In this document: positions 1 to 64,000 of the stretch, piece by piece
How the letters are laid out: each line of letters opens with the position of its first letter
How positions within the stretch are numbered: the stretch's first letter is position 1
Assembly (NCBI RefSeq): GCF_003334305.1
Contig: NZ_QOWS01000018.1
Source: Escherichia coli
GTDB taxonomy: Bacteria > Pseudomonadota > Gammaproteobacteria > Enterobacterales > Enterobacteriaceae
DNA: 64,000 nt
Reading direction: 5' to 3' (one strand)
Made by a program: the position numbers and the translations under genes
Notes under the pieces: model-generated
Database searches by the model: none
What the model was told of the DNA's origin: nothing
What the model saw: the letters and a program-made list of their open reading frames with translations, nothing else

Positions 1-280
1 AGAACCCTACCAGCTGCCACATTGCGTCCAGGCCCAGGCATCCCGGCATAACCGGATCGCCAATAAAGTGGCATCCGAAGAACCACAGATCCGGATTGAT
101 ATCCAGTTCTGCTTCAACATACCCTTTGTCGAAGTTACCACCCGTTTCGGTCATTTTGACCACACGGTCCATCATCAGCATGTTCGGTGCTGGCAATTGC
201 GGGCCTTTAGCGCCAAACAGTTCACCGCGACCAGAGGCAAGAAGGTCTTCTTTTGTATAGGATTCGCGTTTATCTACCAT
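1..280 (-). CDS. fabA: 3-hydroxydecanoyl-ACP dehydratase FabA, N-terminal part (gene runs off the left edge)
   Basis: Reverse strand from ATG at 278-280 reads [14 protein letters not shown], the FabA N-terminus as I recall it; absent from ORF track because truncated. Confidence 0.85.
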
Positions 281-348
281 GTTCTCTGTAAGCCTTATTT
301 TATTGAAGCACGCAGGATAGCTAACACGTGTACGCTGAACAAGTCCGA

Positions 349-2109
349 TCAGTTCGGAATAAACCAGTTCAGCCAACGTAATGGCCATGGAAAACGGTGA
401 CGTCCTTCCTGTTGCGATGCTTGCGCGATACGTTCCTGGATGGTTTGCATCAGCGTCGTTTGGCCTTCGCCATCCCACACCAGATTTAATAATAACGGCA
501 GTGCGTCAGTCACATCGTCTACTGCCCAGATGGTGAATTTGCCTTCTTCTACCGCTTTCACCAGTTCACTGTGAAGACTTAAATGGCGAACGTTAGCTGT
601 GGGGATAATGACACCTTGTTTCCCGGTTAACTCACGTTGCTGGCAAATAGCAAAGAAGCCTTCGATTTTCTCATTTAAACCACCGACCGGCTGGGCGCGA
701 CCGAACTGATCGACTGAACCTGTGATAGCGATACTCTGATTCACCGGCACATCGGCGAGGGCGCTTATCAGGGCGCAGAGTTCAGCCATCGAGGCACTAT
801 CTCCATCAACTTCACTGTATGACTGCTCAAATGTCAGCGATGCTGAGAAGGGGATCTGTTGCTCAAGCTGTAGTTCCGACATCAGGAACGCTTGCATGAT
901 CATCATCCCTTTCGCATGGATATTGCCGCCAAGCTCCGCTTTGCGTTCGATGTCGGTGAATTCACCATCGCCAATATGCACAACGCAGCTAATGCGAGAA
1001 GGTTCGCCAAAAGCGCGTGGATGACCCGGAAATTCAATGACCGAAAGGGCGTTAATTTGCCCGATGCGTTCGCCTTCGGTTTCAATCAGGATTTGCTCCT
1101 GAAGGATCTCATCCTGCATACGTTCAGCGAGGAAACCTTCGCGCCATTCACGCTGCTGCAGCATTAAGTTTAGCTGCTCGCCGGAGAAGGTGTCGCCATC
1201 ACACAGGGAGGCGACCTCTTTACACTGGCGGAGGATCCACTGCGGGCTAAGCGGAAGTGTTTCTTGTTCACCGGTGTAGCGTGCTGCTTCGCGGATAAGT
1301 ACCGGCCAGGCATCCGCTCCCGGTGCAGGTAAGTGATTATGTCTGGCGGTAAATGTCACCCAGCGACACCACTGGGTTACTGACTCTGCATCGACAATCT
1401 GCAGAGTATCTTCAAATTCGCTATAAATAGCCTGCTCTGAAAGCTCTGGCTCCATCTCCTGGAAATCAGCCAATGATTCGCGTTCGCCTACCAGAATGAC
1501 TTTCAGCTTCAATGGCATCGAAGGCACAGAGACGGGGAGAGGGCGCGACTCATCAAACGCAACCCAGTCAAAACGCTCGCGGTTAACGATATTTTTCAGC
1601 CGCATCCACAGCAGAGGTTGCGCCAGCAGTGTACGCAAAGAGATGATGAGAATACCGCCATTTGCCTGATGCACCAGACCAGGCTGCAGGGTAATGTCGC
1701 CATTAAACTGGCGCAGGCAGCCAAAGAGTTGCTCCGCTTCTACCCAGTCGGCAGCGACAACTTGCGTTAAAGTCGCAAAATTATCATCTGCACTCACTGC
1801 GTGACGTAAGCGGATGGAGTGGCCGGAAACCTCATAGTGACCGCCCACCAGTTGGCCTGCATCGCTTTGTAGCGTACGCGCGGCATTGGCAATAAGATTC
1901 AGATACTCAGACTCTTCCGGGGCCTTCGCCAGCATAAAAGAGGAGGATGCTCGCGTATGCAGCAACTGCTCCAGTGCGAATTGCAGTCGCGGTTGAGTAT
2001 CACTGAATAAAGGATCGTTTTCGTCAATCAAATGTGGCTGAGCAAATATTTCCTGATAGCTATCGGTATCCGGAACCAGGTCACGCCATGCAAGTTTCGT
2101 AATGGTCAA
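349..2109 (-). CDS. ycbZ: Lon-like protease homolog YcbZ (586 aa)
   Basis: Track ORF 349..2109, full-length 586 aa; fabA-ycbZ-matP-ompA synteny as in K-12. Confidence 0.9.
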
Positions 2110-2294
2110 AGTTGATGTTTTTTAGTCTGTTGTCAAAGCCGCGATTATACCGTAACCGGCACTACAGCACACGTAGAAAGCACCGACAATACTCCTGGCA
2201 TGGGCGTTAAAGCTCACAGGATGGAGATTCTTTTCTTCACTGGCCTAAAAAGCTGATATTCTGTAAAGAGTTACACGGTAACATTGAGATCGCT

Positions 2295-2747
2295 ATGAAA
2301 TATCAACAACTTGAAAATCTTGAAAGCGGTTGGAAATGGAAGTATCTGGTGAAGAAGCATCGCGAAGGGGAGTTAATCACCCGTTACATAGAAGCCAGTG
2401 CCGCCCAGGAAGCCGTCGATGTGTTGCTCTCGCTCGAAAATGAACCCGTGCTGGTAAATGGCTGGATTGACAAGCATATGAATCCGGAACTGGTCAATCG
2501 CATGAAGCAAACCATTCGGGCAAGACGAAAGCGCCATTTTAATGCGGAACACCAGCATACGCGCAAAAAATCGATCGATCTGGAATTTATTGTCTGGCAA
2601 CGTCTGGCTGGTCTTGCGCAGCGTCGCGGTAAAACGCTTTCTGAAACGATTGTTCAGCTGATTGAAGATGCGGAAAACAAAGAGAAATACGCGAATAAAA
2701 TGTCTTCTCTGAAGCAGGATCTGCAGGCATTGCTGGGTAAGGAATAA
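2295..2747 (+). CDS. matP: Ter macrodomain organizer MatP (150 aa)
   Basis: Track ORF 2295..2747, [21 protein letters not shown]...; position between ycbZ and ompA. Confidence 0.93.
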
Positions 2748-2786
2748 CTGACGAAAGTCAGTTCAATTTACTAAAGGCAAAAAAAA

Positions 2787-2809
2787 CCCCGCAGCAGCGG
2801 GGTTTTTCT
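2787..2809. terminator. Bidirectional rho-independent terminator between matP and ompA
   Basis: GC hairpin CCCCGCAGCAGCGGGG followed by TTTTT, preceded by A-run. Confidence 0.8.
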
Positions 2810-2822
2810 ACCAGACGAGAAC

Positions 2823-3863
2823 TTAAGCTTGCGGCTGAGTTACAACGTCTTTGATACCTTTAACTTCGATCTCTACGCGACGATCCGGAGCCAGGCAGTC
2901 GATCAGTGCAGCACGCTGTTTCACGTTGTCACAGGTGTTGCCAGTAACCGGGTTGGATTCGCCCATACCACGTGCGGAGATCTTGTCTGCCGGGATACCT
3001 TTGGAGATCAGGTAATCAACAACAGACTGAGCACGGCGCTCGGACAGACCCTGGTTGTAAGCGTCAGAACCGATGCGGTCGGTGTAACCCAGAACAACTA
3101 CGGAACCGTCTTTCGGATCCAGGTTGCTCAGCTGGCTGTACAGCTGATCCAGAGCAGCCTGACCTTCCGGTTTCAGGGTTGCTTTGTTGAAGTTGAACAG
3201 AACGTCAGACTTCAGAGTGAAGTGCTTGGTCTGTACTTCCGGTGCCGGAGCTGGAGCCGGAGCAACTACTGGAGCTGCTTCGCCCTGACCGAAACGGTAG
3301 GAAACACCCAGGCTCAGCATGCCGTTGTCCGGACGAGTGCCGATGGTGTGTGCGTCACCGATGTTGTTGGTCCACTGGTATTCCAGACGGGTAGCGATTT
3401 CAGGAGTGATCGCGTACTCAACACCGCCAGCGAAGACCGGAGAAACGCCGGTGTCGTGGTTTTTACCATAAACGTTGGATTTAGTGTCTGCACGCCATAC
3501 CATACCACCCAGACGAGTGTAGATGTCCAGGTCGTCAGTGATTGGGTAACCCAGTTTAGCGGTCAGTTGAACGCCCTGAGCTTTGTATGCACCGTTTTCA
3601 ACGCTGCCTTTGTACGGCATACGACCTAACCAGTCGTAACCCATTTCAAAGCCAACATACGGGTTAACCTGGTAACCACCAAAAGCACCAGCGCCCAGTT
3701 GGTTTTCATGGGTCGGGCCATTGTTGTTGATGAAACCAGTGTCATGGTACTGGGACCAGCCCAGTTTAGCACCAGTGTACCAGGTGTTATCTTTCGGAGC
3801 GGCCTGCGCTACGGTAGCGAAACCAGCCAGTGCCACTGCAATCGCGATAGCTGTCTTTTTCAT
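2823..3863 (-). CDS. ompA: Outer membrane protein A (346 aa)
   Basis: Track ORF 2823..3935 contains [21 protein letters not shown] signal peptide and the APAPAP hinge; start trimmed to ATG at 3861-3863. Confidence 0.97.
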
Positions 3864-3996
3864 TTTTTGCGCCTCGTTATCATCCAAAATACGCCATGAA
3901 TATCTCCAACGAGATAACACGGTTAAATCCTTCACCGGGGGATCTGCTCAATATTAACTCTACCGATATCTTCGGCTTATGCCGAGCACCCCTAGC
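3864..3996 (-). promoter_or_regulatory. ompA long 5' UTR (about 133 nt), known target of Hfq/MicA regulation
   Basis: Reverse complement of 3961-3996 reads GCTAGGGGTGCTCGGCATAAGCCGAAGATATCGGTA, matching the remembered start of the ompA leader. Confidence 0.65.
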
Positions 3997-4219
3997 GATG
4001 TAAAGTCTACAACGTAGTTGAAAACTTACAAGTGTGAACTCCGTCAGGCATATGAAAAAAAAGTCTTGTATAAGGTATGTTTAATCTTTTTTGTCAGCGA
4101 CAATTTACAGAAGAAAATCGCGGAAACCGCTTCAGACAAGCCTCCGCAAGGAAAATTAGTCACGACTGAAAGCATTGGCTGGGCGACAAAAAAAGTTCCA
4201 GGATTAATCCTAAATTTAC

Positions 4220-4729
4220 TTAATGATACAAATTAGAGTGAATTTTTAGCCCGGAAAGTTGTCTCGTGGCGTGAGAGGATGCGCTTACCGGACGCATAAT
4301 AAACCCCATAGCGTTACCTTCATTTGCCGCATCAACAAGTTCAGCATGCTCTTCTTCAGTCAAATCATCTGCCAACCAACCGATCACCACACTGTAATTG
4401 CCCGTGCGTAAAGCGCGAACCATTGACTCCACAGTGTGGCAAGGGGAGAGCTGGCTAATCTGCATTACTTTCGTTAAGGGTAGCCCAGATGCCTGAACCC
4501 ATTCCCGACTCAGTTTTTGTTGCGGTGTTAACCAGAGTTGCCAGCGCGATTGCTGACCGAGTTGCTGTAACAATGGCAACAGTAGAAGTTGCGTCATCAT
4601 GGGCTGATCTTCGCGATAGACAACTTCACTGATAAGCCCGGCTGTAGTGTTTTCCGTAGAGACACGCGCAATTTTACTTGCTGCGGATGAGAACGACGAA
4701 GAACGATGTGCATAGCCTGAAGTGTACAT
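4220..4729 (-). CDS. sulA: SOS cell-division inhibitor SulA (169 aa)
   Basis: Track ORF 4220..4735; [19 protein letters not shown]...; start trimmed to second Met; LexA box upstream. Confidence 0.95.
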
Positions 4730-4751
4730 AATCAATCCAGCCCCTGTGAGT

Positions 4752-4771
4752 TACTGTATGGATGTACAGTA
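4752..4771. promoter_or_regulatory. LexA operator (SOS box) of sulA
   Basis: TACTGTATGGATGTACAGTA fits CTGT-N8-ACAG, about 25 bp upstream of sulA start. Confidence 0.9.
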
Positions 4772-4947
4772 CATCCAGTGACAACAAAGATCAACCCTAT
4801 TTTCGGAAAGAGCCTCGCAAATTTTGTCGTTGGTGACGGGAAAACATAAATTAATCTTGCCCCTTAAGAATAAGTTGCCTATTTTCGTAGTTAACGGATC
4901 CGTTAATGTGAATCATTCTTTTATGTTATTATTTTAAAAGGAATTTT

Positions 4948-5577
4948 ATGAAAAGCCTCTCCTATAAGCGGATCTATAAATCACAAGAATACCTGGCAAC
5001 GTTGGGCACAATTGAATACCGATCATTGTTTGGCAGTTACAGCCTGACCGTTGACGACACGGTGTTTGCGATGGTTTCTGATGGTGAGTTGTATCTTCGG
5101 GCTTGTGAGCAAAGTGCACAGTACTGTGTAAAACATCCGCCTGTCTGGCTGACATATAAAAAGTGTGGCCGATCCGTTACCCTCAATTACTATCGGGTTG
5201 ATGAAAGTCTATGGCGAAATCAACTGAAGCTGGTGCGTCTGTCGAAATATTCTCTCGATGCAGCGCTGAAAGAGAAAAGCACGCGCAATACCCGGGAAAG
5301 ACTGAAAGATTTGCCCAATATGTCTTTTCATCTGGAAGCGATTCTCGGGGAGGTGGGGATTAAGGATGTACGGGCGTTACGTATACTTGGGGCAAAAATG
5401 TGTTGGTTGCGACTGCGGCAGCAAAACAGTCTGGTGACAGAAAAGATTCTGTTTATGCTTGAAGGTGCCATTATCGGCATTCATGAAGCTGCGCTCCCGG
5501 TGGCACGCCGCCAGGAGCTTGCAGAATGGGCTGACTCTCTTACGCCGAAACAGGAGTTTCCTGCGGAACTTGAGTAA
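4948..5577 (+). CDS. sxy: Competence regulator Sxy/TfoX (209 aa)
   Basis: Track ORF 4948..5577; position between sulA and yccS. Confidence 0.9.
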   Translation: MKSLSYKRIYKSQEYLATLGTIEYRSLFGSYSLTVDDTVFAMVSDGELYLRACEQSAQYCVKHPPVWLTYKKCGRSVTLNYYRVDESLWRNQLKLVRLSKYSLDAALKEKSTRNTRERLKDLPNMSFHLEAILGEVGIKDVRALRILGAKMCWLRLRQQNSLVTEKILFMLEGAIIGIHEAALPVARRQELAEWADSLTPKQEFPAELE

Positions 5578-7693
5578 TCTGGCGTTGCAGACGACCAATC
5601 TCAGGCAGTAATGCAATCAATAATCCAACTTGTTGTACGACCAGAGGTTCTTTGCTGTCTGCCCGTGGTTCAAGTTGCTGCATCCGCTGTTTCAGGCTAG
5701 CTAATGCCTCATTGACGCGTTCTTCATCAGCAGGTTGATGATGTAACGCGTCATCAACATAGCAAACTGCGTCATCAAGAAACGCCAGAATTTCAGGATT
5801 AGTTAACTGCTCCCGGTGAGCACCGAGGGCTGAGATATAGCTGGTAAACGTATGGTTAAGGCACAGCAACCGAAACGCGGCTTCGCGAATTTGCGGGGTA
5901 ACGTTCGGTTCGCTGGACATATTTGATACCACCGACGCCAGTTCAGCATCACGGTTGTGTGCATCGCGGCGGGCAATACGATACGCCAGACGGTTATCAC
6001 GCCCCTGATGGTATTGCTCCAGTATGGCATCGAGATACCGGCAGTTGGCCTCTGTGGCGCGTTCGAGCATTCGCGGCAGATTGCGAAACTGCCAGTCAGG
6101 CCAGATGTAGCTCACTGCCGCCCACGCAATGGCACAACCAATCAGCGTATCGATTACGCGAGGTAACGCTACTTCAAAACCTTCACCCAGCAAGTTAAAA
6201 CACAGTAGCACCAAAAGTGTGATGAACATCGTTGCATGGGCATATTGCACGTTACGGAAGGCAAAAAAGAGCACGCCGGTAATAACCAGTAGCACCAGCT
6301 GCCCTTCCAGTGACGGTACAAACCACAGCACAGGAATGCCAATGGCGATACCGACCAGCGTACCAATAATCCTTAACTTCAGGCGGTGGCGCGTGGCGTT
6401 ATAGTTTGGCTGGCAGACAAACAAACTTGTCAGCAAGATCCAATACCCGTGATGCATTCCGGTTATCTGAATGATGGCGTAGCCGAAGCACAACACCAGC
6501 GACATTCTTACCGCATGACGGAAGAGGGCGGATTCCGGCGTGAAGTGACGGCTAAGACGCAGCCAGATATCACTCAATCCGTGCGGGCTATCATCAGCGA
6601 GCTCATTTTCGTCATTATTATGGGGCAGTGCCTGGGCCTGTTCTGATTCAATTGTTGCCAGTTGGGCATCAATGGCGCGTAAATTGTTCAGCAAAAATCC
6701 CAGTGTTTTAAGTAAATCGGCAGGCGCGCCGTTATCGCGCATCCGCTCCAGCGCAGCATCAATATGCGTAAAAGCGCGCTCAAAATGCGGATCATGTTGA
6801 TAAGGCTGACGCAGCAAAATACAGCGTGACAGTTGCTGGCACGCCTGGCCCTGCATCGACATCAGCCGCTGAAAACGGAACAGCACGTCGCTGTGGCGAA
6901 AATGTTCACGCAATGTTTGATACTGAATATGAGAAGAGCTGGCACGCTCGTGAATATCCTGTGCGACAAAGTAATAATGCAGCGTGCGACGCGTTCCCCG
7001 TTGACCACGATCGCCACGTAAGCGGGTCAGCAGCGAGAGTTTCGTCTGATTCAATGTCGCCATCAGCTGACCGTTGGCGAGAGCCAAATCGTACAGCGGT
7101 GCCTGGCTTTCATCTTCAATATCAGGATCAAACATGCGCGACTTGAGCTCAAGATAACGCGCCAGTTGTTCATAGCAACGCGCCAGGTTGTCCTGCAGCG
7201 GGCGGACCGGGAACAGCAGATGACCAATAAGTGTCAGGACGTTGTACCAGACGGCACCGGCCAGCAGATACATCGGCTGCTGATACCAGTGCTCATACAG
7301 TGATGTTCCCAACATAGTGTAAATGGCGATCAGCAATGCACCGAAGGCAATTGTTGCATAGCGTTGACCCAGACCGCCGAGCAAAATGAAGCCGCTGGTA
7401 GAGAGCGTTAAGCCAATCGCAAATAGCCAGGGCCAGGGAAACAGCAATTCTACTGAGGCCGAGGCGATAAAAAAGCAGAACAGCGTAATGATGAGGTTAC
7501 GCAAACGTCCCGCCAGTCGGTCATCGAGATCGGTCAGCGCCGCTGCCACCATCCCCAGCGTTAGCGGAATCGTCAGTTTTACATCACCCAGCCACCACGG
7601 AAACGCTGTGGTTCCACAAAGCGCAATAAAAATACGCGCGTAATACAGCCAGGCGCTGTTCCAGGTATAGCGTTTGAGCAAAGGACTTAGCAT
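5540..7693 (-). CDS. yccS: Inner membrane protein YccS (about 717 aa)
   Basis: Track ORF 5540..7702; multi-TM protein; start set to MLSPLLKRYTW; 3' end overlaps sxy convergently. Confidence 0.88.
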   Translation of the reverse strand: MLSPLLKRYTWNSAWLYYARIFIALCGTTAFPWWLGDVKLTIPLTLGMVAAALTDLDDRLAGRLRNLIITLFCFFIASASVELLFPWPWLFAIGLTLSTSGFILLGGLGQRYATIAFGALLIAIYTMLGTSLYEHWYQQPMYLLAGAVWYNVLTLIGHLLFPVRPLQDNLARCYEQLARYLELKSRMFDPDIEDESQAPLYDLALANGQLMATLNQTKLSLLTRLRGDRGQRGTRRTLHYYFVAQDIHERASSSHIQYQTLREHFRHSDVLFRFQRLMSMQGQACQQLSRCILLRQPYQHDPHFERAFTHIDAALERMRDNGAPADLLKTLGFLLNNLRAIDAQLATIESEQAQALPHNNDENELADDSPHGLSDIWLRLSRHFTPESALFRHAVRMSLVLCFGYAIIQITGMHHGYWILLTSLFVCQPNYNATRHRLKLRIIGTLVGIAIGIPVLWFVPSLEGQLVLLVITGVLFFAFRNVQYAHATMFITLLVLLCFNLLGEGFEVALPRVIDTLIGCAIAWAAVSYIWPDWQFRNLPRMLERATEANCRYLDAILEQYHQGRDNRLAYRIARRDAHNRDAELASVVSNMSSEPNVTPQIREAAFRLLCLNHTFTSYISALGAHREQLTNPEILAFLDDAVCYVDDALHHQPADEERVNEALASLKQRMQQLEPRADSKEPLVVQQVGLLIALLPEIGRLQRQITQVPQETPVSA

Positions 7694-7711
7694 AAAGGCC
7701 ATATTAGTGGA

Positions 7712-8158
7712 TTATTCAAAACGACGACGTGCATTGGCTTCACGCGCAGCTTGCGCCGTTTCTACCGATACCACGCGACGACCAACCGGCCATAGTGCAA
7801 TAGCGGCAATTTTAAAGTTCGCAATGCCGACAGGAATGCCAATGATTGAAATACATTGTGCGATGCCCGTTGCAATGTGCATCAGGCATAACCACCAGCC
7901 AAAGAAAATCAGCCAGAAAATATTCAATACCGTACCGCCAGTATTCAGCAGCACATTTTTGCCAGCCGGGTTCAGTTCATCGACATGAATAGCTTCATTG
8001 CCATAAGGCACCAGAGACAGTTTAGTGATCTCCCAGCAGGATCGTGTCAGCGGTAAGGTAAAAATCAGCATAATACTGACCAGAGTCGCCAACAGCCAGC
8101 CCAGAGTGGTGGCAAATCCGCCAAGCACAAAGTTCAGAATGTTCAAAACGGTACGCAT
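7712..8158 (-). CDS. yccF: Inner membrane protein YccF (148 aa)
   Basis: Track ORF 7712..8158; hydrophobic. Confidence 0.9.
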   Translation of the reverse strand: MRTVLNILNFVLGGFATTLGWLLATLVSIMLIFTLPLTRSCWEITKLSLVPYGNEAIHVDELNPAGKNVLLNTGGTVLNIFWLIFFGWWLCLMHIATGIAQCISIIGIPVGIANFKIAAIALWPVGRRVVSVETAQAAREANARRRFE

Positions 8159-8280
8159 AAAACCTCGCTTTACTGTGGTTTTCAGTAATGGGCGGCAATT
8201 GTAACGTTTTTTTGGGCTGGAGCACGTTTTCTCTGACGGTTACACTGATAAGAAATAATTTCGTGTGGATCTACAGAGTC

Positions 8281-10335
8281 ATGGAACTGAAAGCGACAAC
8301 GCTTGGAAAACGTCTGGCACAGCACCCTTACGATCGGGCGGTGATCCTCAATGCCGGGATTAAAGTCTCCGGCGATCGCCACGAATACCTTATTCCTTTC
8401 AATCAATTACTGGCGATTCACTGTAAGCGCGGTCTGGTATGGGGCGAGCTGGAATTTGTACTGCCGGACGAAAAAGTGGTGCGTCTGCACGGCACCGAAT
8501 GGGGCGAGACGCAGCGTTTTTACCATCATCTTGATGCTCACTGGCGGCGGTGGAGTGGCGAGATGAGCGAAATTGCGTCTGGTGTTTTACGCCAGCAACT
8601 GGATTTGATTGCCACGCGCACTGGAGAAAATAAATGGCTGACGCGTGAGCAAACCTCTGGCGTGCAGCAACAAATCCGCCAGGCTTTGTCGGCGTTGCCG
8701 TTGCCGGTTAACCGACTGGAAGAATTCGATAACTGCCGTGAGGCGTGGCGTAAATGTCAGGCCTGGTTGAAAGATATTGAAAGCGCTCGGTTGCAGCATA
8801 ACCAGGCGTATACCGAAGCCATGCTTACCGAGTATGCGGATTTTTTCCGCCAGGTCGAGTCTTCACCGCTGAATCCGGCGCAGGCCCGGGCAGTCGTTAA
8901 TGGCGAGCATTCTCTGTTAGTGCTGGCAGGTGCAGGAAGCGGAAAAACGTCGGTGCTGGTGGCCCGTGCAGGCTGGTTGCTGGCGCGTGGTGAAGCGTCC
9001 CCTGAGCAAATTTTATTGCTGGCGTTTGGTCGCAAAGCCGCTGAAGAGATGGACGAGCGGATTCGCGAACGGCTACATACCGAAGACATTACCGCACGCA
9101 CGTTTCATGCGCTGGCGCTGCATATTATTCAGCAGGGCAGCAAAAAAGTTCCGATAGTCAGCAAACTGGAAAATGATACCGCTGCCCGTCATGAACTCTT
9201 TATTGCTGAGTGGCGCAAGCAATGCAGCGAAAAGAAAGCGCAGGCGAAGGGCTGGCGGCAATGGCTGACGGAAGAAATGCAGTGGTCAGTGCCAGAAGGT
9301 AACTTCTGGGATGATGAAAAATTACAGCGTCGCCTTGCCTCTCGCCTCGATCGCTGGGTAAGTCTGATGCGGATGCACGGTGGTGCACAGGCAGAAATGA
9401 TTGCCAGTGCACCCGAAGAGATTCGCGATCTGTTCAGTAAACGTATCAAGTTGATGGCCCCGTTATTAAAAGCCTGGAAAGGTGCGCTGAAGGCAGAAAA
9501 CGCTGTCGATTTTTCGGGCCTTATTCATCAGGCGATTGTGATTCTGGAGAAAGGTCGCTTTATCAGCCCGTGGAAGCATATTCTGGTTGATGAATTTCAG
9601 GATATCTCGCCGCAGCGCGCAGCGTTGTTAGCGGCATTACGCAAGCAAAACAGTCAGACGACGTTGTTCGCCGTTGGTGATGACTGGCAGGCGATTTACC
9701 GATTCAGCGGTGCGCAAATGTCGCTCACCACCGCTTTCCATGAAAACTTTGGTGAAGGCGATCGCTGTGATTTAGACACGACTTACCGTTTTAACAGTCG
9801 TATCGGTGAGGTGGCAAACCGGTTTATTCAGCAGAACCCAGGCCAGCTGAAAAAGCCGCTAAACAGCTTAACCAATGGAGACAAAAAAGCCGTCACGTTA
9901 TTGGATGAGAGTCAACTTGACGCTTTGCTGGATAAGCTCTCTGGTTATGCCAAACCGGAAGAGCGCATTCTGATCCTGGCGCGTTACCATCACATGAGGC
10001 CTGCCAGCCTGGAAAAAGCGGCAACACGCTGGCCGAAGTTGCAAATCGACTTTATGACCATTCATGCCAGCAAAGGGCAACAGGCGGATTACGTCATCAT
10101 CGTTGGCTTGCAGGAGGGAAGTGATGGTTTTCCGGCTGCGGCGCGGGAGTCGATTATGGAAGAGGCGCTACTGCCACCGGTTGAGGATTTCCCGGACGCT
10201 GAAGAACGGCGGTTAATGTACGTGGCGCTGACCCGGGCACGCCATCGGGTATGGGCACTGTTTAACAAAGAGAATCCCTCTCCCTTTGTGGAAATACTGA
10301 AAAATCTGGATGTGCCGGTGGCGAGAAAACCGTAA
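8281..10335 (+). CDS. helD: DNA helicase IV HelD (684 aa)
   Basis: Track ORF 8188..10335; real start MELKATTLGKR at 8281; Walker A GAGSGKT and UvrD-like motifs. Confidence 0.95.
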   Translation: MELKATTLGKRLAQHPYDRAVILNAGIKVSGDRHEYLIPFNQLLAIHCKRGLVWGELEFVLPDEKVVRLHGTEWGETQRFYHHLDAHWRRWSGEMSEIASGVLRQQLDLIATRTGENKWLTREQTSGVQQQIRQALSALPLPVNRLEEFDNCREAWRKCQAWLKDIESARLQHNQAYTEAMLTEYADFFRQVESSPLNPAQARAVVNGEHSLLVLAGAGSGKTSVLVARAGWLLARGEASPEQILLLAFGRKAAEEMDERIRERLHTEDITARTFHALALHIIQQGSKKVPIVSKLENDTAARHELFIAEWRKQCSEKKAQAKGWRQWLTEEMQWSVPEGNFWDDEKLQRRLASRLDRWVSLMRMHGGAQAEMIASAPEEIRDLFSKRIKLMAPLLKAWKGALKAENAVDFSGLIHQAIVILEKGRFISPWKHILVDEFQDISPQRAALLAALRKQNSQTTLFAVGDDWQAIYRFSGAQMSLTTAFHENFGEGDRCDLDTTYRFNSRIGEVANRFIQQNPGQLKKPLNSLTNGDKKAVTLLDESQLDALLDKLSGYAKPEERILILARYHHMRPASLEKAATRWPKLQIDFMTIHASKGQQADYVIIVGLQEGSDGFPAAARESIMEEALLPPVEDFPDAEERRLMYVALTRARHRVWALFNKENPSPFVEILKNLDVPVARKP

Positions 10336-10366
10336 GAAACAGGTGGCGTTTGCCACCTGTGCAATA

Positions 10367-10825
10367 TTACTTCAGACGGTCCGCGAGATAACGCTGATAA
10401 TCGGGGATCAGAATATCGACCGCGTCGTTGAAATGCGGCGACTGGATTATGAAGTCTGCCGTTGCCACGTTGGTGGCGACCGGAATGTTCCATACCGTCG
10501 CCAGACGCAGCAAGGCTTTCACGTCAGGATCGTGCGGCACGGCATTTAGTGGATCCCAGAAGAAAATCAATACATCAATTTTCCCTTCTGAGATCAATGC
10601 GCCAACCTGCTGGTCACCCCCCATTGGGCCACTCAACATCGCGTTGACGTTCATGCCGGTCGCGCGGGAAATTAAGTTACCGGTAGTGCCTGTTGCATAC
10701 AGTACGTGTTGTTCCAGTAACGGTTGATGCCGTTCCACCCAGCTCATCAGCATTTGTTTGCAGTGATCGTGTGCCACCAGCGCAATATGTTTCCGCGCAG
10801 GTAAAGTGCGAGTCGTCAGTTCCAT
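10367..10825 (-). CDS. mgsA: Methylglyoxal synthase (152 aa)
   Basis: Track ORF 10367..10834; start [21 protein letters not shown]. Confidence 0.95.
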
Positions 10826-10920
10826 AATGTACATCCGTAGTTAACTTTCCTACAGATTACTGTAAGCACTTATCGCTGCAAGATAAAGACCGAAAAAGCC
10901 TGCGCACAGGCACAAAAATC

Positions 10921-11583
10921 TCAGGAAGATGGTTGTTTTTCCGCCCACTGCAGGAAAGTATTTCGCGTTTGTGGGTCAGCCAGTTTAAACCAATACTTCA
11001 GCCGTTGTTCTGTGAGCACCTGAGACTGCGGTGGAATAGCATCCAGCTCGGAAACACCCGAAAGCAGCGTACTGTCATCTGCCATCATCGTGGCAAATTG
11101 CGGTAGTGAAGCGCGTTTCGCGGATTTGTTATAGCGTTCAACCTCGACCTCATAATCAATCGTTTTTGCCGTTGAGGTAATGGCGAGAATATCCAGCTTT
11201 ACCGGAATCGGCGTCGCATCGCCATCCAACAATTCAAGGCGCGGCGCGGCATCAAAATGGTTAGCTTCCCGCTCATTCTCCAGGCGAGGCAGGCGAAAAT
11301 TGACCTGGTTGATGAGCTGGGTATTAAAACTGACCACCAGCGGTGGGGAGATATACAGCCGTTCTTCACTATTGGAAAGATGAATCGTCTTCTCAACGCG
11401 AAACACTAACTGATGCGGTCCATTATCCAGTTCAATGCTGTCCGCACCGCGCAGCAGAGAGCTGGAAACCTTCTTGCCGTCGAGTACCAGAAGATCGACA
11501 TCGGTTGAAAGCCGCAGCGTGGTGGCAAAAACGGATACCGGCAAACATAATGCAATCAAGGTGGTCACGATGCCGGTTTTCAT
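10921..11583 (-). CDS. yccT: Periplasmic protein YccT (220 aa)
   Basis: Track ORF 10921..11583; N-terminal signal peptide. Confidence 0.88.
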
Positions 11584-11755
11584 AGGTAGCTCCTGTCAAA
11601 AGACCGCCCGAATAATAATGTGTCAAAATTTTTCTTTAATCATACTTACTAACATATAGACATATTTCCCGCTTTTGCTCTCATTCATTCGTATTAGCTG
11701 CATGGTTGGCATGTCGGCTTTGTCGTACACTTTGTTAAACAGTCTGGAGGAAATA

Positions 11756-12169
11756 ATGAAAGAAACCGATATTGCAGGCATTTTAACGTCCACTCACACC
11801 ATTGCGCTGGTGGGGGCAAGCGACAAACCCGATCGTCCCAGCTATCGCGTGATGAAATATCTACTCGACCAGGGGTATCACGTCATTCCGGTTTCGCCAA
11901 AAGTTGCCGGCAAAACGCTGCTGGGCCAGCAGGGGTATGGCACGCTGGCAGACGTTCCGGAAAAGGTCGATATGGTCGATGTTTTCCGTAATTCAGAAGC
12001 GGCGTGGGGCGTGGCACAGGAAGCTATTGCCATTGGCGCGAAAACCCTCTGGATGCAACTGGGGGTGATTAATGAGCAAGCGGCAGTACTGGCACGGGAT
12101 GCCGGGTTAAATGTGGTGATGGATCGCTGCCCGGCTATTGAGATCCCTCGCCTGGGCCTGGCCAAATAA
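11756..12169 (+). CDS. yccU: CoA-binding protein YccU (137 aa)
   Basis: Track ORF 11675..12169; start [10 protein letters not shown] at 11756 preceded by GGAGG. Confidence 0.9.
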
Positions 12170-12174
12170 AAAAT

Positions 12175-12205
12175 CCCCGGAAGGCAAAAACCTTCCGGGG
12201 ATTCG
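12175..12205. terminator. Bidirectional terminator between yccU and hspQ
   Basis: Hairpin CCCCGGAAGG-CAAAAA-CCTTCCGGGG flanked by A-run and T-rich tail. Confidence 0.8.
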
Positions 12206-12213
12206 TTCAGGGA

Positions 12214-12588
<375 letters not shown>

Positions 12589-13779
12589 TTACATGACGCG
12601 ACAGGCAAACCCTTTCAGATATAGCCCTTCCGGGTAGGTAGCGATCACCGGATGATCGGCTGCCTGACGGAACTGCTCTATAAATTGTACATCACGGCCG
12701 GCATCAATTGCGGCATCCGCGATGATTTTCTGAAATAAATCGCTGGTCATCAGACCGGAACAGGAGAAAGTCAGGAGAATACCGCCTTCATTCAGCAACT
12801 GAATCGCCAGCATGTTGATATCTTTATAGCCACGACACGCGCCCATCAACTGGCTTTTATTCTCAACAAACTTCGGCGGGTCCATCACGATAACGTCAAA
12901 TTTTTCACCGCGATCGCGATAAGTACGCAGCAATTTAAAGACATCATCACGGACAAACTCAGCCTTGCTCAGATCCAGTTTGTTCAGCTCAACGTTCTGC
13001 CGTGCAATATCCAGCGCTTCCTGGGAGGTATCAACGCTGACAACCTGGCTGCAACCGCCCATCAGTGCCGATACGGCGAAACCACCGGTATAGGAGAAAC
13101 AGTTCAGCACACGTTTATTTTCAACGTAGCGGCGGGTAGCCAGGCGGCTATCACGCTGGTCCAGGTAGTAGCCCGTTTTGTGTCCGTGCTGAATATCCAC
13201 CAGCAGTTTCATGCCGTGTTCTTCAATCGGCAGCAGGGCAGGTGGCAACTCGCCGGTGACGAGGCCCTGGGTCAGCTCCATCCCTTCTTTTTTACGTACC
13301 GCAACATCGCTGCGATCGTAAATCGCACATTCCGGGTACAGCGTTTGCAGGGCACTAATTAATGCCGCGCGCTGATATTCTGCGCCAGCACTCAGCAGTT
13401 GCAGCACCAGAAAATTACCGAAACGATCGATAGTAATACCCGGCAGGCCATCAGATTCTCCGGCGATTAAACGATAGCTGTCGAGGCCATCTTTTTGCGC
13501 CAGCCAGTCACGCCATTTTTGTGCTTGTTGCAAACGGCGGGAAAAAAAAGCAATGTCGATAGACTCAGACGGGTCAAACGTCCAGACGCGCGCCCGGATT
13601 TGCGAAGCTGGTGAATAAGCGCCGCGTGCTAACCATTTTCCCTGATGATCAACAATATCGATGGTTTCACCGAGGCTGGCTTTACCTTCCATGCGGGCAA
13701 CGGCCCCGGAAAAGACCCACGGATGGCGACGAAGTAATGATTTTTCGCGCCCTTTGGCTAACACTAAACGTACACTCAT
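12589..13779 (-). CDS. rlmI: 23S rRNA m5C1962 methyltransferase RlmI (396 aa)
   Basis: Track ORF 12589..13779; SAM-MTase fold motif [11 protein letters not shown]. Confidence 0.93.
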
Positions 13780-13873
13780 AATTTACTTTTCTGTCGATGC
13801 AAAGAAATGGGCGTCATTGTCCGGAGTTTTCCATGGATTTGCAACGCGTCCATTAAGGATAAGGAGAGCAGCA

Positions 13874-14152
13874 ATGTCGAAAGTCTGCATAATTGCCTGG
13901 GTTTACGGGCGAGTTCAGGGCGTAGGATTTCGCTACACCACACAGTATGAAGCGAAAAGACTGGGTTTAACCGGGTACGCCAAAAATCTTGACGATGGCA
14001 GCGTGGAAGTGGTTGCCTGCGGTGAAGAAGGGCAGGTGGAAAAATTAATGCAGTGGTTAAAGAGTGGCGGCCCGCGTTCTGCGCGTGTGGAACGGGTGCT
14101 TAGCGAGCCGCATCATCCCTCGGGGGAATTAGCCGATTTTCGTATCCGTTAA
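13874..14152 (+). CDS. yccX: Acylphosphatase YccX (92 aa)
   Basis: Track ORF 13661..14152; start [20 protein letters not shown] at 13874 after AAGGAGAG. Confidence 0.92.
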
Positions 14153-14478
14153 ATACATTTTACCGGTTTTGGCAGGCCAGCAATTTTGGTGGCTTGCTTA
14201 GCCGGACCTTTCGGAAACAGTCGATATAAATAGCGGCTGTTACCTTTTTCTTCGCCAAATTTATTCGCCATCGCTTTTACCAGCATACGAATCGCCGGAG
14301 AAGTATTGAATTCCAGATAGAAATCACGCACAAAACGCACCACTTCCCAGTGTTCTGGCGACAGCGAAATCCCTTCGTTCTCTGCAATCACCACAGCCAG
14401 CGGCTCACTCCACTGGCTGCTTTCTTTGAGATAGCCTTCGGTATCCGTTTCTATCTCTTTACCTTCGAAGATCAGCAT
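14149..14478 (-). CDS. tusE: Sulfur-transfer protein TusE (109 aa)
   Basis: Track ORF 14149..14535; start [12 protein letters not shown]. Confidence 0.92.
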
Positions 14479-14568
14479 AATTATTACTACCTTAATCAGA
14501 CTGGCGGCAGTGTAACAAAAAACAAAGCCCCGCATAAAGCGAGGCTATGAAAGTGTTAGCGGGTGAGA

Positions 14569-15228
14569 TTAATCGCGGCTAGCGAAGCCCAGAATGCTCA
14601 GCAGGCTGACGAAGATGTTGTACAGCGAAACATACAGGCTAACCGTGGCACGAATATAGTTCGTCTCACCGCCATGAATGATGTTGCTGGTTTCAAACAA
14701 GATAGCGCCAGAGGAGATCAGAATGAAGACCGCGCTGATCGCCAGATGCAGAGCAGGCAGTTGCAGGAAGATATTAGCAACCATACCAATCAGCACCACC
14801 ACAATACCCGCCATCAGCATACCGCCGAGGAACGACATATCTTTGCGGGTGGTCAGCACATATGCAGAGCAGCAGAAGAACACTAACGCCGTTCCGCCCA
14901 GTGCCATAGCGATTACGTCACCCATTCCGGCAGACAGATAGGTGTTCAGAATAGGTCCGAGGATATAACCCAGAAAACCGGTAAAGGCGAATGCGGAGAT
15001 AATCCCGGTCGGCTTATTCGCCGTTTTATAGGTCAGGAACATCAAACCATACATACCCACCAGCGTCAGAATCAGACCCGGAGATGGCAGCATCAGCACC
15101 GTACTGGCAGTTGCGGTAATCGCCGAAAAGGCCAGCGTCAGGCTCAGCAGAAAATAGGTATTACGCAGCACCTTATGGGTGCTAAGCAGTGATGTACGGT
15201 CATGTGAAGAACTAACAATACGATCCAT
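14569..15228 (-). CDS. yccA: FtsH modulator YccA, BAX-inhibitor family membrane protein (219 aa)
   Basis: Track ORF 14569..15228; seven hydrophobic segments. Confidence 0.93.
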
Positions 15229-15434
15229 TGAGTCACTCTCTATGACAGATGTAATTAATTAAGCAGCATAATGATAATGCGTAAGGGCACCCAGAAGTTT
15301 TACCCATCTTTACGCATTTGATCTGGAACAGGTTTAACAGCGGATTATCAGGTCATTAAGCAAATATAACGCCCTGAGAATTTCGACAGGCAAAAGAAAA
15401 AGGGGTTAGCATTTAGCTAACCCCTTATCTTATT

Positions 15435-15522
15435 TGGCGGAAGCGCAGAGATTCGAACTCTGGAACCCTTTCGGGTCGCCGGTTTTCAAGACCGGTGCCT
15501 TCAACCGCTCGGCCACACTTCC
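15435..15522 (-). tRNA. serT: tRNA-Ser (anticodon UGA), 88 nt
   Basis: Reverse complement reads GGAAGTGTGGCCGAGCGGTTGAAGGCACCGGTCTTGAAAACCGGCGACCCGAAAGGGTTCCAGAGTTCGAATCTCTGCGCTTCCGCCA; long variable arm; between yccA and hyaA as in K-12. Confidence 0.95.
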
Positions 15523-15948
15523 GGAATGACGCGCACTATAAACATCCCGATGCGGCGTGTAAACCCCTAATTTGTTTGTTTGCCTGAAAAACAGCCAAAA
15601 GTGCATTGATAGCGTGAAATAACAGCAGATTGATCATTTCATCACCATGAATTCCTTCTCTTTTACTCGTTTAGCAACCGGCTAAACATCCCCACCGCCC
15701 GGCCAAAAGAAAAATAGGTCCATTTTTATCGCTAAAAGATAAATCCACACAGTTTGTATTGTTTTGTGCAAAAGTTTCACTACGCTTTATTAACAATACT
15801 TTCTGGCGACGTGTGCCAGTGCAGAAGGATGAGCTTTCGTTTTCAGCATCTCACGTGAAGCGATGGTTTGCCTTGCTACAGGGACGTCGCTTGCCGACCA
15901 TGTGCGCCCGGTGTCCTGCCGGTGTCGCAAGGAGAAGAGACGTGCGAT

Positions 15949-17067
15949 ATGAATAACGAGGAAACATTTTACCAGGCCATGCGGCGTCAGGGCGTTACCC
16001 GGCGCAGCTTTCTCAAATATTGTAGTCTGGCTGCCACGTCGCTGGGATTAGGCGCGGGAATGGCACCAAAGATTGCCTGGGCGCTGGAGAACAAACCCCG
16101 CATTCCGGTGGTATGGATCCACGGTCTGGAATGCACCTGCTGTACCGAATCTTTTATCCGCTCCGCTCACCCACTGGCGAAGGACGTCATCCTTTCCCTG
16201 ATTTCCCTCGATTACGACGATACTTTGATGGCTGCCGCCGGAACCCAGGCGGAAGAAGTCTTTGAAGACATCATCGCGCAATACAATGGCAAATATATCC
16301 TCGCAGTAGAAGGTAATCCGCCGCTGGGCGAGCAGGGGATGTTCTGTATCAGCAGCGGTCGACCGTTTATTGAGAAACTCAAACGTGCCGCTGCCGGAGC
16401 CAGCGCGATTATCGCCTGGGGAACCTGCGCGTCCTGGGGCTGCGTGCAGGCCGCGCGGCCCAATCCGACGCAGGCAACGCCTATCGACAAAGTCATCACC
16501 GACAAACCCATTATCAAAGTACCTGGCTGCCCGCCGATCCCGGATGTGATGAGCGCCATCATTACTTACATGGTGACCTTTGATCGCTTGCCAGATGTCG
16601 ACAGAATGGGCCGTCCATTGATGTTCTATGGTCAGCGAATCCACGATAAATGCTATCGCCGCGCCCACTTCGACGCCGGAGAGTTCGTCCAGAGTTGGGA
16701 TGATGACGCTGCCCGCAAAGGTTACTGCCTGTACAAAATGGGTTGCAAAGGGCCAACCACCTATAACGCCTGTTCCTCCACCCGCTGGAATGATGGCGTT
16801 TCTTTCCCAATCCAGTCTGGTCACGGCTGCCTGGGCTGTGCGGAAAATGGTTTCTGGGATCGAGGTTCGTTCTACAGCCGCGTGGTCGATATTCCGCAAA
16901 TGGGTACCCATTCCACCGCCGATACCGTCGGTTTAACCGCACTTGGCGTGGTGGCAGCGGCTGTTGGTGTGCACGCAGTCGCCAGCGCCGTTGACCAGCG
17001 CAGACGCCATAACCAGCAACCTACAGAAACCGAACATCAGCCAGGCAATGAGGATAAACAGGCATGA
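15949..17067 (+). CDS. hyaA: Hydrogenase-1 small subunit HyaA (372 aa), Tat signal peptide
   Basis: Track ORF 15868..17067; start [23 protein letters not shown] at 15949. Confidence 0.96.
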
Positions 17068-18857
17068 GCACTCAGTACGAAACTCAGGGATACACCATCA
17101 ATAATGCCGGACGCCGCCTGGTGGTTGACCCGATTACGCGCATCGAAGGCCACATGCGCTGCGAAGTGAATATTAACGATCAGAATGTGATCACCAATGC
17201 CGTTTCCTGCGGCACCATGTTTCGCGGGCTGGAGATCATCCTGCAAGGGCGCGACCCGCGCGATGCGTGGGCGTTCGTTGAACGTATCTGCGGCGTCTGT
17301 ACTGGCGTACATGCCCTGGCTTCAGTTTACGCCATCGAAGATGCCATCGGTATTAAAGTGCCGGACAACGCCAATATCATCCGTAACATTATGCTGGCAA
17401 CGCTCTGGTGCCACGATCACCTGGTGCACTTCTATCAGCTTGCCGGGATGGACTGGATCGATGTGTTAGATGCGCTGAAAGCCGACCCGCGGAAAACCTC
17501 CGAACTGGCGCAAAGTCTCTCCTCATGGCCGAAATCATCCCCTGGCTATTTCTTCGACGTACAAAATCGCCTGAAGAAATTCGTTGAAGGCGGGCAGTTG
17601 GGGATCTTCCGCAATGGCTACTGGGGGCACCCGCAGTACAAACTGCCGCCAGAAGCTAACCTGATGGGCTTTGCCCACTACCTCGAAGCTCTCGATTTCC
17701 AGCGTGAAATTGTGAAAATCCACGCGGTCTTTGGCGGTAAAAACCCGCATCCAAACTGGATTGTCGGCGGGATGCCTTGCGCCATTAACATTGACGAAAG
17801 CGGCGCGGTCGGGGCGGTCAATATGGAACGCCTGAACCTGGTGCAGTCGATTATCACCCGCACGGCAGACTTCATTAACAACGTGATGATCCCCGACGCC
17901 TTAGCCATCGGTCAGTTCAACAAACCGTGGAGCGAAATCGGCACGGGTCTTTCTGATAAATGTGTCCTCAGCTACGGCGCATTCCCGGATATTGCCAACG
18001 ACTTTGGTGAGAAAAGTCTGCTGATGCCTGGCGGCGCGGTGATTAACGGCGACTTCAACAATGTGCTGCCAGTGGATTTGGTTGATCCGCAGCAGGTGCA
18101 GGAGTTTGTCGATCACGCCTGGTATCGTTATCCCAACGATCAGGTCGGGCGTCATCCATTCGATGGCATTACCGACCCGTGGTACAACCCCGGCGATGTC
18201 AAAGGCAGCGATACCAACATTCAGCAACTGAATGAACAGGAACGCTACTCGTGGATCAAAGCGCCACGCTGGCGCGGTAACGCGATGGAAGTGGGGCCGC
18301 TGGCACGCACGTTAATCGCTTATCACAAAGGCGATGCTGCGACCGTTGAGTCGGTCGATCGCATGATGTCGGCGTTGAACCTGCCGCTTTCCGGTATCCA
18401 GTCAACGTTAGGCCGCATTTTGTGCCGCGCGCACGAAGCGCAGTGGGCCGCAGGTAAGTTGCAGTATTTCTTCGACAAGCTGATGACCAACCTGAAAAAC
18501 GGCAATCTCGCCACTGCTTCCACGGAAAAATGGGAACCTGCAACCTGGCCGACAGAGTGCCGTGGTGTCGGTTTTACCGAAGCGCCGCGCGGGGCGTTAG
18601 GCCACTGGGCCGCCATTCGCGATGGCAAGATTGATCTCTATCAGTGCGTGGTGCCGACCACCTGGAACGCCAGCCCGCGCGATCCCAAAGGGCAGATTGG
18701 CGCTTATGAAGCGGCGCTGATGAACACCAAAATGGCGATCCCCGAGCAACCGCTGGAGATCCTGCGTACTCTGCACAGCTTTGACCCGTGCCTCGCCTGT
18801 TCAACACACGTGCTGGGCGACGACGGTAGCGAGCTGATCTCCGTGCAGGTGCGTTAA
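17064..18857 (+). CDS. hyaB: Hydrogenase-1 large subunit HyaB (597 aa)
   Basis: Track ORF 17064..18857; NiFe-binding CxxC motifs at both ends. Confidence 0.96.
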
Positions 18858-18875
18858 CAGCGAAGGAGAATCATC

Positions 18876-19583
18876 ATGCAACAGAAAAGCGACAACGTTG
18901 TCAGCCACTATGTCTTTGAAGCGCCAGTCCGCATCTGGCACTGGTTGACGGTGTTATGCATGGCGGTGTTGATGGTCACCGGATACTTTATCGGCAAGCC
19001 GCTACCTTCCGTCAGCGGCGAGGCGACGTATCTGTTCTATATGGGCTACATCAGGTTAATTCACTTCAGCGCCGGGATGGTTTTTACCGTGGTTTTGCTG
19101 ATGCGGATCTACTGGGCTTTTGTTGGCAATCGATACTCCCGCGAGCTGTTTATCGTGCCGGTATGGCGTAAAAGCTGGTGGCAGGGCGTGTGGTATGAAA
19201 TCCGCTGGTATCTGTTTCTGGCAAAACGTCCGAGTGCCGATATAGGCCATAATCCCATCGCCCAGGCGGCGATGTTCGGCTATTTCCTGATGTCGGTCTT
19301 TATGATCATCACTGGTTTTGCGCTGTACAGCGAACACAGCCAGTACGCTATTTTTGCGCCGTTCCGTTATGTGGTGGAATTTTTCTACTGGACGGGTGGC
19401 AACTCAATGGACATTCACAGCTGGCATCGGCTGGGGATGTGGCTGATTGGCGCGTTTGTGATCGGTCATGTCTACATGGCACTGCGTGAAGACATCATGT
19501 CCGACGACACGGTGATCTCCACCATGGTCAACGGCTACCGTAGCCACAAATTTGGCAAAATAAGTAACAAGGAGCGTTCATGA
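18876..19583 (+). CDS. hyaC: Hydrogenase-1 cytochrome b subunit HyaC (235 aa)
   Basis: Track ORF 18876..19583; membrane protein. Confidence 0.95.
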
Positions 19584-20167
19584 GCGAGCAACGCGTGGTG
19601 GTCATGGGGCTGGGCAACCTGCTGTGGGCCGATGAAGGCTTCGGCGTGCGGGTGGCGGAACGGCTGTATGCCCATTACCACTGGCCCGAGTATGTGGAGA
19701 TTGTCGATGGCGGTACTCAGGGACTGAACTTGCTGGGGTATGTCGAAAGCGCCAGCCATCTGTTGATTCTCGATGCCATTGACTACGGGCTGGAACCTGG
19801 AACGCTGCGAACCTATGCCGGAGAACGCATTCCGGCTTATCTCAGCGCGAAGAAAATGAGCCTGCATCAGAACAGTTTCTCCGAAGTGTTGGCGCTGGCG
19901 GATATCCGCGGACATCTGCCAGCACATATTGCCCTCGTCGGTCTGCAACCCGCAATGCTCGACGACTACGGCGGTAGCCTGAGCGAACTGGCACGGGAGC
20001 AACTGCCCGCTGCGGAACAGGCGGCGCTGGCGCAGCTGGCTGCGTGGGGAATTGTGCCGCAACCGGCTAATGAATCGCGCTGTCTCAATTATGACTGTCT
20101 GTCGATGGAAAATTACGAAGGCGTTCGCTTGCGCCAGTACCGGATGACACAGGAGGAGCAGGGATGA
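19580..20167 (+). CDS. hyaD: Hydrogenase-1 maturation protease HyaD (195 aa)
   Basis: Track ORF 19580..20167. Confidence 0.95.
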
Positions 20168-20562
20168 GCAACGACACGCCATTTGATGCGTTGTGGCAAC
20201 GAATGCTGGCGCGCGGCTGGACGCCAGTCAGTGAATCCCGTCTTGACGACTGGCTTACGCAAGCGCCAGACGGCGTGGTGTTATTAAGCAGTGACCCGAA
20301 ACGCACGCCAGAGGTCAGCGATAATCCGGTAATGATTGGCGAATTACTGCGCGAGTTTCCCGACTATACATGGCAGGTGGCGATTGCTGACCTTGAGCAG
20401 AGCGAAGCCATCGGCGATCGCTTTGGCGTCTTTCGCTTTCCTGCCACTTTAGTGTTTACCGGCGGAAACTATCGCGGCGTGCTGAATGGTATTCACCCGT
20501 GGGCGGAACTGATAAACCTGATGCGCGGGCTTGTCGAATCGCAGCAGGAGCGTGCCTCATGA
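20164..20562 (+). CDS. hyaE: Hydrogenase-1 operon protein HyaE (132 aa)
   Basis: Track ORF 20164..20562. Confidence 0.94.
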
Positions 20563-21416
20563 GCGAAACTTTTTTCCATCTGCTGGGGCCAGGAACGCAA
20601 CCGAACGATGACAGTTTCAGCATGAATCCACTGCCGATCACCTGTCAGGTGAATGATGAACCGAGTATGGCGGCCCTGGAGCAATGTGCTCACAGCCCGC
20701 AGGTGATTGCGCTGTTAAACGAGTTACAACATCAACTAAGCGAACGCCAACCGCCGTTGGGCGAGGTGCTGGCAGTCGATCTGTTAAATCTCAACGCCGA
20801 CGATCGTCACTTTATCAATACGCTTCTCGGGGAAGGGGAAGTGTCAGTGCGCATTCAGCAGGCTGACGACAGTGAAAGTGAAATACAGGAGGCGATCTTC
20901 TGCGGATTATGGCGGGTGCGCAGACGTCGCGGCGAAAAGTTGCTGGAGGACAAACTGGAGGCTGGCTGCGCGCCGCTGGCGTTGTGGCAGGCGGCAACGC
21001 AAAATCTCTTGCCGACAGATTCGCTGTTACCGCCGCCCATTGATGGCCTGATGAATAGCCTACCGTTGGCGCATGAGTTACTGGCACATGTACGTAACCC
21101 CGACGCGCAGCCGCACAGCATTAATCTGACGCAATTACCCATCAGCGAGGCTGATCGGCTTTTTCTCTCACGTCTCTGTGGGCCGGGAAATATTCAGATT
21201 CGTACCATTGGCTATGGCGAGAGCTATATCAACGCCACGGGGTTACGCCATGTCTGGCATTTACGCTGTACGGACACCTTAAAAGGCCCGTTACTGGAAA
21301 GTTATGAAATCAGCCCAATACCGGAAGTGGTGCTGGCAGCGCCAGAAGATTTGGTCGACTCTGCGCAGCGGCTTAGCGAGGTATGTCAGTGGCTGGCGGA
21401 AGCTGCACCGACGTAA
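20559..21416 (+). CDS. hyaF: Hydrogenase-1 operon protein HyaF (285 aa)
   Basis: Track ORF 20499..21416; start [10 protein letters not shown] at 20559 overlapping hyaE stop. Confidence 0.94.
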
Positions 21417-21549
21417 AAAGACGGTAAGTATCGCTTTCAGTCTTATGAATATCGCAATCGGCGAATACCTCTGGTCGTAGAGTTTCAGGATAAAGAGGGA
21501 GATCTACCATTATCGGGTTATTTTTCTCTCTTCGCCTACAGGAGTGCGC

Positions 21550-23094
21550 ATGTGGGATGTCATTGATTTATCGCGCTGGCAGTTTGCTCTGACCGCGCTG
21601 TATCACTTTTTATTTGTACCCCTTACCCTGGGGCTGATTTTTTTGCTGGCTATCATGGAAACCATTTACGTGGTCACCGGCAAAACAATCTACCGCGATA
21701 TGACGCGCTTCTGGGGTAAGCTCTTCGGTATCAATTTTGCTCTTGGCGTGGCTACCGGCCTGACCATGGAGTTTCAGTTTGGTACTAACTGGTCATTCTA
21801 TTCCAACTATGTGGGCGATATTTTTGGCGCACCACTGGCGATGGAAGCATTAATGGCCTTCTTCCTCGAATCCACCTTTGTCGGGCTGTTCTTCTTCGGC
21901 TGGCAGCGGCTGAATAAATACCAGCACCTGCTGGTGACGTGGCTGGTGGCGTTCGGTTCAAATCTCTCTGCATTGTGGATATTGAATGCCAACGGTTGGA
22001 TGCAATACCCGACCGGTGCGCATTTTGATATCGACACCCTGCGTATGGAGATGACCAGCTTCAGCGAGCTGGTCTTTAACCCGGTCAGCCAGGTGAAATT
22101 TGTGCACACCGTAATGGCGGGCTACGTGACCGGGGCCATGTTTATTATGGCGATCAGCGCCTGGTATTTACTGCGCGGACGGGAGCGCGATGTCGCATTA
22201 CGTTCGTTTGCCATCGGTTCCGTCTTCGGTACTCTGGCGATTATCGGTACCCTGCAACTCGGAGACAGTTCTGCGTATGAAGTCGCGCAAGTACAACCGG
22301 TAAAACTGGCGGCGATGGAAGGGGAGTGGCAAACGGAACCTGCACCTGCACCGTTCCATGTGGTTGCCTGGCCGGAACAGGATCAAGAGCGTAACGCCTT
22401 TGCCATCAAAATTCCCGCGCTGCTAGGGATCCTCGCCACTCACTCATTAGATAAACCCGTGCCGGGTCTGAAGAATTTGATGGCTGAAACCTACCCACGC
22501 TTGCAACGCGGACGTATGGCCTGGCTGTTAATGCAGGAAATATCGCAAGGCAATCGTGAGCCGCATGTGTTGCAGGCATTCCGGGAACTGGAAGGTGACC
22601 TGGGCTACGGCATGTTGCTCTCCCGCTATGCGCCGGATATGAATCATGTCACAGCCGCACAGTACCAGGCGGCGATGCGTGGCGCGATACCTCAGGTTGC
22701 GCCGGTATTCTGGAGTTTCCGCATCATGGTGGGCTGTGGTTCCCTGCTGCTACTGGTGATGCTGATTGCGCTTGTCCAGACGCTGCGTGGCAAAATCGAC
22801 CAGCATCGCTGGGTGCTGAAAATGGCGCTCTGGAGTTTGCCGTTGCCGTGGATTGCGATTGAAGCCGGGTGGTTTATGACCGAGTTTGGTCGTCAGCCGT
22901 GGGCGATACAGGACATCTTACCGACATACTCCGCGCACTCCGCTTTAACCACAGGACAACTGGCTTTCTCACTGATCATGATCGTAGGGCTTTACACCCT
23001 GTTCTTAATCGCCGAAGTCTACCTGATGCAGAAATATGCCCGTCTGGGGCCGAGCGCGATGCAGAGTGAACAACCGACGCAGCAACAGGGGTAA
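21550..23094 (+). CDS. appC: Cytochrome bd-II oxidase subunit I (514 aa)
   Basis: Track ORF 21544..23094; start [14 protein letters not shown] at 21550 with AGGAG upstream. Confidence 0.95.
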
Positions 23095-23105
23095 AGGAGA
23101 AAATC

Positions 23106-24242
23106 ATGTTTGATTATGAAACATTGCGCTTCATCTGGTGGCTGCTGATTGGCGTGATCCTGGTGGTCTTTATGATCTCCGACGGATTTGACATGGGGAT
23201 CGGCTGTCTGCTGCCGCTGGTGGCGCGTAATGATGATGAACGCCGGATAGTGATAAACAGCGTTGGTGCACACTGGGAAGGCAACCAGGTCTGGTTGATC
23301 CTCGCTGGTGGGGCATTATTTGCCGCCTGGCCCAGAGTGTATGCAGCGGCGTTTTCCGGCTTTTATGTGGCGATGATCCTGGTGCTGTGCTCACTGTTCT
23401 TCCGCCCGCTGGCCTTTGATTATCGCGGAAAAATCGCCGATGCACGCTGGCGTAAAATGTGGGACGCCGGTCTGGTCATCGGCAGTCTGGTGCCGCCGGT
23501 AGTCTTCGGTATCGCCTTCGGCAACTTGTTGCTCGGCGTGCCGTTTGCCTTCACACCGCAATTACGCGTGGAGTATCTTGGCAGCTTCTGGCAACTGCTG
23601 ACGCCATTCCCTTTATTGTGCGGATTGCTCAGCCTTGGGATGGTGATTTTGCAAGGTGGCGTCTGGTTACAACTGAAAACTGTTGGTGTGATTCATCTGC
23701 GTTCACAGCTGGCCACCAAACGCGCTGCACTGTTGGTGATGCTGTGCTTTTTGCTGGCGGGTTACTGGCTGTGGGTCGGTATTGATGGCTTTGTACTGCT
23801 CGCCCAGGATGCTAACGGTCCTTCCAATCCGTTAATGAAACTGGTGGCAGTGCTACCTGGTGCCTGGATGAATAATTTCGTCGAATCGCCCGTTTTGTGG
23901 ATCTTCCCGCTGCTGGGGTTCTTCTGCCCATTGCTGACGGTGATGGCGATTTATCGTGGTCGCCCGGGTTGGGGATTTTTAATGGCGTCATTGATGCAAT
24001 TTGGCGTGATTTTCACGGCAGGCATCACGCTGTTCCCCTTTGTCATGCCGTCAAGCGTGAGTCCAATCTCCAGCCTGACGTTGTGGGACAGCACTTCCAG
24101 TCAGCTGACGCTGAGCATTATGTTGGTAATCGTGCTGATATTTTTGCCCATTGTGTTGCTCTACACTCTCTGGAGCTACTACAAAATGTGGGGACGCATG
24201 ACAACAGAAACTCTCCGCCGTAACGAAAACGAGTTGTACTAA
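23106..24242 (+). CDS. appB: Cytochrome bd-II oxidase subunit II (378 aa)
   Basis: Track ORF 23106..24242. Confidence 0.95.
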
Positions 24243-24254
24243 GGAGCAGGAACA

Positions 24255-24347
24255 ATGTGGTATTTACTTTGGTTCGTCGGCATTTTGTTGATGTGTTCGC
24301 TCTCCACCCTTGTGTTGGTATGGCTGGACCCGCGTCTGAAAAGTTAA
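24255..24347 (+). CDS. appX: Cytochrome bd-II accessory small subunit AppX (30 aa)
   Basis: Not in track (too short); ATG at 24255 after AAGGAGCAGG; MWYLLWFVGILLMCSLSTLVLVWLDPRLKS. Confidence 0.85.
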   Translation: MWYLLWFVGILLMCSLSTLVLVWLDPRLKS

Positions 24348-24352
24348 CGAAC

Positions 24353-24389
24353 GTAGGCCTGATGCGGCGCATTAGCATCGCATCAGGCA
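24353..24389. repeat. REP-type palindromic element between appX and appA
   Basis: GTAGGCCTGATGCGGCGCATTAGCATCGCATCAGGCA. Confidence 0.7.
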
Positions 24390-24426
24390 ATCAATAATGT
24401 CAGATATGAAAAGCGGAAACATATCG

Positions 24427-25725
24427 ATGAAAGCGATCTTAATCCCATTTTTATCTCTTCTGATTCCGTTAACCCCGCAATCTGCATTCGCTCAGAGTGA
24501 GCCGGAGCTGAAGCTGGAAAGTGTGGTGATTGTCAGTCGTCATGGTGTGCGTGCTCCAACCAAGGCCACGCAACTGATGCAGGATGTCACCCCAGACGCA
24601 TGGCCAACCTGGCCGGTAAAACTGGGTTGGCTGACACCGCGCGGTGGTGAGCTAATCGCCTATCTCGGACATTACCAACGCCAGCGTCTGGTAGCCGACG
24701 GATTGCTGGCGAAAAAGGGCTGCCCGCAGTCTGGTCAGGTCGCGATTATTGCTGATGTCGACGAGCGTACCCGTAAAACAGGCGAAGCCTTCGCCGCCGG
24801 GCTGGCACCTGACTGTGCAATAACCGTACATACCCAGGCAGATACGTCCAGTCCCGATCCGTTATTTAATCCTCTAAAAACTGGCGTTTGCCAACTGGAT
24901 AATGCGAACGTGACTGACGCGATCCTCAGCAGGGCAGGAGGGTCAATTGCTGACTTTACCGGGCATCGGCAAACGGCGTTTCGCGAACTGGAACGGGTGC
25001 TTAATTTTCCGCAATCAAACTTGTGCCTTAAACGTGAGAAACAGGACGAAAGCTGTTCATTAACGCAGGCATTACCATCGGAACTCAAGGTGAGCGCCGA
25101 CAATGTCTCATTAACCGGTGCGGTAAGCCTCGCATCAATGCTGACGGAGATATTTCTCCTGCAACAAGCACAGGGAATGCCGGAGCCGGGGTGGGGAAGG
25201 ATCACCGATTCACACCAGTGGAACACCTTGCTAAGTTTGCATAACGCGCAATTTTATTTGCTACAACGCACGCCAGAGGTTGCCCGCAGCCGCGCCACCC
25301 CGTTATTAGATTTGATCAAGACAGCGTTGACGCCCCATCCACCGCAAAAACAGGCGTATGGTGTGACATTACCCACTTCAGTGCTGTTTATCGCCGGACA
25401 CGATACTAATCTGGCAAATCTCGGCGGCGCACTGGAGCTCAACTGGACGCTTCCCGGTCAGCCGGATAACACGCCGCCAGGTGGTGAACTGGTGTTTGAA
25501 CGCTGGCGTCGGCTAAGCGATAACAGCCAGTGGATTCAGGTTTCGCTGGTCTTCCAGACTTTACAGCAGATGCGTGATAAAACGCCGCTGTCATTAAATA
25601 CGCCGCCCGGAGAGGTGAAACTGACCCTGGCAGGATGTGAAGAGCGAAATGCGCAGGGCATGTGTTCGTTGGCAGGTTTTACGCAAATCGTGAATGAAGC
25701 ACGCATACCGGCGTGCAGTTTGTAA
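24427..25725 (+). CDS. appA: Periplasmic acid phosphatase/phytase AppA (432 aa)
   Basis: Track ORF 24397..25725; start MKAILIPFLSLL; histidine acid phosphatase motif RHGVRAP. Confidence 0.95.
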   Translation: MKAILIPFLSLLIPLTPQSAFAQSEPELKLESVVIVSRHGVRAPTKATQLMQDVTPDAWPTWPVKLGWLTPRGGELIAYLGHYQRQRLVADGLLAKKGCPQSGQVAIIADVDERTRKTGEAFAAGLAPDCAITVHTQADTSSPDPLFNPLKTGVCQLDNANVTDAILSRAGGSIADFTGHRQTAFRELERVLNFPQSNLCLKREKQDESCSLTQALPSELKVSADNVSLTGAVSLASMLTEIFLLQQAQGMPEPGWGRITDSHQWNTLLSLHNAQFYLLQRTPEVARSRATPLLDLIKTALTPHPPQKQAYGVTLPTSVLFIAGHDTNLANLGGALELNWTLPGQPDNTPPGGELVFERWRRLSDNSQWIQVSLVFQTLQQMRDKTPLSLNTPPGEVKLTLAGCEERNAQGMCSLAGFTQIVNEARIPACSL

Positions 25726-25790
25726 TGCATAAAAAAGAGCATTCAGTTACCTGAATGCTCTGAGGCTGATGACAAACGAAGAACTGTCTA

Positions 25791-25830
25791 ATGCGTAGAC
25801 CGGAAAAGGCGTTCACGCCGCATCCGGCCA
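25791..25830. repeat. REP-type palindromic element between appA and etk
   Basis: ATGCGTAGACCGGAAAAGGCGTTCACGCCGCATCCGGCCA. Confidence 0.65.
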
Positions 25831-25839
25831 CTTTCAGTT

Positions 25840-28020
25840 TTACTCTTTCTCGGAGTAACTATAACCGTAATAGTTATAGCCGTAACTGTAAGCGGTGCTG
25901 GCGCGTTTAATCACACCATTGAGGATAGCGCCTTTAATATTGACGCCTGCCTGTTCCAGACGCTGCATTGACAAACTCACCTCTTTGGCGGTGTTCAAGC
26001 CAAAACGCGCAACCAGCAGGCTGGTGCCAACAGAACGCCCCACGACCGCGGCATCACTCACCGCCAGCATCGGCGGCGTATCGACAATCACCAGATCGTA
26101 ATGGTCGTTCGCCCATTCCAGTAATTGACGCATCCGATCGCGCATCAGCAGTTCAGACGGGTTAGGTGGCACCTGACCGCGAGTAATCACATCAAAGCCT
26201 CCTTTGCCAAAATGCTGGATCACTTTGTTGAGCTCATCTTTACCTGCCAGATATTCCGACAAGCCATGTTCATTACTCACGGTAAACAGGTTATGCGAAT
26301 AACCACGGCGTAAGTCGGCATCAATAAATAACACTTTTTGATCGGACTGGGCGATCACCGCTGCCAGAGTTGAACTGACAAACGTTTTACCACTGTCTGG
26401 CGTCGCACTGGTGATCATCAGAATGTTATTCTCCGTCTCCATCATAGCGAAATGCAGACTGGTTCGTAGCGCACGTACGGCTTCCACAGCAGAATCCGCC
26501 GGGTTATCCACCGCCAGGAAGGGGATATTTTTAGTACGATGGCGCTGCTGATTAGAAAATAAATTTTTCTTACGCAGACGGGTGCGTTTATCCAGCCACT
26601 CGGACATTGGGATAGTGGCATAAACGCTGATGCCGTGCTCTTCCAGTTGTTCCGGGGCTTCTACACCACGACGCAACATCGCACGCGCCAGCACGGCACC
26701 CACAGAAATAAACAGGCCAAGAATAAAACCAAGCACCACATTCAACGCTTTTTTCGGTTTCACTGGCTGCGGCTGAGTGACTGCCGGGTCGATAATCCGC
26801 ACGTTACCAATGGCACTGGATTTCGAAATACTCAACTCCTGCTGGCGGTTAAGTAATTGCAGATATACCGCACGGCCCGCTTCTACGTCACGACTTAAAC
26901 GCAACACTTCCTGTTGGGTGGAAGGCATTGCCGATACCCGCTTATTCAGGCGTTTGCGTTCTTGCTCCAGCGTCTGGCGTTTTTCCAGCAGCGCACGATA
27001 AGTTGGGTGATCTTTCTTATACAGCTGGGAGATCTCTGCCTCGCGGAAGGTCAGCTCATTGAGTTGATTATCAACGTTCACAATCTGCTCAAGAACGGCT
27101 TTGGCTTCCAGGTTAAGGTCAACCGAATCGCGCTGCTGGCGATACACGTTGAGTTTTTCTTCCGCCTGGTCCAACTCGCTGCGCACTTCAGGTAACTGGC
27201 GCTGTAAGAATTCAAGGCTTTGTGAATCCTGCGCCGCCTGGCGAGCGATATTCTGTTGCAAATAGTTGTTAGCGATGCTGTTCAGAATACGAGTAATCAA
27301 CTGGGGATCATCACCAGTCATGGTAAGTTCCAGCATCCCGCTTTCTTTACTGCGTTCGCTAACGGTAAAGGTTTCCTGCAATGCGTTAATCGCTTCCAGT
27401 TCGGTACGCTGGCTCAGGACAAACTGTGTTCCTGGTTTGGCCTTAATGTCCGCGATAGTCAGCGCAACGCCATCTTTTTCCAGACGCTGGCCGACCATAC
27501 CATTGACGGTGAACTCTTCACCTTCCAGTGTATAGTGGCCGTTTTCCCCAACCGTGAGTGTCAGTTGCTGATCCTGACCATTCAGTTGTGGAATATGCAT
27601 CCAGCTGATCGCCAGCTCACCTGGTTTTTCTTTGGTTAATCTCGCCCAGCCGCGACCCACAATCGGAAAATACTTCTGCTCAACTATGTCGCGCAGATTC
27701 AGTTCAGCAATGGTTTTACCGAGAATCATGCGCGATTGCAGCAGTTGGATCTCCGGTGCAGACTCGGGCGATGAGTTAGGGATCATATCGCTCAGGCCGC
27801 TGAGAATGGCGTTGCCCTGTTTTTGCTCAACCTGGACCAGAGTATCTGCCTGATAAATTGGTGTACTTAACAGCGAGTAAGCGACAGCGATCAGCGTGAA
27901 TAACGCGGTCACGCTGATAATAAACTTACGGTGATCCCATAACTCGCCGACCAGACGAAGCAGATCGATCTCATTTTCCTGAGTGCTGCCTGGTGGCGTA
28001 TTCATATTTTTAGTTGTCAT
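25840..28020 (-). CDS. etk: Tyrosine-protein kinase Etk (726 aa)
   Basis: Track ORF 25840..28020; Walker A DSGKT and C-terminal Tyr-rich tail YSYGYNYYGYSY; adjacent to appA and gfc operon. Confidence 0.93.
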   Translation of the reverse strand: MTTKNMNTPPGSTQENEIDLLRLVGELWDHRKFIISVTALFTLIAVAYSLLSTPIYQADTLVQVEQKQGNAILSGLSDMIPNSSPESAPEIQLLQSRMILGKTIAELNLRDIVEQKYFPIVGRGWARLTKEKPGELAISWMHIPQLNGQDQQLTLTVGENGHYTLEGEEFTVNGMVGQRLEKDGVALTIADIKAKPGTQFVLSQRTELEAINALQETFTVSERSKESGMLELTMTGDDPQLITRILNSIANNYLQQNIARQAAQDSQSLEFLQRQLPEVRSELDQAEEKLNVYRQQRDSVDLNLEAKAVLEQIVNVDNQLNELTFREAEISQLYKKDHPTYRALLEKRQTLEQERKRLNKRVSAMPSTQQEVLRLSRDVEAGRAVYLQLLNRQQELSISKSSAIGNVRIIDPAVTQPQPVKPKKALNVVLGFILGLFISVGAVLARAMLRRGVEAPEQLEEHGISVYATIPMSEWLDKRTRLRKKNLFSNQQRHRTKNIPFLAVDNPADSAVEAVRALRTSLHFAMMETENNILMITSATPDSGKTFVSSTLAAVIAQSDQKVLFIDADLRRGYSHNLFTVSNEHGLSEYLAGKDELNKVIQHFGKGGFDVITRGQVPPNPSELLMRDRMRQLLEWANDHYDLVIVDTPPMLAVSDAAVVGRSVGTSLLVARFGLNTAKEVSLSMQRLEQAGVNIKGAILNGVIKRASTAYSYGYNYYGYSYSEKE

Positions 28021-28039
28021 CGTATTTTATAAACTCAAA

Positions 28040-28486
28040 TTACCGGCTGAGGCGCTTCGCCCATTCCTGACTGGCGCGCTCCAACATACCGTAGACATGT
28101 TCAAATGCGTCCTGACTTTTACGATAGGGATCCGGGATCTCTTTCTGTTCCAGCCATTGCCCAAACAGCATTGTCTTCCCGCGGACCTCGGGAGCGATTG
28201 CGGTAACCTGAGCAATATGCTCTGACTCCATTGCCAGAATCAGATCGTAATTTCGTGCCATCTCAGCAGTGAGCTTACGTCCGGCATGTCCTTCAAGAGA
28301 TACGCCATGATTAGCGGCAACATCTGCTGCTGTCGCATCTGCAGGGTGTTTTACCAGACCATGAACACCTGCCGATTTGACTTTTACGCCTGGCAGACGT
28401 TTACGCAGCAAGCGCTCGCCAATGGGCGAACGGCAAATGTTGCCGGTACAAACCACCAGGATTGAGTTAAATTTTAGTTGGGCCAT
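28040..28486 (-). CDS. etp: Low-molecular-weight protein-tyrosine phosphatase Etp (148 aa)
   Basis: Track ORF 28040..28498; start [21 protein letters not shown] (CX5R P-loop). Confidence 0.93.
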
Positions 28487-29613
28487 GTTTGAATCCACCG
28501 TGAAGTCTCTGTCAGGTCATGCACCCCGGAAATCGTCGGTACCAGCAGAGAAATCACACGGTTCCAACGAGCCAGCGGCGCAGTAGTGACATAAACAATG
28601 TCGTAAGGTTCAAGCTGGAATTCCGTTCCGAGTATCATTGCCGATGCGTCCTTCGCATTCAGCTGATAAATATTGGCGATTTTGCCATTCTGCTTGTTTT
28701 GCGTTGCACGAATAACAAAAATCCCCGTCGCATCAGCGACATCCTGATTCATACCCTCAGCGTTACCCAGCGCTTCCGCCAGGGTCATACCGCTGCGGTC
28801 CATTTTCAGCGTGCTCTGTTTACCCACTTCACCCATCACGAAGACTTTCAGATCATCGTTGCGCGGAATAAATAAAATATCGCCCGGGTGCAGCAGTTTG
28901 TTCTGGCGCAAGTCGCCACGCTGCATCAGCGCATAGAGGTTCACTTTGGTCTTTACGCCATTCTGGGTGAGCACCACGTTGCGCCAGTCTGCATCTGCGG
29001 TCAGACCGCCCGCGGCGTTAATCGCATCCATGATGGTCAGAGGAATATTGGTAATCGGCTGCTGACCCGATTTGCTGACTTCGCCGGTGACGTACGCTTT
29101 TTGCGAGCGGAACGCCGCGACGCTGACATCGACTTGCGGGCTTTCAATGACTGAATCCAGACGCGCTGTAATCTCGTTGCGTACCTGGGTAAGTGTTTTC
29201 CCGGCCACTTTCAGGCGACCAATATAGGGGTAGAAAATCGCACCATCGGCGTTAACCCAGTTGCCGGTATCACTGGCGCTACGGTATTGCCCTGCGGGGG
29301 TGGTTAGTTCCGGGTGATCCCAGACCGTAACCATCAACACATCCCCAATGCCGATACGATATTCATAGTTTGCGATTTGCTGCTCCAGCTCCGGGTTAGC
29401 CTGCGACATAATCGGTTTGGCGCGCAACTGATCAATCAATCCTGGCGTGACGGGATAGATATTGACCATTTTGTCCAGGTCATACTGATTGTCAGGTAGT
29501 TCAATGACATCCTTGTTACTGGTCGATAAATTCTGACCAGGAACAAGGGTACATGCTGTCAAAGACAGAACAGCCAATGTCAGTACCGAAAACTTAAAAA
29601 TGTTCTTTTTCAT
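28474..29613 (-). CDS. gfcE: Polysaccharide export outer membrane lipoprotein GfcE (379 aa)
   Basis: Track ORF 28474..29634; start [21 protein letters not shown]. Confidence 0.92.
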
Positions 29614-29658
29614 TGGTTTATATTTATCAGTCAATGTAATGTTATGAATTACGTCAGG

Positions 29659-31755
29659 TTATTGTCCAACCGGTACTTCTCGCTCTGCCGTCATTGGATA
29701 GAGCTGGTATTTGCGTGACAGCATTTGTCCACCATCACGCGTCAATGGTGTCCACGAAACCACCGCGCGGTTGCGGTTAGGTCCAATGGTCATCAAGTCG
29801 AATGGAATCGAGATATAAAAACCTTTACTAAAGCCGCCTTCGCCGTAGTCATCTTTAGATACGTTACTGATTGCCGCCCATACCCCTACCGCCACGCCGC
29901 TGTCAAAGCGTTTGGCGACGTCGATCGTTGCGCCTTTATCTTTTGCCAGATATTGCCCAACGCTAAGTTTCATCAGTACGCCATTGAGCGTCGGCGGGTT
30001 CCAGTAAGCCGTCACGAAACCTGTTGGCGTGGAATAATCGGTGAAACGCATCATGTTGTCCCAGTCACGTTGCTTCACGTAGTTAACGTCCACACCCAGC
30101 GCCCAGCTGGCATCTAGCGGGCGATAAAGCAGCTCGGAACCGACACCGGCGTACATCGTTTCCAGATAACCGCCATACACCTGGCCATAGAAACCATTGC
30201 CTAAGTCGGCAAAGTAGTTCGCCTGCAAGTTGTTGAGATAAACGTCATTGCGAACGTAATCACGGATATGCGTGCGCACGCGGGGCAGGGTAGAGTCCGC
30301 GGGCAACAGCGAAGACTTAAACTTGTCGTAGTTGTTGTAAATATTGGTGAAAATACCGCCATCAAGCAGCAGGTGGTCGGTAAACCAGTAGCGGGCACTG
30401 GACATCAGCCCCAGCTGGAACATATAGAAATCTTCCGGGCCGCCCAGCGACTGTGAAAGTGTTGGGTTGAAAGAGTAGCTAAAGCGATCTTCACGAATAC
30501 GGTAGCCCCGACCAAAGGCAGAAAGATCTTCTGCTTCAACACGTTGTTGTTGAAGTTGCTCTGATTGACCAGGCGCTGTACCAGCCAGCTGTTTGCGCAG
30601 GCTGGCTACGTCGGTTTCGGTAGTCACCATCGCCATATGCTCGCGCTTTTGCGTCACGCTAATCTTCTCAACGCCTTGCGGCAGGTTATTCACCAGAATC
30701 CGGTTGGCACGATCGACCGCTTCGCGAGAATCACGGTATTTGTATTGTTGACCAGACATATACAGCGTCTTATCGCGCAGCTGAATTTCCGGTGCTTCAA
30801 AACCTGCGTTGTACTTCAGCGCGGTAAGTTGGTTCGCTACTGTGGTGTACTGCAATCCTTCAGATTCAGGCGCAGGTTGATATGCCGGTTTTGGCGTATC
30901 GCGCAGGGCAGGGCGCAGATCGTTGAAATTGGTCCGTAACGTGAAGCCAAACATCAACGTGTTACCGCGTTCATAACTCAGGTTGAGATCTGCCCAGCTG
31001 GCAGCGCGATAAACTGCGCCGACGTTGAAATGGCTTGCCTGAGGCAGTTTGCCAGCGAAATCATTCTGGTAATTGTTGCCATCGTATTCGAGTTTCAGAC
31101 GCAGGGGATTCCACGGCGTTTGATACTCAATGCCGCCAAAGATGGAAGCCGGGCCACGAAAGATATCGCTAAAGCTGATATCGCCCGCATCGTGAGACTC
31201 TGCGCGATGACAATATTTATCGCTCACCCGGCAAAACGGGTTGGTAATATTGCCCGCATTACCGGCGTAGCCCCATGCCATCCCGAGGGTGAAATCAAAT
31301 GGCCCCGCTTGCTTGCTGGCCACCAGATACTCACCGTCAAACAGACCCGTACCAGCAATATCACGTTTACCAAACGCCACTTGCGGTAGCCAGTAACCTT
31401 CTTCCCACAGGCGAAGTTTAAAATCGAATGATTTGTCTTTGTATGACTGATCGCCGCTGAAATCTTCCCACTGGCTATATTTGCGTGTGCGCACATCCGT
31501 ATAACGAATGGTGCCTTCCAGCCATGGGAACAGCGCCACGGAGGTGGAGTAGAACCGGTATTGATCGTTATCCCGGTAGTTGACGCTGAATTCACCTTCC
31601 GGTGCGATGCGCGCATTTGGCATCTGCAACAATCCTGTGCCGCCAAAGTCTGATTGCGACGAACCCAGCGGATCCGGGTAGGTTAATACTTCAGCATGAC
31701 AGGCACTGGAGACGGCAATGGCCAGGCAGCTTAAAAGATAAGAATTCTTCTTCAT
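29659..31755 (-). CDS. gfcD: Outer membrane beta-barrel protein GfcD (698 aa)
   Basis: Track ORF 29659..31755; signal peptide. Confidence 0.92.
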
Positions 31756-32501
31756 CAGTCAGGAACACGTTGCGTTAAAACAGACACAATCTGGTCATTT
31801 AAATCAGCATATTTTTCGGGCAGTACATGCGCAGAAAAGCCCAACCAAAGCTGGCTGCCAGGCGGTGGTTCCACATGTCTTTTATTCCACAGGGCAACAG
31901 GGGCGACGACAGTCTCACCCTCAGGCGTAATCACCATAACGTTATTCTTGTCCGCGCCTGCAAGGCGGGGGTGATCTTGCAGATAATCGGTAACGCTACG
32001 GCCTGCCTGCCAGGGCAATTGCCCGGCCCCAGAAACCGCACCCAGCAGAGTAATAGTCACCGGACGCTGTACGGTATAGAGCGTATAGTCCCCGACCAAC
32101 GGGGGATTGCTGTTCTCATCCACTCGTACAAAATCAGGGTCCAGTTTGACCGGTAAGCGACCAGTGATATTGAGATTGAGTAACTGCTGGCGCACGGATT
32201 TAATCGTTGCCGCCACATCGTCGTCAGCTTCTGCTTCCCAGGAAGCAAGCTGTGCCATGACATGTTGGTAGTCTTTAAGCGCTTTAGCTTTCGCCGCAGA
32301 GTCGGTCAGCAAGGCACCAGGCCACCAGAGGCGATCGCGCAGTTGCGGTTGTGTCACCAACTGGACAACATTTTCCATGGGGCCAACGGAAAGTGTCTGT
32401 TGTTCGCCAGGCAGATAAATAGTCACCGTTCCTTGCGCAAAGGCATGGGGTGTCATTACGTAAAGTACGCTGGCAATGAAATACGACTGTAATTTATTCA
32501 T
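31755..32501 (-). CDS. gfcC: Periplasmic protein GfcC (248 aa)
   Basis: Track ORF 31755..32501. Confidence 0.9.
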
Positions 32502-33142
32502 GGTGCGGGTTTAAGAAACGTCATTTCTACGGGAATAACCCCTGCGCCTAACATTTGCCGACTTTGACGAACCTGGCCAGTAGCCGAATCGACCCAGAAT
32601 GTGTTTTGCCACTGTTTTTCTGGCCGCGTGGAAGTCACCTCTTCCTGCCAGACATTACACAGCACATTGCGACCCGCAATATTCAGCGTCTCTAATCCAG
32701 CAAAGGAAAAAGTAGAACTCAGGGTCGCAGAGCGAAAATGGTTGTCTTCACTCCAGAGAATATCGCGCGTCCAGCGGCTGCCATCTTTTATTGCCAGCGC
32801 GTTACGCAGAGGGTCCTGCCCGGAATTTGTCACTTCCAGCAGATTATTATTAAGTTTGACGGTTTTTAAAAGACGTCCATTGTGGGTAACCAGCATGGCG
32901 TTATCCTGGGATAACCATTTGCTTTGTTCTTGTTCTATATATCCCAGTACCACAAAGATTCGTTGCCCTTCATTAAGGCGTAAATACATAGTGGAATAAG
33001 GCAACGCCTGGATCTGCTGATCCGCTACGGTGATATCCTGATTATCGAAAAGGCTGGCGCGAAATGTATCGACCATACTTTGCTGGCTGTGCGTACATCC
33101 CGCAAGAAATAGTGCGAAAATCGATAAAATAAGAGGGCGCAC
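32498..33142 (-). CDS. gfcB: Lipoprotein GfcB (214 aa)
   Basis: Track ORF 32498..33142; lipobox LAGC. Confidence 0.9.
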   Translation of the reverse strand: MRPLILSIFALFLAGCTHSQQSMVDTFRASLFDNQDITVADQQIQALPYSTMYLRLNEGQRIFVVLGYIEQEQSKWLSQDNAMLVTHNGRLLKTVKLNNNLLEVTNSGQDPLRNALAIKDGSRWTRDILWSEDNHFRSATLSSTFSFAGLETLNIAGRNVLCNVWQEEVTSTRPEKQWQNTFWVDSATGQVRQSRQMLGAGVIPVEMTFLKPAP

Positions 33143-33248
33143 CTTTAATCCTTGAAAGGTTAATTAAAAAAATGCAAATCTCTAAAGCCCGGTACGAATA
33201 TCGCAACCGGGTATCATTTAACTTTAATTTCGACGCGTTAAAGCAGTA

Positions 33249-33554
33249 TTAGCGTGTAGTGGACGTGGTGGTTGAGGTGTTATGAGAACCGCCATCGCCA
33301 CTGTCATTTGCTGCAACAACTGCCAACGTCGCCACACCAACAGCCGTTGCCACACCGACAACTGTCGCCGTGCCGACAGCGCCAGCAGCCACGCCACCAG
33401 TGGTAGTAGCAGTCGTGGTTGCGCCGGTAGTGGTCGTTGTGGTGCCAGTAGTACCCGTCGTTGCCTCGGTCCCGTTTGTTGCTTCAGGGGCAGCAAACGC
33501 AGCTGGCGTCGTCAACATGAAGGCCATAAGGATTGCAGAAAGCTTGTGTTTCAT
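33249..33554 (-). CDS. gfcA: Thr/Gly/Ala-rich membrane protein GfcA (101 aa)
   Basis: Track ORF 33249..33572; start MKHKLSAILMAF; low-complexity TTGTTTTTTGATTTATTTGG tract. Confidence 0.88.
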   Translation of the reverse strand: MKHKLSAILMAFMLTTPAAFAAPEATNGTEATTGTTGTTTTTTGATTTATTTGGVAAGAVGTATVVGVATAVGVATLAVVAANDSGDGGSHNTSTTTSTTR

Positions 33555-33995
33555 AACTTTTCCTTTATTCATCGCATGGACAATACGTACGCTTGAGATC
33601 AGGATTGTCTACTTTGAGTATAACATCCTTGTGAAATCTCCCTTTCCTCATACCGCTTGCACTATATACTGCGGGTAGGAAAGGCGCGCAGAGGGAAATA
33701 TAAGATTGTTAACTATCCCCCTCTGGAAATACGACTTGTGAGCATAAGATAAATCTTAGCAAAATACAAATTAAAGATAAGGAAATTGTTACGAAAGCTA
33801 TTAATTATTGTTGGTAATATAGTTTCAAGTGGTACTATAACTGGCTGTTAAATGGCATTTATAACTATTAGGTGCAGAGATATTCGCTTAAATGGATTAG
33901 TTTCTTTGTGGAAAAGTAACTGATGTTATAATGTATGGTGTTGACTATTGCACTATTCCAATAAAACCAGTCAGCTTTAAACAAGCAGCGTCATA

Positions 33996-34208
33996 TTAAG
34001 AGAGATAAACATTTGCCGCTGTTGGTCCTCGCAGGCCATTTACGCGGCAAAATTCCACACGTAATCCTGGTATAAGCACTTCTGCGTCGCGGGGAGTGAA
34101 TGCGGAAATATGGACCTGAACTTCTTTACGACCGTCGGAGGGGATAATGAATCCTTTGCCGCTTTTGCGATCAAAGGTTTTGACAATTCCTGTCATTTTA
34201 CGGGACAA
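33996..34208 (-). CDS. cspH: Cold-shock-like protein CspH (70 aa)
   Basis: Track ORF 33996..34208; cold-shock domain. Confidence 0.93.
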
Positions 34209-34493
34209 ACAAATTCCTTACTGAAAATACTGCGCTGCACTATACGGGGTTAATAAAATAAAGCCAGCGATATTTAAGACCGCCGGACGGCTAAAATAAA
34301 ATTTGCTTAATCTCAATTATCATGCGTTAATAGCTGCGTCGGTTTGAAAGACAGACAGCATACAAAGTAGTTTACTAAAGCAGTTCTCATTATCAGGCAT
34401 TATCCCCTTCTTTTGAGTCTCTCTCCTGAACACTAAGTAGTTTCTGTATTAAAGCCCTGTTTGCCGAAAGGCCCAAAATGAAGGAAGTAAAAT

Positions 34494-34706
34494 ATGTCTA
34501 ATAAAATGACTGGTTTAGTAAAATGGTTTAACGCAGATAAAGGTTTTGGCTTTATCACTCCTGATGATGGCAGCAAAGACGTTTTCGTCCATTTCACTGC
34601 CATCCAGAGCAATGAATTCCGCACGCTGAACGAAAATCAGAAAGTTGAATTTTCTATTGAGCAGGGGCAACGTGGCCCCGCGGCAGCGAACGTTGTTACG
34701 CTCTAA
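34494..34706 (+). CDS. cspG: Cold-shock protein CspG (70 aa)
   Basis: Track ORF 34494..34706; [21 protein letters not shown]. Confidence 0.95.
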
Positions 34707-34905
34707 GGTTGCCGTTATTACTCAACATCTCCATTTCCGCTGTCCATGTTGTCATGGTTCACAGTACCGTACATCGGCATTCGATGTGACGGAGCGAAAC
34801 CCTTTGGGCGCTAAGTGTATTTTTTGTAAATCGACGATGATCACCTTTGATAACGTCGCGCTGCAAATATGCACGGACCATGCGCCGCTGGATTTCACAA
34901 AATAA
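34645..34905 (+). CDS. Small Cys-rich (zinc-ribbon-like) protein immediately after cspG; start uncertain, possibly K-12 ymcF
   Basis: Track ORF begins at TTG inside cspG; contains CPCC and CIFC motifs; true start may be the GTG at 34672 or later. Confidence 0.3.
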
Positions 34906-35110
34906 TATCAGGCTCCCTCGTGGAGCCTTTTTTATATCTGCCTTATTTTTCTTCAACGCTGTATGTATAGTAAGCGATAACCTGTTGATTATTGAATCTT
35001 TCGGGGAGATGGCTTATAACATTTCTTACCTGACCAGGGTACCGGGAACCAACACCTTACTGGCGTGTTGCTGTCTTTCAAGACCAGAAGAGGTTAACAG
35101 TGAATATTGA
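34880..35110 (+). CDS. ymcE: Cold-shock-region small protein YmcE/Sfa (76 aa)
   Basis: Track ORF 34847..35110; start [15 protein letters not shown]. Confidence 0.8.
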   Translation: MRRWISQNNIRLPRGAFFISALFFFNAVCIVSDNLLIIESFGEMAYNISYLTRVPGTNTLLACCCLSRPEEVNSEY

Positions 35111-35273
35111 AGAGTTAAAAAAACAAGCCGAAACGGAAATCGCCGACTTTATCGCGCAAAAAATCGCCGAGCTGAACAAGAATACAGGGAAAGAAGTCTC
35201 TGAAATTCGCTTCACCGCACGAGAAAAAATGACCGGGCTTGAAAGTTATGATGTCAAAATCAAAATAATGTGA
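35100..35273 (+). CDS. gnsA: GnsA, secG-null suppressor (57 aa)
   Basis: Not in track; GTG at 35100; MNIEELKKQAETEIADFIAQKIAELNKNTGKEVSEIRFTAREKMTGLESYDVKIKIM. Confidence 0.85.
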   Translation: MNIEELKKQAETEIADFIAQKIAELNKNTGKEVSEIRFTAREKMTGLESYDVKIKIM

Positions 35274-35320
35274 TTTTGTGAACATCACCCGTGCGAGGTG
35301 ATGTTCCGCTTGTTGCTAAT

Positions 35321-36394
35321 TTAGTGACCAATCATTGGCGCTTGTGGAATTAAGCGTCGGTACAATTCATCCGGTACCGGGCTTTGCCATACTCCCGCAT
35401 ACATTGCGTAACCAATCACCGCAAACATAATCCCCAGAACCAGTAGCGTCATTAACCAGCCAGACAACGCAAAGGCTTTTTTATTTGCCGCAGGTTTTTG
35501 CAGTGAAAAGGTCAATGTTGAGGCTACCGGACATGACTCTACGCAAGTCATACAGCCGGTACATTCCACTGTTCGTACCTGAATTAATTTATCTACCGGG
35601 ATCCGTGATGGGCAATTTTTTGCGCATTTGCCACAGCCGATACAACTTTCGGCATTGCGACGAATCTTAAACGGCGATAATAGCGAAACCACGCCCATCA
35701 GCGCGCCATATGGGCAAAGATAACGACACCAGGCATGGCGAATAAACAGGCTGGCAATCAGCAAAACGGTCACGCTGATTAATGTCGCGGTCCCCATATG
35801 ACGAAAGAAATCGAGCATTTTTACGTCCATCACCACGCTGTAGGGCGACAACATAAAATAGTGAATCGCCTGAGCGGGCATCAATAACGCGATATAGAGA
35901 AAAAAACTCAACAGCAAATACTTCACGCCGCGCAGAGGAATATCCAGCCAGCGGGGAAGGACACATTGCCGACCAAACAGTTTGTTACCGAGATCGCCGA
36001 TTAATTCAGAAAGCGTACCAACCGGGCATAACCATGAGCAAAAGGCCTTTTTGAGTAATAGACTGATGACGATAAAAGCGACCAATAACAGCATCGCGGC
36101 GGCGTGGACGGACGGTAACTGACCTGTTGTAAGGCTATATTTCAGATTCATCAGACCGGCAATCGGTAGCCAGCCTTCGATACCTCCCGGTCTGGCGACA
36201 AATGTCGTGCTACTTGCCGTTTCGTAATAGCGCACCCAATACCAGAACGTGATGGCAATATAAATATTCATTGCCAACAGTAATAATTGCGTCGCTTTAC
36301 GCCAGGTCGTGGCATTGCGCCAGTCATTCCACGGTAATTTGCCGCCCGTCGTGCCTGGCCGCCGCTGCCAGCGGGTTCTTTTTTTCTCTGCCAT
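35321..36394 (-). CDS. yccM: 4Fe-4S membrane protein YccM (357 aa)
   Basis: Track ORF 35321..36394; ferredoxin-type cysteine clusters CIGCGKCAKNCP and CTGCMTCVESCP. Confidence 0.9.
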   Translation of the reverse strand: MAEKKRTRWQRRPGTTGGKLPWNDWRNATTWRKATQLLLLAMNIYIAITFWYWVRYYETASSTTFVARPGGIEGWLPIAGLMNLKYSLTTGQLPSVHAAAMLLLVAFIVISLLLKKAFCSWLCPVGTLSELIGDLGNKLFGRQCVLPRWLDIPLRGVKYLLLSFFLYIALLMPAQAIHYFMLSPYSVVMDVKMLDFFRHMGTATLISVTVLLIASLFIRHAWCRYLCPYGALMGVVSLLSPFKIRRNAESCIGCGKCAKNCPSRIPVDKLIQVRTVECTGCMTCVESCPVASTLTFSLQKPAANKKAFALSGWLMTLLVLGIMFAVIGYAMYAGVWQSPVPDELYRRLIPQAPMIGH

Positions 36395-36465
36395 GATTTT
36401 GCCAGTCCGTTAAGTTGCATACCAAATGCCACTATTCTAGTTGTTCTTAACTGGCTGATATTGAT

Positions 36466-48560: not shown

Positions 48561-49802
48561 ATGAACAAAACGCTAATCGCCACAACTGTGGCAGGGATAG
48601 TTTTACTCGCTTCAAATGCTCAGGCACAAACCGTACCGGAAGGCTATCAGCTACAGCAAGTGCTCATGATGAGCCGCCATAACTTACGTGCGCCGCTGGC
48701 GAACAATGGCAGTGTGCTGGAGCAGTCGACGCCGAATAAATGGCCCGAATGGGACGTCCCCGGTGGGCAACTCACCACCAAAGGTGGCGTGCTCGAAGTG
48801 TATATGGGTCATTACATGCGTGAATGGCTGGCAGAGCAGGGGATGGTGAAATCGGGGGAATGCCCGCCGCCAGACACCGTTTATGCCTATGCCAATAGTC
48901 TGCAACGTACCGTTGCGACCGCACAGTTCTTTATTACCGGCGCATTCCCGGGGTGTGATATTCCTGTGCATCACCAGGAAAAAATGGGCACTATGGACCC
49001 AACCTTTAACCCGGTGATCACCGATGATTCCGCCGCATTCAGTGAACAGGCGGTGGCGGCAATGGAGAAAGAGCTCAGCAAACTCCAGCTTACCGACAGC
49101 TACCAGCTACTGGAAAAAATCGTTAACTATAAAGATTCCCCTGCCTGTAAAGAGAAACAACAGTGTTCGCTGGTGGATGGCAAAAATACCTTTAGCGCCA
49201 AGTATCAACAAGAACCAGGTGTTTCCGGGCCGCTGAAAGTCGGCAACTCGCTGGTAGATGCGTTTACTTTGCAATATTACGAAGGTTTTCCGATGGATCA
49301 GGTGGCCTGGGGAGAAATCAAATCTGACCAGCAGTGGAAGGTGTTGTCGAAGCTTAAAAACGGCTACCAGGACAGCCTGTTTACCTCACCGGAAGTGGCG
49401 CGCAATGTTGCGAAACCGCTGGTCAGTTATATCGACAAAGCTCTGGTCACCGATCGCACCAGCGCACCGAAAATTACAGTGTTGGTTGGGCACGACTCCA
49501 ACATTGCCTCTCTGTTAACGGCGCTGGATTTCAAACCGTATCAGTTGCATGACCAGAACGAACGCACGCCGATTGGCGGCAAAATCGTTTTCCAGCGTTG
49601 GCATGACAGCAAAGCCAATCGCGATTTGATGAAAATTGAATATGTGTATCAGAGTGCGGAACAGTTACGTAATGCCGATGCGTTAACCCTGCAGGCACCT
49701 GCTCAGCGTGTGACGCTGGAATTAAGCGGTTGCCCGATAGATGCCAACGGTTTCTGCCCGATGGATAAATTTGATAGCGTGTTGAATGAAGCGGTGAAAT
49801 AA
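48561..49802 (+). CDS. agp: Periplasmic glucose-1-phosphatase Agp (413 aa)
   Basis: Track ORF 48561..49802; signal peptide; histidine acid phosphatase motif RHNLRAP. Confidence 0.95.
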
Positions 49803-49809
49803 CAGAAAA

Positions 49810-49832
49810 CTCCCCCGCGAGAAGCGGGGGAG
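49810..49832. terminator. Bidirectional terminator between agp and yccJ
   Basis: CTCCCCCGC-GAGA-GCGGGGGAG perfect hairpin. Confidence 0.8.
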
Positions 49833-49839
49833 TCGCTGG

Positions 49840-50067
49840 TTAAACGTTTTTACGTTCGATGGTCTGTTCGCCCCAAAAAAGCGAATCTTTATCGGTCTTA
49901 GCAAAGGCTTTGACTAACACTTCATCGCTACCTTCTTCCCAAATCTTTTCCGCCATTTTTTCGTCGTACCCGGCGACTTCGAAAATGGCCTCGGCTATTT
50001 CCGGCGACGTATTGCGCAGAGATGCCCATTCACCGACGTGATGAGCTTTCGCTTCTTGAGTTGGCAT
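49840..50067 (-). CDS. yccJ: YccJ (75 aa)
   Basis: Track ORF 49840..50067; downstream of wrbA as in K-12. Confidence 0.92.
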
Positions 50068-50087
50068 GCGTATCCTCCTGTTGAAGA

Positions 50088-50693
50088 TTAGCCGTTAAGT
50101 TTAACTGCCAGACCTGCGACATATTCCCCTTGATAACGAGCAATAGACAGTTCTTCCTGGCTTGGCTGGCGTGAGCCGTCACCGCCTGCGATGGTTGTTG
50201 CGCCGTACGGCGTACCGCCGCGAACCTGTGAAACGTCAAATAATTCCTGCGCTGCGTAGCCAATGGGGACAATTACCATGCCGTGATGCGCAAGGGTCGT
50301 CCAGGTTGAAGTAATAGTTTGTTCCTGACCGCCGCCAGTACCGGTGGAACTAAAGACGCTCGCCAGTTTTCCGTATAGTGCGCCGGAAGCCCACAGGCCG
50401 CCCGTCTGGTCGAGGAAGGTACGCATTTGACCGGACATGTTGCCAAAGCGGGTAGGTGTACCAAAAATAATGGCGTCGTAATCGGCCAGTTCTTGCGGGG
50501 TTGCAACCGGTGCAGTTTGCGTTTTACCGCCTGCTTTTTCAAATAATTGCGGCGGCATGGTTTCCGGTACACGCTTAACGACAACTTCTGCGCCATCCAC
50601 TTTGCTTGCACCCTCAGCGACTGCGCGTGCCATCGTTTCAATATGTCCGTACATGGAATAATAAAGCACTAGTATTCTTGCCTTAACACTCAT
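50088..50693 (-). CDS. wrbA: NAD(P)H:quinone oxidoreductase WrbA with element-derived N-terminus (201 aa; MSVKARI replaces K-12 MAKV)
   Basis: Track ORF 50088..50693; identical to remembered WrbA from [21 protein letters not shown] onward; first 7 codons, RBS and promoter lie in inserted DNA. Confidence 0.9.
50663..50669. other. Left junction (attL) overlap sequence AAAGCAC
   Basis: Point where wrbA sequence changes from K-12-like to foreign; same heptamer at right junction. Confidence 0.6.
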
Positions 50694-50744
50694 ATCATTG
50701 TTCTCCTGTTCAATGAACCACTTAGATAAGCATAGTCCGAAGAT

Positions 50745-52388
50745 ATGAAGCTGCTAGTGACATACATCAGGTGGAGTACTAAAGAGCAAGACTCAGGAGA
50801 CTCCTTAAGACGACAAACAAACCTCATTGATGCTTTCTACTCTAAGCACAAAAACGATTATTACCTTCTTCCTGCTCACAGATACGTTGATAAGGGTAAA
50901 TCTGGTTTTCACCAGCAACATAAGAATCAAGGTTCTGACTTCAGACGTATGTTTGAAAATGTTATGTCTGGGGCTATTCCAGAAGGTTCCCTGATTGTTG
51001 TAGAGAACTTTGACCGCTTCAGTAGGGCTGATATCGACACAGCTATAGATGATGTCAGGCAGATACTGAGGAAGGGAGTCTCTATACTGACTCTGGGAGA
51101 TGGTGAACTCTACGACAAGTCAGCATTAACAGACCCTGTGAAGCTGATTAAGCACATCATCATAGCTGAGCGAGCACATCAGGAATCTCTTGTTAAACAA
51201 AAGCGTATAGCTCAGGTCTGGAACCATAAAACACAGCTTGCAAGAGAACTTAAGAAGCCTATGGGTAAGCAAGCCCCCGGATGGTTAGAGCTATCAGAAG
51301 ACGGTTCACACTACATCGTTGATGAAGATAAAGCGTCACTGGTGAATATCATCTATGACAAGCGTCTTTCTGGTATGTCGATGTTTGCTATCTGCAAATG
51401 GCTAAACGAACAAGGTTACCCGACCATTAATCAGCGTAAGGTCAGAATATCCAAGACTAAGAAACCGGATGGTAACTGGTCAGCTTTAAGCGTTAAACAC
51501 ATCCTGACTTCACGAAGTGTATTAGGTTACCTTCCCGCTAAGATTTCTACAGAAGACCGTAAAACAGTGTTACGTGAAGAAATTGAAGGGTTCTATCCTC
51601 AGATTGTCACAGATTCTAAGTTTTACGCTGTACAGCAACTGTTAGAGGAAACAGGGAAGGGGAAAACATCCAGCGGTGACCACTGGTTATACGTGAACAT
51701 ACTGAAGGGGCTTATCCGTTGTAAGTGTGGGCTTGTAATGACTCCTACAGGGATACGTAAACCCGTTTATCAAGGTACTTACCGTTGCAATGGTAATAAG
51801 GAGTCCCGTTGTAGCTACGGTACAGTGTCCAGAAAGTTACTTGATACACAGCTTTGTAGTCGTCTGTTTAGCAAACTGTCACAGCTACACGATGAAGCTA
51901 CCGATACAGCTAAATTAGATGAACTACAAAGAAGATTAAACACCGTTGATGGTGAACTGGAAAAACTCACTGAGACGCTGATACAGCTTCCTAACATCAC
52001 TCAGATTCAAGAAGCACTACGGGTTAAACAGGAAGAAAAAGATGAACTGATAGTTCAGTTATCACGAGAAAAGGCGAGGGTAAAATCTGTATCAAGCTTG
52101 GATTTAAGCGGTCTTGATATGGAGTCTGTAGAGGGGAGAACTGAAGCCCAGATTATCATTAAGCGTCTGGTGAAAGAGATTGTTGTTTCTGGTAATGAAA
52201 AGCTGGTGGATATATATCTTCACAATGGAAATATGATTCGTGGTTTCCCTCTTGATGGTAAAGATGACCACACCTTAACGCTTGAAGAAGCAACCGATGA
52301 GATGCAGTCACTAGATGATATGCTTATTTTTGGTGAACCAGTAACAAGGATTTATCCTGCTGGTGATATGGAAGAGGTGGACGCTTAG
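50745..52388 (+). CDS. Large serine recombinase (integrase), 547 aa
   Basis: N-terminal resolvase catalytic motif YIRWSTKEQ, central recombinase region, Cys-rich zinc-ribbon (CKCGLV...CNGNKESRC) and coiled coil; lies next to the junction. Confidence 0.85.
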
Positions 52389-53173
52389 TATTTTTTATTA
52401 GGGTTCACTGAGTACTTTTTAAGCTTTGAAGCTACTCGACCAGCGTTACTATTAGCATTGGTGACGTTGGTTTTTTCAGCTTCTGTTAAGTCTGAATAGT
52501 CCAGCTTCCAAGCCTTATTACACTTAATCTGAGCATCGAGAATATCATTTCTGATAGCTGGAGCGTAACCGGATACATCGCTAATACTCATTAGCTCTTT
52601 GCACGATAGCATAGGCGCGTTATTGCGTTCAGTGGTCACGTTACCTGCATTCTTCTTACTGGTCACACCACCATCATTCGTAGTCGCGGCTTTTCCAGTT
52701 GCAGCCGAGATATCAGTCTGCCCCACAACAGCTTTGAAGTTAATTTCCTGAAAAGTTAGTTGGATTCTTAATCCGTTTGAAATTCCAACATCTTTAGAGG
52801 CTTTAAAACTTGTGATAATGGAATCATCAATTTTAATTCCGTCTTTACAGATGACAGAAATAATCTGCTTCTGGTCACGCCAGTTTTCCAGAGTGTCAAT
52901 GAAGTTCTCTACTAATTGACCCTGACGAGTTAATAGTAAGCTTCCTTCATAACCAACTACAACGACACCACTGATAGTGATTGTTCTGGGTGCTCTTTGA
53001 ACATTATCTGTGACGGTTTGCCCTGATTGCATGTTCTGTGTAGTCACCTGCATAGGGCTATCAAATTCCATATTTTCAGTTGCTGATAAGGTTAAGAAGG
53101 CATCTACATTATCTCTTAAGTGGAAGTAAACGCCATCTTTGCCACTGTAGCGGATTTGATTGCTAAAAATCAT
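52385..53173 (-). CDS. Hypothetical protein (262 aa), downstream of the tape-measure-like gene; own copy of a shared promoter cassette
   Basis: Track ORF 52385..53194 (TTG); I prefer ATG at 53173 preceded by AAAGGAG; no recognizable motif; position would suit a distal tail protein but unproven. Confidence 0.6.
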
Positions 53174-53253
53174 TAAATTCTCCTTTGATTTCAAAGGCTT
53201 AGTGTATTTTAATCATTTTTAACCAAGCCTTTGATATATAAGTATTTTCTCTG

Positions 53254-53322
53254 TTAAGCGTGAGCTACGTAAATTCTATTTTTCAGTGCGGGTATTAACT
53301 TTGCTTTATTCACGTAGAACAC
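53254..53322 (-). promoter_or_regulatory. Promoter/5'-UTR cassette copy 1 (about 70 bp, repeated at 55517-55585)
   Basis: 34-bp identical core TAAGCGTGAGCTACGTAAATTCTATTTTTCAGTG plus flanks; contains inverted CTACGTAAA/TTCACGTAG. Confidence 0.55.
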
Positions 53323-53329
53323 CGTTAAA

Positions 53330-55498
53330 TCAATCATCTTCTGGGAATGATGAACTTAATAACGTAGCTTCTGCATATTGGTCGTAGATATTACTGCTAA
53401 AGGTCATAAAGCTGGTTTCATCTGGTTTAATGGCAACTTCACCACCAAGTGAAACTTTCACAGGCTCCTGAATACGCTTACTTAAAGCAGAGATTTCATC
53501 CCTCAGACCCTGAATATCTGCACTCGTTAATGCTGAATCTTGCTTAATGTTGTTTAATTCTGGATGATTGAATCTTGCAATATTCATTGTGGCATTGTTA
53601 AACAATTCACCCATTGAACTAAAAATTCTACTCCATCCTTCGTTAATCACATTCGGTTTATTAGGGTCACCAGAATACACAGGATTAAAGTCACTACCCA
53701 CACCTACCCCAGATGGATGCATATTAGCGTTTTTGACTACTTCCTGATTCATAAAATCCAGTGCTTTCTTCAATGCATATAAACCAAGAGTGACACCTCT
53801 GATTTGTGGAATCATTGAAGCTAATGCTAACGCTGTTTCATAACCGTCATCAGCATAACCAATTGCAAGAGCACTACCTACACCACCAGCTACACCTTTC
53901 AGTTTTCCACCACCTTTACCAGTAGCTACCTGACCAGCCACCTGATTAGCTCTTGTACCTAACGTTGTGATTGCTCTTGTCAGGTTCATAACCCCTGTAG
54001 TAGCACTGAATAGTGTCTTTGCAGATAACGCTATAGCAAGACCTTTGACGAAGTTGATAAATCCATCACCGACTTCATCAAGTAGCTTTCGCTTAGTGTC
54101 ATCAAGGCTGTAATAGGTCTTCTTAATCTGTAGAATCCAGCCTTCAAGGTGATTGTTAAAGATACGGATGTCATCTACACCAGCTTTAAGCATGTCGATA
54201 AGTCCACCGATAGCATCACCAGCGATAGAAGAACTCATACCCATTTCACTAAGCAGGTTACTCAGGCTGGATAAGAAGCCATTTAGCTCATCCTGTGAAC
54301 CTGAGAAGATTTTCACCATCGTATCATCCCAGTTGTTAGCCAGTTTCCCTAAAGCTGTCTGAGTGCTCTTAGCGACTTCAGCCCAGCCACCCGCTTTATC
54401 AATCATCAAGCCCATCTGTTTAGCGACTTTAGGGAGAGTATCACTACTTAAAATCTTCCCGTCTTTCATCGCTTTATCAAGCTCTGTAGCAGTCATACCC
54501 AGTGCTTCAGCGAATAGCTTAAATGCACCAGCCATACGGTCACCTAACTGACCACGAAGCTCTTCAGCCTGAATCTTGCCCTTGCTCGCCATCTGCTCAA
54601 ATGCTTTCAAAATGCCGTTTAGCTCATCGTTAGAAAGCCCCATTAAGCGACTCATAGCCGTTGCATTACCAAATAGCTCCTGTGTCTGTTCCTGTGACAT
54701 AGAACCCTGAGCACCTGCTGCAAACTTAGCGTAGCTTGATAGCCCTTCAGAGATATTAAGACCTGTCTTGTCTGCTAAATTTCGAATAAATACCTCAGCT
54801 TCAGATGCTTTATCACCAAGTACAAACTTAGCGGCTCTCTGTGCGGAATCTCGTTTAAGACCTGCATTCATGATGGCCTTGTAAGCGTTAAGAGCACCCA
54901 TCACAGAGTAAAATGCACCAGATAACTTGATTGCATTGCTTGCAAGATTATTAAATGCGTCGCTTGTATTGTTAATGCTGGTGGATGTATGACCTTTAGC
55001 TTTAGCAATTGCTTCTCTGACTGAAGCATTTAACTGAGTCAGCTTCTCATTGAATTTTGAAGAATCCATTGACCCAGCTTTAGCAGATAGCCCGTAAAAC
55101 TGAGATTTGATGTATTTCTGCAAAATAGGGTCAAAGCCTTTTAGCTTAGACATATTAGCTGAGTAAGCCGCTGTGATTGCTCTGTTGCCGCTAATTCGTG
55201 GCTGTCTTGGTTGTCTAAGTGGCTTTAAAGTGTCATCAATTTCCGTTTTAATCTTAAACGCTCTAGTGTTTTTAAGACGCTGCTCAATCTTGGAAACAGT
55301 TTTATCGACATTCTTTTCCATTAGTTTGAGAGAATCATTTAAAGGCGTAGGGTTAACTCTGAATGCCTTATTTAGTCGTTTCTCAATTCTTGATGCGATT
55401 TGCATCGTTTGTTTCTCGGCTTTTTCCAAGCCTTTTAAAACTTTCTGAGAGCTAAAACTTAGCTCAATCAAAAAATCATCAACTTTAAATTGTGCCAT
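53330..55498 (-). CDS. Tape-measure-like protein (722 aa), alpha-helical Ala/Gly/Ser/Leu-rich
   Basis: Track ORF; region GLSNDELNGILKAFEQMASKGKIQAEELRGQLGDRMAGAFKLFAEALGMTATELDKAMKDGKILSSD resembles phage tail tape-measure core; RBS AAGAGGTGA before ATG. Confidence 0.6.
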   Translation of the reverse strand: MAQFKVDDFLIELSFSSQKVLKGLEKAEKQTMQIASRIEKRLNKAFRVNPTPLNDSLKLMEKNVDKTVSKIEQRLKNTRAFKIKTEIDDTLKPLRQPRQPRISGNRAITAAYSANMSKLKGFDPILQKYIKSQFYGLSAKAGSMDSSKFNEKLTQLNASVREAIAKAKGHTSTSINNTSDAFNNLASNAIKLSGAFYSVMGALNAYKAIMNAGLKRDSAQRAAKFVLGDKASEAEVFIRNLADKTGLNISEGLSSYAKFAAGAQGSMSQEQTQELFGNATAMSRLMGLSNDELNGILKAFEQMASKGKIQAEELRGQLGDRMAGAFKLFAEALGMTATELDKAMKDGKILSSDTLPKVAKQMGLMIDKAGGWAEVAKSTQTALGKLANNWDDTMVKIFSGSQDELNGFLSSLSNLLSEMGMSSSIAGDAIGGLIDMLKAGVDDIRIFNNHLEGWILQIKKTYYSLDDTKRKLLDEVGDGFINFVKGLAIALSAKTLFSATTGVMNLTRAITTLGTRANQVAGQVATGKGGGKLKGVAGGVGSALAIGYADDGYETALALASMIPQIRGVTLGLYALKKALDFMNQEVVKNANMHPSGVGVGSDFNPVYSGDPNKPNVINEGWSRIFSSMGELFNNATMNIARFNHPELNNIKQDSALTSADIQGLRDEISALSKRIQEPVKVSLGGEVAIKPDETSFMTFSSNIYDQYAEATLLSSSFPEDD

Positions 55499-55516
55499 TG
55501 TTCATATTTCACCTCT

Positions 55517-55585
55517 TTAAGCGTGAGCTACGTAAATTCTATTTTTCAGTGTGGGTATTAGCTTTACAGATTTCACGTAGCACAC
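55517..55585 (-). promoter_or_regulatory. Promoter/5'-UTR cassette copy 2
   Basis: Same repeat as 53254-53322, immediately upstream of the 722-aa gene. Confidence 0.55.
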
Positions 55586-55699
55586 ATAGGATTCGATAGA
55601 AGACTATCTCATATACAAAAAAGGAGAGTTACCGATGTCACTCGATAATCTCTCCCGTAGATTTTTACCCAACCAATTCTATTAGAAGCTAATCTCAAA

Positions 55700-55915
55700 T
55701 TAATGGTAAACGTAAGAATACATCCCATCATCACCTAAAATCTGTGCGTCACATGGTAATTTATCTAAGCACCATGAAGGAATCTTACGTACCTTTGGTT
55801 TATGTGAGGTGATAACTTGATGCTGATTTTTAATTCGTAGCTTTGGTTTAGTCTGAAGCTTTAAGTTCTCACAAACAGACTTAATAAGTTCATAGCGTTC
55901 TGTTAAATCAATCAT
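55700..55915 (-). CDS. Hypothetical protein (71 aa)
   Basis: Track ORF; 23 nt downstream of the 236-aa gene. Confidence 0.45.
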   Translation of the reverse strand: MIDLTERYELIKSVCENLKLQTKPKLRIKNQHQVITSHKPKVRKIPSWCLDKLPCDAQILGDDGMYSYVYH

Positions 55916-55938
55916 TCACCACCTCTTTTAATTCATAG

Positions 55939-56649
55939 TTAAAGTGCCTTGCTATATTTCTGAGAAATCTTCACTAACTGCTCAATATCAGCCTGCATAG
56001 CAATCTTCTTCTGCGTTTCATATGCAGAAATAAGCTCTTTCATAGCCTGAAGCTCTCTTGAGAGATACAACTTAACATTTTCAAGTTGCTTGTTACGTGA
56101 TGCCAAGATGTTCTGTCTGGCAAGTTCAGCGAGTTCTTCATCGCTCTTATTAGTCGTGTAAATAAACTGACCAGCACCCCTTGAAGCTTTAACCATCTTC
56201 ACAATTCGATATCCAGCAGGAAGACTACTAATCACGGCTGCGACGTTTTCTTGAAAAGTACCAAAACCATCATTGTCTTCGTATGTGAAGTAAACATACG
56301 GCTTCTGTGACAATTCATCCTGAATCTCAAATTCTGACGGCTCAATAGCTGATTGCATCAGGGTAACTTTACTGTAAGCATCATCTAGTTTAATACGCTG
56401 TGCTTTTAGCAGTGGGTAATATTCACGCTCAAGCTCAAGTAATGCTTCAGTTTTGCATACATCAGGCATCTCTTGAGGCTCAGGAGACACAAAGATGATT
56501 TCCTTTGGTGACATTCGGATTTCTTGCTCAAGCTTAATTCTTTCATCGTGTTCTTTACGCTGAATAGCGATAGCTGGATGTTCAGTCTGTGGCGACCAGT
56601 CACCGAAGCTATCAATCACTTTGCCATTAATGTAAATATCATTTGTCAT
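55939..56649 (-). CDS. Hypothetical protein (236 aa)
   Basis: Track ORF; no recognizable motif; downstream of a consensus promoter with about 350-nt leader. Confidence 0.6.
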   Translation of the reverse strand: MTNDIYINGKVIDSFGDWSPQTEHPAIAIQRKEHDERIKLEQEIRMSPKEIIFVSPEPQEMPDVCKTEALLELEREYYPLLKAQRIKLDDAYSKVTLMQSAIEPSEFEIQDELSQKPYVYFTYEDNDGFGTFQENVAAVISSLPAGYRIVKMVKASRGAGQFIYTTNKSDEELAELARQNILASRNKQLENVKLYLSRELQAMKELISAYETQKKIAMQADIEQLVKISQKYSKAL

Positions 56650-57008
56650 TGTTTTTTCCTCTTCTAAGCTAAAGTATTTCAGTTTTTAAAAAGCACACCT
56701 GACAGCCTATCTAAACTTAGAAGAGACTTAAAAGGCGGTTTGCCAAGTATGCTTTTTAAAAGCTGAAAAAGCCCTAGATAACTAAAACGCTATAAAGGGC
56801 TAAGGTGAAGAAATTAAAACATCTAAAGGATTCAATAACGAATGAACAAAGACTTTTCGAGATAGCCTCTCAGGTTGTATAAGAGGCCATGTAGCGAAAA
56901 GCATTGCACCTTTCAGAATGTTCGGTATAGAACATACCTCACCAACTCAGAATATCCATCCATCGGATTATTGAAATAAATAAGAGAGAAATTCTCTCTA
57001 TAATTAAA

Positions 57009-57037
57009 ATTATGTCATGCTTAAGGTTATTTGTCAA
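57009..57037 (-). promoter_or_regulatory. Near-consensus sigma70 promoter (TTGACA-17-CATAAT) reading toward the 236-aa gene
   Basis: Minus strand: TTGACA at 57032-57037, CATAAT at 57009-57014; palindrome AGAGAG-N5-CTCTCT at 56983-56999 near +1. Confidence 0.6.
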
Positions 57038-57062
57038 CAGCTTTTTAACAGATTGGTAACAT

Positions 57063-57128
57063 TTATACTTTAATAGATGCACCTGCAATCATACCAATCA
57101 ACACAAAACAGAGAATCACCAATTCCAT
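57063..57128 (-). CDS. Candidate 21-aa hydrophobic peptide, translationally coupled (TAATG) to the upstream 107-aa gene
   Basis: MELVILCFVLIGMIAGASIKV; ATG overlaps the preceding stop; not in track (too short). Confidence 0.25.
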   Translation of the reverse strand: MELVILCFVLIGMIAGASIKV

Positions 57129-57451
57129 TAATGCACCACCTTCGAATCCGTAACCAGAATATTATCGCTGTACAAAATTGCTATAGCCGCCTTGAGATAT
57201 TTTTCAGGGCTAACGCTGTATTTGTTCGTTTGCTCGACAACCAATCTTTTCATGTTGCTGTCTTTAATTGGTAGCATCATTCGAGGCTCGTTAAACTCCA
57301 CCGACTGAATAAAGTCAGAGATGCTTTCCGCATTATCAGTCATTAACTCTAACAACTTATCAAAGTCAATGCTAACACCTACATCAGTGAAAGCCTGAAT
57401 CATCATGGCGGTGTCGGTATCAATAAAAATCTGTAATTCGTAATTGTTCAT
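57128..57451 (-). CDS. Hypothetical protein (107 aa)
   Basis: Track ORF 57128..57484; I prefer ATG at 57451 preceded by AAGGAG-9nt. Confidence 0.55.
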   Translation of the reverse strand: MNNYELQIFIDTDTAMMIQAFTDVGVSIDFDKLLELMTDNAESISDFIQSVEFNEPRMMLPIKDSNMKRLVVEQTNKYSVSPEKYLKAAIAILYSDNILVTDSKVVH

Positions 57452-57606
57452 TTTTAAAATCTCCTTTTTACCAGACCTCCTCAATCGCTCTGTAACGAGC
57501 TAAACAGTCTTTTTCAGGGGTAGCCTGTACAGTGGTATTACCCACCCTAAAATAAGATAGTTTTTTGCGTCAGAATGCGATTGAGAGCGTCTGAGAAGCT
57601 GTTTTT

Positions 57607-57894
57607 CTAATTTCTCTTAAAGTCTCGGACTTGCATAAGATTTTTTGGTCTGGTATCGGCTCTGTTACCATTTCGATGGATAATTTGCTTGTTGGATTGA
57701 TAGCCATGATAAAGAAACCAGACAACATATTTCACGTAGAAAGTATATCGGCCTATATTAAATGTTTTGTTGCCGTAGTCGTCGGTGTTTATCGTGACTG
57801 ACTCTCCATCAGACCAGCACAGGGAATCACTGGATTCATCATAGATAAGGTGTTCTGCAAAATATCTTCTAACATCTTCATTCCAAGGTTTCAT
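57607..57894 (-). CDS. HNH endonuclease-like protein (95 aa)
   Basis: KYVVWFLYHGYQSNKQIIHRNGNRADTRPKNL matches the HNH_3-type pattern; ATGA overlap with upstream ORF. Confidence 0.65.
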   Translation of the reverse strand: MKPWNEDVRRYFAEHLIYDESSDSLCWSDGESVTINTDDYGNKTFNIGRYTFYVKYVVWFLYHGYQSNKQIIHRNGNRADTRPKNLMQVRDFKRN

Positions 57895-58106
57895 AAAACC
57901 TCCTCACCCCAATAACCTAATTCAATCTTGTGACGCTCAAACCATTCCGGTTTAACTGCTGTTTTCAGTACTTCATTTGGGCCAATGGCTTTAATGAAAA
58001 TATCTTTTGAGTTATGGATGTCACCGAATCCGTTTCCTTCAATCAGGAGGTCGGAGATGTAGCGAATCATTTTATCCGTGTGGTATTCAAAGGTAACGCA
58101 TAGCAT
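57891..58106 (-). CDS. Hypothetical protein (71 aa)
   Basis: Track ORF; coupled between the RHH-like and HNH genes. Confidence 0.5.
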   Translation of the reverse strand: MLCVTFEYHTDKMIRYISDLLIEGNGFGDIHNSKDIFIKAIGPNEVLKTAVKPEWFERHKIELGYWGEEVL

Positions 58107-58387
58107 TAAACCTCCAGAGACAGCTTGTGAATCTTAAGACTCAATAGACGGGCAATATCAATTTTAAAGCCGTTAAGTCCCTTCAAAGTATCTAAAGCGT
58201 CCTGAGTAATTCGGATGTGTTTACGACCTTTAGAGACTGGATATTTAAGTAAATCCGACTCAGTAACCTCTTTAGCAATTGCAAGCTGCATAACAGTCTG
58301 ATGAGGTAAGTTAGTAGCTCGTTTAATTCTGGCAAGCTCGTTAAAAGCTTCCTCTGAAATGCGGGTTAAAGTGTGTTTGTTTTTCAT
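58106..58387 (-). CDS. Ribbon-helix-helix-like small DNA-binding protein (93 aa)
   Basis: N-terminal TLTRISEEAFNELARIKRATNLPHQTVMQLAI resembles RHH (CopG/Arc) fold pattern. Confidence 0.5.
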   Translation of the reverse strand: MKNKHTLTRISEEAFNELARIKRATNLPHQTVMQLAIAKEVTESDLLKYPVSKGRKHIRITQDALDTLKGLNGFKIDIARLLSLKIHKLSLEV

Positions 58388-58388
58388 T

Positions 58389-64000: not shown

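Follow-up and report, generated by a model that had tools for sequence, protein, structure and literature searches.

The question raised by the gfc locus of this Escherichia coli strain is whether the group 4 capsule operon, gfcABCDE-etp-etk, still lies behind its own upstream DNA. In K-12 the promoter region of the operon (also named ymc) contains an IS1 element that is absent from that position in pathogenic strains (PMC2516531, PMC12428005), and this difference between K-12 and pathogens is already published. A preliminary description of the window, the 64-kb stretch of DNA analysed here, had claimed that the intergenic region between gfcA and cspH carries neither a transposase open reading frame (ORF) nor repeats like the ends of an insertion sequence, and that the operon probably keeps its native promoter. 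We followed these claims from the gene content of the locus to the interrupted alleles of other strains and to the spacer sequence itself.

The operon occupies a chromosomal site between appA and cspH, and the genes of the region are ordered appCB-appA / etk-etp-gfcEDCBA / cspH / cspG-ymcF-ymcE-gnsA / yccM / torS. All seven operon genes are co-directional, on the minus strand, and full length, with ORF lengths equal to those of K-12. They encode the threonine-rich inner membrane protein GfcA (33249-33554; 101 amino acids, WP_001295358.1 in a record of 100% identity), the lipoprotein GfcB (32498-33142), GfcC (31755-32501), the outer membrane protein GfcD, which carries a YjbH domain (29659-31755; 698 amino acids), the Wza-like polysaccharide export protein GfcE (28474-29613), the phosphotyrosine phosphatase Etp (28040-28486) and, as the last gene, the BY-kinase Etk (25840-28020; 726 amino acids). 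The bounds of gfcA, gfcB, gfcC, gfcD and etk were taken from the ORF list together with the RefSeq annotation of strain A7, and those of etp and gfcE from the A7 annotation (for gfcE, locus positions 6475-7614 plus 21999). A7 is a wild strain from orangutan faeces that is 100% identical to the window over 24 kb (22000-46000), and several other commensal isolates are nearly identical over this interval as well. In its RefSeq annotation, 7 of the 7 gfc-operon genes are complete and free of pseudogene flags. Upstream of gfcA, the co-directional neighbour is cspH (33996-34208, minus strand; ORF list and A7 annotation). The ends of these two flanking genes set the bounds of the spacer exactly, with gfcA starting at 33554 and the cspH stop codon beginning at 33996; the uninterrupted spacer is, thus, the 441 bp at 33555-33995 (minus strand), precisely the span given in the preliminary description. 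Rfam searches of the surroundings recovered a single tRNA gene at 15438-15522 (minus strand; RF00005, 57.5 bits, 85 nt) and a full-length cspA thermoregulator over the cspG leader and coding region (34338-34760, plus strand; RF01766, 162.7 bits), as expected for a cold-shock gene. A match to the Salmonella small RNA STnc220 in the ymcE/gnsA region (34863-34943, plus strand) was below threshold, reaching 33.4 bits (E = 0.002) where the gathering score is 60.

None of the features that define an IS1 copy is present in the spacer. Allowing up to 3 mismatches, we found no match to the IS1 terminal repeat GGTGATGCTGCCAACTTACTGAT in the entire 64 kb. A search of 33400-34250 found no inverted repeats, and no ORF of 40 or more amino acids lies wholly within 33555-33995. 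The 9-bp sequence GACAATACG, which is the IS1 target in K-12, occurs here in single copy at 33579-33587, a position 25-33 bp ahead of the gfcA start codon. Terminal repeats, insA/insB frames and a flanking 9-bp duplication are, therefore, all absent at the spacer, and the empty repeat and ORF scans bear out the claim that the region has neither a transposase ORF nor IS-like ends.

Alignment with K-12 MG1655, the check proposed for the earlier reading, confirmed that K-12 has an IS1 at exactly this site. The MG1655 record carries IS1D (768 bp, insA4/insB4) at 1049778-1050545, between gfcA and cspH, with the transposase genes oriented away from gfcA. The flanks of the element match window positions 33200-33587 and 33579-34300, leaving a 9-bp overlap, so that the window corresponds to K-12 minus the 768-bp IS1D and minus one copy of GACAATACG. 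The flanking DNA of the K-12 gfc locus (b0988/b4516) is otherwise near-identical to ours: positions 33200-33587 show 100% identity, and the spacer outside the insertion differs by 2 substitutions. Hence, the distinction between the two loci is the IS1D and the second GACAATACG copy that K-12 carries 25-33 bp ahead of gfcA and that are both missing here. Insertion at this site in K-12 cuts off the gfcA ribosome-binding site from all of the upstream spacer DNA. However, the element may not fully silence the operon, because K-12 shows etk-dependent phenotypes despite the IS1 (PMC2516531).

Because a site free of insertion sequences is the default condition, the informative measure is how frequent each allele is rather than chance. 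To place the two alleles in the species, we surveyed 5,426 complete E. coli genomes with an 81-bp probe centred on the site, a stringent 80-bp probe for the left K-12 junction and a probe for the distal 391 bp of the spacer. The 81-bp site probe had some match in 3,611 genomes and was unbroken in 3,205 of the 5,426 (59%). Where it was split, one match ran over probe positions 1-45 and the other over 37-81; a 9-bp overlap of this kind is what target duplication should leave. The K-12 junction was present in 390 of the 5,426 genomes (7%); those listed are mostly K-12 derivatives (MG1655, DH10B, J53, MC4100 and others) and also include an enterotoxigenic E. coli (ETEC) from a Belgian pig, together with isolates from cattle and chickens. 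The distal probe matched 3,717 genomes and was split or truncated in 214 of them. The empty site is found as well in O157:H7, in E. coli B REL606, in EPEC O127:H6 and in many commensals. Among genomes that bear the operon, the uninterrupted spacer is the majority state, and it is the ordinary wild-type condition of the locus.

Some 1,800 of the 5,426 genomes had no match to the gfcA-proximal probe. Many genomes of the ExPEC type lack the operon altogether, as in B1.H1.18, where the appA and cspH-cspG flanks are as in the window and the 8,278 bp at 25717-33994, comprising the operon and both of its spacers, are replaced by 7 bp. The last cspH codons of this allele differ synonymously from those of the window (CTC TCT TAA versus TTG TCT TGA), a difference that points to an old haplotype rather than a recent deletion. 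In the same genome appA is annotated as frameshifted and overlaps cspH.

The recovery of K-12-type insertions from farm animals raises the alternative that the empty site in our strain is a revertant, produced when an ancestral IS1 was lost by precise excision. The pig strain ETEC1717, for instance, has the K-12-type junction at the same site and in the same orientation within flanks that are 99.88% identical to those of K-12, although 4 bases distinguish its IS1 from IS1D; the insertion is, therefore, not restricted to laboratory stocks. However, the target in the window is one clean 9-bp copy that bears no scar, and IS1 very rarely excises precisely. Furthermore, the empty site spans lineages as distant as O157:H7, EPEC O127:H6, REL606 and the commensals, and this distribution identifies it as the ancestral state. 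On the strength of the scarless single target and of the empty site in distant lineages we rejected the excision scenario, which we regard as extremely improbable. Instead, the DNA upstream of gfcA in the window very probably represents the ancestral, uninterrupted form, and the gfcABCDE-etp-etk operon that follows it is complete, so that any promoter or regulatory sites in this DNA are still joined to the genes.

Other interruptions of the spacer were found in the survey. The engineered E. coli B strain C3029 contains IS1D with 1 mismatch. A native sharing of the K-12 insertion by E. coli B was rejected, given that REL606 has the empty site, and the C3029 copy likely derives from K-12 DNA brought in during strain construction. 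A pig strain of serotype O39:H21 has an independent IS1 of the IS1A type, with 9 differences from IS1D and a 9-bp overlap at 33802-33810, and the human urinary isolate JNQH498 carries a 1,195-bp ISKpn26, of the IS5 family, at about 33755-33759. As a separate observation, gfcD of ETEC1717 is also truncated, adjoining an IS26. The presence of the K-12-type insertion in some livestock isolates and the independent IS hits at no fewer than two other spacer positions are mildly new. With at least three independent insertion sites (33579-33587, 33802-33810 and about 33755-33759), one may ask whether the spacer is a recurrent, and possibly selected, target through which insertion sequences switch the group 4 capsule in nature. 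We offer this reading tentatively and consider it rather unlikely; if true, the K-12 insertion would be a natural polymorphism rather than a laboratory artefact.

For the uninterrupted allele, the closest known system is the group 4 capsule operon gfc (ymc) as it occurs in EPEC and EHEC (Peleg et al., 2005, as relayed in PMC8592465 and PMC2516531). In EPEC E2348/69 and EHEC O157:H7, the stretch from appA to cspH likewise holds these seven genes, identically ordered, behind a spacer of equal length (441 bp); over the final ~50 bp ahead of the ATG, its sequence is identical to ours. Our spacer aligned without gaps over the 441 bp to that of EPEC O127:H6 E2348/69, the strain used in published work on this capsule, with 25 substitutions, and, also gap-free, to that of EHEC O157:H7 86-24, with 26. 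Most of these substitutions fall in the cspH-proximal half; neither pathogen differs from the window at 33555-33606, and a single base separates our proximal 100 bp from those of E2348/69. Thus, by this alignment and by the lack of IS features, the upstream region is uninterrupted, as it is in capsule-producing EPEC. EPEC E2348/69 transcribes gfcA at high levels that correlate with the capsule, and 'gfcA and its promoter' were cloned in EPEC from its own upstream DNA (PMC3853201). Because the spacer is contiguous here, any promoter or regulatory sites that it holds would still be joined to the operon, as in E2348/69. The empty site, the intact genes and the spacer collinear with EPEC support, on structural grounds, the earlier proposal that the operon probably keeps its native promoter.

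Where such a promoter might lie is suggested by the pattern of conservation. Among six diverse E. coli genomes, a small sample, variable columns were most frequent at the cspH-adjacent end of the spacer (21 of 96) and least frequent at the end adjacent to gfcA, with none at 33555-33599 and a single one (33607) across the 100 bp nearest gfcA. This nearly invariant block (33555-33654, minus strand), which includes both the ribosome-binding stretch of gfcA (AAAGGAAAAG) and the IS1D target site, is a candidate for the core promoter and 5' leader. By eye, we spotted in the block an extended -10-like sequence, TGtTATACT, at 33625-33617 (minus strand), which is not accompanied by a -35 element. Searches for sigma-70 promoters gave nothing above chance: a scan for sigma-70-like sites over 33400-34300 on either strand returned 0 against 2.0 expected, and a matrix scan of the gfcA strand peaked at 6.5, whereas the best scores in shuffled sequence averaged 8.0. 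Since both scans were at or below chance, the position of the promoter can only be inferred; we would place it upstream of 33587, probably inside the 33555-33654 block or immediately upstream of it. Rfam gave no match in 33555-33995, either at E ≤ 1 (search of 33000-35000) or at the gathering threshold (search of the whole window). The spacer is AT-rich (26-33% G+C over 33700-33950) and has no consensus sigma-70 site, and for these reasons we think that the promoter is likely to depend on an activator or to be sensitive to H-NS. Our literature search on gfcA regulation (H-NS, RcsB, transcription start sites) retrieved nothing specific. The change in gfcA in an O157 rcsB mutant was only +1.48-fold, and a sigma-28 SELEX peak lies inside gfcB, outside the spacer.

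The nearly invariant block also accommodates a 28-codon ATG ORF (MRKGRFHKDVILKVDNPDLKRTYCPCDE) at 33565-33651 (minus strand), which stops 10 nt short of the gfcA start codon. The variable base at 33607 is synonymous in this frame, no obvious Shine-Dalgarno sequence precedes it, and in K-12 it would be cut by IS1D. This ORF may well have arisen by chance.

The operon could, alternatively, have no dedicated promoter in the spacer and receive its main transcriptional input by read-through from cspH. The two genes share a strand, and we recognised no intrinsic terminator between them (33900-34000, minus strand; fold z = 0.58) and no terminator-like site in the whole spacer, so that cspH transcripts must either end by another route or enter the spacer. 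Once there, however, they would have to cross 441 bp as AT-rich untranslated RNA, which is a good substrate for Rho-dependent termination. Read-through also fits poorly with the conservation of the spacer, which peaks beside gfcA and is lowest beside cspH, and with the genomes that lack gfc, which have lost the spacer with the operon rather than kept it with cspH. We consequently hold it improbable that read-through is the principal source of gfcA transcripts. Further upstream, in the divergent region between cspH and cspG, a terminator-like hairpin followed by a T-run (CCGGCGGTCTTAAATATCGCTGG CTTTATTTTA) is located at 34264-34286 (minus strand), ahead of the cspH start; such sites numbered 1 against 1.0 expected by chance. 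In the model of an ancestral, uninterrupted allele, transcription starting at the native promoter, or reading through from cspH, would reach gfcA in this strain.

An intact spacer is necessary for this expression in our model, yet it is insufficient, as trans-acting factors matter too. It is no guarantee of expression, because the spacer of EHEC is intact and its gfcA transcript nevertheless differs significantly from that of EPEC, although the operon is present in both (PMC3853201). The operon of our strain could, by the same token, be silent or weak behind its intact spacer, for example through H-NS silencing or for want of an activator, in which case the lack of IS1 would have no phenotypic effect. 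The low G+C content of the spacer (26-33% over 33700-33950) and the failure of either scan to find a consensus promoter agree with such silence, as does the behaviour of EHEC, in which the same layout is coupled to a different gfcA transcript level and an O26 strain is not capsulated (PMC10932389). Against it, our proximal 100 bp are one base away from those of EPEC, in which gfcA is strongly expressed (PMC3853201). We regard a silent operon as plausible as a caveat, a real possibility even if not the outcome that we expect.

For the biology of the strain, the implications are modest, and beyond correct annotation the finding matters little. The difference between the K-12 and wild-type gfc loci is a textbook case of K-12 as an atypical reference. 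Capsule formation further depends on the O-antigen locus, located outside the 64-kb window, and predicting the capsule would require information on that locus and on expression. Still, the gfc locus of our strain is of the common wild-type form. In contrast to K-12, the strain is structurally able to express the export machinery of the group 4 (O-antigen) capsule from native upstream DNA, a property of relevance only for predicting its capsule phenotype, its resistance to serum and defensins, and the masking of its surface structures.

Follow-up and report, generated by a model that had tools for sequence, protein, structure and literature searches.

The cold shock gene cspG of Escherichia coli is followed by a short reading frame rich in cysteines, which raises the questions of whether this frame is a gene, where its translation begins, what its cysteines do, and how its expression relates to that of the cistron in front of it. 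We addressed these questions in a stretch of 64,000 nucleotides from one E. coli contig, hereafter called the window.

Identity of the cysteine-rich frame

A preliminary description of the window had pointed out a cysteine-rich frame between cspG and ymcE and had suggested that it may be an annotated K-12 gene. The program-made list of open reading frames contains a stop-free frame on the plus strand that extends for 86 codons from a TTG at 34645 to a TAA ending at 34905, and its translation between cspG and ymcE includes ...RCPCCHG...KCIFCKS.... Comparison with the K-12 annotation returned ymcF (b4723), which bears out both points. The upstream cistron, cspG, occupies 34494-34706 on the plus strand and encodes 70 aa according to the ORF list and to RefSeq annotation of identical DNA. 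The ymcF coding sequence spans 34717-34905 on the same strand (62 codons plus TAA; Pfam PF23641 and RefSeq), and its last 26 nt are shared with the 5' end of ymcE (34880-35110, plus strand, RefSeq annotation), which is read in another frame. The neighborhood also comprises cspH on the minus strand (33996-34208), gnsA 3' of ymcE (35100-35273), and the convergent gene yccM on the minus strand (35321-36394).

A query of 901 bp around ymcF matched 5417 of the 5426 complete E. coli genomes, and the annotations beneath this match are cspG, ymcF (named either "cold shock small protein YmcF" or "cold-shock protein"), ymcE, and gnsA. RefSeq strain H15 carries 100% identical DNA and has ymcF annotated at window positions 34717-34905 with an ATT start; the counterpart in K-12 MG1655, b4723, lies at 1051684-1051872, also has an ATT start, and is 98% identical. 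Residues 1-62 of the product align with positions 1-62 of the 62-position Pfam model PF23641, "YmcF-like" (E = 7.9e-48, score 161), and include the motif pair of that family, FRCPxC...GAKCIFCK. The same model is carried by all 120 relatives listed (of 137). NCBIfam has no dedicated model for YmcF, and neither YmcF nor YnfQ has a family in PHROGs.

By these matches, the cysteine-rich frame is almost certainly ymcF, a small cold shock gene that is already known from the K-12 annotation, RefSeq, and Pfam. The ymcF/ynfQ pair reportedly entered the K-12 annotation after the cold shock ribosome profiling of Zhang et al. 2018. The text of the Weaver et al. preprint does not mention the ymcF locus. 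Searches of the accessible literature found no functional study of ymcF, ynfQ, b4723, or b4724 and no experiments on the YmcF protein, its metal content, its start site, or its phenotype. Taken as a whole, the locus is very probably best explained as ymcF encoding a Cys4 mini-protein from the second cistron of the cspG transcript.

The window copy resembles K-12 ymcF in its position 10 nt after cspG, its length, and its ATT start, and the two proteins are identical at 61 of 62 residues. The difference lies in the variable tail at codon 52 (34870-34872, plus strand), which is TGC (Cys) in the window and CGC (Arg) in K-12; one further base differs in the spacer between the Shine-Dalgarno (SD) sequence and the start codon. 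With Cys52, the variable C-terminal tail gains a cysteine, the fifth or sixth of the protein. This is a minority allele, since the exact 41-mer around codon 52 occurs in only 162 of the 5426 complete E. coli genomes.

Conservation and coding status

Short ORFs with pairs of CxxC motifs do arise by chance: among the 370 stop-free stretches of 60 aa or more in the window, 5 carry CxxC-x10-40-CxxC, so the motif alone is weak evidence for a gene. We therefore rely on conservation. The median pairwise dN/dS over codons 2-44 is 0.066 and the maximum is 0.24, values to be read with the caveat that synonymous sites are saturated in most intergenus pairs, and both other frames are interrupted by stops in every pair compared. 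The core FRCPxCxGSQYR.S.FD.... is nearly invariant in alignments A1 and A2 and is kept across more than 20 genera. The preliminary description had named conservation of the cysteines in relatives as a check, and the same two alignments show C9 and C12 to be invariant and C34 and C37 to be nearly so (in an alignment of 50 sequences, C37 is invariant and C34 is over 90% conserved). Replacements of C11 and H13 occur in distant family members, and the C-terminal tail is variable beyond a conserved core of 35 residues. This pattern of substitution indicates that the ymcF frame encodes a translated product on which purifying selection is strong. That the frame is a chance ORF or a nonfunctional relic with meaningless cysteines, as the 5 in 370 might suggest, has a negligible probability beside the Pfam match at E = 7.9e-48, the dN/dS of 0.066, and the near-invariant core.

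A word-indexed search of 5.8 billion proteins yielded 137 relatives, mostly named "cold shock small protein YmcF"; essentially all are from Enterobacteriaceae, and a few are phage derived. When 1.84 billion cluster representatives were searched exhaustively with a profile, just 42 clusters were recovered, and the YmcF family is therefore small and narrow.

The paralog ynfQ and phage-borne copies

E. coli K-12 has a second member of the family, ynfQ (b4724), which is located in the Qin prophage 10 nt past the cspI stop, has TGAGG at this junction, and also begins with ATT. YnfQ and YmcF are both 62 aa long and 66% identical, and both genes are directly followed by a terminator and have a gns gene on their 3' side (gnsB for ynfQ and gnsA for ymcF). 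The two loci differ in that ynfQ is prophage or phage borne and placed after a lysis cassette, encodes a different tail, and is followed by ynfR and ynfN rather than ymcE. YnfR is an unrelated product of 21 aa.

Copies of ynfQ also occur in the lambdoid phages Tritos, mEp460, and 2H10, and viable lambdoid phages likewise carry the module of csp, ymcF/ynfQ, a small ORF, and gns behind their lysis genes. In Tritos, cspI, the ynfQ-like ORF, ynfN, and gnsB come right after the lysis genes (locus L089, 2278-3337). The ynfQ-like ORF is left unannotated in 5 of 9 phage records (hits H17-H20 and H22), presumably because of its ATT start. Morganella phage IME1369_01 has another unannotated ymcF-like ORF, whose product begins MIIALFFQCPCCSGTQYR... 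and whose ATG lies 9 nt past a phage csp. A terminator and a gene for a lipid A lauroyl-acyltransferase follow this ORF. The csp, ymcF-like, and acyltransferase genes of this phage (locus L090, 2267-2630 and 2852-3634) look like a phage-borne cold adaptation cassette downstream of the antiterminator Q.

Start codon of ymcF

The frame is open well into cspG, and the preliminary description had accordingly described it as overlapping the 3' end of that gene, with a start at TTG 34645, GTG 34672, or later. Only the last of these options covers the ATT at 34717-34719 (plus strand), which is the start codon in the K-12 b4723 and H15 annotations and in comparative loci; the two codons that were named are not conserved. 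The overlap belongs to the mechanical ORF, as the gene itself starts 10 nt past the cspG stop and does not overlap cspG. At the junction, the sequence TAAGG (34704-34708, plus strand) combines the cspG stop (34704-34706) with an overlapping SD sequence, AAGG (34705-34708), and an 8-nt spacer leads from there to the ATT.

We surveyed this junction in 80 loci, taken from one genome per species together with loci fetched by protein identity, and the start codon counts cover 82 related loci. In all 37 loci where an intact csp ends 9-10 nt upstream, ymcF starts with ATT (34 loci) or ATC (3 loci) and never with ATG, and every one of them has TAAGG or TGAGG at a distance of 7-8 nt ahead of this codon. 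The genera with this coupled arrangement include Escherichia, Salmonella, Citrobacter, Kosakonia, Trabulsiella, Yokenella, Siccibacter, Pluralibacter, and Intestinirhabdus. The 45 loci without an intact adjacent csp have ATG in 38 cases and ATT in 7, and in most of the uncoupled loci that start with ATG, this codon is exactly the one aligned with the ATT. Two of the seven ATT exceptions have a freshly damaged csp (L028 and L038), two are Atlantibacter loci with ATT and ATG in tandem (L062 and L088), and three are Pseudescherichia-type loci without a csp ORF upstream (L042, L066, and L074).

The same survey bears on a longer protein of 70-86 residues that would start inside cspG at TTG 34645, GTG 34672, or TTG 34693. 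Such a protein would be compatible with the frame being open from 34645, with the AGGGG that precedes GTG 34672, and with database homologs (P0004-P0006, P0015, and P0019) of 70-71 aa that start at an upstream TTG or ATG. However, the stop-free extension inside cspG (34645-34716, plus strand) is not conserved in length or sequence: the open in-frame stretch 5' of the ymcF start varies from 9 to 207 nt across loci, 12 of the 37 coupled loci lack any canonical in-frame start (ATG, GTG, or TTG) upstream, and the csp stop of Kosakonia, 9 nt before the ymcF start, is itself in the ymcF frame. The recurrence of a TTG 24 nt upstream follows from the conserved Asn-Val-Val codons of csp. In ynfQ, an in-frame TAG lies 8 codons upstream of the ATT with no ATG, GTG, or TTG between them, and the next in-frame ATG comes only after the first cysteine pair. 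The exact alignment of the uncoupled ATG with the ATT codon and the ATT of the curated K-12 annotation also count against an upstream start. Gene callers limited to ATG, GTG, and TTG either miss genes of the ymcF type, as in several phage records, or extend them into csp, and the 70-71-aa database versions are explained by this insistence. YmcF most likely does not include residues encoded by 34645-34716, and the longer protein is very improbable. Since the curated annotation, the architecture of ynfQ, and the junction survey all agree, we assign the start of ymcF to the ATT at 34717 with high confidence.

Metal site, fold, and possible function of YmcF

Reading the two cysteine pairs as a zinc ribbon, as the preliminary description did, is reasonable, since they make up the conserved core of a small zinc-ribbon-like protein; we count 21 residues between CPCC and CIFC, in place of the 22 given earlier. 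The core comprises residues 7-41 (34735-34839, plus strand; alignments A1 and A2 and the AlphaFold2 [AF2] model), and alignments A1 and A2 point to C9 (34741-34743), C12 (34750-34752), C34 (34816-34818), and C37 (34825-34827) as the putative ligands, all on the plus strand. With 50 diverse sequences as input, AF2 gave a model of moderate confidence overall, with pLDDT values of 85-90 over residues 11-40; an input of 33 close sequences reached a pLDDT of only 58. The best fold matches are statistically weak and are all zinc ribbons, namely, TFIIE-alpha, eL43, TFIIB, YfgJ, and MqsA. YmcF shares with Cys4 zinc ribbons (TFIIE-alpha, TFIIB, TFIIS, eL43, YfgJ, and the N domain of MqsA) and with rubredoxins two CxxC knuckles about 21 residues apart, which in YmcF would sit on short beta-hairpins, and these domains are its best, though statistically weak, fold matches. 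The four cysteines probably bind one structural metal ion in a fold of the zinc-ribbon or rubredoxin type, and the metal would most likely be Zn(II).

The geometry of two CxxC motifs is common to rubredoxins as well, and YnfQ has been independently modeled with a rubredoxin-like topology and an Fe2+ metal site (PMC13348028). YmcF could then be a redox-active iron protein, with a rubredoxin-like Fe(Cys)4 center or a small Fe-S cluster, that serves electron transfer or redox sensing in the cold. Two further features point in this direction: the first knuckle resembles Rieske box II (CPCHGSxY), and the neighboring yccM encodes a 4Fe-4S protein. The metal in the published model was chosen by the modelers and not measured, however, and yccM is convergent and is not kept next to ymcF in other genera. 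Rieske-like profile matches reach 14 bits against cutoffs of 154-250, and matches to Rieske-type PDB entries have E values of 0.04-0.8 over only 13-16 residues. We rejected a Rieske or 2Fe-2S kinship based on the string CPCCHGSQY because box I (CxH) is absent and both H13 and C11 vary in distant members. We consider an iron protein improbable and retain a structural zinc site as the preferred reading.

Two other family assignments were tried and discarded. The putative zinc-binding family of YnfU/ECs_2282 (NCBIfam NF047912) scores 14.5 bits with YmcF and 17.8 bits with YnfQ against a cutoff of 37, and the hhalign probability for YmcF versus YnfU is 2%. Despite the label "cold-shock protein," YmcF does not belong to the CspA-family cold shock domain (PF00313), as a Pfam scan of YmcF returns PF23641 only; a tblastn search with CspG matches just cspG and cspH within the window.

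YmcF has a mass of approximately 7.05 kDa and a calculated pI of 7.6, which argues against a strongly basic nucleic acid binder. F7, R8, Q16, Y17, R18, D23, N28, P29, G31, K33, F36, and K38 would form a near-invariant surface, and near invariance of exposed residues argues for a specific conserved partner. The molecule that this surface contacts in cold acclimation may be a conserved member of the RNA, translation, or transcription machinery. Our best guess is that YmcF is a zinc ribbon that binds a conserved RNA or protein partner in cold acclimation; binding to RNA or a machinery partner in particular is a conjecture that we regard as doubtful.

Transcript context and cold regulation

A csp-type motif, CATGCGTTAAT, can be read at 34321-34331 on the plus strand just upstream of the 5' end of the cspG mRNA and is a putative promoter. 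Nearly all related loci have the same 11-mer, with up to two mismatches, no more than 700 nt upstream of ymcF, and loci that have lost the csp coding sequence are among them. The cspG mRNA matches the Rfam cspA thermoregulator (RF01766) at 34338-34760 on the plus strand (L001, 1439-1861) with 162.7 bits against a gathering threshold of 78, and the match covers the 5' untranslated region (5'UTR), the cspG coding sequence, and approximately 44 nt of ymcF. Experiments have established the cspG 5'UTR as an RNA thermometer that responds to cold (PMC13271884). A terminator scan placed an intrinsic terminator at 34910-34934 on the plus strand, 5 nt past the ymcF stop, with a GC-rich stem of 7 bp and a loop of 5 nt (34910-34928) followed by a T-run to 34934; the predicted fold has -12 kcal/mol and a z score of -3.06. 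Most coupled loci have a comparable hairpin and T-run directly 3' of ymcF. We treat cspG-ymcF as a two-gene unit because it is bounded by the cspA thermoregulator on its 5' side and by a terminator right after ymcF. In published RNA-seq lists, ymcF moves with cspG and ymcE (PMC11728337, PMC10920338, and PMC13058169), and a gene table in PNAS lists ynfQ as "cold shock induced." YmcF would thus be part of the cold regulon through the cspG transcript and its thermometer.

The ymcE coding sequence begins inside ymcF and reads through the cspG-ymcF terminator, so that the hairpin and T-run double as the codons for R-L-P-R-G-A-F-F. The Qin locus has a similar feature (L003, 6189-6254), in which ynfR (MKAPSGAFLLG...) is encoded across the ynfQ terminator with its ATG 2 nt past the ynfQ stop. 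Strong cold induction of YnfR-SPA has been reported (PMC6001520), and readthrough transcripts are therefore translated at the Qin locus. The status of ymcE as a genuine gene may be worth checking.

ymcF in relatives without an intact csp

Enterobacter retains a 24-nt conserved stretch of csp-type 5'UTR approximately 125-150 nt upstream of a ymcF that starts with ATG. In Enterobacter hormaechei (L080, 1260-1500), ymcF is monocistronic, starts with ATG, and lies approximately 195 nt behind the csp-type promoter motif. The leader keeps the csp 5'UTR stretch, gtagttttataaagcagttctcat, without a csp coding sequence, and the same layout recurs in L065, L068, L072, L075, L082, and L084-L086. As read from this layout, the small protein would in effect replace the csp gene in Enterobacter. 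In Klebsiella, Raoultella, and Atlantibacter, a decayed csp remnant is still in place upstream of ymcF.

Two copies of ymcF are present approximately 3.5 kb apart on the same contig of Citrobacter braakii ATCC 51113 (L019 and L087); one starts with ATT 10 nt behind an intact csp, and the other starts with ATG 428 nt behind a csp and has a Klebsiella-like junction. A locus of Kluyvera (L007, 932-1076) has the SraC/RyeA and SdsR/RyeB small RNA pair beside a cspH-like gene upstream of ymcF, a feature unrelated to ymcF.

Coupling of ymcF translation to csp

In the coupled layout, the ATT follows the cspG stop by 10 nt and the SD sequence overlaps the cspG TAA, and the same arrangement is found in 37 loci. 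AUU is a weak initiator against which initiation factor IF3 discriminates, as established for infC, and infC and pcnB are AUU-initiated genes of E. coli, with weak and IF3-sensitive initiation. Like these two genes, ymcF has a normal SD sequence before its AUU. It differs from them in that its AUU follows the stop of the preceding cistron by 10 nt and covaries with the integrity of that cistron, which suggests reinitiation rather than autoregulation by IF3. AUU initiates poorly by itself, and with an SD sequence overlapping the cspG stop as TAAGG and a noncanonical ATT 8 nt further on, we propose that most YmcF would come from ribosomes that have just finished translating cspG, through translational coupling or reinitiation. 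On this view, YmcF would appear solely in the cold, when cspG is being translated, and would be less abundant than CspG. In loci whose csp decayed or was lost, ymcF mostly starts with AUG and retains an upstream csp-type promoter motif. The level of IF3 also rises after cold shock, which counts against this proposal, as it would favor a low rather than a cold-specific expression of YmcF.

The observations that fit reinitiation are the overlap of stop and SD sequence, the 10-nt gap, the retention of ATY with an intact csp, and the presence of ATG where csp has decayed. Citrobacter sedlakii has a decayed csp and an ATG start, whereas csp is intact and the start is ATT in other Citrobacter; in Klebsiella and Raoultella, the former junction of stop, SD sequence, and spacer persists, yet the start behind the csp remnant is ATG. 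These two cases argue that the change between ATT and ATG has occurred repeatedly. The association is imperfect, as three Pseudescherichia-type loci keep ATT without a csp ORF upstream and the Morganella phage copy has ATG 9 nt past an intact csp.

Both exceptions would fit a ymcF with its own, independent ribosome entry, in which ATT merely keeps expression low and the association with csp reflects shared ancestry. The SD sequence is at an ideal spacing before the ATT, and the junction has no conserved occluding hairpin, as such entry would also allow. The split between coupled and uncoupled loci (ATY in 37 of 37 versus ATT in 7 of 45), although drawn from phylogenetically nonindependent counts, speaks against independent entry, as do the switch to ATG within Citrobacter and the ATG at Klebsiella and Raoultella junctions that still show their former coupled layout. 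We regard independent entry as the less likely reading, though one of appreciable probability. On balance, the comparative pattern tips us slightly toward ymcF translation being coupled to cspG. The stronger claim, that the AUU or AUC of ymcF and ynfQ is selected only 9-10 nt behind an intact csp and gives way to AUG upon csp loss, we put forward tentatively, with somewhat less than even expectation.

A hairpin occluding the ymcF ribosome binding site was considered and rejected: the E. coli junction folds at -37.3 kcal/mol (z = -1.9), but the hairpin is not conserved, and RNAalifold predicted no shared base pair over the csp-ymcF junction among 19 diverse junctions. For this reason, we claim no occlusion mechanism. 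A CspG-YmcF fusion by frameshift or readthrough was likewise rejected, as the gap is 9 or 10 nt depending on the genus and in-frame stops intervene. The one in-frame csp-ymcF ORF is in Citrobacter sedlakii NBRC 105722 (L026, 1290-1690), where a csp-like ORF has lost its stop and continues in frame into an ATG-start ymcF. The RNP motifs of this ORF are mutated (KEFN and VFVPSS), and we probably see a csp in decay here and not a working fusion of Csp and YmcF. Two of the Pseudescherichia-type loci (L042 and L074, 1482-1508) have a mini-ORF of 8 codons, ATG AAA AAA GGA TAC TAT TAT TAC TAA (MKKGYYYY*), that contains the SD sequence and overlaps the ATT start; the third, L066, lacks the ATG of the mini-ORF. 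The mini-ORF is a possible substitute coupling partner in these loci.

Implications

As a discovery, the finding of ymcF adds nothing, since the gene is real but known. Its comparative pattern of start codon and coupling may be the sole new element, of modest scope, and our searches of the accessible literature turned up no account of that pattern. YmcF emerges as a highly conserved mini-protein of the cold regulon that is largely restricted to Enterobacteriaceae, and the pattern of ATT in coupled and ATG in uncoupled loci offers a cheap handle on how ymcF is expressed. If selection indeed keeps the AUU or AUC only behind an intact csp, YmcF would be made obligatorily by ribosomes that reinitiate after terminating on csp, which would fix a low ratio of YmcF to Csp and would hint that YmcF acts together with the cold shock protein or on the same targets.

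Follow-up and report, generated by a model that had tools for sequence, protein, structure and literature searches.

The window analysed here, a 64,000-nt stretch of an Escherichia coli contig (NZ_QOWS01000018.1), carries an 11,948-bp integrative element (50670–62617) within the wrbA gene. The limits of the element were set by joining its flanks and junctions, and by the attP form found in metagenomes. Across the left end of the element, wrbA is an open reading frame of 201 codons on the minus strand (50088–50693; RefSeq WP_000111568.1), with yccJ next. The ORF starts ATGAGTGTTAAGGCAAGAATACTAGTGCTTTAT, and its codons 1–8 (ATG AGT GTT AAG GCA AGA ATA CTA; 50670–50693, minus strand) are element-derived. 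A Shine-Dalgarno sequence, AGGAG(AA), is positioned at 50703–50707 on the same strand, 9 nt 5′ of the new ATG, and lies within the 51-bp gap (50694–50744) between wrbA and a divergently oriented recombinase gene.

At the other end of the element is the displaced native start of wrbA, ATGGCTAAAGTTCTGGTGCTTT (62611–62632, minus strand), which includes the attR copy of the core (62611–62617). This start now opens a 10-codon ORF, MAKVLVLLHS*, with non-wrbA sequence downstream. The native wrbA upstream region (62633–62780, minus strand) is identical to that of K-12, contains the −10-like motif GCTACGGA (TACGGA at 62661–62666, minus strand), and now points into the element; ymdF lies beside it, at about 63005–63178. 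A sequence-only reading of this DNA had proposed that the wrbA frame is preserved with a new N-terminus, that the gene sits 51 bp from a divergent integrase start, and that the native start and promoter are displaced beside ymdF. The analysis bears this out: the frame runs for 201 codons with no stop, the recombinase ORF begins at 50745 and leaves a gap of exactly 51 bp, and the native start and promoter were found at 62611–62780, now 11.9 kb from wrbA. That reading began the rebuilt region at 50663, which is the final base of a GTGCTTT identity common to both junctions.

The recombinase gene (50745–52388, plus strand) encodes a large serine recombinase (LSR) of 547 aa. Domains PF00239 and PF07508 are recorded for P0045, a protein 99% identical to the window's LSR, giving the resolvase catalytic domain and Recombinase domain, within about 450–700 aa, that characterise the class. 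The N-terminus bears the serine motif, and the NCBIfam models XisF and CcrC match the protein weakly. As to the zinc-ribbon/coiled-coil C-terminal domain of the class, PF13408 is recorded for the distant relatives P0054–P0058 only and has no record in this LSR clade. The best match in a phage collection was just 29% identical (YbcK-like recombinases), with no close relative among its records, and a literature search found no papers linking wrbA with a serine recombinase. An LSR that is 35% identical sits elsewhere, adjoining a truncated yecE.

All element genes except the LSR gene point toward wrbA. The cargo includes genes for a Dit-like tail protein (269 aa; 52385–53194, minus strand), with a 4-bp overlap at the LSR stop, for a tape-measure-like protein (722 aa; 53330–55498, minus strand), and for a small serine recombinase/DNA invertase (183 aa; 61542–62093, minus strand). 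Going downstream from the displaced native wrbA promoter, the invertase gene comes first. PADLOC returned a match to an orphan methyltransferase and no defence system, and no Rfam families were found in 49700–63300. A possible inversion of the invertase segment between strain A7, whose genome (NZ_CP028767.1) matches the window, and strain 2012C-4227 was ruled out, since blastn shows a non-homologous recombinase gene there. The 11–12 kb size and the free circular forms described below agree with a phage satellite (PICI, cfPICI, or P4-like). The tape-measure-like and Dit-like genes are the only recognisable morphogenetic genes; the element gave no matches to capsid, terminase or primase, and several of its ORFs are without a family match. 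The element may be an undescribed type of tail-gene-carrying phage satellite.

Integration, excision and the crossover site

When the outer flanks of the element are joined, they give the K-12 wrbA 5′ region with one mismatch (a SNP) in 260 nt. When the inner ends are joined, they give a predicted attP, ...ATGAGTGTTAAGGCAAGAATACTA-GT-GCTTTTACATAGCTAAACAC..., the left arm of which consists of the 24 nt that make up the first eight codons of the rebuilt gene. The attP arms, GTGTTAAG and CTAAACAC, form an imperfect inverted repeat centred on the GT, with 12/24 matches. The sites thus have the features expected for an LSR, i.e., they are short, with an imperfect dyad about a 2-bp crossover, and both attB and attP are cleanly restored.

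The free form of the element was found in metagenomes. With the 26-nt coding sequence of the new N-terminus as probe, a scan returned 16 stretches, 12 of which are attL. The other four are on three contigs (L014; L020, which equals L021; and L022), carry the predicted attP, including the same 24-nt left arm, and have no host DNA. One of these, L014, is an 11,233-bp contig that is a circular permutation joining window position 50663 to 62617, and its 55-bp terminal repeat identifies it as a circular assembly. A further contig, OOBX01000469.1 (23,009 bp), has two copies of the element 11.48 kb apart. The exact attP had no match in IMG/VR. Because attP occurs in metagenomes, once on a circular contig of 11.2 kb, the element excises; the only recombination products observed are attL, attR, and attP on the circular contig. 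Moreover, because the attP form has no host DNA, the start codon, the RBS and the first eight codons of the rebuilt gene belong to the mobile element, as the sequence-only reading had suggested for the start codon and the RBS.

The position of the crossover can be narrowed by comparing junctions. The E. coli junctions share GTGCTTT (attL copy at 50663–50669, minus strand), and those of a Klebsiella michiganensis element, with a 65%-identical LSR, share only CTGGT. The GT is the only dinucleotide common to the two blocks, and on that ground we infer that the crossover is the GT of wrbA codon 6 (50668–50669, minus strand), i.e., the first two bases of native Val6; this placement uses the two junction pairs that can be read together, those of E. 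coli and K. michiganensis.

The rebuilt WrbA protein and its distribution

With a crossover at the GT of codon 6, the native residues replaced are MAKVL only, and their substitute is MSVKARIL. The exchange changes K3 to R and V4 to I and adds three residues, such that the rebuilt WrbA has 201 aa and the native form 198 aa. Residues 8–201 are 100% identical to crystallised E. coli WrbA (PDB 2r96), the N-terminus of which is (M)AKVLVLYYS, and the SMYGH FMN loop is therefore untouched. The rebuilt protein also matches both NCBIfam equivalogs for WrbA far above their cutoffs (NF002999, 353 bits versus a cutoff of 141; TIGR01755, 348 versus 132.5). Crystal structures exist for WrbA-family chains that are extended at the N-terminus by 21 residues (5f51) or 33 residues (7q6n, 7q6m), and natural forms of 201–205 aa occur. 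Given these extended chains and natural forms, the equivalog matches, and the identity from residue 8 onward, loss of WrbA function through the N-terminal change is unlikely. Judged from its sequence, the rebuilt WrbA is almost certainly full-length and active, and it is probably produced at useful levels in carriers of the element.

Among 5,426 complete E. coli genomes, 74, of many serotypes, carry the wrbA junction, and wrbA is annotated as a normal CDS in the 60 junction genomes listed (of the 74). All element variants examined are 11–12 kb in length. The 201-aa ORF is intact in 11 of 11 attL loci that cover the whole gene, a count that takes in strain SLK172 and leaves out L003, where a second prophage cuts wrbA. 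The 51-bp gap and the new codons are 100% identical among the variants compared, and the 5′ coding region of the recombinase differs by about 5%; one element variant has a synonymous GTG-to-GTA change.

NQOR_SHISS, the Shigella sonnei WrbA entry of Swiss-Prot and a UniRef representative, has exactly this 201-aa sequence, which was seen on at least 1,000 contigs. Only fragments came back when the 40-aa N-terminus was used as a protein query. Papers on the Stx1 phages of S. sonnei call the Ss046 gene simply “wrbA”. Insertion of the element explains the 201-aa WrbA with an odd N-terminus in some E. coli and in all Swiss-Prot-type S. sonnei. These 201-aa “alleles” are chimeric, a point of caution for users of the sequence.

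Related elements and the origin of the wrbA 5′ cassette

Elements with related recombinases occupy the same position in wrbA in other bacteria. LSRs that are 61–65% identical to that of the window were found in Pantoea dispersa, K. michiganensis, Enterobacter hormaechei, an Erwinia sp., and a JGI metagenome, and in each case the LSR gene is divergent from wrbA-yccJ, across a gap of 40–44 bp. The rebuilt WrbA proteins of these relatives have 205–206 aa. Each sister lineage starts at a separate in-frame ATG, with a separate AGGA/GGAG/AAGG-type motif 6–11 nt upstream of it, and the distance from crossover to start is 8 codons in the E. coli element and 12–13 codons in the relatives, always in frame. 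The rebuilt N-terminus is MSSSELRGKPRILVLYY in K. michiganensis; one form is found in both Pantoea and E. hormaechei, and another in both Erwinia and the JGI metagenome (L012), each listed over 16 residues. By manual count, the shared codon block has ~7 synonymous differences versus 3 non-synonymous ones. The synonymous swaps are AGA/CGT (Arg), ATA/ATT, CTA/CTG/CTC, GCA/GCC, and CGT/CGC, and the non-synonymous swaps are V/G, A/P, and S/R. The arrangement of start codon plus RBS recurs in at least four diverged lineages. On these comparisons, an element-rebuilt wrbA 5′ end is a conserved trait of the LSR clade across five genera.

Where the substitute 5′ end comes from was examined by alignment to native wrbA loci. 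Between the 51-bp gap and the wrbA upstream region of E. coli K-12 there is no significant similarity by local alignment (p about 0.1–0.2), and only the 9-mer TAAGTGGTT is common to the two. Some Enterobacterales, by contrast with K-12, have long native WrbA N-termini at loci that are free of LSR genes and whose wrbA-ymdF spacers are colinear with that of K-12. These N-termini are MSGKAKILVLYYS in Scandinavium (L031), MQTTDGAKARVLVLYYS in L032, MQNNEQGSVKILVLYYS in L033, and MQNREPGSAKILVLFYS in Yokenella (L034). We considered whether they could be scars of lost elements and rejected this reading, because the spacers are colinear with K-12 and there is neither a remnant of a native start nor an attP right arm.

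The elements align to these native loci. The Erwinia element and native L033 align over about 100 nt (z = 13.7), in a stretch that runs from ATTTCATGTGCTACGC, takes in ATGTGCTACGCTT and reaches the crossover; the Pantoea element matches the same locus with z = 8.4. For the E. coli element, the stretch from the Shine-Dalgarno sequence through the ATG to the arm matches the native Scandinavium sequence MSGKAKILVLYY with z = 6.3; upstream of the Shine-Dalgarno sequence, the likeness of this element to native sequence falls short of significance. The left arms of attP and attB also match at 7 of the 12 bases beside the crossover (GCAAGAATACTA versus GCTAAAGTTCTG), a similarity that is partly expected because one recombinase binds both sites. 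On these alignments, the element-borne signals are a diverged wrbA 5′ region from another lineage and are not foreign to the gene. As a separate observation, the similarity between the E. coli element and Scandinavium seems to enter the first LSR codons, a stretch that is constrained by the recombinase protein.

Expression of the rebuilt gene and comparison with known systems

Expression of wrbA is controlled by RpoS (PMC8229589). The native wrbA loci compared share a GCTAC(G/A)CT motif located 28–42 nt 5′ of the start, the K-12 form being TCGCTACGGA; this motif fits the pattern of a sigma-S-type −10 with C at −13. In the E. coli element, a candidate sigma-S-type −10, CTATGCT (50729–50735, minus strand; C at −13, then TATGCT), is located 35 nt 5′ of the new ATG and aligns with the CTACGCT of sister elements as well as with the native GCTAC(G/A)CT. 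A sigma-S-type −10, GCTACGCT, lies within the cassette homology in three element lineages; in the elements of Pantoea, Enterobacter and Erwinia, TGTGCTACGCTT is retained immediately next to the LSR start codon. The gap of the K. michiganensis element has no CTAYGCTT motif. No sigma-70 promoter with a score of at least 8/12 against the consensus was found within 220 nt 5′ of the new ATG, and the −35 position lies inside the recombinase coding sequence. Based on its position and on the sister elements, CTATGCT is the probable working −10 of the E. coli element. The element would thus bear a minimal wrbA-type promoter core and none of the native upstream region. The sequence-only reading had made expression of wrbA dependent on element-borne signals; this stands for translation, and for transcription we infer it.

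Together, these features point to a model that we hold with good, though not full, confidence: an LSR element at the GT of wrbA codon 6 swaps the host 5′ end for a portable wrbA cassette. The 11.9-kb element would be inserted site-specifically by its LSR, and the attP left arm plus roughly 50 nt beyond it would constitute the cassette, with a sigma-S-type −10, a short 5′ UTR, a Shine-Dalgarno sequence, an ATG, and eight codons ending ...ARIL that mimic the displaced native MAKVL. Integration would then trade the host's 5′ end for a related one from another lineage, such that translation of wrbA, and probably also transcription, begins inside the element. The cassette would be maintained by selection for a low cost of insertion. 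By carrying a substitute, an element could settle in the 5′ end of a conserved gene with little cost to the host.

Several other explanations were weighed against cassette replacement. The one that survives best, though we regard it as unlikely, is that wrbA is transcribed mainly by read-through from the leftward operon (62093 to 52385), antisense across the recombinase gene. All element genes but the LSR gene face wrbA, the 4-bp overlap of the Dit-like gene with the LSR stop leaves no room for a terminator, and a single weak terminator-like hairpin (51686–51670) is present on that strand within the LSR gene. However, such a transcript must cross 1.6 kb of antisense sequence, and read-through leaves unexplained why a native-type −10 is kept just 5′ of the 5′ UTR and why the gap is perfectly conserved while the adjoining coding sequence varies.

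Somewhat less probable still is a silent insertion, in which the ORF is formally intact and wrbA-yccJ is effectively off, with the promoter lost and no real one in the gap. The failure to find a consensus sigma-70 promoter fits this explanation, as do the 11.9 kb that now separate wrbA from its native upstream region and whatever activator sites this contains, and the dispensability of wrbA for planktonic growth (PMC8229589). Against it, the ATG, the Shine-Dalgarno sequence and the open frame are kept despite 35–39% divergence of the recombinases, with mostly synonymous changes; three element lineages retain a −10 like that of native wrbA; and at least 1,000 contigs, those of S. sonnei included, have an intact gene.

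Two further possibilities are both very improbable. If the frame were open only as a by-product of the likeness between the attP and attB half-sites, with no selection for WrbA, the 7/12 match of the left arms would be accounted for, but not an ATG at the outer edge of the arm or a Shine-Dalgarno sequence 35 nt from the crossover (among random 90-mers from the element, an in-frame ATG plus a Shine-Dalgarno sequence and no stop occurred in 1.7% of trials, i.e., a chance of about 1.7% per lineage), nor a start that varies in distance (8 versus 12–13 codons) yet is always in frame. If instead reversible excision restored native wrbA regulation under some conditions, as in an active lysogeny switch, the existence of free attP forms would fit, since it means that excision happens, but the defining feature of such switches is that the target is interrupted and non-functional while the element is integrated; here the ORF is intact and uninterrupted, and strain SLK172 retains an unchanged wrbA even with its LSR gene broken by ISEc12.

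Cassette replacement may have a counterpart at the other end of the element. The native promoter now heads a 10-codon leader (62632 to about 62600) and faces the invertase gene and the leftward operon, which includes the methyltransferase, HNH, tape-measure-like and Dit-like genes. It is conceivable, although we consider it doubtful, that promoters are exchanged reciprocally, with wrbA gaining the element's minimal promoter and the element gaining the host's complete RpoS-controlled wrbA promoter. If so, the element genes would respond to stationary-phase and stress signals in the integrated state only.

The replacement of a displaced gene end by an integrating element is an established principle. 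Two points are added here: the cassette demonstrably derives from another lineage's wrbA, and an LSR clade found in five genera has conserved both the site and the cassette. Two properties place the wrbA element among gene-end replacements: the reading frame continues across the junction, and the substitute is related to wrbA's own end (z = 6.3 to 13.7). The Rac prophage uses a tyrosine integrase, whereas the window's element uses an LSR and targets wrbA. In addition, the wrbA cassette, unlike the Rac-ttcA case, is homologous to native 5′ regions of wrbA in other genera. Rac at ttcA is the closest precedent, being a site-specific insertion within the first codons of a host gene, which then reads on from sequence that the element supplies; strains that have the prophage make TtcA with another N-terminus than strains that lack it (PMC6379469). 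As with e14 and phage 21 at icd, and with integration into tRNA genes, the displaced gene end is substituted and the target is functional (PMC6379469; PMC3603311). However, the e14-icd and tRNA-gene elements replace 3′ ends, which need no expression signals. The wrbA element replaces a 5′ end, and must therefore bring a start codon, an RBS and a promoter element.

Other LSR elements also insert within coding sequences. SPbeta in spsM and the A118-type phages in comK are described as having an LSR, a site inside the CDS, and precise excision, as here; there, however, the gene is inactive until excision, whereas the wrbA element keeps the ORF intact when integrated. The window's LSR, for which E. 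coli and relatives offer a natural attB, is a possible integration tool, with the attB, attP and GT dinucleotide deduced above.

The 5′ region of wrbA is also the target of Stx prophages of the 933W/Sp5 (VT2-Sakai) type, which likewise place a prophage between wrbA and ymdF. These phages differ from the window's element in recombinase class and site, having a tyrosine-type int with xis and the att core TTGAAAC, which in the window lies at 50635–50641 (minus strand), 27 bp downstream of the LSR crossover. In the wrbA that their insertion leaves, which begins MINHILRHVETMA..., strand beta-1 is missing together with part of the SMYGH loop; in the deposited records the gene is labelled as divided. 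Two unrelated recombinases therefore have sites 27 bp apart in wrbA, which matters for PCR assays of wrbA “occupancy”. Indeed, in L003 both sites, that of the LSR element and that of the Stx-phage type, are occupied together.

WrbA N-termini and two insertion sites in wrbA

Native WrbA proteins of Enterobacterales, both from loci lacking a large serine recombinase (L031, Scandinavium; L034, Yokenella; L032 and L033) and from further entries, differ at their N-termini, with total lengths of 198, 199, 200, 201 and 205 aa. Examples are MSGKAKILVL, MSATTKVLVL and MQTTDGAKARVLVL, and all the length differences are confined to the stretch just before strand beta-1. The Swiss-Prot WrbA of S. sonnei is the rebuilt 201-aa form, and wrbA of this species takes up Stx1 phages (PMC4943565, PMC5177732). 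Stx phages of the 933W/Sp5 type have the att core TTGAAAC, located at 50635-50641, 27 bp from the crossover of the element. Both sites, the Stx-phage-type one and that of the element, are filled in an IMG/VR contig (L003, 2880-2950), so that two mobile elements are separated there by ~30 bp of wrbA. PCR scoring of wrbA occupancy may mix up the two insertions.

Nature of the element

At 52385-55498 the element carries genes for two products, one tape-measure-like (722 aa) and the other a Dit-like distal tail protein (269 aa). This tail-gene region was also noted for L004, L005 (strain SLK172), L006, L012 (a JGI metagenome) and L014 (a circular metagenome contig of 11,233 bp). No recognisable capsid, terminase or replication genes were found within the 11–12 kb of the element, which occurs in metagenomes both as free circles and in two-copy form. 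Possible identities are a phage satellite of an undescribed kind that carries tail genes and a member of a family of stable prophage remnants.

Recombinase genes and their repeats

ISEc12, a member of the IS21 family, has split the large serine recombinase gene of SLK172 (L005 14116-17490), so this copy of the element is probably immobilised; even so, the wrbA product remains the identical 201-aa form. A 35%-identical large serine recombinase (L013 3601-5641) is divergent from a truncated yecE (DUF72, 121 aa), 34 bp away. Like wrbA, yecE is a classic Stx-phage insertion gene, but here it is cut mid-gene and, unlike wrbA, not rebuilt.

The small DNA-invertase gene (61542-62093) is flanked by two pairs of inverted repeats of 20–21 nt (60854-60874/62421-62441 and 61525-61544/62307-62326), a layout that hints at an invertible segment. 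This is unconfirmed, since comparison with strain 2012C-4227 revealed a different recombinase gene at that place and no inversion. Just upstream of the invertase gene, at 62105-62220, GTCTCAAAAG and CTTTTGAGAC motifs recur in direct and inverted orientation, an arrangement that looks iteron- or operator-like.

The displaced native wrbA start

The displaced native promoter and start of wrbA now head a 10-codon ORF, MAKVLVLLHS* (62600-62632, minus strand), directed into the element, with the invertase gene ~520 nt downstream. The native wrbA upstream region (62700-62735, minus strand; also K-12, L030) carries two copies of AAATAAGTGGT, ~40 nt apart. CTAAGTGGTT is present in the 51-bp gap between rebuilt wrbA and the divergent recombinase gene; with an alignment p of ~0.1, this may reflect a regulator site or chance.

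Follow-up and report, generated by a model that had tools for sequence, protein, structure and literature searches.

A conserved cassette with inverted arms precedes two tail genes in an Escherichia coli island and recurs at other loci across Gammaproteobacteria

The window analysed here, a 64-kb stretch of E. coli A7 DNA, contains an island that runs from a large serine recombinase gene (50745-52388) to a small recombinase gene (61542-62093). The earlier note had assumed the context of a phage tail operon; instead, the two repeat copies that it described lie in an integrated island of approximately 12 kb with only two tail genes. The relevant features are as follows.

50700-62610 (approximate), no strand: ~12-kb low-GC island inserted in wrbA, from the large serine to the small recombinase gene
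52385-53173, minus: Dit-like 'baseplate' protein gene, 262 aa (phrog_3721; PF21821 Dit_like; 76% amino acid identity to Felixounavirus)
53192-53233, minus: hairpin in the Dit-like 5' leader, CAAAGGCTTGG...CTAAGCCTTTG; conserved, MFE -21 kcal/mol, z = -3.6
53254-53322, minus: cassette copy 1, 3' of the tape-measure stop codon and 5' of the Dit-like gene; present in 26/26 islands
53265-53273, minus: gene-proximal arm of copy 1, TTTACGTAG (motif search and cassette comparison)
53273-53278, minus: -10-like hexamer TAGAAT of copy 1, adjoining the proximal arm (cassette comparison)
53309-53317, minus: gene-distal arm of copy 1, CTACGTGAA (motif search and cassette comparison)
53330-55498, minus: tape-measure protein gene, 722 aa, with a cassette on each side (phrog_4036, TIGR02675; similar to the Felixounavirus tape-measure protein)
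55517-55585, minus: cassette copy 2, 5' of the tape-measure gene (repeat search and island alignments)
55528-55536, minus: gene-proximal arm of copy 2, TTTACGTAG (motif search and cassette comparison)
55536-55541, minus: -10-like hexamer TAGAAT of copy 2, adjoining the proximal arm; putative promoter role
55572-55580, minus: gene-distal arm of copy 2, CTACGTGAA; invariant across all cassettes
55617-55656, minus: intrinsic terminator GGGAGAG...CTCTCC followed by TTTTTTG, which ends the 71-aa gene and lies shortly before copy 2
62290-62298, minus: solitary third arm of the distal type, CTACGTGAA, ~310 nt inwards from the island's right end

A repeat search of the window confirmed the two copies of about 70 bp as a direct repeat (53254-53322 and 55517-55585) of 69 nt with 88% identity, the second in length among the repeats of the 64 kb. 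The identical core also exists, but it comprises the first 35 nt and not 34 as claimed. Both members of the inverted pair were located in each copy: on the plus strand, CTACGTAAA lies at 53265-53273 (copy 1) and 55528-55536 (copy 2), and TTCACGTAG at 53309-53317 and 55572-55580, respectively. The coding (minus) strand of each copy reads CTACGTGAA-N36-TTACGTAG; in copy 2, the longer arms GCTACGTGAA-N36-TTACGTAGC are followed by CTCACGCTTAA and the ribosome-binding site (RBS) AGAGGTG. The TAGAAT element was found on the minus strand of both copies, abutting the gene-proximal arm. Since both genes are on the minus strand, copy 2 is upstream of the 722-aa gene. The earlier note had placed each copy directly upstream of its gene with a strong RBS, which holds for copy 2, where AGAGGTG follows within ~12 nt, but not for copy 1, which ends ~80 nt before its gene's start (ATG at 53173) with a second conserved hairpin in between. 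The arm-to-ATG distances are 29 nt for the tape-measure gene and 91 nt for the Dit-like gene. The 9-mer TTCACGTAG alone was not enriched in the window (17 matches with at most one mismatch versus 11.3 expected). Its recurrence near 62291 was recovered at 62290-62298, upstream of the small serine recombinase gene, as a solitary arm conserved in position in related islands.

In virulent Felix-O1-like phages, the homologues of the two tail genes are adjacent and overlapping, with no intergenic cassette, and therefore the separate control points represent a derived feature of the island. We compared 26 related islands, which appear to form an uncharacterised Felix-O1-related family present in ~8% of complete E. 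coli genomes; searches for the 236-aa and 184-aa island proteins in Pfam or PHROG and for the 71-aa protein in PHROG or NCBIfam gave no match, a peptide-pattern scan of genome contigs with the Dit-like protein gave no relative, and literature searches on a Felix-O1 satellite or Felix O1 late promoters gave nothing relevant. The islands yielded 34 unique cassettes, whose arms are invariant and whose arm spacing is 36±1 nt in 30 of them (37-39 nt when measured from CTACGTGA to YACGTAG). The sequence of the spacer varies freely and has diverged beyond recognition, for example in Citrobacter islands, with the exception of TAnnnT by the gene-proximal arm, which adjoins it in 32 of the 34. Its forms are TAGAAT, TATTTT, TAGATT, TAGTTT and TAATTT; variation is confined to positions 3-5, with T1, A2 and T6 constant, as in a -10 hexamer. 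The variant cassette of island L006 is 10 bp shorter, the equivalent of one helical turn. All islands carry the Dit cassette and nine of the 26 are missing the tape-measure cassette, indicating that the latter gene has no strict need for it; the terminator at 55617-55656 is kept in all of them, also in those without the tape-measure cassette. In island L015, the 'up' cassette type stands at the 'ig' position and vice versa, and the cassettes at the tape-measure and Dit positions are interchangeable. Island L027 has a complete third cassette where A7 has the solitary arm; this cassette points at the 3' end of a gene in convergent orientation, which leaves it nothing to drive. The small recombinase gene is present in both orientations among islands. 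An invertible segment bounded by the arms was rejected, the blastn alignments corresponding to module replacement and not to simple inversion.

The search for the palindrome in related elements, which the earlier note had called for, found the same arms, with the same spacing, in the 26 islands and at at least 120 other loci across Gammaproteobacteria, many of them in mobile elements. For this analysis, we defined the family by inverted arms GCTACGTRAA and TYRCGTAGC, 36 (35-37) nt apart, 55 nt overall and intergenic. The loci, together with 24 viral contigs, provided 99 distinct 55-nt elements with exactly 36 nt between the arms. The arms of copy 2 fit the family consensus exactly (GCTACGTGAA...TTACGTAGC) and copy 1 has T for the first G; both A7 copies have the 36-nt spacing and an intergenic position near a gene start. 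In general, the arms GCTACGTRAAWTCTG and CAGAWTTYACGTAGC are 10-15 bp long and inverted at a fixed distance, 10-80 nt upstream of a gene start and in the gene's orientation. About half of the wide family has a gene start no more than 60 nt downstream, the distance being usually 18-60 nt, and 53 elements have an ORF of at least 100 aa starting within 60 nt. The conservation is far beyond chance, because the arms are invariant throughout the island cassettes and recur at so many unrelated loci. No neighbouring gene encoding a candidate arm-binding protein was shared across the wide-family loci listed, and a literature search with the arm sequence matched only unrelated primers.

Among the other carriers of the element are P1-like phages, IncFII plasmids and the chromosomes of Pantoea, Alteromonas and Pseudomonas, and their downstream genes are unrelated. 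This distribution bears on the idea of a helper-responsive late promoter, in which the island would be a Felix-O1-like satellite or parasite and its cassette would be read by the late activator or the modified RNA polymerase of the helper, in the way that P2 Ogr acts on the late promoters of P4. With an integrase, replication-like genes and two structural genes in ~12 kb, the island does look like a satellite, its two tail genes are homologues of adjacent Felixounavirus genes, and an activator is needed where a promoter has no -35 hexamer. However, the complete Felixounavirus genome HMD-P10, assembled for the scan and searched for the arms, the TAGAAT-arm junction, the downstream box and CCCAC...TAnnnT, contained no arm pairs and only one chance 9-mer in the capsid gene, and blastn of the cassette against 50,697 phage records gave no match; on both results, a copy of a helper-phage promoter was rejected. 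In addition, Pantoea, Alteromonas and Pseudomonas, where the element stands before unrelated genes, are not Felix-O1 hosts. We therefore regard reading by a helper phage as very unlikely.

Phage P1 (AF234172) carries the same element at nt 118-172, as GCTACGTAAAATCTG-N25-CAGATTTCGCGTAGC, 55 nt in total, and the P1-like contigs L037 and L039 have near-identical arms. The P1 element resembles that of the island in its position 34 nt before a start codon (that of cra), its 'GC(A/T)CAC..' tail and its GAGGTG RBS. It overlaps the annotated sigma-70 cre promoter P3cre (= pR1, reportedly the name that Sternberg gave in 1986 to the cra-cre promoter), whose -10 hexamer TAAAAT at nt 124-129 is within the distal arm; the AF234172 annotation marks no palindrome or operator there. 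In P1, the -35 hexamer TTGATC (a Dam site) is outside the element, whereas the island has no -35. Likewise, the distal-arm TAAAAT of P1 corresponds to TGAAAT in the island, without the key A, while the island keeps TAnnnT at the proximal arm, and therefore the P1 promoter geometry is not directly transferable. The downstream genes also differ, being a recombinase gene in P1 and tail protein genes in the island.

The earlier note had suggested, from separate identical promoters, that the two genes are regulated as independent units by a common factor. The copies are indeed a conserved unit, placed per gene in the gene's orientation and functionally constrained, but their promoter activity is a prediction. 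TAGAAT in both copies has the A at position 2 and the T at position 6 of a -10 hexamer. The -35 hexamer is absent: the sigma-70 consensus scan called no minus-strand promoter in either cassette, the -35 position in A7 reads AAGCTA and AAGTTA by eye, and TGAACA at the 18-bp distance occurs in some spacer types only. The proximal TAnnnT is homologous to the inner arm part CAGAWT of the wide family and could thus be conserved as palindrome and not as -10 hexamer. The tape-measure copy comes right after an intrinsic terminator, which makes a fresh transcription start there plausible. By eye, no consensus site for sigma-32, sigma-54, CRP, ArgR, DnaA, IHF, TyrR or MetJ was convincing; this includes a partial resemblance to sigma-32 promoters (GTGAAW-N14-CCCCTGCT versus TTGAAA-N14-CCCCATnT) and one to a DnaA box (ATACCCACA).

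Our preferred reading of these sequence comparisons, held tentatively and with somewhat less than even confidence, is that the cassette is a portable promoter-operator leader module providing self-contained transcription control. RNA polymerase would start inside the cassette, in the island at or just after the proximal arm, from a promoter without a -35 hexamer, and the two arms would be binding sites for a symmetric DNA-binding factor that switches this promoter on or off. With such a promoter and a shared arm-binding factor, the cassette would make expression of the tape-measure and Dit-like genes independent of read-through from upstream and subject both to one common signal. The RHH protein and the MTase-HTH of the island had been put forward as readers of the palindrome. 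They are unlikely candidates, since the arms occur in many unrelated elements and no homologue of an island protein was found within 4 kb of the element at other loci, and an island-encoded reader was rejected on this ground. A better match would be a factor that is encoded by the host or widely shared, or else a structural role; the arms would probably be bound by a host protein or by a protein that many mobile elements have in common.

Several known cassettes resemble the element in part. The PeSL (promoter-early stem-loop) cassettes of T4-like phages (Arbiol et al. 2010, PMC2839356) are also short composites (50-100 bp) in which a promoter, putative in the island, is coupled to an inverted repeat; they too recur directly before adjacent ORFs and end in the RBS of the downstream gene. 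PeSLs act as anchors for modular gene shuffling, and a similar exchange of modules may take place here: the cassette precedes two adjacent genes, its types have swapped positions in L015 and homology breaks at one arm. In contrast, PeSLs have full sigma-70 -35/-10 hexamers and G+C-rich terminating stems at variable positions within one phage lineage, whereas the cassette has neither a -35 nor a U-run, its A+T-rich arms are invariant with fixed spacing and it is common to several bacterial orders and mobile-element types. A terminator stem-loop of the PeSL type does not match the A+T-rich arms, the 36-nt loop and the absence of a T-run, and a separate terminator lies upstream of the cassette; the terminator scan did not call the cassette as an intrinsic terminator, CTCACGCTTAA being what follows the proximal arm. 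Among activator-dependent late promoters, the sites of P2/P4 Ogr/Delta and of Mu C and Mor combine a -10 without a -35 and a dyad protein site before structural genes, and resemble the cassette in occurring as several copies before structural genes of a small integrated element. Their dyads are compact (e.g. TGT-N12-ACA), wholly upstream and centred near -55 or -43, while the half-sites of the cassette, ~45 bp apart, bracket the presumed -10 and start site; the absence of motif copies from the candidate helper phage (Felixounavirus genome and phage records) is a further difference from Ogr/Delta-type systems. Finally, the Correia/NEMIS elements of Neisseria are miniature inverted-repeat elements carrying promoters. 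Like them, the cassette is short, bounded by inverted repeats, upstream of genes and capable of a hairpin in read-through RNA, but no target-site duplications were seen in its flanks (islands and wide family), and, whereas its length is conserved, its interior shows no conservation by descent. E. coli has the cassette at 508 places in 411 genomes, in every case together with the island, and the interiors are unrelated between contexts; a MITE or other mobile repeat was rejected on these grounds. A diversity-generating retroelement repeat pair was rejected as well, the copy differences not being adenine-specific and both copies being intergenic.

The mosaicism of the tape-measure genes raises the question of whether the palindromes are sites or hot spots of rearrangement, through a site-specific recombinase or through hairpin- or homology-based exchange; the direct repeats on either side would then make the tape-measure gene exchangeable, and any effect on expression would be secondary. 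N-terminal types of the tape-measure gene are either 46-53% or >90% identical and assort independently of the C-terminal types, spacer halves as well as entire cassettes have been reshuffled from one position to another among islands, the homology between A7 and L027 in blastn ends exactly at the third arm, and an arm plus 24 nt is shared as an exact reverse complement by L005_up and the L027 third cassette. Moreover, PeSL cassettes mediate such modular shuffling (PMC2839356), and the commonest neighbour among the wide-family loci listed is a Cre-like/tyrosine recombinase gene (31 + 8 loci). However, arms 36 bp apart do not fit the core site of a tyrosine or small serine recombinase, and a lox-like core was rejected with a spacer of 25-36 bp versus the 6-8-bp crossover spacer that such a core has between its inverted binding elements of 11-13 bp. 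At Cre-like recombinase genes, the order is lox-like site, element, gene, which makes the element a leader and not the crossover site: separate 13-8-13 lox-like sites, the ordinary 34-bp type, lie 35-170 bp from the element in six loci (L038, L044, L061, L080, L121 and P1). A 34-bp lox-like site (pox) is also what the Pantoea Cre-like recombinase Panto uses (PMC4957104). Recombinases of three families could not share one invariant site, and the same cassette is common to Citrobacter islands with tyrosine integrases and E. coli islands with serine integrases. Together with the adjoining lox-like sites, this led us to reject a recombinase crossover site. The constant orientation towards the downstream gene, the universal Dit cassette and the lack of dispersal outside islands in E. 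coli also count against a rearrangement site, which we judge distinctly improbable. Within the promoter-operator reading, the copies, as conserved repeats around a gene, would passively anchor homologous exchange of gene modules between islands.

The arms could alternatively act in RNA. In a read-through transcript they would pair into a stem of 9-15 bp with a loop of ~36 nt, serving as a processing, stability or insulation signal; the hairpin, for example as an RNase III site, would separate the tape-measure and Dit messages or set their decay and translation. No terminator separates the tape-measure gene from copy 1, and any RNA that reads through must therefore include the whole hairpin. 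The tape-measure leader folds with an MFE of -23 kcal/mol (z = -3.5) and a Citrobacter intergenic cassette with -24 kcal/mol (z = -3.0) and a perfect 14-bp stem, whereas the fold of copy 1 is no better than shuffles (z = -1.2). All three arm variants among the islands keep sense-strand pairing (G.U/G-C at one pair, with 10 G.U and 0 A.C; U.G twice in L028), the centre is self-complementary in Pseudomonas and some P1-like copies, and the Dit leader contains a second clear RNA hairpin. In the wide family, by contrast, the gene-sense strand at pair 8/48 has 8 G.U versus 13 A.C, indicating that pairing is not protected on either strand, and the centre is generally not palindromic (23% Watson-Crick, below shuffles). 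None of the 14 pairs showed compensatory double changes, and it is the sequence of the arms that is conserved, beyond their ability to pair. The loop has the same length to the nucleotide in different bacterial orders, a constraint that a hairpin loop does not need; such strict spacing is more in keeping with recognition of DNA than with an RNA loop. Transcription from the annotated P1 promoter begins within the element, and the resulting RNA is therefore without the distal arm. Rfam 15 gave no relevant match for the island (E up to 5) or ten other loci (E up to 1), and a known RNA family was rejected; the matches obtained were one tRNA and spurious miRNA hairpins. Overall, an RNA hairpin as the primary function seems unlikely.

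In its broadest form, the promoter-operator reading would describe a Gammaproteobacteria-wide cis-regulatory module not described so far, GCTACGTRAA/TTYACGTAGC exactly 36 bp apart, read by a conserved cellular factor or a structure-specific activity, which would plug genes of unrelated mobile elements into one host signal. Its users would be P1-type phage-plasmids (cre), IncF plasmids (ResD-like resolvase) and the island (two Felix-O1-derived tail genes). We put this forward as a possibility about which we are doubtful ourselves. If the arms are the operator of a conserved factor, they would constitute a new regulon-like signal across Gammaproteobacteria, by which plasmids, phage-plasmids and phage-parasitic islands would time the expression of sensitive genes, among them those for recombinases and structural proteins. 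The palindrome that is unannotated in P1, within the much-studied control region of cre, would also be accounted for. In the island, two structural genes from a virulent phage would have been rewired into separately controlled units, a step towards understanding Felix-O1-related islands.

Two minor observations concern other parts of the island. The copy of TTCACGTAG at 57731 belongs to an HNH coding sequence, where common descent accounts for its conservation. In the Dit-like leader, the 3' arm of the hairpin can alternatively pair with the Shine-Dalgarno region CCTTTGAAATCAAAGG, and the variants of this hairpin among islands keep the pairing through G.U wobble changes.

A repeat search of the window recovered the duplicated cassette of about 70 bp with an inverted pair of arms, as the earlier note had claimed. 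The copies form a 69-nt direct repeat of 88% identity (53254-53322 and 55517-55585), the second longest among the window's repeats. Their leading 35 nt were identical, so that the proposed core was real although its length had been given as 34 bp, and both copies contained CTACGTAAA and TTCACGTAG on the + strand. All genes around the cassettes are coded on the - strand, on which the cassette reads 5'-(G/T)CTACGTGAA - 36 nt - TTACGTAGC-CTCACGCTTAA, with TAGAAT as the final six bases of the 36-nt spacer. The copies are located as follows:

55517-55585, - strand: copy 2, before the 722-aa tape-measure gene, with the RBS AGAGGTG about 12 nt past the cassette
53254-53322, - strand: copy 1, 12 nt past the stop of the 722-aa gene and about 80 nt ahead of the ATG of the 262-aa Dit-like gene

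The position directly upstream of a gene and the strong RBS, previously ascribed to both copies, applied to copy 2, while copy 1 is separated from its ATG by that distance and by a second hairpin. In the leader of the Dit-like gene (- strand, 53192-53233 and 53181-53199), a conserved 11-bp hairpin retains pairing in island variants, whose changes give G.U wobbles. The 3' arm of this hairpin, CCTTTG, has an alternative pairing partner four bases downstream, in the Shine-Dalgarno region CAAAGGAG, which suggests a putative translational switch.

Both cassettes sit in an island of about 12 kb (50700-62610), inserted in wrbA and of low GC content (38-43%), whose genes include:

large serine recombinase (integrase) gene, at one end of the island
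small serine recombinase gene
Dam-type methylase and HNH protein genes
tape-measure protein gene (phrog_4036, TIGR02675)
Dit-like protein gene (phrog_3721, PF21821)

Several other island ORFs had no family match. Since the tape-measure and Dit-like genes are the only recognisable structural genes, the tail-operon setting assumed earlier had to be abandoned. Both are homologues of genes from virulent Felix-O1-like myoviruses (76% amino-acid identity for the Dit-like protein), in which they are adjacent, overlap and have no intergenic cassette. Among 5,426 complete E. coli genomes, about 470 carried a relative of the island, and relatives also turned up in E. albertii, Salmonella, Shigella and Citrobacter. 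Their integrases are of the serine type, with insertion at wrbA, at yecE or near ompW; the Citrobacter islands have a tyrosine integrase instead. The core gene order is common to all of them: 235-aa, 70-aa, tape-measure and Dit-like. No description of the family was found in the literature searched, and it has the appearance of a satellite or tail-assembly-interference island not described before. In several assemblies, among them the one with Logan contig ERR10124564_189 (locus L007; 11,887 nt), the complete island formed a contig of its own, about 11-14 kb long, with the integrase gene at one end and the Dit-like gene at the other. These could be an excised or packaged form, or merely assembly breaks.

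When 34 unique cassettes from 26 islands were compared, the arms CTACGTGA and YACGTAG were invariant except for three transitions that retained wobble pairing, and the distance between them was 37-39 nt in 30 of the 34; exceptions include one cassette shorter by 10 nt and two with a 27-nt insertion. No compensatory double change occurred at any arm pair, indicating that the arms are conserved as sequence, beyond pairing alone. The spacer was mosaic among islands, and that of a Citrobacter intergenic cassette was unrelated to the others and of the same length, its arms being lengthened to a perfect 14-bp inverted repeat. Conserved within the spacer were a CCCACAC-like box, an A5 tract and a TAnnnT hexamer, which lay against the proximal arm (the one near the downstream gene) in 32/34 cassettes as TAGAAT, TATTTT, TAGATT, TAGTTT or TAATTT. 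The Dit cassette was present in all 26 islands and the tape-measure cassette was absent from nine. A conserved intrinsic terminator (GGGAGAG...CTCTCC-T6) ends the 70-aa gene; the tape-measure cassette, where present, lies between this terminator and the RBS, which in the nine other islands follows the terminator directly. In one island (L015), the cassette types were exchanged between the two positions. Another (L027) had, close to the end of the island (around 1628-1710), a complete third cassette that faces the 3' end of the convergent small recombinase gene.

The 55-bp element is spread across Gammaproteobacteria. An IMG/VR scan with the pattern GCTACGTGAA-N(28-42)-TYACGTAGC returned the islands and eight phage or phage-plasmid contexts of 50-95 kb, and a genomic scan (N(35-37) spacer, one genome per species) gave at least 120 loci. 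The palindrome search in related elements suggested by the earlier note found copies in 26 islands, at least 120 other loci and phage P1. The genomic matches listed included Pantoea, Erwinia, Yersinia, Rahnella, Serratia, Klebsiella, Alteromonas, Colwellia, Shewanella, Pseudomonas and Azotobacter, the last with at least 10 identical copies. Among the matches listed, at least 99 distinct elements were exactly 55 nt long. In this wide family (L031, L033-L039, L041-L160 and the P1 locus L161), the arms GCTACGTRAA and TTYACGTAGC are exactly 36 bp apart and the gene-sense consensus is GCTACGT(G/A)AAWTCTG - 25 nt - CAGAWTT(C/T)ACGTAGC. The centre is in general not palindromic (23% Watson-Crick pairs, below shuffled controls) and contains a CCCTGCT motif tied to orientation. 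Again among the matches listed, a gene started within 60 nt of one arm in about half of the elements; Cre-like tyrosine recombinases ranked first (at least 31 loci), followed by ResD-like 252-aa plasmid resolvases, one on an IncFII plasmid, with Xer-like recombinases, a cupin and a LysR regulator as other neighbours. Rfam held no matching family, and a full-text literature search for the arm sequence returned unrelated primers only.

Typically, the element has a lox-like site on one side and the Cre-like recombinase gene on the other. At five loci (L038, L044, L061, L080 and L121) and in P1, ordinary 34-bp lox-like sites lay 35-170 bp past the element, away from the recombinase gene, and a Cre-like enzyme of Pantoea is known to use such a site (PMC4957104). 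The element therefore serves as the recombinase gene's leader, and a role as the recombinase crossover site was rejected. A recombination function of the island cassette is improbable: its architecture, like the separate lox-like sites, speaks against a dedicated site. The mosaic tape-measure genes, a homology breakpoint exactly at the solitary third arm (62290-62298), and an arm plus 24 nt that is the exact reverse complement in two cassettes are all compatible with passive exchange, either homologous or mediated by hairpins, of the type described for the PeSL cassettes of T4-like phages (PMC2839356). Less probable still, and unlikely, is a late promoter specific to a helper phage, because the motif was absent from a Felixounavirus genome and the element is used in unrelated hosts. 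The Felixounavirus Escherichia phage HMD-P10 (L002-L004) has its own repeated leader, AAGTCCTTAAACTAGGAGATTCAAAAATG, in 8-10 copies before genes, unrelated to the island cassette.

In phage P1 (AF234172), nt 118-172 correspond to the element, between loxP with its LexA box and cra-cre. In the record, this stretch is annotated with the sigma-70 promoter P3cre, equated with pR1 of the original cre study, and with no palindrome or operator. The promoter has its -10 (TAAAAT, nt 124-129), which falls within the distal arm, and its -35 (TTGATC), just outside the element. This annotated promoter starts transcription inside the element, which speaks against an RNA hairpin acting on read-through transcripts. 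Such a hairpin would suit the moderately stable folds and the wobble compatibility of every island arm variant on the sense strand, but it is doubtful, since covariation is lacking, the fixed loop length has no reason, and A.C mismatches exceed G.U pairs (13 versus 8) on the wide-family sense strand.

The best-supported reading, which we hold tentatively, is that the cassette may be a portable promoter-operator leader module. It draws on the fixed orientation at short distance from the downstream gene, the location directly after a terminator, the retention of T1, A2 and T6 in a hexamer whose positions 3-5 drift, the interchangeability of cassettes between the two positions and the P1 promoter annotation. 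The arms, unvarying in sequence, are spaced exactly to the nucleotide around a freely changing spacer, a combination that points to a symmetric DNA-binding factor, which would read both arms; the one shortened variant differs by a single helical turn. Each cassette would provide its gene with its own control point, in line with the separate regulation proposed for the two genes, the promoter activity being a prediction from sequence. The proposed common factor is probably not encoded by the island: no island protein recurred near the element elsewhere and the element spans bacterial orders, so that a host or widely shared protein is a more likely reader than the island RHH or HTH proteins. Weak points of the promoter-operator model are the absence of a -35 hexamer from the cassette, the degenerate P1-type -10 in the island (TGAAAT), the homology of the proximal TAnnnT to the wide-family inner arm CAGAWT, the dispensable tape-measure copy and the L027 cassette that faces no gene.

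Portable promoter/palindrome regulatory cassettes are an already described kind, of which the island cassette is a variant. The pR1/P3cre region of P1 is its closest concrete relative and the PeSL composite promoter/stem-loop cassette the closest described concept. Unlike both, it has neither a -35 hexamer nor a terminator-type stem, keeps invariant arms at fixed spacing and is spread over many kinds of mobile element.

Other features of the islands were also recorded. Seven islands (L010, L012, L013, L016, L017, L023 and L027) have an extra insert of about 90 nt between the tape-measure stop and the Dit cassette, encoding a possible 17-aa hydrophobic peptide, MLELLIFIATHGNLLIFI. A 24-nt hairpin piece beside the arm in L005 (7690-7760) and L013 is the exact reverse complement of that in L027. 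The small recombinase module occurs in both orientations (L006, L027 and L029 versus strain A7); simple inversion was rejected, as the orientations differ by module replacement. In the long non-coding stretch from the methylase gene to the 184-aa gene, two 76-nt direct repeats (59484-59559 and 59579-59654), 91% identical and starting 95 nt apart, and further short repeats (59401/60675 and 59689/59908) are possible tandem promoters or iterons of a replication origin. On the - strand at 56650-57040, a near-consensus promoter (TTGACA-17-CATAAT, 57037-57009) precedes the 236-aa gene by about 350 nt free of ORFs, including a 28-nt inverted repeat (56677-56704/56741-56768), which could form a long structured leader or a small RNA. 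Finally, at least five copies of TGAGAC/GTCTCA (62100-62230, - strand) lie around the promoter predicted for the small serine recombinase gene, in an arrangement that resembles a putative res-type or operator array.

Follow-up and report, generated by a model that had tools for sequence, protein, structure and literature searches.

To our knowledge, the PLE-ICP1 pair of Vibrio cholerae is the only case in which a satellite of a strictly lytic phage has been characterized in detail, and we know of no satellite-encoded tape measure reported before 2025. The PLEs carry a large serine recombinase and are parasites of the virulent myophage ICP1 (Mathur et al. 2025, PMC11838301). They encode a tail assembly chaperone (TAC), a tape measure protein (TMP), and a baseplate hub protein (BhuB) that are 19 to 41% identical to those of the helper. 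Incorporation is selective for the PLE TMP, tail length is reduced by 10 nm in PLEs, and deletion of the PLE tmp gene lowers transduction by 96 to 99.9% (PMC11838301). The EPIP satellites of Mycolicibacterium likewise encode a TMP of their own along with a serine integrase, and altered tail length was observed for them (bioRxiv 10.64898/2025.12.02.691453).

Here, we describe an 11.9-kb integrative element of Escherichia coli that contains genes for a TMP and a tube initiator (TI). It lies at approximately positions 50670 to 62617 of the window, the whole 64,000-nucleotide stretch of DNA that was analyzed. Like the PLEs, it is small and integrative, encodes a large serine recombinase, and is linked to a virulent myophage. 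Both have a partial tail-initiation module in which a somewhat shorter TMP, 20 to 40% identical to that of the helper (approximately 30% for the island), adjoins a gene of the baseplate hub complex. The two differ in host genus, in helper family, and, to the extent compared, in gene content. The island has no recognizable TAC, its second gene encodes a TI rather than BhuB, and a TcaP-like capsid scaffold, RepA, and nuclease effectors were not identified in it. The EPIPs are unrelated actinobacterial elements with a temperate siphophage as helper, and their gene content, unlike that of the island, extends to a small terminase, head-tail adaptors, a scaffold, and the major capsid protein. P4-like elements, PICIs, and cf-PICIs resemble the island in being chromosomal, of similar size, found in E. 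coli, and (for the island, presumably) helper dependent, but their helpers are temperate and they hijack complete tails. Their hallmarks (a tyrosine integrase with alpA, pri-rep, terS, sid/psu/delta, and capsid genes) were not found among the island proteins in PHROG, NCBIfam, and Pfam scans. In the literature searched, there was no paper joining Felixounavirus or Ounavirinae with phage satellites and no description of a wrbA/yecE serine recombinase island with a TMP. The island family and its Felixounavirus link appear to be undescribed in that literature; the identity of the TMP itself had already been annotated before this analysis.

An integrative island at wrbA and its relatives

The genes wrbA and yecE are classical integration sites of Stx phages. 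A large serine recombinase has inserted the island within wrbA codon 6, and 7-bp direct repeats bound it (Table 1). It provides wrbA with a new start at 50693 (MSVKARI...), so that the wrbA ORF spans 50088-50693, and the K-12 wrbA 5' end is present intact at 62618-62632. From 62611 onward, the sequence matches the chromosomal flank in records of wrbA-integrated Stx prophages. An integrase common to the island and these prophages was considered and rejected, the best phage homologue being 29% identical. Pfam Resolvase and Recombinase domains were found on the orthologous integrase of a sister island, L014.

Table 1. Features of the island, in window coordinates
Feature	Position	Strand	Remarks
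attL core, left AAAGCAC 7-bp direct repeat	50663..50669	.	Inside wrbA codon ~6
Large serine recombinase, 547 aa	50745..52388	+	Island integrase; phrog_95 integrase, 5.2e-78
Tube initiator (TI), 262 aa	52385-53173	-	269 aa if read from alternative TTG start at 53194
69-nt direct repeat, copy 1	53254..53322	-	Immediately upstream of TI, downstream of TMP stop
Tape measure protein (TMP) gene	53330-55498	-	722-codon ORF, ATG start
69-nt direct repeat, copy 2	55517..55585	-	Immediately upstream of TMP
Terminator-like hairpin, GGGAGAG...CTCTCC then T6	55617..55656	-	Between 71-aa gene and TMP; read directly
Basic 71-aa protein (p71)	55700..55915	-	Directly upstream of TMP; kept in 6/6 aligned islands
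236-aa ORFan (p236)	55939..56649	-	Conserved
Best sigma-70-like promoter, TTGACA-17-CATAAT	57009..57037	-	11/12 matches; upstream of p236-p71-TMP-TI string
Leftward gene string	57128..58943	-	118/107-aa ORF, HNH endonuclease, 71-aa ORF, 93-aa ORF, 184-aa ORFan
HNH endonuclease	57607-57894	-	In leftward gene string
184-aa ORFan	58389-58943	-	In leftward gene string
Divergent sigma-70-like promoter pair	58994..59059	.	Head of leftward gene string
Orphan N6-adenine DNA methyltransferase	59972..60640	-	phrog_111, 9.5e-25; PADLOC oMTase, 7e-9
Non-coding stretch with short phage matches	60769..60867	+	Versus non-coding YTAACAR-rich left end of vB_EcoM_H12 record
~12 GGTNN pentamer repeats, conserved box ending GTAGCCACGTTAAAAATC, terminator hairpin	61215..61340	+	
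Small serine recombinase/invertase-like protein, 183 aa	61542..62093	-	Island far end; phrog_125, 1.9e-57
attR core, right AAAGCAC copy	62611..62617	.	Followed by original wrbA start codon and promoter region

DNA of the TMP and TI genes was present in 467 of 5,426 complete E. coli genomes. The same gene order of approximately 11 to 12 kb recurs at wrbA, at yecE, and at a third site near ompW (at least three att sites), with a separate intact large serine recombinase at each. More than 120 distinct full-length TMP variants of 713 to 726 amino acids were found. Some family members have been struck by IS elements, such as L008, whose TMP is split by IS2. A search of genome contigs matched nothing beyond E. 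albertii and a single Escherichia sp.; it used two N-terminal peptide patterns that are too narrow for the result to speak on Salmonella or other genera. Matches in IMG/VR were rejected as evidence of packaging, since their taxon-style contig names look like proviruses of isolate genomes and not virome particles. An island-length L014 contig from metagenome/Logan assemblies ends approximately 25 to 30 bp into wrbA, and this was rejected as proof of excision, since such an end could arise where the assembly graph branches between sites with and without the island.

No PHROG, NCBIfam, or Pfam match was found for p71. RefSeq labels p236 a transposase, a label without support; its predicted structure comprises a long antiparallel coiled coil (hairpin) and a small alpha/beta domain, and this model yielded no TAC match. 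Neither protein was similar to the two phage TMP chaperones in BLASTP or hhalign comparisons, and a TAC upstream of the island TMP was rejected for want of sequence or profile similarity to phage TACs. The 184-aa ORFan occupies the slot that in sister islands holds a lambda-O/DnaD-like replication initiator; it had no Pfam match and no similarity to that initiator. The orphan methyltransferase belongs to the variable cargo of the island family.

Capsid, terminase, sheath, and tube genes were absent from the island in a PHROG scan and in a six-frame tblastn comparison with a complete Felixounavirus genome, and no capsid-size, small-terminase, or pac function was recognized in it. A 12-kb genome in the capsid of an 86-kb phage would require capsid remodeling or concatemer packaging, and no gene for either was identified in the island. 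PADLOC-DB 2.0 returned no defense system, its sole match being the orphan methyltransferase model (7e-9), and none of TMP, TI, p236, or p71 matched it. Rfam gave no RNA family on the island at an E value of ≤0.1.

The tape measure and tube initiator genes

The TMP ORF is preceded by AGAGGTGA, a plausible ribosome-binding site, and matches in its coordinates the RefSeq annotation WP_097343993.1, "tape measure protein" (E. coli A7, NZ_CP028767.1). The first-pass annotation had described the product as tape-measure-like, and profile searches against tape measure families bore this out. The protein matched PHROG 4036 (7.8e-90) and ten more TMP PHROGs, Pfam TMP_3 (PF20155; residues 230 to 394, 6.1e-20), and TIGR02675 (4.5e-16; 58.9 bits against a cutoff of 21.35 bits). 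It aligned end to end with PDB chain 9ndy_F, the tape measure protein (gp017) of Felixounavirus Bas63 (1.9e-70). In tblastn comparisons, Ounavirinae TMPs of 742 to 747 amino acids were collinear with it over residues 1 to 722 at approximately 30% identity. Conservation with the phage is concentrated in patches at residues 1 to 40 (59%), 305 to 344 (75%), and the final 10 residues (70%), the last falling in a conserved C-terminal tip (..LLSSSFPEDD). In the Bas63 virion structure, the final 25 TMP residues touch the hub and PA (PMC12609058). By these matches, the 722-aa product is a true TMP and is intact; its gene is a core gene of the island family, with a functional tape measure as the predicted role of the product.

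The TMP had also been taken for an orphan in an element lacking major tail, baseplate, capsid, and terminase genes. For capsid, terminase, and major tail genes, this holds in the PHROG and tblastn searches, and the tail module is indeed nearly missing. It does not hold for the baseplate. The TMP is not quite an orphan, because the next gene downstream encodes a tube initiator, and the two form a mini-module. The TI matched PDB chain 9ndy_A, the tube initiator protein (gp018) of Bas63, at 2.7e-114 and is 73% identical to JH2 gp087. Its N-terminal tube-like domain is 93 to 95% identical to phage TI, and at the DNA level a 519-bp stretch is 94.8% identical to phage vB_EcoM_H12. The C-terminal ~75 amino acids are island specific and occur as two extension types among the islands. 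The gene product is a baseplate tube initiator, the partner of Bas63 gp18.

The pair therefore resembles Bas63 gp17 and gp18 in full-length homology, in the order TMP then TI (shared with Felix O1-like phages), in TMP length (722 versus 742 amino acids), and in the conserved TMP N terminus and C-terminal tip. The setting differs, as the phage genes lie in an 86-kb lytic phage and the island genes in the chromosome, on 12 kb of DNA that also encode a serine integrase. TMP identity is merely ~30% overall, and the baseplate-spanning C-terminal extension of the Bas63 TI is replaced by the island-specific sequence. Unlike Felixounavirus, the island lacks the two phage TMP chaperone genes and has a TMP-TI spacer of 156 nt that holds a repeated element.

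The only phage relatives are virulent, non-integrating Felix O1-like myophages (Ounavirinae). The complete vB_EcoM_H12 genome has no annotated integrase and, by six-frame tblastn, shares only the TMP and TI genes with the island. Neither island-like DNA nor the island backbone was found in 50,697 phage records. The dN/dS ratio of the TMP was 0.15 to 0.16 among close island alleles and 0.146 for a phage pair; that of the TI was 0.06 to 0.13. Neither gene is disrupted, and purifying selection acts on both, at a phage-like level in the case of the TMP.

These observations bear on the suggestion, made in the first-pass annotation, that the TMP is a remnant. The TMP and its neighbor would then be left over from a complete temperate phage and have no current function. 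A small phage-derived region beside an integrase and many hypothetical genes would fit such decay, as would the IS-hit family members. We nevertheless rule against this explanation, which we consider highly improbable, because the sole phage relatives are virulent Felix O1-like myophages. The ~12-kb layout that recurs at no fewer than three att sites, the intact recombinases found there, the many full-length TMP variants, the TMP dN/dS ratio of 0.15, and the absence of the backbone from phage records also argue against it.

Comparison of alleles pointed to gene flow. The TI N-domain DNA of A7, L008, and L009 is 87 to 94% identical to that of phages, versus 92% between phages. L014 and L011 have the same TMP type and C-terminal extension as A7, yet their N-domain is only 74 to 79% identical to phages. 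By sequence, the TI N-domain falls within the allele diversity of the phages, and the C-terminal extension stays island specific. DNA exchange between islands and phages is evident in the TI and is so far confined to its N-domain. It also offers indirect evidence that islands and phages co-occur. The TMP alleles are strongly mosaic across islands, with N and C termini 95 to 100% identical and a middle of 18 to 50% identity. This mosaicism, the exchange seen in the TI, and the 69-nt direct repeat bracketing the TMP gene would suit a role of the pair outside the virion. Such a role could be superinfection exclusion at DNA entry or a reservoir of tail alleles for recombination with infecting phages, the repeats serving in the latter case as a cassette exchange device. 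Against it, an island-type TMP occurs in none of the 50,697 phage records (best identity, 36%), the exchange does not so far extend beyond the TI N-domain, and the TMP has no features of a membrane-anchored exclusion protein beyond those of phage TMPs. We regard this explanation as improbable, and nothing positive favors superinfection exclusion, the example of a non-structural role given in the first-pass annotation.

Non-coding elements of the island

Large non-coding regions with repeats are present in the island. The two copies of the 69-nt element, found by a repeat search, are 88% identical. Copy 1 contains a dyad, CTACGTGAA...TTTACGTAG, and a TAGAAT -10-like box and is conserved in sister islands L011 and L014. 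The element was considered as a phage promoter and rejected, since it is absent from the phage genome. The hairpin upstream of the TMP gene was missed by the terminator scan because its loop exceeds 8 nt. The sigma-70-like promoters are consensus matches only, their total count being not above that of shuffles.

Two further elements recall phage DNA. The non-coding stretch upstream of the pentamer repeats matches the left end of the H12 record in three segments (32/36 at an E value of 6e-5, 16/16, and 21/23 positions), and the pentamer repeat element shares homology with a repeat region found between genes in approximately 150 Ounavirinae genomes. All of these similarities, those of the island promoters included, are short and may have arisen by chance. 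The notion that they mimic phage ends remains weak, because the H12 record has no direct terminal repeat.

A proposed role in Felixounavirus tail assembly

Of the three options offered by the first-pass annotation, that of a satellite protein acting on a helper tail is the best supported, and its experimental precedent lies in the V. cholerae PLEs. We infer that the best reading of the island is a PLE-like satellite or anti-phage island, which would build chimeric tails or poison the tails of its helper. We lean toward the view that the TMP belongs to a widespread Escherichia island family tied to Felixounavirus and that, by analogy with the PLEs, it may give rise to chimeric or poisoned helper tails. 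More tentatively, and with our doubts somewhat outweighing our confidence, we propose that this is the first recognized family of virulent-phage satellites in E. coli. As a functional analogue of the PLEs, it would parasitize Felix O1-like myophages through its own TMP and TI, with chimeric tails and a lower helper yield.

In the proposed mechanism, the island would express TMP and TI upon Felixounavirus infection. The conserved C-terminal tip of the TMP would dock into the hub of the phage baseplate and the puncturing apparatus, and the phage-identical tube-like domain of the TI would form a hexameric ring that nucleates polymerization of the phage tube. The outcome would be a chimeric tail with a core specified by the island, with a predicted shortening of ~3 to 4 nm for the 722-aa allele and 8 to 10 nm for alleles of 679 to 692 amino acids. 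Such tails could serve island-containing particles (satellite transfer), divert or poison helper assembly (host protection), or do both, as in the PLEs.

Host protection could also be the sole function, with no transfer by phage. The TMP and TI would then act as dominant-negative mimics in Felixounavirus tail assembly, to which the TMP would gain entry by its conserved ends and the TI by its phage-identical tube domain, so that noninfectious or dead-end tails are formed and the clone is protected. Consistent with this, interaction surfaces that match the phage are joined to island-specific remainders, packaging and capsid functions were not detected in the island, and the cargo, with its orphan methyltransferase and HNH nuclease, resembles that of defense islands. 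Interference with tail assembly is documented for Tai (PMC11364771), Tab (PMC10884400), and Rta (PMC11838301), which, as the island would, act from a mobile element on the assembly of phage tails. The tail assembly inhibitors known so far, however, are small and unrelated to structural proteins rather than full-length structural homologues, and Tai, Tab, and Rta have no sequence match in the island. There is also no match to a PADLOC family. Phage-like purifying selection over the whole 722-aa TMP exceeds what a simple decoy would need, as do the replication initiator of sister islands and the phage-like non-coding elements. We judge pure defense to be rather unlikely.

The mosaic pattern indicates that a chromosomal island and virulent phages continue to exchange DNA. 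If the proposed tail-directed role is correct, the island would represent a second, unrelated, and common family, and rewiring of tail initiation through TMP and TI would be a general strategy of satellites or defense. With its genetics, a virion structure for Bas63, and large collections of phages, E. coli would make the family a tractable model. The island would also help to explain strain-level resistance to Felixounavirus, and approximately 1 in 12 complete E. coli genomes would carry a hidden host range determinant for Felixounavirus in typing, biocontrol, and therapy.

The tape measure protein and its partner

The 722-aa ORF, preceded by a putative ribosome-binding site (AGAGGTGA), was found at the coordinates and on the strand reported in the first-pass annotation. 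PHROG 4036 matched its product (TMP) at 7.8e-90, and ten more tape measure PHROGs also matched. Pfam TMP_3 matched at 6.1e-20, the match to TIGR02675 exceeded the curated cutoff, and a chain of the solved Bas63 virion (PDB 9ndy_F, "Tape measure protein [gp017]") matched at 1.9e-70. These several independent matches agree; the refuting condition set in the first-pass annotation, absence of any significant tape measure profile match, failed, and the assignment made from the sequence stands. It is not new, as RefSeq already names the gene "tape measure protein" (E. coli A7, NZ_CP028767.1).

The protein had been described as an orphan in an element lacking identifiable major tail, baseplate, capsid or terminase genes. 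We found that the adjoining gene encodes a 262-aa tube initiator (TI), whose match to chain 9ndy_A in the PDB ("Tube initiator protein [gp018]") reached 2.7e-114; TMP is thus no orphan, and a baseplate gene is present. The rest of the description holds: in a PHROG scan and a six-frame comparison with a phage genome, the island showed no gene for a capsid, terminase or portal, nor any for a sheath, tube or fibre. In the Bas63 structure, a TI hexamer serves as adaptor between the C3 hub and the C6 tube; each TI has a tube-like fold and a ~100-aa C-terminal extension running through the baseplate, and the last 25 residues of TMP touch the hub and puncturing apparatus (PMC12609058). Since TI is the gene immediately after TMP in Felix O1-like phages, the island holds both consecutive core genes of tail-tube initiation and no other virion gene.

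Full-length TMP matches among 50,697 phage records (tblastn) were confined to the Ounavirinae, at 27 to 32% identity, and included Felixounavirus JH2, SP116 and ESCO56, all ~86-kb myophages. The complete vB_EcoM_H12 genome, which has only TMP and TI in common with the island in a six-frame comparison, carries no annotated integrase, in agreement with the lytic nature of the Felix O1 group. A prophage remnant of this kind is therefore not a tenable reading.

The wrbA island and its family

Positions 1 to 50000 are ordinary core chromosome, from fabA to agp. The island, a low-GC segment spanning ~50.7 to 62.6 kb, is inserted at the sixth codon of wrbA. The first five codons were replaced, and the ORF was kept intact with an island-supplied start (MSVKARI, formerly MAKV). 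The minus strand carries the gene string p236 (236-aa protein), p71 (71-aa protein), TMP and TI. A small serine recombinase (183 aa) lies at the end opposite the large one, and an orphan N6A methyltransferase as cargo, a small HNH endonuclease and several ORFans are also present; ~2.4 kb (20%) is non-coding. The chromosomal flank restarts at 62611, exactly where it does in the records of Stx1 and Stx2 prophages integrated in wrbA. The wrbA-integrated Stx phages encode no close homologue of the island's serine integrase (best, 29%).

Coordinates of the island features in the window
Feature	Coordinates	Strand	Remarks
Terminal 7-bp repeat, AAAGCAC	50663-50669; 62611-62617		Island ends
Large serine recombinase, 547 aa	50745-52388	+	
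TI	52385-53173	-	Directly downstream of TMP; RefSeq "phage baseplate protein"
69-nt direct repeats	53254-53322; 55517-55585		88% identity; immediately upstream of TI and TMP
TMP	53330-55498	-	722 codons; ATG start
p236	55939-56649	-	Conserved; RefSeq "transposase"
Further TTYACGTAG half-sites	57731; 62290		
Divergent sigma-70-like promoter pair	58994-59059		
76-nt direct repeats	59484-59559; 59579-59654		91% identity; 95 nt apart; in ~1-kb non-coding region
Motif (AAGCnA)ATAACCCCAGARAGGG	59689-59714; 59908-59933		Non-coding; once in H12 (87343-87365, near right end of record)
Short phage matches	60769-60867 (+); also 58964-58981		32/36 (E 6e-5), 16/16 and 21/23, to first ~500 bp of H12 record
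Sigma-70-like promoter	61143-61170		
GGTNN element, ~90 bp	61215-61308 (within 61177-61340)	+	Non-coding
Terminator hairpin	61313-61334		
Original wrbA start codon	62630-62632		Retained; presumed from the K-12 wrbA 5' end

TMP and TI DNA was carried by 467 of the 5,426 complete E. coli genomes, always on the chromosome and at up to five places per genome. Every context compared (A7, three genomes from RefSeq, two contigs of metagenome or Logan origin, and a further contig that includes chromosomal flank) had the same ~11- to 12-kb gene order, which runs from a small recombinase through variable cargo, an initiator or ORFan, small ORFs, an HNH gene and genes for ~108, ~236 and ~70 aa to TMP, TI and a large serine recombinase. 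The sites are wrbA, yecE and a third near ompW/yciA, with recombinases of 547, 507 and 506 aa, respectively; yecE is another Stx-phage site. In sister islands, a lambda-O/DnaD-like replication initiator (E ~1e-10) opens the leftward gene string; in the A7 island, an unrelated 184-aa ORFan fills this slot. Two contigs are exactly one island long: L014 (Logan SRR29490185; 11,437 bp), which ends ~25 to 30 bp into wrbA at both sides, and L011 (an ENA metagenome scaffold; 11,874 bp). A sample that mixes occupied with empty (or excised) sites would yield such contigs, which fall short of proof of excision.

A first-pass suggestion was that TMP is a remnant. In L008 (E. coli WCHEC025943, yecE site; 10635-11863), IS2 splits the TMP gene and ISEc12 the integrase, so some family members are decaying, though most TMPs seen are intact. 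A dead remnant is nevertheless very unlikely, given lytic relatives, the recurrent gene order at several sites and more than 120 distinct full-length variants (713 to 726 aa) of the A7-type TMP in E. coli, Shigella and E. fergusonii. Moreover, dN/dS was 0.15 to 0.16 among close island TMP alleles (0.146 for two phage TMPs) and 0.06 to 0.13 for TI, so both proteins are maintained.

Exchange with Felix O1-like phages

Identity between island and phage TMPs was concentrated in residues 1 to 40 (59%), residues 305 to 344 (75%) and the last 10 residues (70%; LLSSSFPEDD versus LLSSSYPEEE), with 0 to 45% in the remaining segments. Island TMP types differ from one another by 44 to 56% overall, yet their ends can be near-identical. 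In TI, the N-domain DNA of islands A7, L008 and L009 is 87 to 94% identical to that of phages, compared with 92% between phages and 74 to 79% for L014 and L011. The C-terminal ~75 aa are at least 86% identical within an island type, whereas island and phage share only 27 to 49%. There are two extension types, both island specific; L014 and L011 have the TMP type and also the extension of A7, at 96 to 99%. The tube-like domain is thus homogenised with phage alleles time and again, whereas the extension that spans the baseplate stays island specific. Such a pattern implies that Felixounavirus genomes and islands come together and recombine inside shared host cells, and that selection keeps the island TI functionally distinct from its phage counterpart.

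The 69-nt repeats bracketing the TMP gene contain a dyad (CTACGTGAA ... TTTACGTAG) and a TAGAAT box. They are conserved in sister islands, were not found in the phage genome, and may be an activator-dependent promoter/operator or a cassette-exchange site. Together with the TMP mosaicism, they offer no more than circumstantial support for a non-virion or allele-reservoir role of TMP and TI.

Ties to phages through non-coding DNA are weaker. The GGTNN element, about twelve pentamers and a box ending GTAGCCACGTTAAAAATC, is homologous (72 to 79% identity) to an intergenic "repeat_region" downstream of the DNA ligase gene in ~150 Ounavirinae genomes, of Felixounavirus and related Sf17- and SUSP1-type phages; only some sister islands have it. 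As a promoter and a terminator frame it, the region could give a ~160-nt RNA (fold z-score only -1.65); either a small RNA or a protein-binding array may here mimic the phage element. The match at 60769-60867 could likewise mimic a cis-acting packaging or replication site. At its left end, H12 has ~1 kb of non-coding DNA arrayed with YTAACAR motifs; no terminal repeat that would mark a packaging site there was found in the record. The 76-nt repeats adjoin the divergent promoters at the head of the leftward gene string and may mark an origin or operator.

Proposed role of the two-gene tail module

Among systems understood from experiment, the PLE of V. cholerae comes closest. PLEs are parasites of the virulent myophage ICP1 that use a large serine recombinase to integrate; work from 2025 showed that they encode their own tail assembly chaperone, TMP and baseplate-hub protein, 19 to 41% identical to the ICP1 versions (PMC11838301). 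In PLE particles the phage TMP and hub protein are replaced by the PLE's, tails are 10 nm shorter, and tmp deletion lowers transduction by 96 to 99.9% (PMC11838301). The E. coli island follows the same logic, although its second component is TI rather than a hub protein. On this precedent, we infer by analogy that during Felixounavirus infection the conserved tip of the island TMP would dock into the phage hub and the island TI would nucleate the phage tube, so that chimeric tails would bring island transfer, lower phage yield, or both. At ~0.15 nm of tail per TMP residue (PMC9040626), the predicted shortening is ~3 to 4 nm for the 722-aa allele and ~8 to 10 nm for alleles of 679 to 692 aa.

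No chaperone homologue was detected in p71 or p236 (BLASTP and hhalign against phage chaperones), and no capsid-size or packaging function was recognised among the island genes. Despite its RefSeq name, p236 matched nothing in Pfam, PHROG or NCBIfam, and no structure resembling a transposase; it is a predicted coiled-coil ORFan restricted to the islands, and a candidate for a chaperone-like or scaffold-like activity. A dominant-negative decoy defence without transfer agrees with the same sequence facts, which do not set it apart from satellite transfer, though it is the less likely of the two.

That satellites can encode tape measures is a recent idea but already in print, for PLE, EPIP and certain cf-PICIs. 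The literature searched appears to contain no description of the present Escherichia island family, of its link with virulent phages of the Felix O1 type, of the pairing of TMP with TI or of the domain-wise exchange in TI. The interest of the family is real, though so far inferential.

Follow-up and report, generated by a model that had tools for sequence, protein, structure and literature searches.

The closest described counterparts of the locus analysed here belong to phages and phage satellites. In lambda, a strong, apparently constitutive sigma-70 promoter (PR') stands between the early and the structural genes and gives rise to a short RNA (6S, about 200 nt) that is terminated at tR'; the structural genes, whose operon holds further terminators, are reached by read-through once Q has released transcription. 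In the put RNA of HK022 and the N/nut system of lambda, conserved stem-loops lie just past a strong promoter and ahead of several terminators, and the put and nut RNA sites make RNA polymerase terminator-resistant. The P4 immunity leader (CI RNA) and the P1 c4 RNA follow another design, whereby a constitutive promoter is succeeded by a long structured leader, and the RNA causes premature termination, or a block of the ribosome-binding site, at the first gene of a mobile-element operon. Rfam includes a C4 antisense RNA family. Among satellites of virulent phages, PLE of Vibrio cholerae (a satellite of the myophage ICP1) is a small island that is integrated by a large serine recombinase and has neither capsid nor terminase genes. 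Small membrane peptides are also encoded by phages and satellites (e.g., HK97 gp15 and PLE LidI), and toxins of the Ibs, Ldr and TisB type are small and hydrophobic, like the peptide described below.

The present locus combines several of these elements. It lies in a window of 64,000 nt (the whole stretch of DNA that was analysed), in which an AT-rich island of about 12 kb, inserted between ymdF and wrbA of Escherichia coli A7, holds all the elements described here. These are a gene for a small hydrophobic peptide, a near-consensus promoter and a structured leader RNA, located at the junction of an upstream ('early') operon and a tail-module operon. The favoured reading, to which a probability of roughly 0.6 is assigned, is that the leader is a two-layer, default-off gate in front of the Felix O1-like tail operon of a probable phage satellite.

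The genes of the island are arranged in the order large serine recombinase, 'baseplate protein', tape-measure protein (TMP), 71-aa gene, 236-aa gene, leader, small ORF, 107-aa gene, HNH endonuclease, three small genes, about 1 kb of non-coding DNA with repeats, Dam-type methylase and small serine recombinase. This order was identical in 13 of the 13 island copies with annotation that were inspected, which occupy two att sites, ymdF/wrbA and the yecE (DUF72) gene. In gene content, the island is an element of about 11-12 kb with a large serine recombinase (two serine recombinases and an HNH endonuclease in all) and without capsid, terminase or a full replication set. One 11.2-kb island contig from a metagenome carries a 55-nt terminal overlap, and was therefore read as a circle. 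The 269-aa 'baseplate protein' shares 73% identity over 99% of its length with a Felixounavirus protein that is encoded immediately after the phage TMP gene, and between the TMPs of the island and of these phages the identity is 29-32%. Thus, the promoter under study heads a Felix O1-like tail module, and the gene content suggests that the island is a probable satellite of such phages.

The remaining proteins gave little further information. The 184-, 93-, 71- and 107-aa proteins had no PHROG or NCBIfam match, and a Pfam scan of the 236-, 184- and 107-aa proteins returned none. The predicted fold of the 236-aa protein consists of a long helical hairpin and a small alpha/beta domain; no informative relative of it was found, and its RefSeq name, 'transposase', is without any support.

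By BLAST, the locus was matched in 472 of 5426 complete E. coli genomes (~9%), with identities down to about 70%, and only two related loci were present in the genome contig collection. The set of copies used for comparison (n = 127) comprised 15 from BLAST or protein searches, 13 from IMG/VR and 99 from metagenomes, the latter two groups (112/127) having been retrieved by an exact 18- or 20-nt pattern within the core of the leader. Three further loci (L128-L130), retrieved from IMG/VR with an 18-mer of the promoter, all proved to be a single unrelated phage that matched the -35 hexamer and spacer by chance, and were discarded. A search of the 2.5-kb region and of the 91-nt promoter against 50,697 phage genomes gave no match or only spurious ones. 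The features of the locus are listed in Table 1.

Table 1. Features of the locus, with positions in the window; identities were computed on the 15 copies not retrieved by pattern.
Feature	Position	Strand	Sequence or description	Mean pairwise identity (%)
107-aa gene	57128..57451	-	WP_097343996.1; last long gene of the upstream ('early') operon	75 (last 75 nt)
Small ORF	57063..57128	-	21 codons, MELVILCFVLIGMIAGASIKV; unannotated; ATG overlaps TAA of 107-aa gene as TAATG	67
Promoter block, 53 nt		-	ORF stop to -10	94
Conserved upstream block	57038..57062	-	TGTT-N7-TGTT-N7-TGTT(GACA); 11-nt phasing, nearly invariant in alignments	
Sigma-70 promoter	57009..57037	-	TTGACA-17-CATAAT; extended -10 TG; 11/12 consensus positions	
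-35 hexamer	57037-57032	-	TTGACA	
-10 hexamer	57014-57009	-	CATAAT, with TG two bases upstream	
Putative transcription start	~57002-57001	-		
Leader, ~352 nt	~57002 to 56649	-	ends at ATG of 236-aa gene	
5' hairpin	56983..56999	-	AGAGAGAA-U-UUCUCUCU; purine-rich 5' arm, pyrimidine-rich 3' arm	54 (with linker)
Core RNA domain, ~95 nt	56823..56916	-	conserved fold, from folding and covariation	80
P2 helix	56902-56895 with 56859-56852	-	GCUUUUCG/CGAAAAGU; MFE fold	
P1 hairpin	56890-56862	-	AUGGCCUCU...AGAGGCUAU; MFE fold	
Core closing helix, predicted		-	between CUGAAAGGUGCAAUG and UAUUGAAUCCUUUAG	
Intrinsic-terminator-like hairpin	56766..56802	-	GCCCUUUAUAGCGUUUUAGUUAUCUAGGGC + UUUUU; RNAfold dG -12.9 kcal/mol	
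Long hairpin	56677..56768	-	28-nt arms (86% complementary); inverted repeat I1 and MFE folds	
Anti-Shine-Dalgarno	56726-56716	-	UCUCUUCUAAG; apical region of long hairpin	
Shine-Dalgarno region of 236-aa gene	56658..56668	-	CUUAGAAGAGG; complementary to anti-Shine-Dalgarno	
Rest of leader		-		59
236-aa gene	55939..56649	-	first gene of tail-module operon; ATG at 56649	
Predicted strong terminator ahead of TMP gene	about 55656-55617	-	GGGAGAG...CUCUCC-U6	

The initial annotation, which was made from the window alone, had pointed to a 21-codon ORF overlapping the stop codon of the 107-aa gene and had allowed that the peptide could be chance. The ORF was found as described, and the notion of chance is rejected by the conservation of its frame: of 125 copies in which the promoter is still present, 122 show an intact ORF, two are cut by the contig end and one carries a deletion. 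The overlap with the upstream stop is invariant in all intact copies, and the ORF ends 23-25 nt ahead of the -35 hexamer throughout. The encoded product is hydrophobic, with a single helix and a GxxxG motif (G12 and G16 in the 21-aa product of the window). Alleles are of two lengths, 21 and 25 aa, with more than 60% hydrophobic residues, and both classes, MELVI[LI]CFVLIGMIAGASIKV (21 aa) and M[GTM]L[IV][IV][AL]WTxLGL[FL][VC]GCW[VM]GNTVNKN (25 aa), keep GxxxG without exception. In the 25-aa class (58 distinct nucleotide sequences), pS was 0.51 and pN 0.15, which gives a pN/pS of 0.30. Frame conservation in homologous elements had been set beforehand as the check on this ORF, and together these values make its outcome clearly positive. 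Furthermore, the other two frames over the ORF are interrupted by stops, and strain TUM1886 retains the ORF behind a different upstream gene. The peptide was annotated in none of the records examined; it did not occur among the 15 billion proteins of a collection that was searched, and it had no PHROGs or NCBIfam match. These signatures indicate that the ORF is a real gene under purifying selection, and its overlap with the 107-aa gene points to translational coupling.

The near-consensus promoter proposed earlier on the minus strand was recovered by a scan and is conserved among the copies. However, a match of this quality is not beyond chance when taken alone, given that the 64 kb hold two such sites on both strands against 1.3 expected from shuffles; its conservation across homologous elements is therefore decisive. 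The -35 hexamer was unchanged in 93 of 93 distinct promoter-to-core variants. Most of these carry ACATAAT at the -10 region and a minority GAGATGAT or GAGAAGAT, the TG still being kept. The promoter block is the best-conserved DNA of the region, at 94% mean pairwise identity against 66-75% for the flanking coding DNA. An A-rich, UP-like tract (TTAAAAAGC) lies directly upstream of the -35 hexamer, and the 8-mer TCTGTTAA, found in the upstream block, occurs eight times in the island against 0.64 expected. Since this conservation exceeds the needs of RNA polymerase, it suggests that the promoter block is also bound by a regulator. The initial transcribed sequences, where late control of the lambda Q type would place a sigma-dependent pause element, are AT-rich (TTTAATTATAG, TGTATATATAG) and contain -10-like strings, none with a conserved consensus, and the scan detected no other promoter-like site between this promoter and the 236-aa gene.

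The leader agrees with the length first reported for it (about 350 nt), although it is not the passive spacer that it had been taken for; a conserved core, one or more predicted terminators and a hairpin that may sequester the Shine-Dalgarno (SD) sequence occupy it. In folding predictions it is the most structured part of the locus, the leader of the window reaching -116 kcal/mol against -76 for shuffled sequences (z = -7.2) and its first 238 nt a z of -5.0. The palindrome reported at its 5' end, AGAGAG-N5-CTCTCT, is present but longer than stated, being an 8-1-8 repeat in the DNA (AGAGAGAA-T-TTCTCTCT) that begins 2-3 nt after the likely start. A 5' hairpin of 6-10 bp was predicted in 46 of 46 distinct variants. 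In its alignment, 98.2% of cells are paired and none of 500 shuffles reached the covariation score, although this covariation is modest, given that the purine and pyrimidine arms already pair at 94% in shuffles.

Shuffled modules and large insertions and deletions make the leader a mosaic, for which reason its helices were tested module by module. Among 87 distinct cores, the MFE fold contained P1 in 87, P2 in 84 and the long-range closure of the core in 82. P1 is represented by 27 sequence variants, with 98.8% of cells paired and four of its ten pairs changed on both sides; its covariation score was reached by 0 of 500 shuffles and controls slid along the sequence paired at 43-55%, although the alignment leans towards structure since it was anchored on the helix. 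The invariance of the core in 112 of the 127 copies follows by construction from their retrieval with an exact pattern, and the unbiased figure is the 80% identity among the 15 copies derived from BLAST or protein searches. A leader peptide starting at an ATG within the core (GGTGCAATG; 34 aa in the window) was considered and rejected, as its length varies from 5 to 58 aa among copies; this variation, and the fact that the conserved nucleotides fall in different frames, indicate that the core is non-coding. In Rfam, the sole hit was a plant miRNA judged spurious, at 22 bits where the gathering score is 110, and within the window no target complementary to the conserved core loop was found beyond chance.

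Downstream of the core, the hairpin at 56766-56802 (GCCC...GGGC) is followed directly by its U-tract, and a transcript that stopped there would measure about 225-235 nt. At least one terminator-like hairpin followed by a T-run lies between core and gene in 101 of 101 distinct leaders, and most have two to five. In other copies, these are different, shuffled modules (1-5 per copy). Two points of the operon share the hairpin module GAGATAGUCUUCUAUC. The GAGAUAGUCUUCUAUC hairpin module stands before the TMP gene in the window, and 19 of 92 other copies carry it at their leader's 5' end.

The stem of the long hairpin is maintained among copies by several different arm sequences, and its apical region is complementary to the SD region of the 236-aa gene. 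Scored against shuffled sequences, the duplex between the two had a z below -2 in 83 of the 87 distinct leaders; its dG values were -13 to -22. Pairing is kept in at least four sequence classes (UCUCUUCUAAG/CUUAGAAGAGG, UCUUCUAAGUGU/ACACUUAGAGGA, UUCACCUCU/AGAGGUGAA and AUUCACCUC/GAGGUGAAU), and it is the clearest covariation in the locus.

From these features we infer promoter activity, termination, translational repression and a trigger, which may be ordered as follows. A strong sigma-70 promoter about 24 nt past the peptide ORF (UP-like tract, consensus -35, TGn and CATAAT) would direct transcription of the leader, whose 5' hairpin may protect the 5' end or serve as a factor-binding site. 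The intrinsic terminator, about 225 nt downstream, would halt most transcripts, and in those that read through, the loop of the long hairpin would pair with the 236-aa gene's ribosome-binding site. Termination and translational sequestration would together make the leader a two-layer, default-off gate on the operon 236 aa - 71 aa - tape measure - baseplate. The peptide probably acts by helix-helix contact, either with itself or with a membrane protein, and the most plausible guesses for its role are lysis timing or the blocking of phage DNA entry.

During infection by a helper, release would most likely come from processive antitermination, or else from some other global trigger. Such a route is favoured since polymerase would have to pass one to five unrelated, shuffled terminators and another before the TMP gene. 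A dedicated alternative fold for each terminator is implausible, as the terminators vary in number and sequence, and either processive release or no release at all (the regulatory-RNA alternative below) fits better than dedicated antiterminator folds. Candidate loading sites are (i) the conserved promoter block, in a Q-like manner, (ii) the 5' hairpin or the core, in a nut- or put-like manner, and (iii) the GAGAUAGUCUUCUAUC hairpin module. No antiterminator candidate was recognised among the small proteins of the island, none of which had a family match. A more far-reaching version of the model is speculative, and we consider it improbable as a whole: the islands would form an undescribed family of E. 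coli satellites, parasitic on virulent myophages of the Felix O1-like kind, with the leader RNA as sensor or antitermination switch acting in cis and a peptide that hampers helper lysis or DNA entry.

The strongest competitor, although still a doubtful one, holds that the stretch between promoter and terminator, both included, is an independent gene whose product is an abundant, trans-acting sRNA of about 225 nt or a protein-sequestering RNA, with targets in the helper phage or the host and with the downstream terminators insulating it from the tail-gene operon. It would account for the strong, conserved promoter, for a core conserved in sequence and not in structure only, for terminators that are always present and often multiple, and for the many BLAST matches that span only the promoter and about 240 nt downstream. 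However, it would leave the 236-aa gene without any other promoter-like site, and the covarying SD-sequestering hairpin argues that transcripts reach that region and are regulated there. The absence from the window of a target complementary to the conserved loop, and of similarity between the leader and any phage genome, also speaks against it. The regulatory-RNA and default-off-gate readings are not mutually exclusive; lambda 6S RNA and P4 CI RNA are both produced from leaders.

Conservation might instead act at the level of DNA, with promoter block and palindrome forming an operator, packaging or recombination site (e.g., for the HNH endonuclease, for terminase hijacking or for an island invertase). 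The greater conservation of the promoter block than of coding DNA, its 11-nt-phased TGTT repeats, the enrichment of TCTGTTAA in the island, and the presence of the HNH endonuclease and two serine recombinase genes would all suit such a site, yet the arms of the palindrome change in sequence while their complementarity is kept, and P1 and the SD:anti-SD pairing covary as RNA helices would and as a protein-recognised DNA site would hardly be expected to. This reading is accordingly judged unlikely, although a regulator site within the promoter block is compatible with the gated-leader reading and already part of it. It is less likely again that the peptide is a type I toxin and the adjacent promoter the source of its antitoxin RNA. 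Despite the strong promoter adjoining the ORF, and a size and hydrophobicity that recall Ibs, Ldr and TisB-type toxins, that promoter is co-directional and lies downstream of the ORF, so its RNA would not be antisense; the opposite (+) strand shows no promoter-like site near 57000-57200, and the ORF lacks a separate mRNA, its TAATG joining it to the upstream gene in all intact copies. The lack of an antisense promoter and this coupling make the arrangement improbable. As for a fortuitous coincidence of promoter, palindrome and short ORF in AT-rich DNA, the frequency of 11/12 matches (about 1.3 expected per 64 kb on both strands) would permit the promoter, but the conservation of all features across more than 100 diverged copies, with constrained coding and structural signatures, leaves almost no credence for chance.

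The peptide gene, the leader RNA and the island, found jointly in roughly 9% of complete E. coli genomes, are unannotated in the records examined and have no family match in Rfam, Pfam, PHROGs, NCBIfam or PADLOC, and literature searches found no description of any of them. A common E. coli island is thereby credited with three unannotated, conserved and readily testable elements, although no principle is overturned. The leader offers a compact, testable model of how a parasitic element may hold its structural genes silent, despite a very strong promoter in front of them, until the arrival of a helper. Typing, biocontrol and therapy make wide use of Felix O1-like phages; thus, an island that possibly interferes with them has practical relevance. 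If the satellite-switch reading were true, RNA polymerase would ignore several terminators only during helper infection, a substitute tape-measure/baseplate module would be turned on, and the peptide would act at the membrane.

Compared with the systems introduced above, the leader has one of its closest layouts in lambda PR'-6S-tR'. As judged by sequence only, the island would share with it a strong, apparently constitutive sigma-70 promoter between early and structural genes, a terminated RNA of only some 200 nt, structural genes that need read-through and further terminators inside the operon. However, no Q-family protein is detectable in the island (PHROG and NCBIfam searches, with Pfam for the 184- and 107-aa proteins), the leader has no sequence similarity to any phage late region and, unlike that of lambda, it has in addition a conserved core fold and a predicted level of control by SD sequestration. 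With HK022 put and lambda N/nut it shares conserved stem-loops just past a strong promoter and before several terminators, and the GAGATAGUCUUCUAUC hairpin module resembles nut sites in its recurrence at two operon points. The likeness is in layout only; the boxA/boxB consensus is absent, and copies differ in the loops of their 5' hairpin.

The constitutive promoter followed by a long structured leader, and the predicted premature termination or ribosome-binding-site block at the first gene of a mobile-element operon, are also reminiscent of P4 CI and P1 c4. Those systems control early/replication and antirepressor genes, whereas the island leader heads a tail module, Rfam gives no match, and neither a processed RNA nor internally repeated target sequences were recognised. 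At the level of the whole element, PLE is the nearest parallel. The likeness comprises the small size, the large serine recombinase, the lack of capsid and terminase genes, structural genes related to a virulent myophage (Felixounavirus in the case of the island) and one circular metagenome copy. There is no protein similarity to PLE, and PADLOC and PHROG scans gave only generic hits; unlike PLE, the island, a probable satellite, has its own tape-measure and baseplate genes. The peptide resembles PLE LidI, HK97 gp15, Ibs and TisB in kind only, as a hydrophobic helix of 21-25 aa from a mobile element with a GxxxG helix-packing motif, although it has no sequence similarity to any family and its gene is not arranged as a toxin-antitoxin pair, in contrast to Ibs and TisB. 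On this comparison, the leader, with its terminators and SD sequestration, and the small membrane peptide appear to be elements of known kinds, brought together in an apparently undescribed family of islands.

The element between ymdF and wrbA appears to be a so far undescribed satellite of virulent, Felix O1-like myophages. It encodes a large serine recombinase and an HNH endonuclease, and no capsid or terminase genes were found in the island. Among 5426 complete E. coli genomes, 472 carry a match to the locus, two att sites are used among the island copies (ymdF/wrbA and yecE), and a circular form is represented by one 11.2-kb metagenome contig. The features discussed here are collected in the table.

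Coordinates of the island and its sequence features in the window
Feature	Position	Strand	Remarks
Whole island	50700-62100		
Direct repeat, 69 nt, 88% identical	53254-53322 and 55517-55585		Directly upstream of the baseplate gene and the tape-measure protein (TMP) gene
Hairpin GAGATAGTCTTCTATC	55595-55610	minus	After the terminator-like hairpin
Strong terminator-like hairpin, GGGAGAG-N21-CTCTCC then T6	55617-55656	minus	Separates the 71-aa gene from the TMP gene
236-aa protein gene	55939-56649	minus	RefSeq name 'transposase'
Promoter-like TTGACA-17-TAGTAT	59022-58994	minus	Heads the 184-aa early operon
Promoter-like TTAACA-18-TATAAT	59030-59059	plus	Directed at the 70-aa ORF (59151-59363)
Tandem repeats, 76 nt, 91% identical, 95 nt apart	59484-59559 and 59579-59654		
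Inverted repeats, 21 nt, 90% complementary	60854-60874 and 62421-62441		Either side of the small serine recombinase gene
8-mer TCTGTTAA	51133, 52482, 53250, 55899, 57052, 58974, 60777, 60854		

The GAGATAGTCTTCTATC hairpin module also occurs at the 5' end of the structured leader RNA in 19 of 92 other island copies, and thus has two positions in the operon. The 69-nt direct repeat, which contains an inverted repeat on the coding strand (CTACGTGAA...TTTACGTAG), might represent an RNA element present in two copies, or a regulatory site. The 11.8-kb island contains eight copies of the 8-mer TCTGTTAA, where 0.64 would be expected; none of 300 shuffles reached this count. One copy shortly precedes the leader promoter, one closely follows the early promoter and one is within the 69-nt repeat. 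The 8-mer may be bound by a regulator of the island.

In the early region, two promoter-like sites stand back-to-back (58994-59059), and counterparts of the 70-aa ORF carry annotation in other island copies. The layout of this divergent pair resembles that of a genetic switch. The 1-kb non-coding stretch that separates the early operon from the methylase gene holds the tandem 76-nt repeats, which are possible iterons, operators or genes for small RNAs. The small serine recombinase is similar to DNA invertases, and the segment of ~1.6 kb between the 21-nt inverted repeats may be invertible.

An exact 18-mer of the leader promoter (CTGTTGACAAATAACCTT, comprising the -35 element and spacer) is present in three IMG/VR loci (L128-L130), which proved to be one unrelated environmental phage; it lies within a promoter-like region of the phage itself. 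The match was judged to be chance or convergent.

The 'transposase' name of the 236-aa protein found no support in Pfam, NCBIfam, PHROG, PDB or phage matches. Its predicted fold is a long helical hairpin with a small alpha/beta domain. The gene occupies the position of the tail assembly chaperone in Felixounavirus, with no sequence similarity between the two proteins. The island TMP is 29-32% identical to Felixounavirus TMPs, and the 269-aa baseplate protein shares 73% identity with the Felixounavirus protein encoded beside the TMP gene.
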